From assembly GCA_031409335.1 (NCBI GenBank), contig JANNWY010000228.1, positions 1 to 42,341 of the forward strand: a stretch of DNA of 42,341 bases, given 5' to 3'. Shown in pieces: positions 1 to 42,341 of this stretch. Positions within the stretch are counted from its first letter, which is position 1, and every line of letters starts with the position of its first letter. The position numbers were made by a program, and so were the translations under genes. The notes beneath the pieces are model-generated. The model saw only the letters and a program-made list of their open reading frames with translations, did not search any database and had not been told where the DNA came from. This stretch comes from Chthoniobacteraceae bacterium. Lineage in GTDB: Bacteria > Verrucomicrobiota > Verrucomicrobiia > Chthoniobacterales > Chthoniobacteraceae.

Positions 1-10
1 GTATCCACCG

Positions 11-430
11 TTGATGGCCATCATCGCGGTCGGGATCGGGCGCTGGATTCCCACGCTCCGACTCAGCTCGCGGACGGTGCCAACGTGGCCGCTGCTGATC
101 GTGTTCGCCGCCCTCGCGAGCGGGCTCCTCTATTTCCTCAAGTGGTCCATGTCTTCGCCCATCGTTCTCAAGACACTCGTCGGGGGCGTCGCGACATTGA
201 CCCTCCTCTCCCGTTTGTGCTCTTCGCGGAGGCTCGACGGACGCTGGCTGGTCGCGAGTGCTGCCGCGCTCGTGGTCGCTGTTTTCTGCCGCCAACTCGA
301 CATCGCCGGTCGCTTCTCCGGCCCGGATGCGTGGGCGCAAGGTCACGCGCTTTGGCACATCCTCACGGCACTGAGCTTGGGTTGCGTCTATGCGTTCTAT
401 CGCTCGGAAAAAACGGCGGTTCACGATTGA
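11..430 (+). CDS. Ceramidase/CREST-superfamily membrane hydrolase (C-terminal part; 5' end probably outside window)
   Basis: Multi-TM hydrophobic ORF ending in GHALWHILTA (HxxWH metal-binding motif of alkaline ceramidase/CREST proteins). Confidence 0.6.
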   Translation: MMAIIAVGIGRWIPTLRLSSRTVPTWPLLIVFAALASGLLYFLKWSMSSPIVLKTLVGGVATLTLLSRLCSSRRLDGRWLVASAAALVVAVFCRQLDIAGRFSGPDAWAQGHALWHILTALSLGCVYAFYRSEKTAVHD

Positions 431-479
431 ATCACCGGCATTTTCTCACCACCAAATACGCCTCGACGTTCCAACCGCC

Positions 480-1811
480 ATGAAACTCATCCTCTTCGCG
501 CTCCTTGCGTTCCTTTGCGGCCAATCCTTCGCGGCGGACAAACCAAACATCATCTTCGTGCTCGCCGACGACATGGGTTTTGGCGACGTGGGCTGCTACG
601 GCGGCACCATCGCGCCGACGCCAAATCTCGACCGGCTGGCGCGCGAGGGGACGCGCTTCACGCGCTACTATTCCGCGTCGCCGATTTGCTCGCCGTCACG
701 GTGCGGGCTCATCACGGGGCAGTTCCCCGCGCGGTGGAAAATCACGAGTTTTCTCCAGACTCGTGCGGGGAATCGCGAGTGCGAGCAGGCGGATTTTCTC
801 GAGGCGCAAGCGCCGTCGCTCCCGCGCATCCTGCACGACGCGGGCTACGCGACCGCGCACATCGGCAAGTGGCATCTCGGCGGCGGGCGCGATGTGCAGG
901 ACGCGCCGAAATTTTCCGCCTACGGCTACGAGCACGGCCTCGGCACTTATGAAAGCCCGGAGCCTGCCGCGATGCTCGATCTCCAGACGAACGCGTTGAA
1001 AAATGAGCGCGAGCCTCAACTAATCGCCCGCCACGACCGCACGCGCTGGATGGTGGATGCGACGCTCGATTTTCTGAAAACGAACGCCGCCCGCCCGTGC
1101 TTTGTGAACCTGTGGCTGGACGATACGCACACGCCGTGGATGCCCGCGACGCCCGCGACCAGCGACAGAAATGGCCGCGAAAACCTCGCCGCCGTCATCG
1201 TGGAAATGGACCGACAGCTTGGCCGCCTGATGGACGCCGTGCCTGCGGACACGCTGCTCATTTTCACCACGGACAACGGCGCGTTGCCGACCTTCGACGG
1301 CACGCGGAACACTGGCCTGCGCGGCAGCAAACTCAGCCTCTACGAAGGCGGCACGCGCCTGCCGTTCATCGTGCGCTGGCCCGGTCACGTCCCCGCCGCG
1401 CGCGTGGACGACATCACCGTGTTCGCCGCCGTGGACATGCTGCCCACGCTCGCGAAAATCGCCGCCGCGAAACTCCCGGAAGCCTACGCGAGCGACGGCG
1501 AGGACGTCTCAGTCGCCGTGCTCGGCCAACCATTCGCGCGCACGAAGCCGCTCTTTTGGGAATACGGGCGCAACGAAAAATCCTTCGTCTATCCGAAGCC
1601 GCCCGACCGCAGCCCGAACGTCGCGATGCGCGATGGGAAATGGAAATACCTCATCAACGCCGACGGCACGAGCGCGGAACTTTACGACATCCTCGCCGAC
1701 CCGAATGAAGCGAAAAACCTCGCCGACGGGCAGCCCGACATCGCCGCGAAAATGAAAGCCTCCGCGCTGGAATGGCGAGGCTCGCTTCCGAAACTCACAA
1801 CCACGAACTGA
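480..1811 (+). CDS. Secreted sulfatase (S1 family, Cys-type)
   Basis: Signal peptide MKLILFALLAFL from ATG 480; KPNIIFVLADD, CSPSR (CxPxR), GKWHLG, TDNG, GSKLSLYEGGTRLP. Confidence 0.93.
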   Translation: MKLILFALLAFLCGQSFAADKPNIIFVLADDMGFGDVGCYGGTIAPTPNLDRLAREGTRFTRYYSASPICSPSRCGLITGQFPARWKITSFLQTRAGNRECEQADFLEAQAPSLPRILHDAGYATAHIGKWHLGGGRDVQDAPKFSAYGYEHGLGTYESPEPAAMLDLQTNALKNEREPQLIARHDRTRWMVDATLDFLKTNAARPCFVNLWLDDTHTPWMPATPATSDRNGRENLAAVIVEMDRQLGRLMDAVPADTLLIFTTDNGALPTFDGTRNTGLRGSKLSLYEGGTRLPFIVRWPGHVPAARVDDITVFAAVDMLPTLAKIAAAKLPEAYASDGEDVSVAVLGQPFARTKPLFWEYGRNEKSFVYPKPPDRSPNVAMRDGKWKYLINADGTSAELYDILADPNEAKNLADGQPDIAAKMKASALEWRGSLPKLTTTN

Positions 1812-1958
1812 CACCGTCATGGTTTCACGCCCCATCCATTTTGCGCTCGATAACCTCACCGCCGGGGAGTCGGGAGTGTGCTGAGTTTGACGCAGACGCG
1901 AGTTTCCTCGCCAAGACGGGCGGGGGGCTGGCGGGTAGTGTTTCACGCTCACTTTTAT

Positions 1959-4436
1959 ATGAAATTTCACCACATCCTCGCCGGGTCTTTCCTGCTCACC
2001 GCGTCCGCTTTTTCGGCGGAGCCGGCGAAGACTCCGCCGGACCTCACGCGGGACAGCGCTGTGGATCGCAAGCTCACCTACAATCTCGGCGCGACGGGGC
2101 TGCGGGGGTGGATTTACACGAAGCCGGCGACGCACTTCGATGGGCTGCAAGGGCGGACGACTGCGGCGAGCCGGCAAATCCTCGTGACGCATGTGGGCGC
2201 GAAATCTCCGGCGGATGGCGTGGTGAAAGTGGATGACGTGATCCTCGGCGTGGGCGGGCGGCCTTTCACCGAGGATGCGCGGAAGAGTTTCGCGGGGGCG
2301 ATCCAGACGGCGGAGCAGACGGGCGTTTTGAAAATGACGATCTCGCGTGCGGGGAAGTCGCAGGATGTGGAGCTGAAGATGCGCGTGTTCGGCGCATATG
2401 GCGCGACGGCTCCGTTTGGTTGTGCGAAGTCGAAGCTCATCTTTGAGGATGCGTGCAAGGTGCTCGCGGAGGAGCCGCTGAAGGACGGAATCATGGGCTC
2501 GATCAGCGCGCTGGCGCTGCTCTCGACTGGGAATGAGGAGTATCTGCCGAAGGTGCGGGAGTTTGCCCGCAAGATGGGGCCGACGTCGCTGAAGCTGGAA
2601 CTGAAGGACGGCTCGACGGTGTGGGAGTGGGGCTACCGGGGGATTTTTCTGTGCGAGTATTATTTGATCACGGGCGACAAGGAAGTGCTGCACGCCATCC
2701 GCGAATACACGCTCTCGCTGGCGAAGGGGCAGAGCATGTATGGCACGTTCGGGCATGGCATTTCGCGGCTCACGCCGGAGGGAAAATTGCACGGCTCCAT
2801 CCCGCCGTATGGGCCAGTGAATATGGCGGGGCTGCCGGGGAATCTCGCGATCGTGATGGGGAAGAAATGCGGCGTCGCGGACCCGGAGGTGGATGCGGCC
2901 ATTGCGCGGGCGGCGGGTTTTTTCGGCTACTTCGCGGACAAAGGATCGATCCCCTACGGCGAGCACGAGCCGTGGCCTTACCACGAAAACAACGGGAAGG
3001 TTTCCATGTCGGCGGTGCTCTTTTCGCAAATGGGCAATCGCCCGCGCGAGACGCAGTTTTTCGCGAAGATGGCGGTGGCGGGTTTTCGCAGCCGCGAGTG
3101 CGGGCACACGGGGCAGGGCTTTAGTTATTTGTGGAGTGCGCTCGGCGCGAATGTCGGCGGGCCGGCGGCGGCGGCGGCTTTTGTGCGCGAATCGTCGTGG
3201 CATCTGGATCTCGTGCGGCGCAGCGATGGGTCGTTCACCTACGACGGCGCGGAGCAGTTCGGCGCGGGCAAAACGGACGACGACACTTACTACGGCAAGA
3301 GCGGCTACTACGGCATGAGCCCTACGGCGACTTATGTGCTGACTTATGCCATGCCTTTGAAAAAACTCTGCATCACCGGCAAGGAAGCAAAGCCCGCGAA
3401 CGCGCTGAGCGCGGCGGATGTGGCGGGCGCGATTGCCGCCGGGCGGTTCGATACGACGCGGTTGAAAATGAGCCCGAAAGAGCTGGTGGCGGCATTTGGC
3501 GATTGGTCGCCCATCGTGCGCGGCTGGGCGGCAGAGGAGCTGGCGGGCCGCCCCGAGGGTAAGGCGATGGTGCCGGAACTCATCGCGCTCGCTGGCGGCA
3601 AAGACGTGCATTCCATCCAGGCCGCGTGCGAGGCGCTCGGCGAGTTGAAGAGCGCTGAGGCGCTGCCCGTCCTGGTCCGCCAGCTCTTCCACGCGGACCG
3701 CTGGGTGCGCTACAAGGCCGCGGCGGCGATTCGGGAAATGGGCGGTGCGGCAAAACCGGCCATCCCGGAAATCCTCAAAGCACTCGTGCAAACCGCCGAG
3801 CCGATCTTCCCCGTGAACTGGGCCGACCCCATCCAGCTCGCGCACGGCCAGCTCGCCGCCGCGCTCTTCGACGGCCCGCTCGCCGACGCCGTGCAAGCCG
3901 CCGACCCGAAGCTGCTCTACCCCGCCATCCAAGTCATCTCGCGCAACCCGGACGGCATGGCGCGCGGGAAACTCGAAAGCTTCTTCGACCGGCGCTTGAA
4001 GCTCGAAGACGTCGTCGCGCTCGCCCCCGACATCGTCGCCGCGCTGAGAACGCCCAGCCCGGCGGACACGATGTTTAGCAACGCCATCCGCATGGGAGCG
4101 TTCAAGGCGCTGACGAAATATCATTTCAAAGAGGCCATCGCACTCGGCGTGGAATTTGCCAAAACCCAAGGCGGCCACGGCAGCCAAAAACGCACCCCGG
4201 AAATCATGAAACAGCTCGTGAGCTACGGCACCGCCGCCCGCGAAGCCCTGCCCGGCCTGCGCGAGTTGATCGTTTCCTTCAACGAGCAAGTCGCTGCGAA
4301 AAACTTCCCCGGCGGCGAGCTAAACGCCCTGCGAGTGCACGCCGTGGAAGACGCCATCAAGGCCATCGAAGCCGCCACCACACAGCCCGAGCTGCGGAGC
4401 ATCCCGGCGCTGCCAGGCAACGGCGTGAAGAAATAG
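1959..4436 (+). CDS. Exported DUF6288-type protein with PDZ-like domain and C-terminal HEAT repeats
   Basis: Signal peptide from ATG 1959; YNLGATGLRGW, PDZ-like VTHVGAKSPADGVVKVDDVILGV, HTGQGFSYLW core, HEAT-like helical repeats (ACEALGEL, WVRYKAAAAI). Confidence 0.75.
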   Translation: MKFHHILAGSFLLTASAFSAEPAKTPPDLTRDSAVDRKLTYNLGATGLRGWIYTKPATHFDGLQGRTTAASRQILVTHVGAKSPADGVVKVDDVILGVGGRPFTEDARKSFAGAIQTAEQTGVLKMTISRAGKSQDVELKMRVFGAYGATAPFGCAKSKLIFEDACKVLAEEPLKDGIMGSISALALLSTGNEEYLPKVREFARKMGPTSLKLELKDGSTVWEWGYRGIFLCEYYLITGDKEVLHAIREYTLSLAKGQSMYGTFGHGISRLTPEGKLHGSIPPYGPVNMAGLPGNLAIVMGKKCGVADPEVDAAIARAAGFFGYFADKGSIPYGEHEPWPYHENNGKVSMSAVLFSQMGNRPRETQFFAKMAVAGFRSRECGHTGQGFSYLWSALGANVGGPAAAAAFVRESSWHLDLVRRSDGSFTYDGAEQFGAGKTDDDTYYGKSGYYGMSPTATYVLTYAMPLKKLCITGKEAKPANALSAADVAGAIAAGRFDTTRLKMSPKELVAAFGDWSPIVRGWAAEELAGRPEGKAMVPELIALAGGKDVHSIQAACEALGELKSAEALPVLVRQLFHADRWVRYKAAAAIREMGGAAKPAIPEILKALVQTAEPIFPVNWADPIQLAHGQLAAALFDGPLADAVQAADPKLLYPAIQVISRNPDGMARGKLESFFDRRLKLEDVVALAPDIVAALRTPSPADTMFSNAIRMGAFKALTKYHFKEAIALGVEFAKTQGGHGSQKRTPEIMKQLVSYGTAAREALPGLRELIVSFNEQVAAKNFPGGELNALRVHAVEDAIKAIEAATTQPELRSIPALPGNGVKK

Positions 4437-4443
4437 AATCCAA

Positions 4444-7383
4444 ATGAAAACCCATCACCTCCTCGCTGCGCTGTTCGCGCTTTCCGTCTTGTTGTTTCCG
4501 GCGCTCGCTGCGGCGCAGCAATACCAAGGGTGGAAGCACACGGGGGCGATGGCGATCCTCACGACGCCGGAGGGTGCGGACATTCCGGCGGGGGCGGTGG
4601 TGGAGGGCTTTCCTTTGCTGGTGCGGCTGAGCGGGGATTGGTTTGATTTTAGACAGGCGAAGGCGGGCGGGGAGGATTTGCGGTTTTCCACGAGCGCTGG
4701 CGTGGCGCTGGCGTATGAAATCGAGGAGTGGGATGCGGCGGGCGGCACGGCGAGTGTGTGGGTGCGGGTGCCGCGCATTGAGGGGAATTCGCGGCAGATG
4801 ATTCGCGTGTCTTGGGGGAAGGAGGATGCGGTGAGTGAATCGAATGGCGCGGCGGTTTTCGGTGAGTCGAATGGTTACGCGAGCGTGTGGCATCTCGGCG
4901 AAGTGCGCGATGTGGTGGGCACGCTGGAGTCGAAGGATGTGGGCACGACGGCGACGGGCGGCATCGTCGGGAAGGCGCGGCATTTCGCGGGGAAGCAGGG
5001 GATTTTCTGCGGGGACAAAATCGCGGGCTATCCGGCGGCGGACGCGGCGCACACCACATCGGCGTGGCTCCGCGCGGAGCAGGTGAACGGGACGTTCATC
5101 GGCTGGGGCAATGAGGGCGGCGGGCGCGGGAGCAAGGTGCGGATGCAGTTTCGCAGTCCGCCGCACCTGAATGTGGACAGCGATTTTTCCAATGTGACGG
5201 GGAAGAGCCGCCTGCCGCTGGGCGAATGGATTCACGTCGCGCATACTTACGGCGACGGGCCGCGGCGGATTTACATCAATGGCAAAGTGGACGGCGAGGC
5301 GACGACGGTGCTGAACATCAAAACACCGGCGCGGCTGTGGCTCGGCGGGTGGTATAATTCTTACGATTTCGTGGGCGATCTCGACGAGGTGCGCGTGGCG
5401 CGTTCGGCGGAGTGGGTGCGGCTGGAATTTGAGAATCAGAAGCCGCTGCAAACGCTGGTGGGGCCGATCGTGCGGGCGGGTGCGGGGGTTGCGGTGTCGC
5501 CCGCTCAGGCGGTGGTGGCGGAGGGGAAAAGCATGACATTTTCCGCGCAGGTCGGCGGGGCGATGAAGCTGGTGTGGTCGGTCATCCGCGAGGGGAAGGA
5601 GACGGTGCTGGCGGTGGATCGGTTCGCGTTCACCTTCGACGCGGGACGCGTGGTGGGCGACGCGACGGCGACGCTGCGGCTGAAGGCGGTGACGCTCGGC
5701 GGCGTGAAGACGAAGGATATTCCCATCACGATCAAAGAGGCGGTCGCGGAGCCGGAATTCACGCTGCGTGCGCCGGCGACTTGGGACGGACGCGAGACCA
5801 TCGAGGTGGTGCCGGTGATGACGAAGGGTGCGGGCGATTTGAAGACGGAGTGGAGCGCGGGGCCGTTTGCGGTCATCAAGGAAATCGCGCCGGGCAAGCT
5901 CCTCCTCACGCGAGCGCAGAACAGCGGAAAGCTGACGGTGACAGCGACGATCAGCAACGGCGGCAAAGCGACTTCGCGCTCGGTGGACATCGCGGTGACG
6001 GAGCCGAAGAGCGATGCGTGGGTGACGCGAATCCCCTCGAAAGACGAGAAGCCGGAGGACGGGCAGTTTTACGCCCGCGACGACACGGGCGAGGGCACGC
6101 TCCATTACAACGGCACGCTGGCCGAAGCCGCCGACTCGGTCTTTCTCAAAGTCTCTGCCGACGACAAGCCTTACAAAACCGAGACGGCCAAGCCCGCGGC
6201 GGATAAGTCCTATAGCTTCGCGGTGAAACTCAAGCCAGGGCTGATCAAATACAAAGTGGAGTTCGGCACGAAGGTCGGCGGGAAGGAGACAGTGCAACAA
6301 ACCGTAAGTAACATCGTCTGCGGTGACGCTTACTTGATCGAAGGCCAATCCAACGCGCAGGCGACGGATACGCGTGAGCAATCTCCGCCGGAGACTAACG
6401 AGTGGATTCGCAGCTATGGCCGACCGCCAACTAATCCCAAAGACGCGCCGGGCAATCTATGGTGCAACCCAGTCTGGAAGGCCCAGAAAGACGAAAAGGC
6501 GGAGTTAGGCTGGTGGGGCATGGAGCTGGCCAAGCGGCTGCTCGCGAGCCAGAGGGTGCCCATTTTCATCGTCAACGCAGCCGTCGGCGGAACGCGGATC
6601 GACCAGCACCAGCGCAGCGCCGCGGAGCCGACGGACCTCACGACGATTTACGGGCGGATGCTGTGGCGCGTGCAGCAGGCGAAGCTCACGCACGGCATTC
6701 GCGGCATCCTGTGGCACCAGGGGGAGAACGATCAGGGCTCGGACGGGCCGACCGGCGGTTATGGGTGGGAGACTTACCAGCCGCTCTTCGTCGAGATGGC
6801 GGCGGCGTGGAAGCAGGACTTCCCGAATGTGCAGCAGCTCTACGTTTTCCAAATCTGGCCGAACGCGTGCAGCATGGGGCGCGACGGCTCGGGCGACCGG
6901 CTGCGCGAGAAGCAGCGCACGCTGCCGCAGCTTTTCTCCCGCATGAGCATCATGTCCACGCTCGGTGTGCGCCCGCCCGGCGGCTGCCATTATCCGCTGG
7001 CTGGATGGGCGGAATTTGCGCGCCTCGTCCAGCCGCTCATCGAGCGGGATCACTACGGCAAAGTGCCCGCCGCTTCCATCACCCCACCCAATCTCCGCCG
7101 CGCCTCCTATGCCGGCGGGACGCGGGACACGATCGTATTGGAGTTCGATCAGCCCGTCGCGTGGGACGACAAGCTCGCCGGGCAGTTTTACCTCGATGGT
7201 GAAAAGGACAAAGTCGCGTCCGGGAGCGTCGCGGGAAATGTGCTTACGTTGAAACTCAAAGACGCATCCGCAGCAAAGACGATCACGTATCTCAAAGAGT
7301 CCGCGTGGAATCAGGACACGCTGCTCAACGGTGCGAACGGAATCGCCGCGCTCACCTTCTGCGAAGTGCCGCTCGTCCCGTGA
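4444..7383 (+). CDS. Exported DUF2341 + LamG-like + sialate O-acetylesterase (SASA/SGNH) domain protein
   Basis: Signal peptide; GFPLLVRL...GEDLRF...YEIEEWD...VWVRVP (DUF2341); WIHVAHTY...IYING...GDLDEVRV (LamG); GQSNA, GGTRI, LWHQGENDQ, GGCHY (SASA). Confidence 0.85.
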   Translation: MKTHHLLAALFALSVLLFPALAAAQQYQGWKHTGAMAILTTPEGADIPAGAVVEGFPLLVRLSGDWFDFRQAKAGGEDLRFSTSAGVALAYEIEEWDAAGGTASVWVRVPRIEGNSRQMIRVSWGKEDAVSESNGAAVFGESNGYASVWHLGEVRDVVGTLESKDVGTTATGGIVGKARHFAGKQGIFCGDKIAGYPAADAAHTTSAWLRAEQVNGTFIGWGNEGGGRGSKVRMQFRSPPHLNVDSDFSNVTGKSRLPLGEWIHVAHTYGDGPRRIYINGKVDGEATTVLNIKTPARLWLGGWYNSYDFVGDLDEVRVARSAEWVRLEFENQKPLQTLVGPIVRAGAGVAVSPAQAVVAEGKSMTFSAQVGGAMKLVWSVIREGKETVLAVDRFAFTFDAGRVVGDATATLRLKAVTLGGVKTKDIPITIKEAVAEPEFTLRAPATWDGRETIEVVPVMTKGAGDLKTEWSAGPFAVIKEIAPGKLLLTRAQNSGKLTVTATISNGGKATSRSVDIAVTEPKSDAWVTRIPSKDEKPEDGQFYARDDTGEGTLHYNGTLAEAADSVFLKVSADDKPYKTETAKPAADKSYSFAVKLKPGLIKYKVEFGTKVGGKETVQQTVSNIVCGDAYLIEGQSNAQATDTREQSPPETNEWIRSYGRPPTNPKDAPGNLWCNPVWKAQKDEKAELGWWGMELAKRLLASQRVPIFIVNAAVGGTRIDQHQRSAAEPTDLTTIYGRMLWRVQQAKLTHGIRGILWHQGENDQGSDGPTGGYGWETYQPLFVEMAAAWKQDFPNVQQLYVFQIWPNACSMGRDGSGDRLREKQRTLPQLFSRMSIMSTLGVRPPGGCHYPLAGWAEFARLVQPLIERDHYGKVPAASITPPNLRRASYAGGTRDTIVLEFDQPVAWDDKLAGQFYLDGEKDKVASGSVAGNVLTLKLKDASAAKTITYLKESAWNQDTLLNGANGIAALTFCEVPLVP

Positions 7384-7483
7384 TGAACGGTGCCTTTTTC
7401 CACTGCCGAAGCGCGCGAGATAGTGACGCAGCCCTGGCGAACAAGAGGCCGGCACAGCGACCCTCTTCCTCGATCACCCACGC

Positions 7484-8839
7484 ATGAAATCACGCCTCAT
7501 TTTCGCCGCGCTCTTGAGCGCCCTTTGCCATCCCGCCACCGCTGCCGGGAAGCCGATGAATGTGCTCGTCCTTTACGCGGATGACTGGCGCTACAATACG
7601 CTCGGCTGTGCGGGCAATCCTGTCGTCCGGACGCCACATCTCGATCAATTGGCCACCGAAGGGATACGCTTTACCCGTGCCTGCGTGACGACCTCCATTT
7701 GCGGTGCGAGCCGGGCGTCGCTGCTCACGGGGCAGTGGATGTCGCGGCATGGGAATCCGGCGTTTGCGATGTTTAAGACGCCGTGGGCGGAGACCTATCC
7801 CGGCCTGCTGCGGGCGAATGGTTACTTCGTCGGCCACGTCGGGAAATGGCACAACGGAAAGTTCCCCGCCGGGAACTTCGACTTTGGGCGGGCTTACGCC
7901 GGAAGGCATTGGATGAAGCAGGCGGACGGCACGAAAATCCACGTCACCCAGAGGAACGAAAACGATGCGCTGGAGTTCCTGCGCACGCGGCCTGCGGACA
8001 AGCCTTTCTGTCTTACCCTCGCGTTCTCTGCCACGCACGCGGAGGACGGGAATCCGCTGCAATATCTGCCGCAGCCGGAGAGCATGAAGCTCTACCAGGA
8101 TGTGACCATCCCCGTGCCGCCGAACGCGACGGATGAGTCCTTTCGCCGGCTCCCTTCTTTCCTCGCCAATGAAAAGAACGAAGGCCGCGTGCGCTGGCAC
8201 TGGCGCTTCGACACGCCGGAGAAATACCAGACGATGATGAAGAACTACTACCGCCTCGCGACCGAGGTGGATGCGACTTGCGGGCGCGTGCTGGCGGAAC
8301 TGGAGAAGCAAGGTGTGATGGAAAATACCCTCGTGATTTTCACCACGGACAACGGCTACTTTCACGCCGAGCACGGGCTCGCTGATAAGTGGTATCCGCA
8401 CGAGGAAAGCATCCGCGTACCACTCATTATCCGCGACCCGCGCATGGCCAAAACCGCGCACGGTCGGACCAATGACGACTTCGCGCTGAACGTGGACTTG
8501 GCTCCCACCATCCTCGCCGCCACCGGCATCCAGGCACCCGCCACCATGCAGGGCCGCGACCTCGCGCCGCTCTACCTCGCGGAGCAAAAGCCCGCGTGGC
8601 GCACGGAGTTTTTCTACGAGCACGCGATGCTCACGAGCGTGGACTTTATCCCCGCGTCCGAGGCGCTCGTGCGCAAGGACGCGAAGTATTTTTTCTGGCC
8701 CGATTTCAAACAAGAGCAGCTCTTCGATATGCAGGCCGATCCTGCCGAGGAGAATGATCGCATCGCCGACCCCGCGGAGGAAAAGCGCCTCAGCGAAATG
8801 CGCCGCCGCTTTTCCGAACTCAAAGCCGCCGCCCGGTGA
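7484..8839 (+). CDS. Secreted sulfatase (S1 family)
   Basis: Signal peptide; [22 protein letters not shown] (CxASR), [21 protein letters not shown]. Confidence 0.92.
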
Positions 8840-8892
8840 TCCCTGCGCCACCGGTTTCCTCGCGCCGCGAAAGCCCTGGATAGTCTCAAAGC

Positions 8893-9174
8893 ATGATTAC
8901 CGAACTCCGACGACAGCTCAGCGTGGCGATTGAGAATGAGCCTGGCCGGCTCAGGCATATTGGCCGGATGCTGGCGGCGCGCGGCATTCATATCGATGCG
9001 TTCAGCGTGATCGACAATGTCGAACAAGGGATGGTGCCGCTCATGACGAGCGATCCGACTGCGGCCCGCGCGGCTTTGAAGGCCGGGGGGTTGCCGGTCG
9101 TCGAAGCCGAGGTGCTGGCCGTGGAGAGGACAGCGCACACTTTCGCCCTGGCTCATTCCAATTCGCTTTCATAA
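8893..9174 (+). pseudogene. ACT-domain protein, apparently truncated after the first ACT domain
   Basis: QLSVAIENEPGRL...GIHIDAF is an ACT motif; after EVLAVE (~9126) the expected second ACT domain (xDRPGxL) is replaced by unrelated sequence. Confidence 0.6.
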
Positions 9175-9250
9175 TGAGACGAATGCGGCACCAATATAAA
9201 GAGTGTTTAAGCCCTTAGTGATTAGTCTCATCTTGAAAGCGCATTAGAAT
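9155..9250. repeat. 26-bp imperfect inverted repeat with 44-bp AT-rich spacer (possible element boundary or protein-binding site)
   Basis: ATTCCAATTCGCTTTCATAATGAGAC (9155-9180) vs GTCTCATCTTGAAAGCGCATTAGAAT (9225-9250): 22/26 reverse-complement match. Confidence 0.8.
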
Positions 9251-9258
9251 CACACGAC

Positions 9259-9306
9259 GGGAGTCTGCGCCTGGACGCGCGACAGCCGGACGAAGCGCAG
9301 TCTCCC
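9259..9306. repeat. GGGAGTCTG...CAGTCTCCC hairpin motif, copy A
   Basis: GGGAGTCTGCGC...GCGCAGTCTCCC; homologous to copies at 25986 and 26528. Confidence 0.8.
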
Positions 9307-9416
9307 AGGGTGAAGCCGGATGCCTTCAAGTTATCTCTGCAGGCTTTCTCTTTTCCGATTGCCTCCGCAAACTGCCGCTTCCCCCGTCAGGATCAGGCGG
9401 TTTATTCCCGCCGCCT

Positions 9417-10781
9417 TCATACTGTCACAGGCCGCGTTTTCTTTCGTCCGATTTTTTCGGCTTTTACCTGGTCGGACATTTCCTCGACGGTCTCGCCGTA
9501 CTCCTCTGGCGAGTCAGCTATTGTCGTCGATGCCTGGTTCTTCGTGATGTCGAGAGCGTTGATGATCTCCTGCTGCCGCTTCGTGGCTACCGTCAGCTTG
9601 TCCTCGTGCTCGAAGGGATGATCGAGTTGCTTGGTCAGGTCTTCGGTTTGCTTGTGCGCTTGCTTGAGATCGGATTCGCGCTCGCGGAGGCGGTCTTCCA
9701 TGCTTTCCAGCGCGTGTTCGACGGAGGCGATTGTGCCCGCCGCGCTGTCGCTCACGTTGGCTTTGTGTTCGCGCTTTCCGTGGATGGTGAGATTCGCCTT
9801 TTCGTCGAAGCGATGCAGTGAAACGGGAAAGCCGCCGATTTCACCGATGGCTTTTGTGGATTGGAAGGGTTTCATCGCGGCGGCGAGGAAGACGAGTGCG
9901 CGCCCGGCTTTCACGCGGTCGGTGTAGGCTTCCTTTTGCACCGTCATGGAAAAATTGTCGCCGCGTGTGCTGGTGCGGGTGCGCAGGTCTTCGCGGAGAT
10001 TCGCGATGTCGCGTTCGCAACTCTGGATGCTGTCGCCCAAACCTCTCAGCCGGTAACGCATTTGGCAGAGGCTTTCCGCGTGCTGCTTTTTCAAGCGCGT
10101 GAGCCGCATCACTTCGGCATCGACGTGCGCTTTCTCGATGACGAGCGGATTGCCTGACGCGATGGCTTTCACCTCGGCGTAGGTCAGCGCGGCGGAATCC
10201 ACGTCCTCGGCGCGGCGCACGGTCGCATCGCCGTTCATCACTTGTGCGATGAAGCGGCATTTCGTTTCGAGCGTCTGCCACATATAGGCGTCGAAACTGC
10301 CTTCGGTGACGTAGCGGAACACCTTCACGTATTCGTTCTGATTGCCTTGGCGGAGAATGCGCCCTTCGCGCTGTTCAATGTCCGATGGACGCCACGGCGC
10401 ATCGAGATGATGCAGCGCCACGAGCCGCTTCTGGACGTTGGTGCCTTCACCCATCTTCGCCGTGCTGCCGAACAGCACGCGCACTTTACCTTCGCGCACA
10501 TTCTTAAAGAGCGAGGCTTTGGCAGTGTCGTCGTTGCAGTCTTGGATGAACGCGATTTCGTCGCTCGGGATACCGCGCGCAAGCAGCTTGCCGCGCAGGT
10601 CGTCATAGACGGAGAAGCCGCGACCACCGGCCTGCGGCGTGGACATATCGCAGAAGACGAGTTGCGCGCCTTTGCTCGCAGCAGAGTCGAGCCACGCTTG
10701 GTGAATCTTCTCCACGGCCATATTCGTCTTCGAGTCCGGGTTATCGCGGGTATGCGGGAGGACGAGGCGAGGATCGAGCGC
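9417..10781 (-). pseudogene. C-terminal remnant of a large SNF2-type helicase/N6-adenine methylase (DarB-like, ICE/plasmid type)
   Basis: ALDPRL, QLVFCD, VRVLFGSTAKMGEGTNVQKRLVALHHLDAPWRPSDIEQREGRILRQGN, LTYAEVKAIASGNP; the N-terminal methylase/ATPase part is absent and replaced by the 3' end of the next gene. Confidence 0.85.
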
Positions 10782-10788
10782 AGTGTTC

Positions 10789-11547
10789 TTAAACTTGCTC
10801 CAACGCCTGCGGCGCAGGTGTCGGGGTCGGAGCCGGTGTCGGCTGCTTCGCACTCACCGAAGGCCGCTGGATATTGCTCGCCGTCAGCCAAGCCGCCAGC
10901 TTCTCCGGGGTGCCCGCGTATTTGTTGTGCATGATCGCGTCGAGTTGCTTGAGGATCACGAGCCCTTGGTCGATCAAATCGTCGATGCTCGCCGTTGCGC
11001 CCACTTGATCCTGCAAGCCCGTGTTTTGATCGCTGTCCGCGTTTTCAAAATCCACCACCCGCTGCCGCAGCGCCTCAATGAAATCCGCGGGATGTTCCAA
11101 CTCAAGGAACTTCGTCTTCAGCGGCCCCGCCGCATCCGCAAACGCCCGCGCCCGCGCCGCGATCACCGTGTCATTCATCCCGTGCGGCATCCGAAAATTG
11201 TCCATGATCTCCGGCGTCTTGTCCGCCGACGCGATCGCCGCCGCACTCTTGTTGAAGCCCCGCAGCACCGCCAGCAACCCATCCCGCTGCACGCTCTTGC
11301 CCGTCGTCCCGCCATGAAAATCCCCCGCCCCCGCATCCTGCGCCTGGATCGCCCGGATCAGATTGCCGAGCACCGTATTCTTCGCCGTCGCCGCCTCGCC
11401 ATCCGCCACTGTGCCGAGCGCGTCGAAAAGTTCCTGCGCCTTCGTCTTGATCGTCCCCGTCAGGGGCTTGAAGTCATTGGCATTGTTAATGCCAAAAGTG
11501 CTGCTGCCCTTCAGGGCGTCAAATCGGGATAGCTCGCGGGAATTCAC
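10789..11547 (-). CDS. Conserved alpha-helical hypothetical protein (252 aa)
   Basis: Clean ORF with high GC3 bias, GTG start after an AGGAG RBS; motifs FRMP..ND..IAARARAF and LDAIMHNKY...LAAW..AS resemble an uncharacterised family; Pro-rich tail. Confidence 0.8.
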   Translation of the reverse strand: MNSRELSRFDALKGSSTFGINNANDFKPLTGTIKTKAQELFDALGTVADGEAATAKNTVLGNLIRAIQAQDAGAGDFHGGTTGKSVQRDGLLAVLRGFNKSAAAIASADKTPEIMDNFRMPHGMNDTVIAARARAFADAAGPLKTKFLELEHPADFIEALRQRVVDFENADSDQNTGLQDQVGATASIDDLIDQGLVILKQLDAIMHNKYAGTPEKLAAWLTASNIQRPSVSAKQPTPAPTPTPAPQALEQV

Positions 11548-11714
11548 GTTATGGTTCTCCTTGGTTAAGTGGTGTGCTCTTTGCGATTAGCAGCCACCAT
11601 GCCCGCAGCGGATCGCAGGCAAATGATTATCGGAAAAAATCACCGACTCCGCCGGGAATGCCAGTTTCAGCTATGAAGAAAGCGCCGTTTCTGTAGCCTG
11701 ACCGCGCTTTGCCA

Positions 11715-12308
11715 ATGGACCTCCTTTCCTACCAACGCACCGTCTTCGCCTTCCACGGCTGCGACCGGCGCGTGGCGGATTCCGTGCTGGCGGGAAAAGC
11801 GAAACTCACCGCCAGTGAGAACGCCTACGACTGGCTCGGCACCGGCATCTATTTCTGGGAGCACGGCCCCACTCGCGCCCAGGAATGGGCCGAAGCTCAA
11901 GCCCGCCGCAAGGGCAGTAAGATCAAGCGCCCCGCCGTCCTCGGAGCCATCATCCAACTTGGCAACTGCTTCGATCTGCTTGATGTGCGTTTCACCAGGA
12001 GGCTGGCTGACGTTGCCGGCTTGCTCTCCGAAGAACTCGTCGCACAGGGCAAGACCCTCCCGAGAAACGAAAGTGCGGGCACCGGAGACTACGACTGGCT
12101 GAAACGCCACCGCGATTCCTTCGTGCTGAACTCCGCCATCCCCACCATCGAAGCCGCGCAAGGTCGCACCTTCCAAACGGTTCGCGGTGTCTTTCAGGAA
12201 GGGGAACCTGCCTTCGACGGCGCGGGCATCAAGCTCAAGTCGCACATCCAAATCGCCGTTCGTGACGCGCGGGCCATCGTGGGCTACTTTCGCCCATTGA
12301 CATCGTGA
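11715..12308 (+). CDS. Putative ADP-ribosyltransferase-fold (PARP/DUF3990-like) protein
   Basis: FHGC...DWLGTGIYFWE...A..WA...SHIQIAVR matches the H-Y-[EQ] ART pattern. Confidence 0.65.
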   Translation: MDLLSYQRTVFAFHGCDRRVADSVLAGKAKLTASENAYDWLGTGIYFWEHGPTRAQEWAEAQARRKGSKIKRPAVLGAIIQLGNCFDLLDVRFTRRLADVAGLLSEELVAQGKTLPRNESAGTGDYDWLKRHRDSFVLNSAIPTIEAAQGRTFQTVRGVFQEGEPAFDGAGIKLKSHIQIAVRDARAIVGYFRPLTS

Positions 12309-12342
12309 CTTAACCACGCAACCCACCACACCGGGCCATCAA

Positions 12343-12543
12343 ATGAAGACCAGCATCCCAAAACCGAATCACGAACTGACGGACGACGAGTTTGATCGGA
12401 GCATCACTGATTATCTCGCAAAATTCCGCCGCATGACAAAGGCCAAAAGGCGTGCCCTCCTCGTCAAGTGGGACATCCTCAATCCCGACGGCACCCTTCG
12501 CCGGTATCCGATGGATCACGTCCCGCTCGGGCCGCGGGAGTAG
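12343..12543 (+). CDS. Small protein (66 aa), probable partner/antitoxin of the ART-fold gene
   Basis: ATG start 34 bp after the ART stop, same strand; C-terminal LLVKWDILNPDGTL motif. Confidence 0.6.
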   Translation: MKTSIPKPNHELTDDEFDRSITDYLAKFRRMTKAKRRALLVKWDILNPDGTLRRYPMDHVPLGPRE

Positions 12544-12557
12544 GCGCGTTCTCTCCG

Positions 12558-12586
12558 CGTTCCCAAGCTGAGGACTTGGGTACGAG
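12558..12586. repeat. REP-like hairpin / possible terminator between convergent genes
   Basis: CGTTCCCAAG-ctgagga-CTTGGGTACG stem-loop. Confidence 0.5.
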
Positions 12587-12628
12587 GTGAAAACCCCCAT
12601 GATCGGGCCGCTGAACAGCAGCGTCACG

Positions 12629-15600
12629 TTACGGCACCCACACCGTCAGGATGGATTGTGACCCGTCAGTAAAGGTTGCGCGCACCGCAAAGCCACCATC
12701 ACTGTTGAAGCTGTGGCCTTGGCTCGGGGAACCCAGTACGGCGCTTAACACCGTCAGGGTTTGGATTCTCTTCGTCGCACCGCCAATACTGATCCTGTCA
12801 TTCTTGCGGAGGAGCAACGAAAGTTGCCCATCAGCATTCTCGGCCCAGAGCCCGGTGTCATTGGCTGCAATCACCACGCCAGCGCGCAGATTCAGCTTGG
12901 CGGTGAACGCGAGGCCACGGCTCCCCGCCCACGCCAGCGATTGGAAGCTTGCGAACGTGCCACCGCCAGTTTCCGGAGCCACGGCTCCTTCGCGAACCAG
13001 CGATTTCAGGGCACCGCTGGCGTCGCTTCTCCAAAGACCGACGTCAGTGCCAATACGCACGCCACCTGACGGAATTTTGAGAATCCCAGCGAAAGCCAGT
13101 CCGTCTTGATTGCCGCTGACCGGGTCGCCAAACCTTCTCGGCACCGCTCCGGGTGGGTCGACCAAGGCAACTCCTTCCCGCGCGACGAGGCGGATCGTTC
13201 CGTCCGCCCGGCGATGCAGAATTACCGTGTCGTTGTCTGCAACCGGGCCACCACGAGCGATTGTCAGGGCGGCAAGCACCGTCACCCCGCCATCGTCGGA
13301 CAGCACTGGCAAGCTGAATCCCCGAATCATGGCACCACCCAATGCAGCTACGGGTTGACCAGTGCGGAGCAGCATCTCGGGACTGCCTCCTGCCGGCATA
13401 AGGACAAGGGCGCTTACTCCGTCGGTAAAGCTTATGCGCAGGAGGGTATCACTGCGATTGTCGAATCCACGCCGCTGGCCGGTGGTGCCGCTCAGAGCGC
13501 CGAAGATCGCCAGCGTTTTGACTCGGCGCGATATGGTGCCGTCAGCAATTTGGTCGCCTTTGCGCAGAACCAACTGCAATTGTCCGTCGGCCTTACGCCG
13601 CCAGAGGCCGAAGTCGTTTGCCGCAGTGACCCCTCCCCGGCCCGTCATCAAACTTGCCGTGAAAAGCAGTTCGCCATTGTCGGGCAACGCCACATCCAAC
13701 AGCCTGCGAAAGAAAGCTCCAGCAACTCCCGCAGCCGCATCGGCCTGTCGGACGACCAATGCCGGGGCACCTGAGTCGGTCAACCAAAGCCCCTCGGCGG
13801 TTGCAGCCGACGCCCTCACGAGCTTGGCTTTGAAAGCGACAGCGCCGATGCGGTTCATTACAGGATCGCTAAACGTGCCGAAAGTGAGCGGAGTGCCGGG
13901 AGCTGGGTCGCCCTCTCGCGCAAATGCCTGCGCGGGCAGCCCCGTGAAAATGCCGTGCTTCGTCCTAGCGGTGGGTGTGCGGTAGGTGGCGGCAAATGCT
14001 GTCATCCCGATGGGATTGATCGACGGCGCACCGAACGTCGCGAACACCGTGCCGGGTGGCTCGCCGGGAATTTGCATACCCTTGCCTGCAAGGACAAACA
14101 CCGCCACATCCCCGAGTGTCACCGTGACGTTCGCCTGCATGAACCCTCCGCGATCATCCGTCACCGTGTAGCTGAACTCGTCCCCATTGATGAAGGTTGG
14201 ACCGAGCGAATAGGTGATCGACTTCCCATCTTGCGCGATTGTCACCGTGCCGTGGGTGCCTTGAGTGACGACATTCACGCGCAACGCATCGTTGTCCGCA
14301 TCGGTATCGTTGGCCGCCACGCCGATAGTAGTGACCGCCTGCCCAAGCACTTTTCCCGTGTCACTCACTGCCACCGGCGCTGTGTTGGTCAGCGTGATCG
14401 TCGCCGAATCTGTTCCGCCAGAACCGTCGTTTGCCTCCACGGTGATCGCGTCGCTCCCCACGAACCCGTTGCCGGTATAAATCACCGTCGCACCATCTGT
14501 GGTCGCGGTACCATGGGTCGGCGGAACGGTGATCGACAAAGTCCGCCCGTCGCCGTCTTCATCGCTCGTATCCGTCGCCGCAGAATAGACGGTCGTCACC
14601 ACACCGACCAGCGGTGCGTGTTGAGTTTTGTCGTTCGCCACAGGTGCGGTATTCGGCAGCTCGGGAGCGGGGACGGTCGAAACCGCAACCTGCGCACTAA
14701 ATCCGTTGTAGGAGGCGGATACGATTCCAGAACCCACTGTTTTAGCCGAAATAGTCCCATCCACTTCGACTCCGACGATGCTCTGATCGGAGGAAGAGAA
14801 ACTCGCTGGACGATCATCTGAAATGAAAAGGCGGCTTCGCACGCCATTGTCATAGACGCCCCAAATTTCAGGGGCCAGCTTATCGCCAATCGACATCGTG
14901 GCACTCGATGGGACAAGCTCGATTCCATTCAATACCGCCCCTGCCGGACGGGAAACGACGATGATCGGTTTCGATAGGACCAACTTACCCGTGCTCGAAC
15001 CGTAACCGCTGTAAAGGACCACATCCCCAACTACACTCTCAGCCACAGTAACAGTCACGTTTCTCGAATCACTCGGATCAGCTTGCCAGCTCACTCCAGA
15101 GTTCGATACGCCGTCGGGGCCAAAGCTCTCCACAAACCAATTTACATCTCCTTGGATGGGTTCAGCCGCAGGTGGCACCATACGGAATCGAAATAGAGTT
15201 ACACCGTTTGCGGCTGCTGCCGTCTTTTGTGGAAAGCCGGGAGCGAAAAACACGGCACCAACAGCATCAATCTCTGCAATACCCGGAACAATTGTGTCCA
15301 CTGCTAGCCTATCATTCGCGGATAGTCGGATCGGAAGGTGAAACGGCCCAAACGCACGATCACCTTCGAGTGCCGCGGCGACCTCGAATCCAGCGCCTGC
15401 ATCGCTGGTCTCCGTCTTGCCAGCGCCTAGAAACGGGCCGAAAAAAACATCCGTTGGCGGAGAATGTGACAAGTCATCGACAAACATTCCTGTCGTACTG
15501 TCCGCTCCCGCACCTTGACTCTGGTAGTCCACAACGCCGTCGGAACCTGCAGGCAGTAGGATATCTCGCCGTTGAATAGCTGGAATGAAGCCGGGGGCCA

Positions 15601-17998
15601 ACTCGCAAAGTCCTGTAAGTGCATAAACCGGCGGGCAACCGCCGAGCCCAGAGGCGATTTTGCTTTTATACAGCCGGAATTTAGCACGATTGTCGATTAG
15701 GTATTTTTGGTCATTGATCATCCTGATTTGGTCACTAAAAGGATCAAACTTATCCCGAAGAAGCCTTTCCCCTATTCTCGCGGGAATACGTTTGTAGAGA
15801 ATGTTGGAACTCTCTTTTAATTTGAGGATGTAGTACAGGACAAGGCTTCCGTTGTGAGGAGAACCGATTGTGATAATCCGCCGGAATCTGCCTCGGTAAT
15901 AATTCTCAGGTCCCGCAAACTGAGTTTGAGACCAAAAGACTTTTTCCTTTGTGCATAACATGCGAAGTAAGACGCCGCCCTGACTGTGCCCGACAACGTC
16001 ATATCTCGTAAACGCCCACGAGGATTTAAGGCCCGTCTCTGTATTTTCGATCTTCTCCTGAAGAACCGCATCCAGAAGTTGAGTGAGATAATAGAGATTC
16101 CCGAAGGTATTGACCGTCGGGTCTCCCCCGGATGAAACTCCATACTCAATTGGAATGATAAAGTTCTCCGGTCTAAAAATAACGTTGTCGCTGGTCGCAA
16201 GTGCGGTTTTGAACGCCTCCGACCATGTGTCCGCCTTGGCATTGTAACCATGGACGAGGACAACAGGTGGTTTCCGAATCCGGAAGGCCGTTGCGAATCC
16301 CGAGCCCCCAGGCGTGGTCGCTGTGACCGTGACAAGCAACTCAGGCGCGCTGCTAAAGAACACATCTTCCGCATTTATCCCGGAGAGGTACGCGTATCCA
16401 ACTGGGTCTGCAGGTGATAACACAAGTTCGTTGCCCTCAACGAACTGGCCACTCTTCAGAATCCGCAAGTGGCTAGCCAAATCAACCGTTCCGCCTTGAA
16501 CGGCAAAGTTGACCGCGTAGGTCGCTGTAGTTGTTACAGGTGGCGCAAGTTTGATAAGCATCGGCGTGACGCCGTCGGCGACCAAGCCAAGCCCAAGTGC
16601 AGGTTGTTTACTCAAATCGTCCCGGTTAGTTGTGAGCTTCAACGGATCGTCTATGCCATCCGCTGCCGTGAAAATCAGTGCTTTTTGCGTCACTCGGTGC
16701 AGGGTAACGGCCGGAGGTGTTGCCGTCACGATCGCCTGTCGCGTTCCTGATTGAGCCCAGCACGCAACCTGACCAAGTGTGTTGACCGGATCAGACAGAC
16801 GGAAATCGTCCCAAGGTCCGATGCCATCAACCAGATCACTCTGGAGGATAATCTTCACCAGCAGAATATCAGTCGGCTTAGTGAAGTCGTATTTGACAGC
16901 CCAGATACCCTTCACGCCGGTGCCGTTGGTTCCGAAGAACGCAACCAGAACCTTCCCGTCGGCTGTTTGCCGGTTCACACCGACGCGTTGGTTGCCATCA
17001 AATGAGTTGAATACTGAGCTGTCCGCGTTGGTCAGACCGGCCAATCGTATGGTCCTCCGGGCACCTGACGAGGGATAGCTCAAAAAAATGCCGGGCCCCT
17101 CGGTGGTCCCAAAGGCAGCAGCACCCGCGGGGGACAAGACACCGTAGAAGGCCACTAACTGGCCGTCGTCGCTGATTCCAGGCATTCGACCCATCGCCGT
17201 GAAGCCAGAGCCGGAGGAGGCAATCGTCTCAGAGGAAGTGAGATCGTAGTTGAAAAGCAGTATTGGGTTGCCGTCCGTGCTGCCGGGGCGCACGACAATA
17301 CTGCCATCGTCGGCGATCATCGGTGCCGCTCCCAAGAACGCGGGATATGTGTTAAATTCATTGCCCCCTTTTGCGGTGGCTAGTACGTAGCTGTTGACCA
17401 ATCCCGTACCCTGATCAGCCACAAATGCGACCTGTCCGGCATTGTTAATGGTGACGCGCGTCCCGACGCTGGCGAACGGCCCGACTTTATCCGTCAGGAG
17501 TGTCTGGGCATCCGTGCGAGATACGCCTTTCGCGATCAAATTCAACCCACCGCCACCATCCGCTGCCCACGTTCGGACGTAGTCGGAACTTTCGGAGTAG
17601 CCCGGCTCGATCAGAATCGGGCCAAGAATAGGATGGTTGAAGTAAACCGGAGGTTGCGTGAAAAAGAACACTCCTTGACGGGCAACCAATGTCCCGGCGT
17701 CATTAAGTTGCAGATTGTTCCCAACCGCCGTGCTGGCGTCGATCGGACGTACCTCTCGCGGGCCGTTCGCGTCAGCGACGAAACTCCCTCGGCCAGCCGC
17801 TGTGATGCCGCTGAACGCGGCTAATCCTGCGTTGTTGATGGACACCGAATTGTTGATGGTGGTCAACCCCGCCTGCCCCGTGCGCGCAATCACCTTGAGT
17901 TCGGCTGCTTCCTGGCTTTGCGCGGTGATGGGAAGCAGCACCGCCAGTGATAGAAGTGCAAGATTCCTAAAATGCCGCCCGTTGAGAATTGTTTTCAT
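12629..17998 (-). CDS. Large secreted multidomain protein (1789 aa): NxxGxxAF repeats, alpha/beta hydrolase (lipase-like), Ig-like domains, C-terminal NxxGxxAF repeats
   Basis: Signal peptide from ATG 17998; NNAGLAAF/NNAGQVAF/NPIGMTAF/NRIGAVAF repeats; PVVLVHG...DVVGHSQGG...TIGSPHNGS...SDGVV..H triad motifs; NTAPVA cadherin/Big_9-like repeats. Confidence 0.85.
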   Translation of the reverse strand: MKTILNGRHFRNLALLSLAVLLPITAQSQEAAELKVIARTGQAGLTTINNSVSINNAGLAAFSGITAAGRGSFVADANGPREVRPIDASTAVGNNLQLNDAGTLVARQGVFFFTQPPVYFNHPILGPILIEPGYSESSDYVRTWAADGGGGLNLIAKGVSRTDAQTLLTDKVGPFASVGTRVTINNAGQVAFVADQGTGLVNSYVLATAKGGNEFNTYPAFLGAAPMIADDGSIVVRPGSTDGNPILLFNYDLTSSETIASSGSGFTAMGRMPGISDDGQLVAFYGVLSPAGAAAFGTTEGPGIFLSYPSSGARRTIRLAGLTNADSSVFNSFDGNQRVGVNRQTADGKVLVAFFGTNGTGVKGIWAVKYDFTKPTDILLVKIILQSDLVDGIGPWDDFRLSDPVNTLGQVACWAQSGTRQAIVTATPPAVTLHRVTQKALIFTAADGIDDPLKLTTNRDDLSKQPALGLGLVADGVTPMLIKLAPPVTTTATYAVNFAVQGGTVDLASHLRILKSGQFVEGNELVLSPADPVGYAYLSGINAEDVFFSSAPELLVTVTATTPGGSGFATAFRIRKPPVVLVHGYNAKADTWSEAFKTALATSDNVIFRPENFIIPIEYGVSSGGDPTVNTFGNLYYLTQLLDAVLQEKIENTETGLKSSWAFTRYDVVGHSQGGVLLRMLCTKEKVFWSQTQFAGPENYYRGRFRRIITIGSPHNGSLVLYYILKLKESSNILYKRIPARIGERLLRDKFDPFSDQIRMINDQKYLIDNRAKFRLYKSKIASGLGGCPPVYALTGLCELAPGFIPAIQRRDILLPAGSDGVVDYQSQGAGADSTTGMFVDDLSHSPPTDVFFGPFLGAGKTETSDAGAGFEVAAALEGDRAFGPFHLPIRLSANDRLAVDTIVPGIAEIDAVGAVFFAPGFPQKTAAAANGVTLFRFRMVPPAAEPIQGDVNWFVESFGPDGVSNSGVSWQADPSDSRNVTVTVAESVVGDVVLYSGYGSSTGKLVLSKPIIVVSRPAGAVLNGIELVPSSATMSIGDKLAPEIWGVYDNGVRSRLFISDDRPASFSSSDQSIVGVEVDGTISAKTVGSGIVSASYNGFSAQVAVSTVPAPELPNTAPVANDKTQHAPLVGVVTTVYSAATDTSDEDGDGRTLSITVPPTHGTATTDGATVIYTGNGFVGSDAITVEANDGSGGTDSATITLTNTAPVAVSDTGKVLGQAVTTIGVAANDTDADNDALRVNVVTQGTHGTVTIAQDGKSITYSLGPTFINGDEFSYTVTDDRGGFMQANVTVTLGDVAVFVLAGKGMQIPGEPPGTVFATFGAPSINPIGMTAFAATYRTPTARTKHGIFTGLPAQAFAREGDPAPGTPLTFGTFSDPVMNRIGAVAFKAKLVRASAATAEGLWLTDSGAPALVVRQADAAAGVAGAFFRRLLDVALPDNGELLFTASLMTGRGGVTAANDFGLWRRKADGQLQLVLRKGDQIADGTISRRVKTLAIFGALSGTTGQRRGFDNRSDTLLRISFTDGVSALVLMPAGGSPEMLLRTGQPVAALGGAMIRGFSLPVLSDDGGVTVLAALTIARGGPVADNDTVILHRRADGTIRLVAREGVALVDPPGAVPRRFGDPVSGNQDGLAFAGILKIPSGGVRIGTDVGLWRSDASGALKSLVREGAVAPETGGGTFASFQSLAWAGSRGLAFTAKLNLRAGVVIAANDTGLWAENADGQLSLLLRKNDRISIGGATKRIQTLTVLSAVLGSPSQGHSFNSDGGFAVRATFTDGSQSILTVWVP

Positions 17999-18030
17999 AA
18001 TCTGATCGGTTGTTTCTTTGAGATGGAAGT

Positions 18031-19350
18031 TCAGCGGCCATCCGGTGGAATTGAGCACGTAACCGCAATTCCCGTCCGGCCTGCACCGGGTGCAAATTGG
18101 ACTTCGACGCCTGCATCGTCTTTGTCGGTAGCGCCTTTTCGGAAGAGTCGCCCTTCCCTAACGTAAATCTGGTCGAGTTCCTTGATCCTCACCGGTTTGG
18201 TTGTTCCGGAGATGTAGAACAAGTCGCCGTCCCGATTGGGCATGAGCGTGACGAGTTCAAATTGCCCGCCCATCGTGATGCCGTCACCGAACTGGATGAC
18301 ATCGGCGAACTGCCGATTTTGGGTGAACCCCACGACGAAGAGCCGGTCGCTGACTTTGAAATCGACGACGCCAAGAATGGGGTCAACTTTCGATGAAATG
18401 CCGGGGAAGCGTAAATTGAACGACTCCCGCGGGGCGATCGGAAGCGGCTTCTTGCCTGCCGCGAGCAGAGGTTGGGCAGCACCCACGGGCGCCCGGCCCA
18501 ACCGTTTTCCACGGACGGTGAATTCCACTGACGCCTGCCGATCAGGCGAATTCCCGGCGTCCGTGGTGGCCTGCCAGAACGACGAGGAAGCGAACAGTTC
18601 GGAAGTTTCCGACGTCGCGTTCCCGGTTGGAGGCGTGGCCTTCTGGCTCATATCAGGGCGTGGTGTGACTGCGAGCGCGGTCTGCGGGTTTGGTGTCGCT
18701 GGTGCTGGAATTGCGCGTGCCATGAGAGGCGGCGGCTTCGGTGCTGCTGGCGGGACAGGAACTGGCACCGGCTTGAGCATGGGGACGGGCGTGGCAGGAG
18801 GACGCAAATCGGCGATAGCTGAAGGGATTGGAGGAACTGGCGTGGCCTCCGGCTTCGGCAGTTCGCGAGGCAAAGATGAAGCTATATGCGTGTCCGATGG
18901 CGTATCTGCGTCCGGGCTGTGTGAGGGGGTCGCTGCGATTGAATGTTGAGTGCGTGGTGGCTGAGGAAGAGCCATACGCATCAAACAGAGGATACCGCCG
19001 ACAACGGCCAGCGCAGTTACGACGATGCCTATGCCTGTCGCCGTCGGATGGATTTTCAGCCAAGGCCGTACCGTTCGAGAGTGATGCCGTTGCGGCGAGC
19101 CGACGGACGGCTCGTTATGGTTCTCGGGACTCTGCGCCGATGTAACGCGGATTTCGTCAAGCACCGCCTTCCGCTCAGCTTCCTCCTCGCCCCATTGTCG
19201 GAAAAGCGCGTACCATTCCGTCACCCCCCAAAATTGTTGCCGGGCCTGCGCACTTGTGAGCAGCGCTGCCTCCATCTCTACTTTTTCGTCAGGCGACAAC
19301 TCGTGGTCGAAATATCGCTCAATCAACTGGGCCAGACGAGCCTCGTTCAT
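18031..19350 (-). CDS. Membrane-anchored anti-sigma factor-like protein
   Basis: N-terminal LIERYFDHELSPDE...L...AR anti-sigma helix, one TM segment, Pro-rich linker; start overlaps the sigma stop (ATGA). Confidence 0.7.
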   Translation of the reverse strand: MNEARLAQLIERYFDHELSPDEKVEMEAALLTSAQARQQFWGVTEWYALFRQWGEEEAERKAVLDEIRVTSAQSPENHNEPSVGSPQRHHSRTVRPWLKIHPTATGIGIVVTALAVVGGILCLMRMALPQPPRTQHSIAATPSHSPDADTPSDTHIASSLPRELPKPEATPVPPIPSAIADLRPPATPVPMLKPVPVPVPPAAPKPPPLMARAIPAPATPNPQTALAVTPRPDMSQKATPPTGNATSETSELFASSSFWQATTDAGNSPDRQASVEFTVRGKRLGRAPVGAAQPLLAAGKKPLPIAPRESFNLRFPGISSKVDPILGVVDFKVSDRLFVVGFTQNRQFADVIQFGDGITMGGQFELVTLMPNRDGDLFYISGTTKPVRIKELDQIYVREGRLFRKGATDKDDAGVEVQFAPGAGRTGIAVTCSIPPDGR

Positions 19351-19877
19351 GCCGCCTCCTCCGTAAGTCGCCACTCGATGCACTCGCGAACCGCGGCACA
19401 AGCGCGCGACAGAGCCACCTTCATGGCGCCGGTAGTCCACCCCATCGCCGCTGCGGTCTCTGCCGCCGATAGCTCACGCCGGAAACGCAGTTCCATTGCC
19501 CGTCTCGCCTGCGGCGCGAGTTTTTCCATGCAGACCTGTATGTGCCGCTCGCGCTCTTCATTTTTCGAAAACGTCGGCTCCTCCGCACACAGCTTCTCTA
19601 TCACTTCCGGCGCTAGCATCGTCTCCTGCTTTCGCCCCGCATCGCGGATTGCTGCCAGCACCTTGAATCGCGCGATCGTGAAAACCCATGCGCGAAAATT
19701 TGTTCCCCGCTCGAAATCACCTGCCTTATCCAAGACCGTCAGATAGGTATCATTCACGAGGTCATCGACCGAATGGGCGTCCGCGGTGAGCCCGCGCAAA
19801 TACCCGCGCAGACGCACGGTGTGCTTGATGAACAAGAAATTCACGAGATCCTTCTGTTTTTGATCGTGGGAAGCCAT
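19347..19877 (-). CDS. ECF sigma-70 factor (Rhodopirellula/Verrucomicrobium type)
   Basis: Region 2 (VDDLVNDTY...FERGTNFRAWVFTIARFKV) and region 4 (CMEKLAPQAR...LSAAETA...VALSR). Confidence 0.9.
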   Translation of the reverse strand: MASHDQKQKDLVNFLFIKHTVRLRGYLRGLTADAHSVDDLVNDTYLTVLDKAGDFERGTNFRAWVFTIARFKVLAAIRDAGRKQETMLAPEVIEKLCAEEPTFSKNEERERHIQVCMEKLAPQARRAMELRFRRELSAAETAAAMGWTTGAMKVALSRACAAVRECIEWRLTEEAA

Positions 19878-20077
19878 TGGTCTTTAATGTTGATTCCAAA
19901 ATGCGCCCCTCGGTTAGCAAAGAAAATGCGGTTTGTTGATCGACGCCACCCTCCCGCAGCGAAAGGCAATTTACCGGCTATGGCCCTGCGGGCTTGCCTT
20001 CCCAAGCGATGTCGGTCCGCTCAGGCGTGCTTGCGGCGTCTCCCGCGCACTGCGAACAAATTCATGCGTTCCGCGTG

Positions 20078-20436
20078 CTACGGTGCGGAGGCACTTTCGA
20101 TGACCGCGGGCAGGTTCGTGACGAGATCGGTGGTTTTGTTGGCCGCTACATCCCAGACGATGAGGTAATCCACGCCGCCGTAATCGTGGATGAGGCGGTC
20201 GCGCATTCCGGCCATTTTGCGCCATTCGAGAGTGGGCAACTCGGCGCGAGTGTCTTCCGGCACTTTCTTCGCAGCCTCCCCGATGATTTCGAGACTGCGC
20301 ACAAAGGCGCGTTTGAGCACTCGTCGGCGAGGAAGTCGTCGCGAGTAATTTTCGTCATGTGGGTCCGCAGAAATTCGGTGCAGAAGAATTGCACGTCGGA
20401 TGTGGTGAAGGATTTGACGTAGAGCGGTGGCGCCAT
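20078..20436 (-). pseudogene. hepT: HepT-like (DUF86/HEPN) RNase toxin, frameshifted
   Basis: RSLEIIGEAAKKVP...WRKMAGMRDRLIHDYGGVD (RX4HXY); the N-terminus (TRDDFLADE, ILHHIR) lies in other frames; 1-nt loss near 20320. Confidence 0.8.
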
Positions 20437-20581
20437 GCTTACCCTATGGCCGGAGGCCAATCAAAATCAAAGAGAGACGCTGGCGCGGGGGTGTTGGCAT
20501 GGCGCGACGGAGCGACGCCATCCACCTTCTTCGACGACGGCTGAGATGCGCGAAATTGGGCGATTTTCGCCAGATTCCCGC

Positions 20582-20875
20582 GTTTCCAGAGTAGCTGACA
20601 CGCTCTCCAAGCCGATTTACACGGTGTCCAAGGCGATTGGCGGGATGTCCAAGCCGTCTGTCGCGATGGTGTTGGCGAATTTTGCACTATCCAAGGCGGG
20701 TGGCGCGGTGTCCAAGCCGTCTGTCCGGCTCTCCAAGGCGTCTGACGCGCTCTCCAAGCCTGCTCGCACGCTGTCAAAGGTTTTTTCGCGCTGTCCACGC
20801 CGGTTTTACCTGCTATCCAACGGCACTGTCGGATTGTCCAAGGCGGGCGTCGGGGTGGCCAACGGCCTTTTCATG
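20582..20875. repeat. Degenerate tandem array, 14 units of 21 bp with TCCAAG core
   Basis: Core at 20585, 20606, 20627, 20648, (20669 degenerate), 20690, 20711, 20732, 20753, 20774, 20794, 20816, 20837, 20858. Confidence 0.88.
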
Positions 20876-20940
20876 GGAGTGGATTCCGGATTGCGCCGAT
20901 CCCGCGCTGCCGGTCGCAATCTCACCGCTGAAGTCTGTTC

Positions 20941-21117
20941 CGCGTCGGTATCGCCTCGACGAATCGCGAAGCCGCCGCCGACCACGCAGATGGTGCCGAA
21001 GATAAACCCAATGAGCATGACGATGCCCATCGCTTTGCTTGCGCCTTCGGCGAGACCGCCGGCGGCTTGCGCGAGGATCGGCGGCGCGCGCAGTGAAATG
21101 AGGAGTGATGTATTCAT
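20941..21117 (-). pseudogene. Truncated VirB2/TrbC-like pilin
   Basis: Leader ending ILAQ, then a Gly-rich hydrophobic helix (GIVMLIGFIFGTICVVGGGFAI) and RRGD loop; the expected second TM helix is missing and the ORF runs into the 21-bp array. Confidence 0.5.
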
Positions 21118-21150
21118 GCGTCCGTTTTTAGCGGACGCAGACGCGCGCAA

Positions 21151-21166
21151 GCTCCCGTTCGGGAGC
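21151..21166. promoter_or_regulatory. Palindromic operator GCTCCC-N4-GGGAGC (copy 1)
   Basis: GCTCCCGTTCGGGAGC between the divergent pilin-like and ClpB-like genes. Confidence 0.65.
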
Positions 21167-21200
21167 CAAGTGAATGCACTCCCGAATTACGCTGCGCCGC

Positions 21201-22331
21201 ATGAACGCATCATCGGACACGGATCTTCACGCAAACAAACTTCGCGAGCTTCTGCCCTTTCTGCGCGGTTGCATTCGCGGTCAGGATCACGCGTTGCCTC
21301 GTATCGCATCGCTCCTGCAACGCGGTGAGCTTGGTTTGTCGAAACGCTCGCGCCCGCGCGGCAGCTTTCTCTTTCTCGGGCCGACGGGCGTAGGCAAAAC
21401 GCAAGTCACCATCGCGTTCACCGAATTTCTCATGGGAGCGGATCACCTGTTCCGTTTTGATATGTCGGAGTATCAAACGCAGGACAGCATCGGCGTGCTG
21501 CTTGGCGGCAAGCTCGGCGAGCGTGGCACGCTTGCGCTCGCGCGTGACCGGCATGACTGCGGCACGTTGCTTTGCGACGAAATCGAGAAGGCGCATCCGC
21601 GCGTGCTCGACATCTTTCTGCAAATTCTCGACGCCGCGCGGGTGACGATGGCGAATGGCGAGACGCTGGATTTGAGCGGCTTCTACATCGTCTTCACTTC
21701 GAATATCGCCGCTGCGGAAATGCTGGAACTCCAACATTCCAGTTTCGCCACGATGGAGCGCCACGTCCTCGCCCGCGCGCAACAAACGATGCGCCCGGAA
21801 CTATTCGCGCGCATCAATGAAAAGCTGGTTTTCCAACGCCTCAGCTACGACGTGCAGCTCGAAATCGCGCGGCTCTTGCTCGATGCAGAATTGGAATTTC
21901 TGCGCGCAGCGGGTCACACGTTGAGCGTGGATGAATCCGTGCTGCCGTTCCTCGTGCAAAGTGGCTAACACCCGCGTCTCGGCGCACGTCCGATGCGCGA
22001 TGCGGTGGAAAAATTGATCGGAGACGCGGTGGCCGCGCAGCTTATGGCAGGCGGCACCGCCAGCGGCCGACGGGTGTGATTGAAAGTGGGATCGGCGCGC
22101 GCCGGACGCCAAGTGGCTCCTGCGGCCCCCCGCAGGAATCCAACAACGCGCGCAGCGCCCACTTCCCCGGTGCGCGTCCATGCGAGAGAGGCGCTCCGCG
22201 CGCGCGGGGATTCATGCGGGGGCCGCATGAGCCACAGGCCGCCGCGCGCTGGCGCCACTTTCAATCACACCCGCGGGCGACTCAAATTTGATGAGCAAAG
22301 CCGGGCGCTGCTAATCGCCGCTGGCGCGTGA
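21201..22331 (+). pseudogene. Stand-alone ClpB/ClpA D2-type AAA+ ATPase, disrupted by a nonsense codon and a MITE
   Basis: IRGQDHA, FLGPTGVGKT, RFDMSEYQ, DEIEKAH, FTSN, RPELFARI; TAA at 21966-21968 where G[Y]HPRLGARPMR continues in frame; original C-terminus resumes after 22281. Confidence 0.85.
22072..22272. mobile_element. 201-bp MITE with 18-bp terminal inverted repeats and 9-bp target duplication
   Basis: GGGTGTGATTGAAAGTGG...CCACTTTCAATCACACCC; flanks GCGGCCGAC (22063-22071) and GCGGGCGAC (22273-22281); interior is largely self-complementary. Confidence 0.88.
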
Positions 22332-23204
22332 AGATTTAACTACGGTGCTGAGGACGGCATTGCTCGCAGCATCACTTTCCATCCAAGCGTAAGCCTCGGC
22401 CATCAGCGTTCGTAGAAACATCAAACGGTTCTGCTGCCGCTGTCCTTTCGGAGAATCGAGCGCGGTGAGCCAACGTTGCCATTTGAGGGAATCGGTGCTC
22501 GCGGCGAGTCCCGCTAGCGCGCTCAGTGCCTCCTCGGGAAAGACTTTGCTTTCGCCCAGGACGAGCGCGTGTCCGCGCCACCGCACTCGCGAGACGACGA
22601 GCACGCGGCTGGCTCGTCCGGTGAGGACGGCGCGGAAGGTCGTGAGAAAAATCCGCGCGGTCGGCCCGCGCAGCGCGAACTCGGTTAGCGATTGCCAGCA
22701 CCAGCGCCACGAAAGCTGCCGGCCTTTGCGCCGCGTCTCGCGCAAGTAACGCCCAGGGCGGTCGAACGCTTTCATCGTGCCCTTCGCTTCGCAAAGCAGC
22801 ACGCCGTCGCGGTCGAGTTGGCGTGCGGCAAGATCGAGGCCGGTGCGCGTGTAGGCGAGGTCGTTGCCAAACACCGCTTCCAAGTTCGGCTGCGATTGCA
22901 TCCAGCGGATCGCGCCGAGCACGCCGCCATCCTCGATGGAATGCACCCGCGCCGCGCCGCCTAAAAATTCGACGGGCTTTTCACCCCGCATGTCCGCAAG
23001 CAATCCGCCGAAATCAAAATGGCCCGACGTGCCCTTGAGAAGCCCTCCCCAAGCCTGATCCAGTGTGGATGCTTGAAAAAACAAATGCTCCAAGGGGTTC
23101 AACTTTTCCAATACGCGATACGCGCTGCGCACTTCCTTTTGCAACGGCGCGCGTGCTCCTGCTGGCAACAATTTGAGGAGCTGCAGGAGGTCAATCGCGC
23201 TCAC
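22311..23204 (-). CDS. Hypothetical protein with PD-(D/E)xK nuclease-like motif
   Basis: IED...TGLDLAAR...VLLCEAKG motif spacing typical of restriction-endonuclease folds. Confidence 0.55.
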   Translation of the reverse strand: MSAIDLLQLLKLLPAGARAPLQKEVRSAYRVLEKLNPLEHLFFQASTLDQAWGGLLKGTSGHFDFGGLLADMRGEKPVEFLGGAARVHSIEDGGVLGAIRWMQSQPNLEAVFGNDLAYTRTGLDLAARQLDRDGVLLCEAKGTMKAFDRPGRYLRETRRKGRQLSWRWCWQSLTEFALRGPTARIFLTTFRAVLTGRASRVLVVSRVRWRGHALVLGESKVFPEEALSALAGLAASTDSLKWQRWLTALDSPKGQRQQNRLMFLRTLMAEAYAWMESDAASNAVLSTVVKSSRASGD

Positions 23205-23215
23205 AGCAAAGCGCC

Positions 23216-23437
23216 TTACAGGAGTTTGATCTTGTGACCTTCGCGCTCCATCGCACGGATACTCGCCCGCAATAAAACGAGTGTGTGGTGATTTACTCCC
23301 TTGGCGGAAATATAAATGTGCGTGCCGGGCGCGGGGGCGAGGTCTTGGAGTGCGAGGTCAACGCCTTCGTGCCGGGCTTTCTGCCACTCGCGGGGCGGGC
23401 GAGCTTCGGCGGGGATGATGGGCTGCGGTTCGGTCAC
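23216..23437 (-). CDS. Small hypothetical protein (73 aa)
   Basis: Fits the minus-strand gene run between 23510 and 23204; plausible codon usage. Confidence 0.5.
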   Translation of the reverse strand: MTEPQPIIPAEARPPREWQKARHEGVDLALQDLAPAPGTHIYISAKGVNHHTLVLLRASIRAMEREGHKIKLL

Positions 23438-23509
23438 GGTGAAAGCAGGTCATACACTCTCGTGGGAGCGAAAGCCAAGGCGTCGCACCAAGACGACCCG
23501 CGAACATCG

Positions 23510-24031
23510 TCAGTCGTCGTCGATGCGTGAAAGTTCCGCCGCGCGTTCCGTCGCGATGCGCCGCGCATATTGCGTGGCCGAATGAGCGAGTCTGCACAGT
23601 TCATCGGTGCCGATGGAGAGCGGCGGATAAAGCACGTCTTCGCCCTCCGGCGTCTCGGCGCTGGCACTTTCCCAACGCTCGAATTCGCCCGATTGCCGGA
23701 GCACCTTTCGCTTCTGGTCTTCGGTCAACGCGCCGACCATCTGTGCATGGAAAATGACGATGACGGCATCGCCCAACTCGCAGTCGAGTCCGCCGCACAG
23801 GTCGGAAAGATTGACCAAGTGCCAGCCGTTCCAAAGCGACCAGATGAAGCGCCGCAGTCGCGTGCCGCCGGTGCTCCAATGACGCGCGAGCGCACGGGTG
23901 ATGGTTTCAAGTGCTGATTGCAGTTCGTCTGACGGAATGGAGTCGCGACGTTTTTGGACTGCGTTCATGTGACGGGTGAGTTCGTCGAGCGCCGACTGTT
24001 GTTCCTGTTCGGTAGGTTCGTGGAGTTCCAT
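23510..24031 (-). CDS. Mobile-element hypothetical protein (DUF7673-like)
   Basis: TGGTRLRRFIWSLWNG...NLSDLCGGLD motif; ATG start with operator upstream. Confidence 0.65.
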   Translation of the reverse strand: MELHEPTEQEQQSALDELTRHMNAVQKRRDSIPSDELQSALETITRALARHWSTGGTRLRRFIWSLWNGWHLVNLSDLCGGLDCELGDAVIVIFHAQMVGALTEDQKRKVLRQSGEFERWESASAETPEGEDVLYPPLSIGTDELCRLAHSATQYARRIATERAAELSRIDDD

Positions 24032-24081
24032 AAAGTGTGGTTGGGGAGTGAAAGCAGCCTAATGACCTGCGCGGATGGTTG

Positions 24082-24097
24082 GCTCCCGAACGGGAGC
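24082..24097. promoter_or_regulatory. Palindromic operator GCTCCC-N4-GGGAGC (copy 2)
   Basis: GCTCCCGAACGGGAGC, exact reverse complement of copy 1, about 50 bp upstream of ATG 24031. Confidence 0.65.
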
Positions 24098-24128
24098 AAT
24101 CTGACTGCGGCGCAAAAAAGCTGTGGAT

Positions 24129-24329
24129 TCAGAAATTCGTCACCATGCGCTCGATTCGCATGATGGCCGGAGCAACGAGCTTCTTTGCGTTGAGCGGGCC
24201 GCTGGTGAACCAGCAGCGGTCGCCGTGCAAATCCATCCAGACGACCTTAACGGTGCCAAGGCTGGTGCGGATGGTGGCGCGAAGCGGTTGCTCGTGCCGG
24301 TCGAAAACGATGGATGAAATTCGGGCCAT
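24129..24329 (-). CDS. Small hypothetical protein (66 aa)
   Basis: ATG preceded by the same leader repeat as the DUF932 gene. Confidence 0.6.
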   Translation of the reverse strand: MARISSIVFDRHEQPLRATIRTSLGTVKVVWMDLHGDRCWFTSGPLNAKKLVAPAIMRIERMVTNF

Positions 24330-24338
24330 GTTGAGAAG

Positions 24339-24366
24339 TGCCGTTCAACGAGTGGCTCCCTCGGTT
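24339..24366 (-). repeat. Conserved upstream leader repeat (copy 1)
   Basis: TGCCGTTCAACGAGTGGCTCCCTCGGTT, 26/28 identical to 25196-25223. Confidence 0.85.
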
Positions 24367-24437
24367 GAGATTCGTGCGTGAGACTGCCACCGGAAAAAGC
24401 CGCCGCCCTTCGCAGGGCGACGGCTCCCCGGAGTAGA

Positions 24438-25187
24438 TCAGCTTTGGCTGAACAACCCGACTTCCCCATCGAGCAAGCCGTGGAGAGCCTGCGTCCGTTG
24501 TGGAAGCGTCCACAGCCCGCTGTCCTTTGCGGCCTCCGTCACCGCGTTAAAGAACCGCCATGCCGAGCGGCCATCGACGGCGAACTCGGGATGCCGTGGG
24601 GTCCTCCACTCCTGCAAGATCGCGGGAACTTGCGTCACCGTGATCGCGCGATTGTCGAGCGCGCGAATCACGAGGTCATGCGCCTGCGCATCCGTCAGTT
24701 CGTGCCGACGGTAGGCATTGATCCGTTCCGCCTGCTCATGCCAGCGATCGCCGAGTTGACCCACCGCGCCGGACACCAAACCCGGCAGGTCACGCACGAT
24801 GTGGCGCGTATGCTTGCGCGCGATCTTGATCTCGCCGGAGAAGGCGAGGTTATCGCACACAAACACTCCCGACCCCACGACCAGCCCGGCGGGAAACCGC
24901 TTGTCGTGGGAATTCCGCAAGCCAAGCACGTAGCAGTAATCGCCCTGCTCATCGCCATTGACGATTTGGAGTAGGCCGAAGTAGCGAGCCGCATCGGCGC
25001 TCATGCCGTGGGCCTCGTTGACGATCCGCATGTTCGCGCGGTTCAATGCGCCTTCCACTTCCGCGACGAGCGTCGCGTGCGGGATGGGGCACCAGGTGTT
25101 GTCTCCTTCAGGTGTGCAGGCTTTGGCGAGTTGCTCACGTCCGATTTTGGACGCGCCGCAGTGGAGGATTAGGTTCGATTGGTTCAT
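24438..25187 (-). CDS. DUF932 family protein
   Basis: PIPH, GLRNSHDKRF, G..VFVCDNLAFSG, KHT, AWRFFNAVTE motifs. Confidence 0.85.
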   Translation of the reverse strand: MNQSNLILHCGASKIGREQLAKACTPEGDNTWCPIPHATLVAEVEGALNRANMRIVNEAHGMSADAARYFGLLQIVNGDEQGDYCYVLGLRNSHDKRFPAGLVVGSGVFVCDNLAFSGEIKIARKHTRHIVRDLPGLVSGAVGQLGDRWHEQAERINAYRRHELTDAQAHDLVIRALDNRAITVTQVPAILQEWRTPRHPEFAVDGRSAWRFFNAVTEAAKDSGLWTLPQRTQALHGLLDGEVGLFSQS

Positions 25188-25195
25188 TTTGAAAA

Positions 25196-25223
25196 TGCCG
25201 TTTAACGAGTGGCGCCCTCGGTT
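25196..25223 (-). repeat. Conserved upstream leader repeat (copy 2)
   Basis: TGCCGTTTAACGAGTGGCGCCCTCGGTT, 8 bp upstream of the DUF932 ATG. Confidence 0.85.
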
Positions 25224-25340
25224 AGTTGTTACGGCTTTACATATAGGTTACTAGATACGTTATTTCAAGGAAAAGATGCGGTTTCGTGAAGAAACTTTCC
25301 GCTGGAAACAGACCGCCGTCGCTCGTATCTAGTGATGCTA

Positions 25341-25607
25341 ATGGCTCGCTCTCCACGCACAAACTCCGAACCGAAAAAACGCGGTCCAGGCCGACCGAAG
25401 ATCTCGAAACTCACACCCGCCGAACAGGCGCGGGAGCGCGTGCGTCGTCATCGCGAAAAGAAGCGCGAGGGGGGACGAGTCGCCGTCGAGCTTTGGATCA
25501 AAACCGAATGGCGCGATGCCATTCTCGCCAGTGGTATAACTCTCCAGGAATCCGCCGATGCCGCGTTTGCCCTGCTCATGGCCAAGCAGCGCCGGAAGTC
25601 CCGGTAG
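25341..25607 (+). CDS. Small basic putative DNA-binding regulator
   Basis: KKRGPGRPK, TPAEQARERVRRHREKKREGG.VAVELWI pattern (RHH/CopG-like); divergent from the DUF932 cluster across an AT-rich spacer. Confidence 0.6.
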   Translation: MARSPRTNSEPKKRGPGRPKISKLTPAEQARERVRRHREKKREGGRVAVELWIKTEWRDAILASGITLQESADAAFALLMAKQRRKSR

Positions 25608-25977
25608 CTATCCGCATCAGCGCAGCACAGGCGCAGCGCCGAGCAGCAAGGGACACCTTTCGCTCTCTTTCCCTAGCCCGCGCGGCAATGAGCGCAGGGC
25701 GAGCGCCAGCGAGGAGGCACCTACCCAACTTGGCCGCCGCGAAGCCTCCCCGGAATTCCCACGGAGGCTGAGCAAGGATCAACAAACATCCGCCGGGCGG
25801 GGGTTCGCACGAAGCGTGACGGTTCCTCCGGCGCGCTTCGTGAAACGAGGGCGCGGCCCGGAGGATCGAACGATGATCTGCGCCGCCCACAACGCAGCGT
25901 CAGGCCGTTCGCGTAGCGCAGCGCGGAGCGAGTAGGCCGGGAGCGGAGTGAGGACGGCGCAGTTCATCCCACGGCCT

Positions 25978-26069
25978 ACAAACTTGGGAGTCTGTGCCTT
26001 GGGCGTGCGTCTGCCGCCCTTGGCACAGTCTCCCGCGGCGCAGCCGCATCAGGAGGCGTTGCGGAACCT
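25978..26069. repeat. ~92-bp structured repeat containing hairpin motif copy B
   Basis: ACAAACTTGGGAGTCTGTGCC...GGCACAGTCTCCC...TCAGGAGGCGTTGCGGAACCT. Confidence 0.88.
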
Positions 26070-26519
26070 CGCGAGTCGTTCGCGCGCACGGCGCGGGTTT
26101 CTCTTGTCGCATTCATCGGAATGCCGCCTCGCCGTTCGCTCTCGATGGTGAGGTAATCAACGCCCGTCTCGCGGTTCGTTGCCTTGGTGCCAGCTGCTGT
26201 AATGCGGTGCAGAAAAGCAAGCCGCGTAGGTTCGTCCACATCGCGCCATTCGGGACGAACGCGCAGTTTCAATAGCCAACCCTTCCGCACGAGCATTCCC
26301 CAGCCCAAGGGAATCTAGTGTGGCTCCACGACCTTGCGGCTCATGTTTTTTGCGCGACTCAGATTTCAGCCGGCTGGCGCTTCCGTGGCAGGTCGGCGGG
26401 CATCGAATTCGTCGCGATGATCTGCGCCGATCGGAAGGCAGCGCCCGGCTTCCGCGCGGAATCACGGGTGGAAGGGCGGGAGCGCCGAAAGGTTGGCGCA
26501 GATGATCGCCGCCTGCCCC

Positions 26520-26612
26520 ACAAACTAGGGAGTCTGTGCCGTGGGCGCGCGAAGCCGGTGGGAGGCACAGTCTCCCACGGCGCAAGCCGCGTCAGGAGGC
26601 GTTGCGGAACCT
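26520..26612. repeat. ~93-bp structured repeat containing hairpin motif copy C
   Basis: ACAAACTAGGGAGTCTGTGCC...GGCACAGTCTCCC...TCAGGAGGCGTTGCGGAACCT; direct repeat of 25978-26069. Confidence 0.88.
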
Positions 26613-26723
26613 GGGTTCCGCTGTGAGGGGTGCGTCCGAGACGCGGCGGCTCGGACCAGGGGAGAGCCCTCTCCCCTCAAACGGCTATTCAAGATTTTCA
26701 GCATTCGTCTGAGGATACTGGAG

Positions 26724-28307
26724 TCAAAGAATGGGTAACTGCGTGTGTGATAAGCCGATGCCTTTTTCAAACTGTCTCCAGATTGATTCCAACTCTGTTT
26801 TGGAAAGACGGCCTTTCCACCTGTAGTCGAAGCGAAACGCTCCCCGATTGGAAATCCATTGGCGCACCATGTCGTAGAGCACCAGCGTCGCGAAATAGGT
26901 GTTCACGAACTGCGACCGCTGCGCCCTGGTGCCGAACGTAAGATTCGTGGCATCCACTCCGGTGGTTAAAGACGAGGTAAGAAACGGAGGCATCGACCAT
27001 GAAAGGAGTTCCTGAAATGGGGCCGCTTTGTGTGATTGATCGTCACTGAATGTCAGGAATCTCGCCGGCCAGCAGTAGAAGTGAGGACATTCGACTTTGG
27101 TTTCGAGAAACTCCAAATGCTTCCCCATGTAGAAGCGAATCGGCACGTCCTCCGGCCCGAAATCGCACTTCTCAAATTGCTGCTGTAGTTCAGCCCATCC
27201 CGACATTTTCGCACCACGCGCGAGGCAGTGCCGGCCAACGGTCACGGGGTCCAGCCAGTCGAGCCGCTTGCACAATCGTCGCGATGCTTTGAGGTAGCTT
27301 TTGTAGCCGACGTTCTCGACTTCGCGGACAATCGTTCGGTCCCGTTTCACCTCGCCGCAGAGCCGGAGAAAGCGAATGCCGGGATGCAGGTCGTGGACAA
27401 AATCGCGACTTGGATCAATCGGATCGGGATACCCACTGCTTGGATTCAGCGCGATGTCGCAGAGGAGGAGAAACAAGTTCACCGACCCATCATCAAAGTC
27501 ATCGGGCACCGGAAGCCCCGCGATCTTCAAATACTCATCGAAAGCAACCGTATAGACGCCGCGCAGCCAAGCCTGTCGTCTCGCCTCCTGATAGCTGAGC
27601 GAGCGGTATTGCAGTTCCGCAAATCGAGCCTGCCCTTCCATGATTTCCCGCATCCCGAGCGGCAGTTGAATGAGTTGATCCGGCACGAAGTATTGCCGCT
27701 GAGTCTTCACAAAATCTTCGTAGTAAGGAATCCACTCCACGGCGTTGGGCAGCCCGAGACACTGCGGATCAAGGGTTCTTGCGAGGCCGGACACGGTGCT
27801 GATTTGCGCGAGCAACAGCGAATGCCCGAGCGATTCGTAAAACCGGGGATTTGCCTCCAGGCGGGCGTTGGCATTGGAGGGCGAATAAAGCAAGCCGGCG
27901 GCAAACTCGATTTCACTCCAGCGGGAAACCGCCAGCACCGCTGGATGATCGCTGGCGTAAGAACGGGAAATCGAGTCGGTGAGTGGCTTGGAAACGCTCG
28001 TTCCCGACTCCGACAAGTATAGTGTCGTGGCGAGGGCCTGCACGGGAATGCTCAGGCCGTAAAGCAGTCCAGCAGTGGTGCCGATGTGCTGCCACCAGTG
28101 AACGGTCTCATGGAGGTATGTGCCGAATGCGGAAAACGCCGGTGAGCCGACCGGCTCAAGACTGGCCCCCCTGCCCGCGCTACCCGCATCAAGGAATTTC
28201 GACACCGCTGCATCGAGCGACACAACCGCGCTCATCGGATCGAACTCCCCCATCTTCGCCGTCCGCCGATTGTAGGAGATTTGGCGGAAGTCCCGGTAGT
28301 AATTCAC
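26724..28307 (-). CDS. Putative zincin (HExxH) metallopeptidase
   Basis: YLHETVHWWQH plus downstream IMEGQARF (gluzincin-like third ligand); no signal peptide; exact start uncertain. Confidence 0.65.
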   Translation of the reverse strand: MNYYRDFRQISYNRRTAKMGEFDPMSAVVSLDAAVSKFLDAGSAGRGASLEPVGSPAFSAFGTYLHETVHWWQHIGTTAGLLYGLSIPVQALATTLYLSESGTSVSKPLTDSISRSYASDHPAVLAVSRWSEIEFAAGLLYSPSNANARLEANPRFYESLGHSLLLAQISTVSGLARTLDPQCLGLPNAVEWIPYYEDFVKTQRQYFVPDQLIQLPLGMREIMEGQARFAELQYRSLSYQEARRQAWLRGVYTVAFDEYLKIAGLPVPDDFDDGSVNLFLLLCDIALNPSSGYPDPIDPSRDFVHDLHPGIRFLRLCGEVKRDRTIVREVENVGYKSYLKASRRLCKRLDWLDPVTVGRHCLARGAKMSGWAELQQQFEKCDFGPEDVPIRFYMGKHLEFLETKVECPHFYCWPARFLTFSDDQSHKAAPFQELLSWSMPPFLTSSLTTGVDATNLTFGTRAQRSQFVNTYFATLVLYDMVRQWISNRGAFRFDYRWKGRLSKTELESIWRQFEKGIGLSHTQLPIL

Positions 28308-28334
28308 AAGCGAGAGTGCCGCCCGAAGACGCCG

Positions 28335-28643
28335 CTACTCCAGACAGGCTTGGATTTCCTGCACGTTCTTGCCTTCGAGACGAGTGATGGTCCCGTCAGG
28401 CCGCTCGATCTCAACGCGAACATCCATTCCGTTTGGCCGAGCCTTCTTCGCGAGCCTGATCTGATAGATCGTCAACGCGAGTTGCGCCGCATTGAGCACG
28501 ACGCCGGCAACTGCGATCGCATCGCCAAGGCCGGAGCGAAGGGGCTGGCGTGAGTCCACCTCGAACCCGGAAGTCGGGGCGTGCAGGTGTTGGTGAACTT
28601 CGGGTTCATCAAGTCCGTGGAAAAGAAACGAAATCGTTTTCAT
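28335..28643 (-). CDS. EACC1-like (effector-associated constant component 1) small membrane protein
   Basis: 102 aa; RSGLGDAIAVAGVVLNAAQLALTIYQI hydrophobic hairpin followed by VRVEIERPDGTITRLEG beta hairpin. Confidence 0.6.
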   Translation of the reverse strand: MKTISFLFHGLDEPEVHQHLHAPTSGFEVDSRQPLRSGLGDAIAVAGVVLNAAQLALTIYQIRLAKKARPNGMDVRVEIERPDGTITRLEGKNVQEIQACLE

Positions 28644-28789
28644 GTGCGGATCAGCGTGAATGGAAAATCATCGCTGAGCAAGGTGCCGCGAAAATGTTTC
28701 GGCGTGTGTTGTCTCCGTGTGAATGCAATGATTCCAACGAAGGCTCGGTGCTTTCGTTCACTCACACGGCGGTCTAATTTGGCCGCTTC

Positions 28790-31700
28790 ATGGCCAAGCA
28801 CCCGCCCGTAAAGAATACCGCAGGAGAAGGATTCGCCGTCGAGGATTGCGTCGTCGGCCATCTGGCGTGTCATCTTCTCGCCGGTGTCCCGTGGAGCGGA
28901 GCGGGTGAAGGGATGATTCGCGTCATCGAATGTCAGATGAGGCAGGACGGCTGGCTCTTTGACGATGTTGTGTTGAGCATCGAAACCGGCGGCAGGGAAC
29001 GCCGGTGCGCGTGTTCGGTGAAAAGCCACGCTGTTTTTACCAAGGCCGGTGCGCCGCGCGAATTCGCTCGGGCGCTTTGGGAGCAGTGGCTGAAAAGCGG
29101 CGACGCCAATTTTCAACGTGAACGCGATTCGCTCGCACTGGTCGCGGCACAGCATGAGCCAGAGGTCGGCGAGGCTTGGTTCGGCCTCACGGATGCAGCG
29201 CGGGCGATGGCACCTGAAACGATGGCAGCGCGCCACGCGAGCGACGCGGAGCCTTCGCCACTACGGCGGGCAGCTTTTACGAGCCTGCAAATGTCCGATA
29301 TGGATGCGGTGGAAACGGCGCGGCTCTTGCGATGGTTCCGTCTCGCGCAGCACGATTTTCAACACGCGAATTCGCAAAGTGCGACGCACGCGATCGCGCT
29401 CTGCCAGCAAATCCTTCGCGACACCAACCGAGATCGCGCGGGTGAACTTTGGGATGCCATCGTGACTTTTGCCGGAGGCGTTAGACGCAAAGGCGGACGC
29501 ATCACGCTGCCGGATTTGCTGGCGAAATTGGGACACCGATTCCCGCTTAAGCAGCATCCCGATTACGCTGCCGATTGGGCGAGCATCCTGACGGAGAGCG
29601 GGCAGCGGATGGCGTCTCTGCCGACTAAAATCGGCGGTCAGGTTTCTGTCCCGCGCGGAGAGTTAATTGGGCAAATCAACGAGCGGTTGAGCGTGCATCA
29701 GCGCGTCGCTGTGCTCGGAGCATCCGGCAATGGCAAAAGCGTCCTGAGTTGCGAGTGGGCACAGATGGATGGCGTGCAAGCAGTTTGGTTGCAGGCGACC
29801 GACTTGGCCGCACCCGGCGGGCTGCGCGCGATGTTTCGCCTGTCGCGTAGCGTTGCCGAATTGTTCGCCAATACCAGCGAGCGGATGCGGTTGGTTTTGG
29901 ACGGCCTCGACAAGTGTTTCGACGAAACCGCATTTGGCGAAGCGGCCACGGTGCTTCGCGCGGCTTTCGCGCCGGAAGCGAAAGACCGCTGGGAAACGGT
30001 GCTTACCTGCTGCCCGGAAGATTGGGAGCGGGTGCGAGGGCAGCTCATTCGCAGAGGCATCACCCTGCCCAGCGAGATTGTGAGTGTGGAAAGGTTCAGC
30101 GAAAAGCAGGTGCGGAAAGCGTGCGAGCGCGTTCCCTCCCTGCGGCTGCTCGGTCAGCGCCCGCATCTTCTCCCACTCCTCCGCTGGCCCAAGGCACTCG
30201 ATATTGTCGCCACATACTGGCAGGCCACGGAGGCTGCGCTGCCGTGGGCCACGGAATCTGACTTTGCGCGCTGGTTCTGGCACAGCACGATCAGCCGCAA
30301 CGATCCCGCCAGTTTCCGCGATTTGGTCGCGCGCAAGCTCGCGGTGCAACTCGCCGACCGAATGGCTGGGTCGGCCTCGCTGGATGCGTTTCCGCGAGAG
30401 GAAGCTGCGGCGCTCTCACAGCTTGCAGGCGAGGGACATTTGGAAATCGACGGAGTGCGCCGCACAGTTCGGTTTGCCCACGAACTCACCGCCGATTGGG
30501 CGCGGCAGCGTGAATTGCAGGTGCAGGGAAGTGCCGCCGCCGCTTTCCTGCAAAGCCGTTTGCATTCGCCCTTTTGGCATCGCGCAGTGCGCTTCCACGG
30601 ACTCGACCTGCTCGAACGCCAATCCGATTCCGCAGCATGGCAGGAGTTCTTCGGTGCTTTTGGCAGCGACTCTGCGGGAGATGAGATGGCTCAGAATCTT
30701 TTGCTCGAAGCGCCTGTTTTCGCGGCGAACCAGCGTGCAGTGCTGGATCGGCTCTGGCCCGCGCTTCAACTCGATGACGGAAAGTTGAAGCGCCGATTCC
30801 TCCGCCAATTCCTGCGCGTGGCCACTCGCCCCGACGAAGAAATGGTTGCTCATTTCGCATCGCGAAGCGCCGAAACTCAACTTGATGCGTCGGTCCGCTA
30901 CCGCGTGCCTTTGTGGACCTACTGGCCGGGAGTTCTCGAATTTCTCGCCGCACATGCAGAGCAAGCGGTGAAGCTGGCCCGCGGCGAGGTGGCCGATCTC
31001 TGTCTTCTCTGGCTCCCATTTCACGAATACATCGACTTGGGGATGAAAGACGCCGCAACGCTGGCTGTCGTCTCCGCGCGCCAAGTCTATCGCAACGAGG
31101 AGGAGTGGCACGGCAGGCACAATCGTGTTTCCGCTGTGGAAAAAGCGTGTCAGGCGCTTTTGGCGGCTGCGTCGGAAATGCCCGACGAAGTTTCACACCT
31201 CGCGCTGAAATTTTGCGGCCGCCGTCCGCCCGACGCTGACGACGGCTCTCCGGGAGAAGATCGGGATCACCACTCTCAATTCGTGCCCGACCCCGGCCCG
31301 CCGACTCCGTGCCCGGAAGGGCCGCAGCGTCCGTGCGCGCGAATCTTCCGCAGTGCTTTCATGGACGGCAATCACTCCGGGTTGTTGTTTCGCGCACTGC
31401 CAGAAGTGGGCGTGGAAATCATGTTTGCCGTGTTGCTCGATCTTCCGCACGCGAACGATCATCCCAGCGACTGCCATCACATTGACGAGCACGGCTTCGC
31501 ATCGGAGGCGCTGCGCCATGAATCGTGCTTCTGGATCAGCGGGCCTTTCCTCACGTTTCTCCGCATCAATCCCGCCGCGGCGTTGCCGGCCATCATCCGC
31601 TTGGTGAACTTTGCGACGGATCGGGCGTGTGAAATCGGTGAAGATGTCCGCCAGCATCTCGCCGTTCCCGTCACGGTGAATGGCGAGACTCACGAGTGGC

Positions 31701-33954
31701 GCGGCCATCAATTTTCGTATGTGTGGCATCAGGGGCACGTCTTCGCGCAGCGTGCCGTTGGCTGCGCGCTGCTTTCGCTCGAAAAATGGTTCTACCTGCT
31801 CATGGATGCGGGCGAACCGCTGGATGAACACATCGCCACCATCCTTCGAGAGAGTCGCTCCATCGCGCTGGGCGGCGCGTTGATTTGCGTCGGAAAACGA
31901 AAGCCGGAGTTGTTTCTCGGCCCGCTGCGTCCCCTCGTCGAAGCGGTGGATTTTTACTGGCTTGAAGAAACTCTCGGGCGTCGCGGTGAAGGCAATTTTC
32001 GCGCTTCAGCGTTTTACGAGGACTCTCCGGGAATCGTCGAGGCATGGCGGGAGTGGGTGCAGATGCCGCACCGGAAAGAGTCCATTCACCGGCTGGTGGT
32101 GCGAATGTTTCTGAGCCACGCGACGTGGAGGGAAATGGTCGCGGACTTTCGCCGCACCTGGCAGGCCCGTCTCGATGCGGCGACGGAAAATCATCCCGCT
32201 CCGCCTTGGCTGGCGCGGATTGCATCAGAGTTTGATCCTGCAAACTGGCACGCCGAACAGCAGGAGGATCGCACACTCATTATCTACGACCCGCCGGCGA
32301 GCCTGCCGCAGCCGACGCCAGAGGATCTCGAACAATGGAAGCGCGCGGAATTGCTGATGCAGGTTCCCTTTCGCTGCCGGGAGATTCTGCTTGAAGATGC
32401 CGAATGCACAGAGGGGCAGATGATTGAAATGTGGTCGCAACTTGCGGCGGTGCGCGCTCTGTCCGTGCCGGAGGACGAACGCGGAATCCGTGACAATGAA
32501 GACGCGCTTTGCGGCATCGTCGCGGTGGCCGTGGTGCGGCACCGCGCATGGCTTGCCGCTGACCCTGAGCGGGAGAACGAGGCCATCACCATTCTCGCCA
32601 AAGTCGGTGCTCAACAACCGAAAAAGTTCTGGTTCGCCGAAGATGACTTCTCCGATTTCAAATGGGATAGCTTCGCAGCATGGGCGCTGACGACGCTTTG
32701 GTGCGAGCAGCCGGATGAGCCGTTCCTTTTACAAGCAGTCGGTGCCCTGGTGTTGTGGGATCGTTACCTTGTCGTCTCACGCGTGATGAGCATCGCGGCA
32801 AAGCATCGCGCGCAACTCGGCGCGCATTTCGACCGGCTGCTCGCTCACACCATTCGCTACGCTCCGCCCGCCATTGCGCACAGATGGAGAATCACGCGCC
32901 ACAGCGGGAGTTTGACCGCGACGCATGGGTCGCCGCACATTTGGAAAAATTCATGGCCGGCCAGACGGAACCACCTCCCTCGGACTGGACGCGACTGGCT
33001 GATTCGCAAGAGGGTCGTCATGGCCGAAGGCTCACCAACGGACTCGACATCGGGCACATCTCCGCAGCACTGGCTTGGGCCGAAGATCTGAGCGCGGCGA
33101 GCAATGAGGCGGAAAGGGAGATGTGGTTGGAATACCACCGGCAGAGTTTTTTCTGCGCCCTGATTCGCATCCGACAAATCGCAGCCTCACCGGAACCATC
33201 GGAGCCGCGGCATGACCATCACCAGCACTTCCCTTACGAAGACGAGCGGCGCTTGATTGAGCGGATTGGGCGAATCGTCGCGCGACTCCGCCCCGGTGAA
33301 GATCACCAGCGGTTTTGGGAACCCCTCTTCGCGATCGGCTTACCGGCGATCCACTGGATCAGCTCGTTCGTAGGTCGCCGGATGATCGAAGCAGCCGGAC
33401 ATGAACAAGTCGTTCCCACATTTGTCGAGCAGCGGCGGGCGATCCTGGAATACGCGGAGCAAGCCAGAGGAAGGCCGGCATGGAAGTCGGGAGCGCGCTA
33501 CCATCCGGGTGGGTCGCGTGACCTGTGGAGCGACTTGCTCGGATTCTCGCGATCTTCGCCCGATTTTTGGGACGAAAGATTGGCTCCAGCGGTGGAAGCT
33601 GTCCGCACATTTCACGAGCGATGGGCCGACCGGAATGTTGACGATTGCCACGACGCCAGCACCTACATCCACTTCCTGAAAACGCGGGCGGCTCGCGCGC
33701 TTCGGATGGATGGTTTGCTGCTCTTGCACCGGAAGGCTCCGATTGGTGACCAATACTTTTGGAGAGAGTCAGTAATCCAAAATTCCCTTGCTGGCTTCCT
33801 GCGCCTGCTGCTCGATGAGCATTGGCCTGAGTTAAGTGGAAGCGTGGAAGCGCGCGCTGCCTTCATGGCCTTCGCGCTCAAACTCGCCGCGTTGCAGCAT
33901 TCATTGGGCAGTGAGGTTCTTGCCCTCGCCGGAAATCGTTTCGGTTCAATTTAG
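28790..33954 (+). pseudogene. Avs-like STAND NTPase with N-terminal PD-(D/E)xK nuclease-like domain (~1720 aa), split by a frameshift
   Basis: N-terminal GEGFAVED...Q...DDVVL...SVKS; Walker A GASGNGKS, Walker B LVLDGLD, FAHEL winged-helix motif, long helical C-terminus; ORFs 28790-33091 and 32755-33954 join near 32867. Confidence 0.72.
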
Positions 33955-34015
33955 TAGGATTGCCATTCTGCCCGTGCTTCTGCGCGTTGGCCCCGGAGAA
34001 TCCGTGTGTTCACAC

Positions 34016-35491
34016 TTACCCCGTGAACCAGCTCGAAATCTCGCCGTTCGGCTCAAGCGGGGGTAGCGAGGTTTGCTTGAAGCCGCGTTCCGCATGAACG
34101 AGAACACAGGTGTGCTTCGGCAAGCTGCGCAGGACGTAAGGCTTAATCTTGTGCTCCTCCTGCTCGTTGTAGTTGCTCGTCGTGTGACCGTGCGAAAAGC
34201 CCCATGAGCGTTTCAGGAATTTTTTCTTCCCCAAGAAATCGGCGCTTTCGACAGCCCCTTCCTCGTCCGCAGCTTTGAAGATCATTCGATTGCGGAGATT
34301 GAGCGTGAGGACACGGGCTTTTTCCCGACCGAGCGGAGGAACGAATGACGTGGAAGATTGAGCGGCGGCGACGACGGTGCCCTGCGCTTCGCGGATTACG
34401 TCCACGGAGTTGTAATCGCTCATGCCGTCCTCACTCGCGGTCATAAAACGCTGCGCTTCGTCGGCCCAGAGGATGAGAAGATTGTCGTCCCGGCGTTGCG
34501 CCTTCGATTTGTCGAAACGGCGCAAGACGTGCGTGTAGAAAAGCATTTTGAGAAACGTGTTCACATAACGCCGCTCGGCCTGGAATTTCTGCGGCATAGC
34601 GACGCAGATGATTTTGCCGCGGTCGATTTCGGCGAAGTCGAAAGTATTTTCACGCGGGCAAAATACCTGCGTGATTTCCGGTGAAAGGAAATGCTGGAGG
34701 TAGTTCGCGATGGTTTCCTTCACGCCGCCGATTTGCTCCGGCGGCTGGTTGAGAAAGCGATTCTTGAAATGATCGTAGAGCGCATTACGCCGCTCGGTGG
34801 CATAGCCACCGAGCAGGTCTGACAGCGCCTCGTTCATGTCCTTCTCATCAAGCAGGAGGCTGTAGGCATTCTCCAGCGTCACGTCGGCGCGGATTTCGTA
34901 GAGCGTTTCCAGCGCCTTGGCGATGTGGGTCTGCGCCTGATTCTTGAAGAATCCCTTATCGCCCTGCTGGCCAAGGCTCGATGCCGTATCGACGACGAAT
35001 TTGGCATACGTGCTCGCGGGGATGGTTCGGTCGGAAGTGAGATTGTAGGCGTGCTGCGGCTTCCATCCCGTCGGTGCATTCTCGGGTTTCACTTGCAGCA
35101 AAATCAAATCGTCCTCGCGATGAAAGTGAGCGGCCATTTCCGAAAGCGTTTCCCAATAGAGTCCCTTGTCGTCGATGCAGACACCGCCCCATCCGGGTTC
35201 GTTTTTGAAGACCTGATAGAGCAGCGGAGTAATGCCGGAGCGGGTCTTGCCGGAGCCGGTGTCGCCGGTGATGAGCCAGCCACGGCAAAAGTCTTCGCGC
35301 GTCCACGAAAGGCCGCTGAGTCGCACGATGACTTTGCGCGTCCGTTGTGCGGCGGGAAGCGTCAGCGCGAAGACTGCAAGCAAGCCAAAGGCTGTTGCCA
35401 TTGCAGGGGCGGCAGGAGCATCGAGGATTTGCAGCGAGTAGTATCCGGCTGCCAACGACAATGCGGCGATGATGGTATTGACGAAATTCAT
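34016..35491 (-). CDS. Type IV coupling protein (TraD/VirD4-like)
   Basis: Two N-terminal TM helices, Walker A ITGDTGSGKT, IDDKG, Walker B LWADEAQRF, AAAQS. Confidence 0.88.
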   Translation of the reverse strand: MNFVNTIIAALSLAAGYYSLQILDAPAAPAMATAFGLLAVFALTLPAAQRTRKVIVRLSGLSWTREDFCRGWLITGDTGSGKTRSGITPLLYQVFKNEPGWGGVCIDDKGLYWETLSEMAAHFHREDDLILLQVKPENAPTGWKPQHAYNLTSDRTIPASTYAKFVVDTASSLGQQGDKGFFKNQAQTHIAKALETLYEIRADVTLENAYSLLLDEKDMNEALSDLLGGYATERRNALYDHFKNRFLNQPPEQIGGVKETIANYLQHFLSPEITQVFCPRENTFDFAEIDRGKIICVAMPQKFQAERRYVNTFLKMLFYTHVLRRFDKSKAQRRDDNLLILWADEAQRFMTASEDGMSDYNSVDVIREAQGTVVAAAQSSTSFVPPLGREKARVLTLNLRNRMIFKAADEEGAVESADFLGKKKFLKRSWGFSHGHTTSNYNEQEEHKIKPYVLRSLPKHTCVLVHAERGFKQTSLPPLEPNGEISSWFTG

Positions 35492-35850
35492 GGCGTTAAT
35501 TTTCCAATGGCGATTCCCGCCGCGAGAGCGACCAGAAGCAGGAGAAAGAAAAGCGCGCCGCGCCCGGATCGCATCTGCCGCGCGGTGTCCGGCAGCTTCC
35601 GCAATTCCTGAATCAGCTCCGCCGCTTGTTTCGCGAAGGTCTTCGTTCGCTGGTCGAGCAGCTCGATTGATTCACGGAACTCCTCGAAGGTCGGCGGACG
35701 CGAGCCGGTGGCGGTCGGCTCGGAAGTCCGCAGGTAGATGTGGAAAAGCTCCAGCGAAGCCAGCATCGGATCGCCGTCGCGAATGCCGTATTTCTTCTGC
35801 CATTCGAGAACGGCATTTTGCAGCGTGAGATTGCGCTCGTCGCTGTTCAC
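35488..35850 (-). CDS. TraM/StbC-position membrane-anchored protein
   Basis: GTG start overlapping the upstream TGA; KYGIRDGDPM motif, coiled coil, C-terminal TM helix; overlaps the T4CP start. Confidence 0.7.
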   Translation of the reverse strand: MNSDERNLTLQNAVLEWQKKYGIRDGDPMLASLELFHIYLRTSEPTATGSRPPTFEEFRESIELLDQRTKTFAKQAAELIQELRKLPDTARQMRSGRGALFFLLLLVALAAGIAIGKLTP

Positions 35851-36611
35851 GGCGCAGTCACACCCTCCACCGCAGGCACGGCTTTGCGTTTCGCTTTCCC
35901 GTTGTTCTTCGACTGCTCGCCGGTCGGAAGCAGTAGCTCGCGAGCAAGGTCGATCTGCTCGTAGAATTTCGCCTGCCAGTTCTTCAATCGCTGCCGATCC
36001 ACGAGACTGAAATCGCTCTGCGCAATGGCGGCGGTCATCGACAGATTCGTCTCGTTCAATCCGGTGACGAGCCAATCGTAGAGCTTGGGCATGACGATTT
36101 CCTGACCGCCGAGTTCGCCCAGCACACGGCTCCGCGTCTGGCTTTGATCGAAAATTTTGAACTGCTCGCTGTGCGCTTGATTGCGCACGATCACATACCG
36201 GCACTTCGGGCCGAGCGCGTCGGCGATGATCTTCACCTGCTCCACACTATCCGCCTCGTGATTGACGGGTGAAATGATGGTCAGCGTCGCGCCGAGCATT
36301 TCCAGAATCTCGAAAACCCGCACCTCGGCGAAGTAATCGAGAAAGATGTCGGTGGAAGCTGCGCGGCAATCGACGACGACTAGGCCACTGGTTTCGAGAC
36401 TGGAAATCAACACGTCGATTTCCTGCACCTGCTCGATATTGATGAACTCGGCTTCGCGGTGAAATCGCTTGAGCGTGGAGTTCTCGTTATCGGTGTCGAT
36501 GGCGCGATGCCCGACCTGCTGGTCTTTGAGGTATTGGACAAAGTTGGTTGCGAAGAAGCTCTTCCCGACGCCGCCTTTGCCGTTGATGATGATGTCGATG
36601 TGTTTGGTCAT
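35847..36611 (-). CDS. ParA/MinD-like ATPase (TraL/StbB/MobD-like)
   Basis: Deviant Walker A GKGGVGKS, IDTD, VVDC; position next to oriT. Confidence 0.82.
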   Translation of the reverse strand: MTKHIDIIINGKGGVGKSFFATNFVQYLKDQQVGHRAIDTDNENSTLKRFHREAEFINIEQVQEIDVLISSLETSGLVVVDCRAASTDIFLDYFAEVRVFEILEMLGATLTIISPVNHEADSVEQVKIIADALGPKCRYVIVRNQAHSEQFKIFDQSQTRSRVLGELGGQEIVMPKLYDWLVTGLNETNLSMTAAIAQSDFSLVDRQRLKNWQAKFYEQIDLARELLLPTGEQSKNNGKAKRKAVPAVEGVTAP

Positions 36612-36618
36612 AGAAGGG

Positions 36619-36999
36619 TCAGACGTTGCGCGGATCGGCGATGCGCGGGCCGCGTCCGCGTGAACTGGCGGGCGTTTCGGACGCGATGCCATGTTCGTGT
36701 CGCCGGTTCAGCAACTCGGCTATTGGCGCTGAGGGCTTTGGTGTGGCGCTACGGGTGTCACCTGCTGCCGCTGGCGCGGCCCATTCACGACAGAAACGAG
36801 CGATGGTGTTGTGGGAAACGGTGACGCCGAGTTGCTTGAGCAAATCGGCAATCGTCCTGGATGACGCGCCCTTTTCCCGAAGCCGGACGATGCCGATTGT
36901 GAAAGGAAGTAACGAGTGGAAGCGTCGTCCCGCCGACGCCTCGAACGATTGCACCTTGGCATCGAAAAGCTGAATAAGCTGGTCGCGCTCACTGCTCAT
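36619..36999 (-). CDS. HTH relaxosome accessory protein (TraK/StbA-like)
   Basis: LREKGASSRTIADLL...GVTVSHNTIARF helix-turn-helix; first gene divergent from the relaxase. Confidence 0.65.
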   Translation of the reverse strand: MSSERDQLIQLFDAKVQSFEASAGRRFHSLLPFTIGIVRLREKGASSRTIADLLKQLGVTVSHNTIARFCREWAAPAAAGDTRSATPKPSAPIAELLNRRHEHGIASETPASSRGRGPRIADPRNV

Positions 37000-37387
37000 G
37001 TGACAGCCCTGCAACGATGACGGATACGGACTTGCATCACGCCATGCGCCAATGCTGCGACATGGCTGAACCACCCGTGAGACAAAGCGGTTACAACGCT
37101 GCATCCCGCGACGCGCACTTTGGAGACATTTGGCGAGACGGCATCGTTACGGGTCGTGACGGCACAGTTACAGCGCGTGAGTCGCCGCCGATACGCCGCT
37201 GCTTGATGCCGGATAGTTGCGTGCGACATGCCTGTTACGAAACGACCTAGCGCCCTGCTAGGGGTAGGGCGTCCTCTCTTTCAAAGTTAGCTTTCATGCC
37301 ATCCATGAAAGCGCACCCAAATGATAACAAGCTCCCAAACGGGAGCCTCTTTCAAAATTGTTTGGCTACTAACTGCGGGCCAGTCCC
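37000..37387. other. Candidate oriT region
   Basis: Intergenic between the divergent accessory operon and relaxase; short GTTAC/GTGAC/GCGAC repeats; hairpin CGCCCTGC-taggg-GTAGGGCG at 37251-37271. Confidence 0.6.
37331..37346. promoter_or_regulatory. Palindromic operator GCTCCC-N4-GGGAGC (copy 3)
   Basis: GCTCCCAAACGGGAGC about 40 bp upstream of the relaxase start. Confidence 0.65.
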
Positions 37388-40201
37388 GTGCTTTCGCCGA
37401 AAACTCAATACAACCTCAAGAATGCCAAAGAGTATTTCGAGGAACATCTCTGCGTGGGTGACTACTACAGCGAAGGCGAGCGAATAGCGGGGCAGTGGAT
37501 CGGAAATGGCGCGGCTCTCCTCGGGCTCGGTGAACGGGTGAAGCGCGATGAGTTTATTCGCCTCTGTGAAAGTCTTCATCCGCAGACCGGTAAATTCCTG
37601 ACGCAACGACGGAAGACGATCCGCCGTGAATTGGATGAGGATGGAGACGAGCGAGAGATTGCGAATCGGCGCGTCTTTTACGACTTCACTTTTTCACCAC
37701 CGAAAGACGTTTCCATCCTCGCGCTTGTTGGAGCGGATCAGCGCATCACGACGGCACACGACCGGGCGGTGAAATGTGCGGTCGCCGAGTTGGAGCAGTT
37801 TGCCGCAACCCGAATCAGAAATGCGGGCGCGTATGCAGACCGATGCACGGCGAATGTAGTCGGCGCGATTTTTCGGCATGAAACTTCACGCGCCCTCGAC
37901 CCGCATCTGCACAGCCATTGCATCCTTTTCAATGCTACGCACGACGCCACGGAGAATCGTTGGAAGGCGTTGCAAAATTACGAAATGCTCAGGGCGCAAA
38001 AATACGTTGAGAACGTCTATTACCACGAGCTGGCCCGTGAACTCGGGAGGCTTGGCTACGGAATCGAGAATCAGGCGCGCGGCGATTTCATTATCCGCGG
38101 AGTTTCACCGGAACTCCGCGAGAGATTTTCCAAACGACATTTGGAAATCGACGAGAAGACGCGCGCACTGCTTGCGCGAGAACCGCACAAATCCACCGGC
38201 AACGTCGCGGAAATTCGCGAGCACATCGCGCACAATGAACGCTCGCGGAAAATCCGGGACATCGGCGCAGCGCGACTAAAGGAGCTTTGGAATGGTCAAT
38301 TAGCGGCAGGCGAGGGGCGGGCGCTTCAACGCATCGTTGCGACGGCACAAGGAACGCCGCACCCGCTCCAGCAAATGAGTGCCAACGAATCGTTGCAATG
38401 GGCGGAGGCACATTTGTTCGACCGAAAATCAGTCGTTCGTGAATACGAACTTTGGCGGCACGCGTTGGAGCATGGGCGCGGCTACGAACTGGATGTGTCG
38501 GAATTGAAGGAGGCCAGCGCGCGGCGCGATTACATCCGGGATGGCAACGAATTCCGCAAGGTGACGAGCCGCGAAATGCTGGCGCGCGAATGGGATGTTT
38601 TGCAGAGAGTGAAAGACGGGATTGGAAAACACGCGCCATTTGATTCCGGGCAGGGCATCCGAAATCCGGCGCTCGATTCCGAACAACGCGAAGCGGTGGA
38701 GAGGATTCTAAGCTCGCGCGATTTCGTGACGTTGTTTCGTGGTGGTGCAGGGACGGGCAAGAGTTTCGCGCTCCGTGAAGTGTTGCGTGGACTGCGCGAC
38801 TCCGGCCACTCGGTGCAGGTCATCGCGCCGCAGCGGCAGCAGGTGATTGATCTGCAACGTGACGGGTTCGAGCACGCTCAAACGGTGAGCGAATTTTTGA
38901 CGAGGGCGGATATGCAGTCGGGCACCGTGGTGATTCTCGATGAAGCCGGGCAGCTCGGAGCGAAGCAAATGCAGGCGCTTTTGCGGTTCATCGAAGAAAG
39001 TGGCGGACGGCTGATTGCCTCGGGCGACACGCGGCAGCATGGAGCCGTCGAGGCATCGGATGCGCTGCGAGCCATCGAAAAATACTCCGGGTTGCACGCG
39101 GCAGAATTGCACGAAATCCGGCGGCAAGACCCGCGTCGCGCGGAGACGCCGGGCGAGCGTGAGTTTATCGAGGCATACCGACGTGCGGTGAAGGACGCGG
39201 CGACGGGGGACATCGGCAGCGCCTTCGACCGCCTAAGCAAGCAAGGTGCAGTCGTGGAATGCACGCTGGCGAATCAGCAAGAAAAGCTCGCGGAGCATTA
39301 CCTCGATCTCATCAAGCGCGGACAATCGACAGTGGTTGTGTCGCAAACGTGGTCGGAAATCCACCGGGTCAATGAAGCCGTGCGGCAACGGCTGAAAGCA
39401 CATGGCTTCATTGGTTCGGATGAGCACGCCATCGTCGTGCTCGAACGCACCGACCTGACGGACGCGCAGAAGCGCGACAAGCGATTTCACGGCGTGGACA
39501 CGGTGCTCGTTTTCAACAGGAATTGCGGACGATTCCGCAAAGGCGATTCCGCCCGGCTCGTCGCGATTTCCGAACAGGGTTTGATCGTCGAGACAGCGGA
39601 GCGGGTGGGCACGATTCCGCTGCGCCACGTCGGTCACGTCACCGTTTGCCGTGAGCGGAAAATGGCGTTCGCATCTGGCGACCGGCTGCAACTGAAAGCC
39701 AACGCGCAGACGCGCGACGGTCGCCGCATTGCCAATGGCGAACTGGTCACGGTCGAGCGTGTCGAGGCCGATGGCCGCGTCGTGCTAAACGACGGGCGAA
39801 CGCTCGAAAACGACTACCGGCAATTCGTGCGTGGCTACGCCGTCACTTCCTACGCCTCGCAAGGCAAGACGGTGGATTACGTTCTCTTTTCCGACTCCAT
39901 GGTGAAAGCCGCGACCAATCGACAGCAATGGTATGTCACTATTTCACGCGGTCGAAAGGGCATCCGAATTTTCACGAGCGATGCGCGCCAACTGCGGGAA
40001 AATGCCGCGCGGTCGGGTGATCGCGAACTGGCGATGGACCTCCAACCGCAAGTGGTTGAGCCGCGTCCGCTGAATCGCGGACGCTTGCAGCGCGGCATTT
40101 CGCGTGGCCGTCAGCTCGCCGTGGATTTGTGGTGGCGGTTTAAGACGTTGACCCGGCGGCGAGTCGCACAAATCGCAACTCGCGAGGAAGTGTCGCTATG
40201 A
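37388..40201 (+). CDS. mobF: MobF family relaxase-helicase (TrwC/TraI-like)
   Basis: YF...GDYY, DFTFSPPKDVS, HETSRALDPHLHSH (HUH); RecD-like helicase GGAGTGKS, LDEAG, GDTRQH, YAVTSYASQGKTVD, YVTISRGR. Confidence 0.95.
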   Translation: MLSPKTQYNLKNAKEYFEEHLCVGDYYSEGERIAGQWIGNGAALLGLGERVKRDEFIRLCESLHPQTGKFLTQRRKTIRRELDEDGDEREIANRRVFYDFTFSPPKDVSILALVGADQRITTAHDRAVKCAVAELEQFAATRIRNAGAYADRCTANVVGAIFRHETSRALDPHLHSHCILFNATHDATENRWKALQNYEMLRAQKYVENVYYHELARELGRLGYGIENQARGDFIIRGVSPELRERFSKRHLEIDEKTRALLAREPHKSTGNVAEIREHIAHNERSRKIRDIGAARLKELWNGQLAAGEGRALQRIVATAQGTPHPLQQMSANESLQWAEAHLFDRKSVVREYELWRHALEHGRGYELDVSELKEASARRDYIRDGNEFRKVTSREMLAREWDVLQRVKDGIGKHAPFDSGQGIRNPALDSEQREAVERILSSRDFVTLFRGGAGTGKSFALREVLRGLRDSGHSVQVIAPQRQQVIDLQRDGFEHAQTVSEFLTRADMQSGTVVILDEAGQLGAKQMQALLRFIEESGGRLIASGDTRQHGAVEASDALRAIEKYSGLHAAELHEIRRQDPRRAETPGEREFIEAYRRAVKDAATGDIGSAFDRLSKQGAVVECTLANQQEKLAEHYLDLIKRGQSTVVVSQTWSEIHRVNEAVRQRLKAHGFIGSDEHAIVVLERTDLTDAQKRDKRFHGVDTVLVFNRNCGRFRKGDSARLVAISEQGLIVETAERVGTIPLRHVGHVTVCRERKMAFASGDRLQLKANAQTRDGRRIANGELVTVERVEADGRVVLNDGRTLENDYRQFVRGYAVTSYASQGKTVDYVLFSDSMVKAATNRQQWYVTISRGRKGIRIFTSDARQLRENAARSGDRELAMDLQPQVVEPRPLNRGRLQRGISRGRQLAVDLWWRFKTLTRRRVAQIATREEVSL

Positions 40202-40596
40202 AAAAGCGACAGACAAATCGGCGTGACACCAATGCAAATGAACCGCGTTCTGACGATACCAACTTCGAGGCATGGGAAAGCAATCCGCAAGCGCAGGCGC
40301 TGCGTGTCGATTTGCAAAGCGGCGCGTTCTTCGTCCTGCCATACAGCCACTTCGCGCTCGCGCATTTTGAGCGCGACGAGAATGGCGAATCTTTGCGCAT
40401 TGCCTTCACCACGCATGAGGTTCGCGTATCCGGGCGTCATCTGCGCGAACTCGGAATCGCCCTGCAAAAACTCGCGGTCGAGTGGATCAGGGAAGTGCCG
40501 CCGCGTTACGCCGCACTGGCTGAGAAAGGCCGTGCTTTCATCGAGCGCATTGAGGTCGCCGAAATCGAAGACGAAGAAAATGAGCCGCCTGATTGA
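40198..40596 (+). CDS. Hypothetical protein translationally coupled to the relaxase
   Basis: ATGA overlap with the relaxase stop; FVLPYSHF...V.GRHLREL..ALQ..AVEWI pattern. Confidence 0.75.
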   Translation: MKKRQTNRRDTNANEPRSDDTNFEAWESNPQAQALRVDLQSGAFFVLPYSHFALAHFERDENGESLRIAFTTHEVRVSGRHLRELGIALQKLAVEWIREVPPRYAALAEKGRAFIERIEVAEIEDEENEPPD

Positions 40597-40620
40597 ATGC
40601 GCTCGTTGTTCTGGCGGCGG

Positions 40621-40677
40621 CAACTCCCCCGGCGAGACCCGCTCACTCCAGCGGGTCGGCTCTAGCCGGGGGAGTTG
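40621..40677. terminator. Long GC-rich hairpin (terminator or REP-like)
   Basis: Perfect 13-bp outer stem CAACTCCCCCGGC/GCCGGGGGAGTTG plus inner 8-bp stem GACCCGCT/AGCGGGTC; no U-tract. Confidence 0.5.
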
Positions 40678-40772
40678 TGAAGAACTCGCAGAGTTATTCA
40701 AGCCGCCGGAAACAACTGCCTTCGCCGGAATGAAGTGCGAACCCGACGGCAAACTGCCACGCTAAGAAACCC

Positions 40773-41606
40773 ATGTATTACGAAGGTTCGTTGCGGATTC
40801 TGAAAACCGAATCGCTCTCCGCTGAAGAAGCGGAAGTCGAAGCGCGCTTTGCGGCGCTGGTGCAATCGCGTCTGGATGAAATCATCGCAGAATACGAAGC
40901 TCGGTTCGGCGGCGTCATCGACACGGATCGGGCGCGCGAATTTTCGCCCGACTACTGCGCGTCGAAGGCTTCGCGGACGCGATTTTCGCGCGCCGTCTAT
41001 CGGCCCGCAAAAGCGTTGGCGGATGAAATTTACCGGCGCGAAATCCGCAAAGGTGCGCCTGCGGAGCCGCGGCGTATTTTATTTACGAGCGGCGGCACTG
41101 GTGCGGGCAAAAGCACGACGCTGGGAATGCTCGCTGCCGGGTCGGAATCCCGCGATCCATACGACGTCCTCGTGGATGGCACGTTGTCGGACTACGCATC
41201 GGCAAGGGCGAAAATCCGGCAGGCGCTCGCCTTCGGTCACAACGTCGCAATCGTCCACGTCCACCGCGCGTTTGCCGAGGCGGTGCGGATGGTCGTGCGT
41301 CGCGCCATTGAGATGGGCCGGGCCGTGACCCTCGACAACATCGCGGCCACGCACTTTCGTTCGGCGGAAACGCTTTTCCAACTCGCCGATGAATTCGGCG
41401 CGCGGATCGGCATTCGTGTCGTCGAAAATTCCGGCGAGCAGCACACGCGCACCATTTCCATGGACGAACTCGCGGCCACGCAGGCCAGAAGCGTTGACCA
41501 ACTGTGCAAACTGGCGCACACTCTGCTCGCCAATGAATTCGACCGCATCAAAGCTGATCACCCCGAAATCCATGAAGCTCTCATCCAAAAAGGTTCCCGC
41601 CGCTAA
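40773..41606 (+). CDS. Zeta-toxin-like P-loop kinase
   Basis: ILFTSGGTGAGKST, LVDGTLS, V.R...AV...RRA...GRAV. Confidence 0.72.
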   Translation: MYYEGSLRILKTESLSAEEAEVEARFAALVQSRLDEIIAEYEARFGGVIDTDRAREFSPDYCASKASRTRFSRAVYRPAKALADEIYRREIRKGAPAEPRRILFTSGGTGAGKSTTLGMLAAGSESRDPYDVLVDGTLSDYASARAKIRQALAFGHNVAIVHVHRAFAEAVRMVVRRAIEMGRAVTLDNIAATHFRSAETLFQLADEFGARIGIRVVENSGEQHTRTISMDELAATQARSVDQLCKLAHTLLANEFDRIKADHPEIHEALIQKGSRR

Positions 41607-41733
41607 AGTCCAGCGACCTCCAGCACCGGCACGGGAAGATGGGGAAGATGCTCTCTTGGATCGCGCAGTGGAGCGCATGGTGGCCGGTCTGAATGAGGCC
41701 CGGCGCACCGGCAAGTTTCCGAAGGTTTATTGA
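41572..41733 (+). CDS. Small protein (53 aa) overlapping the zeta-like gene end, possible partner
   Basis: ATG 41572, MKLSSKK...DALLDRAVERMVAGLNEARRTGKFPKVY. Confidence 0.5.
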   Translation: MKLSSKKVPAAKVQRPPAPAREDGEDALLDRAVERMVAGLNEARRTGKFPKVY

Positions 41734-42341
41734 GCTTAGGCTCGCATCAATCATCCCGCCGGAAAGTCGCGGCGATTTGCGCCCGGATCGCGGCAAGTTC
41801 AGCCGGGTCGATTGGCGTCTGAGGCACCCGCTTCGCATACCAGCGGGCGGTGCGCTCACGACAATCCAAGCCGTCTTTGGCGAGCAGCGCAGCGGCCTTC
41901 AAAATCGTCGAGGACGCATTGAACAAAACGATTTTCGCGCTGCTCGCCGCCCGGTCCACCGCGAATCCATGACAGACGAAAAGCGCGTCCTCGTAGCACG
42001 AAATGATGCGGCGTTCCTCGTGCCCGTCGCGAAGCGCCCGAAAAGCATAGCTGTGCGCCGTGCGCCGACTGAACCGCACCTTGCAGTTGTCCCAATGGCA
42101 TCCGGCAAGCCGCACCTGCACCGCAAACGCCTTTCGTCGCAACGCCTGCGGCTTCGCCAATCGCTGTTCCCGACCGCGCCACAGCGCAACATCGCGCTTA
42201 GCGCCGTATAAATCTGACTGCTGTATTCCGTAGGAATCCTTGTTCAGTGGATTGTCACAGCCTTGGTGATTATCGGGTATTTTTGAACAGGGAAAACGGA
42301 CGTACCCATCTTGTTCCGACACGGGAGCAACAGGGGATTTG

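Follow-up and report, generated by a model that had tools for sequence, protein, structure and literature searches.

The window (the whole stretch of 42,341 nucleotides analysed here, which makes up the entire contig C228 of a 7.9-Mb genome in 326 contigs) carries a phased tandem array that is real, is duplicated in the genome with its unit order kept, and belongs to a small family found in sediment metagenomes. The element built around this array is real, selected and non-coding. An earlier note on this DNA had offered three readings, namely a diversifying heptad cassette, a protein-binding array phased at two helical turns and a small-RNA array. The second of these fits best, and we tentatively propose that the units of the array form successive docking sites, all facing the same side of the DNA helix, for a putative sequence-specific DNA-binding protein that would bind cooperatively; the binding itself is something we infer, and the proposal is a possibility that we take seriously without calling it probable. 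If a protein does line up on the array, it would represent a new DNA-recognition system in poorly studied sediment bacteria.

Anatomy of the element and its relatives

The array occupies positions 20603-20875 of the plus strand and consists of 13 head-to-tail units, with a unit length of 21 bp and 12 units in phase over 252 bp. Previously 14 units had been counted from position 20582 onwards; the strict phasing stood, but the first of these stretches (20582-20602) lacks the core and is part of a conserved leader. The units follow the consensus CTGTCCAAGGCG-NTT-GTC-GCG and contain a fixed core of 11 bp, T.TCCAAGSCG. The string TCCAAGSCG occurs eight times in the 42-kb window, and seven of these occurrences lie within the array, all on the plus strand and spaced by exact multiples of 21 bp. 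Dinucleotide shuffles gave a chance level of 1.4 occurrences per window and none of 100 shuffles reached eight, while the genome-wide frequency of the string predicts 0.004 occurrences in 252 bp. These counts bear out the fixed core and the strict 21-bp phase described before. All units differ, none being identical to another as the earlier note had also stated, and TRF gave 61% matches on the array.

The element is larger than the array and comprises a leader, the array and a tail, together about 330 bp with an extent of about 20545-20905. The conserved leader (20545-20602, plus strand) holds a small imperfect palindrome, GGCGA-TTT-TCGCC, and the box CCAGAGTAGCTGRCACG. Its homology to the second genomic copy starts at 20562 and was extended to about 20545, in an alignment made by eye, by the loose end of a contig from sequencing run X4 and by the reverse-frame peptide P0027. 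Units 1-3 (20603-20665, plus strand) are 21 bp each and have the exact TCCAAGSCG core. Unit 4 (20666-20686, plus strand), which we call silent, lacks the core, yet every homologue seen preserves the 21-bp length and some of the sequence, in line with the degenerate unit reported before; the corresponding homologous peptides read IVLESFA, IVLVKFA, LAVAIFA, IVVANFA and KSPTKSR. Units 5-9 (20687-20790, plus strand) end with a unit 9 of 20 bp (20771-20790), which has a 1-nt deletion in a T run relative to the second copy. They are followed by units 10-13 (20791-20875, plus strand) with the weaker cores TCCACG, TCCAAC, TCCAAG and GCCAAC. Unit 10 is 22 bp long, a slip common to the window, the second copy and four peptide homologues. 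In the window the 20-bp unit 9 and the 22-bp unit 10 bring the row back into phase, and the compensated -1/+1 slip is thereby confirmed. In the tail (20876-20905, plus strand), whose limit was drawn by eye and is approximate, the likeness to the second copy and to P0004 fades (ATTCCGGA / TATCCGGA). A position matrix was built from 23 units of the two genomic copies, excluding both silent fourth units; its information is concentrated at positions 2, 4-8 and 15, with smaller peaks at 11, 18 and 21.

The second array lies at positions 1359-1652 of contig C259 of the same genome and aligns with the first unit for unit, with 222 of 281 positions identical (79%) and one gap; its flanks are unrelated to those in the window. 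A phased matrix scan of all 326 contigs found only these two arrays (scores 119 and 110, next best 26). Run X4, from another study, contains at least five distinct array variants. One of them is a 397-nt contig with 31 differences over 20575-20781, and in short forms, seen as loose contig ends, unit 2 or 3 leads directly to tail-type units, so that the unit number varies. A 151-nt contig of run X11, from a third study, is about 90% alike the array. In protein collections the first match to the translated array was P0001, and a profile search returned 26 proteins at E up to 0.001. Among the 25 that were fetched, 11 are ORFs of 66-224 aa over homologous arrays with the same unit layout as in the window, and the remaining 14 are repeat proteins unrelated to the element. 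A further array, of 12 units that all stay in one frame, underlies P0027, an ORF in a reverse frame. All members reaching that part have the same layout of two or three units, the silent unit and then five to eight units. The DNA comparison rests on the two genomic copies, the other homologues being peptides or lists of differences.

BLAST of the array against 60 relatives gave short weak matches only, a two-unit pattern found isolated matches only in 151 genomes of the family, and a three-unit pattern with up to three mismatches detected no comparable array in 401 genomes of the order. A match at positions 7-36 of contig C224 in one relative (G003) was rejected as a chance two-unit match. Relatives do contain homogeneous 21-bp arrays with similar cores, for example one of 22 units (G025:C13). 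In the genome contig collection (at least 119 loci), chains of five or more units among the matches listed were unrelated 7- or 21-bp tandem repeats with units largely alike; a match in Luteolibacter showed a 42-bp alternation. The metagenome contig collection gave seven loci, all of them two-unit chance matches, the viral contig collection gave at least 121 pattern loci, and the plasmid and phage collections held no array match. A search of the literature on such repeats found no description of the element. The element belongs to a small, apparently undescribed family that is present in other sediment metagenomes.

Reading frames and nucleotide constraint

No reading frame behaves like a gene and the element is non-coding. 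We weighed the alternative of a coding cassette, either Phi-S-K-(P/A)-x-x-x heptads under diversifying selection in the LSKP frame or an Arg/Cys/Pro-rich peptide, [C/S]-P-x-R-Phi-x-x, in the +1 frame, and consider it improbable. The LSKP frame was chosen by gene callers in 11 metagenomic homologues, within the core it uses preferred GC-ending codons, and its information is highest at first and second codon positions. However, its pN/pS between the window and C259 is 1.34, so that the proposed per-frame dN/dS check gave no purifying coding signal there. A TGA interrupts the frame at the leader of C259, no start precedes unit 3, and the differences between the two copies are distributed over the codon positions as 19/15/17 (chi-square p 0.79). 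The third codon positions are indeed largely fixed, as the earlier note had observed: T15, C18 and G21 are fixed in the position matrix, and across 91 heptads from 13 family members the third-base bias has p = 2e-7 to 1.5e-5, with residues requiring NNR at heptad positions 5 and 6 in two and three cases and a residue requiring NNY at position 7 in one. The third bases of the variable codons are fixed as T, C and G regardless of the residue encoded, and the T opposes the GC3 bias of the genome. The openness of the plus frame had been contrasted with stops in the two minus frames read out; this distinction did not hold, as at least one minus frame (ORF 20439..20798) is open across units 1-9 and the open plus frame is thus not distinctive.

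The +1 frame ('CPSRLSR') has a pN/pS of 0.35 (18.8 synonymous and 17.2 non-synonymous changes) and a peptide identity between the window and C259 of 73%, compared with about 60% in the other frames. The low ratio arises because the freest bases of the unit (1, 10, 13 and 19) are the third positions of this frame, and we take it as a by-product of the site pattern. Against this frame there is also a TAG within the conserved leader box of both copies, its invariant third bases fall in rare codons (TGT, CCA, AGG, CGA), and it is broken by the slips. Further evidence bears on both frames. In C259, P0001, P0002, P0003 and P0016 the 22-bp unit is uncompensated and the later cores read V-Q-G in place of S-K with the nucleotide core kept; since the core is retained after the frame change, the constraint acts on nucleotides and not on residues. 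Window and C259 are in different reading frames from unit 9-10 onward while their DNA still aligns. The database ORFs over the arrays differ in start and end in every homologue and are spurious, ending at the element edges. Pfam had no match to the array ORFs, no related protein was found outside the arrays in a set of 5.8 billion clusters and a set of 1.84 billion representatives, and tblastn found no paralogue of the Lys-Ser repeat peptide in the genome. A DGR VR/TR pair was considered and rejected: A stands at 14 of the 58 differing sites in the window and at 12 of 58 in C259, hence the variation is not adenine-specific, and no reverse transcriptase lies near, RVT_1 genes being present only on C32 and C149. 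With no common start or stop, a leader stop in C259, the core kept in another frame, no wider protein family and variation that is not adenine-specific, the diversifying heptad cassette finds no support. The case teaches that a frame can be open and show good codon usage as a side effect of constraint on the nucleotides. Public databases also contain at least a dozen spurious "proteins" that gene calling on this element produced.

The constraint is visible in the substitutions themselves. Between the window and C259 the nine core positions account for 9 differences in 80, against 29 in 100 at the other positions (Fisher p 0.005). For the X4 and X11 contigs, 24 differences outside unit 4 were listed; the seven high-information positions received 3 of them against an expected 8 (p 0.02), with the differences assigned to contigs from depth sums and 8 of the 31 X4 differences unlisted. 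The high-information positions (2, 4-8 and 15) thus change more slowly than the rest. In the variable half of the unit the fixed bases recur every third base (NNY NNY NNR), a pattern explained by neither a DNA nor an RNA model. Moreover, the uncompensated slip in C259 and four homologues and the short forms of X4 imply that full length and strict phase are not obligatory.

Genomic contexts and candidate explanations

To the left of the array in the window lie a frameshifted hepT, an ECF sigma/anti-sigma pair, a gene for an 1809-aa surface protein and sulfatase genes. The HEPN RNase toxin gene hepT (20078..20436, minus strand) was assigned by PF01934 (E 2.8e-19 on the C-terminal ORF), with its N-terminal part read from ORF 20146..20460. 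Its frameshift lies near 20320; the base lacking there is present in an X4 contig as an additional T behind 20320. Minimal HepT is normally paired with MNT, and no MNT gene lies upstream of hepT in the window. To the right are a small membrane-protein ORF (20806..21150, minus strand), a ClpB-like AAA gene matching defence candidates, and DUF7673 and DUF932 genes. The open frame of the membrane-protein ORF enters the last three units and has no Pfam match, and only its part 20945-21138 is covered by many metagenome contigs. Further right follow an NACHT-like giant, a coupling protein, a ParA-like gene, a TrwC relaxase and a zeta-toxin-like gene. This right-hand part is a conjugative element that continues into contig C294, which overlaps the window end by 141 bp; ICE attachment repeats were rejected, as no direct repeat longer than 19 bp links 19801-21500 with C294. 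The turn of GC skew in the window tracks the orientation of the genes. A 140-bp dispersed REP/MITE-like repeat with 45 genome matches, often in inverted pairs, separates hepT from the leader. Contigs of X4, X7 (another study) and X2 lack this insertion and join the hepT 5' flank to the array leader, with joints 20422 to 20538 and 20422 to 20563.

The C259 array is flanked by an Rv0078B-like antitoxin gene and a nucleotidyltransferase-like gene, and by the 3' end of queA; a multi-copy repeat stands at the start of this contig. A tblastx comparison of C259 with the window found the array as the only shared feature, and hepT is absent downstream of the arrays at C259 and P0027. The three contexts that are visible (window, C259 and P0027) all differ and reveal no consistent gene association, an outcome that the earlier note had named as one that would speak against its proposals and that does so here in part. 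Conserved linkage to queA was also rejected, the DNA downstream of queA being different in each of the five relatives listed, three of them of the same genus. The anti-sigma gene was not found in four incomplete genomes of that genus.

In the docking arrangement that we tentatively favour, the motif would be read by a DNA-binding rather than an RNA-binding protein, which in each unit would make its main contact at positions 2-8 and a second contact at T15, one helical turn on. With 21 bp amounting to two turns, successive units would be aligned on the same face of the helix, and from the spacing of the information peaks we infer that all contacts would lie on that face. The silent unit 4 may split the row into blocks of three and about nine units. 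As no neighbour gene is common to the arrays, the binder gene would lie elsewhere and the array would act in trans as a platform or titration site; alternatively, it may act in cis on the local mobile-element and toxin-antitoxin genes. Three features are consistent with such docking: a period of exactly two turns, a coreless silent unit kept at 21 bp in all lineages, and peaks at positions 2-8 and T15 about one turn apart. On the other side stand the lack of a candidate binder and of a common neighbour gene, the NNY NNY NNR pattern, which recognition of duplex DNA does not predict, the pN/pS of 0.35 in the +1 frame, and the short X4 forms and 1-nt slip tolerated in C259 and four other homologues. 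Furthermore, each genomic copy of the array, read as its reverse complement, follows closely on the 3' end of a minus-strand gene (queA at C259), a position that would also suit a minus-strand RNA. Should the docking reading hold, the fixed 11-bp core would provide a direct handle on the binder, and the silent unit and slips would allow clean tests of phase dependence.

A selfish or neutral dispersed minisatellite, born as a 21-bp repeat by slippage, since aged, and copied or resized by recombination, would owe its core to the spreading or resizing process and not to host use. We regard this as rather unlikely. It agrees with the different unit copy numbers among the X4 variants, with the lack of a consistent gene association and with the location of both copies in variable DNA rich in mobile elements (toxin-antitoxin genes, the REP/MITE-like insertion, the repeat at the C259 start and conjugation genes). 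Similar repeats also exist outside the array: repeats of 7 and 21 bp abound in the genome (226 and 115 TRF rows), the heptad LSKPSVA occurs six times in a row inside the transporter P0026, and the homogeneous arrays of relatives, such as the 22 units of G025:C13, have similar cores. Nevertheless, the units are old and all different, and unit order, silent unit, leader and tail are kept between the paralogues and across the family, with constraint at the high-information positions. Moreover, two copies in 7.9 Mb and none in the 401 genomes of the order, searched with the three-unit pattern and three mismatches, imply that this is not an expanding repeat, and neither terminal inverted repeats nor target duplications were seen by eye.

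The other major alternative, a repeat RNA transcribed most plausibly from the minus strand (unit CGSCUUGGASAS) and serving to sequester an RNA-binding protein at many sites, as a decoy or sponge, is in our view unlikely; it retains the earlier small-RNA array among the rivals, but neither the folding nor the Rfam results speak for that array. The minus strand of the window carries in succession the small membrane-protein gene, the array, hepT, and the ECF sigma and anti-sigma genes, which places the array just 5' of a hepT without its usual MNT, an adjacency that is direct on the X4, X7 and X2 contigs. At C259 too, the array is 3' of a minus-strand gene, and the leader box has A in the window and G in C259, which would correspond to a U-G and a C-G pair only in a minus-strand hairpin, a single event. 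On the other hand, neither strand of the array folds better than shuffles (z +1.48 and +0.66), the leader folds are not significant (z -1.84 to +0.63), and Rfam at gathering scores gave no match, the only hit being a chance SNORD17 match at E 1.5. Simple promoter and terminator scans found nothing common to the two copies and no terminator between the array and hepT. No RNA dataset holding the element was found among 16 runs, a result that is neutral between DNA and RNA. The CsrA site is ANGGA, to which UUGGA is a poor match, though the genome has csrA, and it is not obvious why a sponge should strictly keep a silent unit of 21 nt. A narrower version, in which the minus-strand array would be a repeat-RNA decoy or antitoxin for the downstream HepT (minimal HEPN) RNase in place of the missing MNT gene, we consider very improbable. 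It has a precedent in AbiF, a HEPN toxin behind an upstream repeat RNA according to bioRxiv 10.1101/2025.04.15.648962, but hepT is absent downstream at C259 and P0027. If true, the system would resemble type III toxin-antitoxin pairs but combine a new toxin family with non-identical 21-nt repeats, and the copies lacking hepT would be orphans. That the element is something outside the docking, minisatellite, RNA and coding readings we judge quite unlikely.

Comparison with known repeat systems

CRISPR arrays consist of identical repeats of 24-48 bp that alternate with unique spacers of similar size. The 11-bp core and 10-bp remainder are too short for this, and the scanned ORFs of the window matched no cas family, so the earlier exclusion of a CRISPR array stands. 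In CsrB/RsmZ sponges, hairpin loops display numerous GGA motifs within A(N)GGA, and the RNA has its own promoter and terminator. The array has one GGA per minus-strand unit, but in a UUGGA context and with neither hairpins nor a terminator, and a sponge of this type was rejected even though csrA is present. In type III toxin-antitoxin systems (ToxI, CptI, TenpI) and AbiF a repeat array stands directly upstream of a co-oriented RNase toxin gene. Read on the minus strand, hepT in the window and on the X2, X4 and X7 contigs has a similar arrangement, which is absent at C259 and P0027. The type III repeats, as described in bioRxiv 10.1101/2025.04.15.648962, are near-identical folding units of 34-50 nt followed by a terminator, in contrast to units of 21 nt, all different, with neither fold nor terminator.

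Variable unit number is common to the array family and to VNTRs or minisatellites. However, the units are not near-identical, as the low TRF match rate indicates, their positions are under constraint (p 0.005) and there are only two copies per genome. In contrast to VNTR units they are ancient and individually recognisable between paralogues, with leader, tail and silent unit conserved. The array is not a young VNTR.

Plasmid centromeres of the repeat type offer a closer likeness. R1 parC (2 x 5 iterons) and F sopC (12 x 43 bp) are phased direct repeats that are bound into one large complex. In R1 parC, according to PMC2241845 and PMC3177203, two repeat blocks are separated by an unbound gap, which compares with the blocks of three and about nine units split by the silent unit here. 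No parA, parM or centromere-binding gene adjoins either copy. The sole ParA-like gene of the window (35847-36692) lies 15 kb from the array and has other repeats beside it, and no ParA-like gene was found among the ORFs read on C259, where Pfam was applied to the two array-adjacent ORFs.

Like the array, the iterons of RK2, P1, F, R6K and pPS10 are direct repeats of 17-22 bp in one orientation, about two turns apart, each with a conserved part and a variable spacer. The P1 replicon has more than one iteron cluster (incA/incC). Known origins have two to seven repeats compared with 13 units here, and the units of the array are far more diverged from each other than the iterons of one origin. According to PMC4980987, Rep binding to iterons is cooperative and depends on helical phase, the cooperativity being lost when sites are moved by half a turn. 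In that source, each repeat presents two short sub-motifs to the winged-helix domains of pi and RepE, an arrangement that resembles the main core and T15 of the array. Within about 3 kb of each copy, the Pfam search covered every larger ORF and identified no Rep family; several of these ORFs have no family at all, so that a novel Rep among them is conceivable. Neither an AT-rich unwinding element (GC 0.60-0.61 in 20001-22000) nor DnaA boxes lie beside the array. An oriC or DnaA-titration site was rejected as well, as dnaA and the only canonical boxes are on C297 and the array core differs from these boxes. Hence the array has the repeat geometry of iterons (17-22 bp, phased) and fails on the Rep gene, the unwinding element and the DnaA boxes. 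Although it fails on the defining features of both classes, in form it most resembles iteron arrays and plasmid centromeres of the repeat type, and if the docking reading is true, it would be a stand-alone iteron-like platform without an adjacent partner gene.

Flanks of the array

On the left, a frameshift near 20320 interrupts hepT, encoding a HEPN RNase toxin (20078-20436, minus strand); at this point a related contig from metagenome run X4 carries one extra T. An MNT antitoxin gene is absent upstream of hepT. Between hepT and the array leader lies, as an insertion, a REP/MITE-like dispersed repeat (20423-20562), for which BLAST finds 45 matches across the genome, which is missing from contigs of metagenome runs X2, X4 and X7 and over which metagenome depth reaches its maximum (up to ~400). 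Copies of this repeat commonly form close inverted pairs in the genome.

To the right of the array, many metagenome contigs cover the central part of a small membrane-protein ORF (20945-21138, minus strand), and this is therefore a real, widespread small gene, for which zero Pfam matches were obtained. The overlap of its open frame with the array is due to chance only. The encoded protein has a signal-like start, the motif AQAAGGL and a single hydrophobic helix.

Conjugative element and a candidate defence gene pair

The region from 21174 to 42341, together with its continuation in another contig of the source genome (C294, overlapping the window end by 141 bp), is a conjugative-element module. 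It carries genes for a TrwC relaxase (37388-40201), a coupling protein (34016-35491) and a ParA-like protein (35847-36692), in addition to DUF932, DUF7673 and zeta-toxin-like genes and a gene for a 1433-aa NACHT-like protein. In the gap between the ParA-like and relaxase genes, a 21-bp direct repeat of 2.3 copies, GCGTGACGGCACAGTTACAGC (37133-37180), is a likelier site for the element's own oriT or centromere. The stand-alone ClpB-like AAA_2 protein encoded at 21174-21968 (plus strand) matches the PADLOC candidates PDC-M37B and DolB. Its gene is adjoined by a 297-aa ORF (22311-23204, minus strand), whose D...EAK motif looks, as a sequence pattern, like that of a PD-(D/E)xK nuclease, and the two may form a defence gene pair.

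Related 21-nt units and other tandem repeats

Searches with the translated array matched a transporter-like membrane protein (P0026, 608 aa), a loop of which holds six LSKPSVA heptads in tandem. LSKPSVA is also the peptide reading of array units 3 and 6; thus a 21-nt unit nearly identical to these seems to be present elsewhere as a young in-frame tandem repeat within a gene. Among the relatives, homogeneous 21-bp arrays with a similar core were found in G025 (L174, C13:~108,000-108,400, TCGTCCAAGTCGGTCGTYCAC x22) and at two contig ends of G157 (L175 and L193, TCCTCCGAGGCGGACGGAGTT), a likeness that may reflect selection bias because the search pattern required the array core.

Genome-wide, TRF reported 115 period-21 and 226 period-7 rows in the source genome, many of the latter being (GAACATC)n in 5-8 copies. 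Examples of such repeats lie at C52:16952-17010, C307:10369-10427 and C143:2502-2701, and TTTCCGC is repeated in 29 copies on C143. Unrelated to the 21-bp array finding, an array with a 61-bp period and the repeat GTTTTCCCCACCCGCGTGGGGATGGTCCG at C251:207-1088 resembles a CRISPR array.
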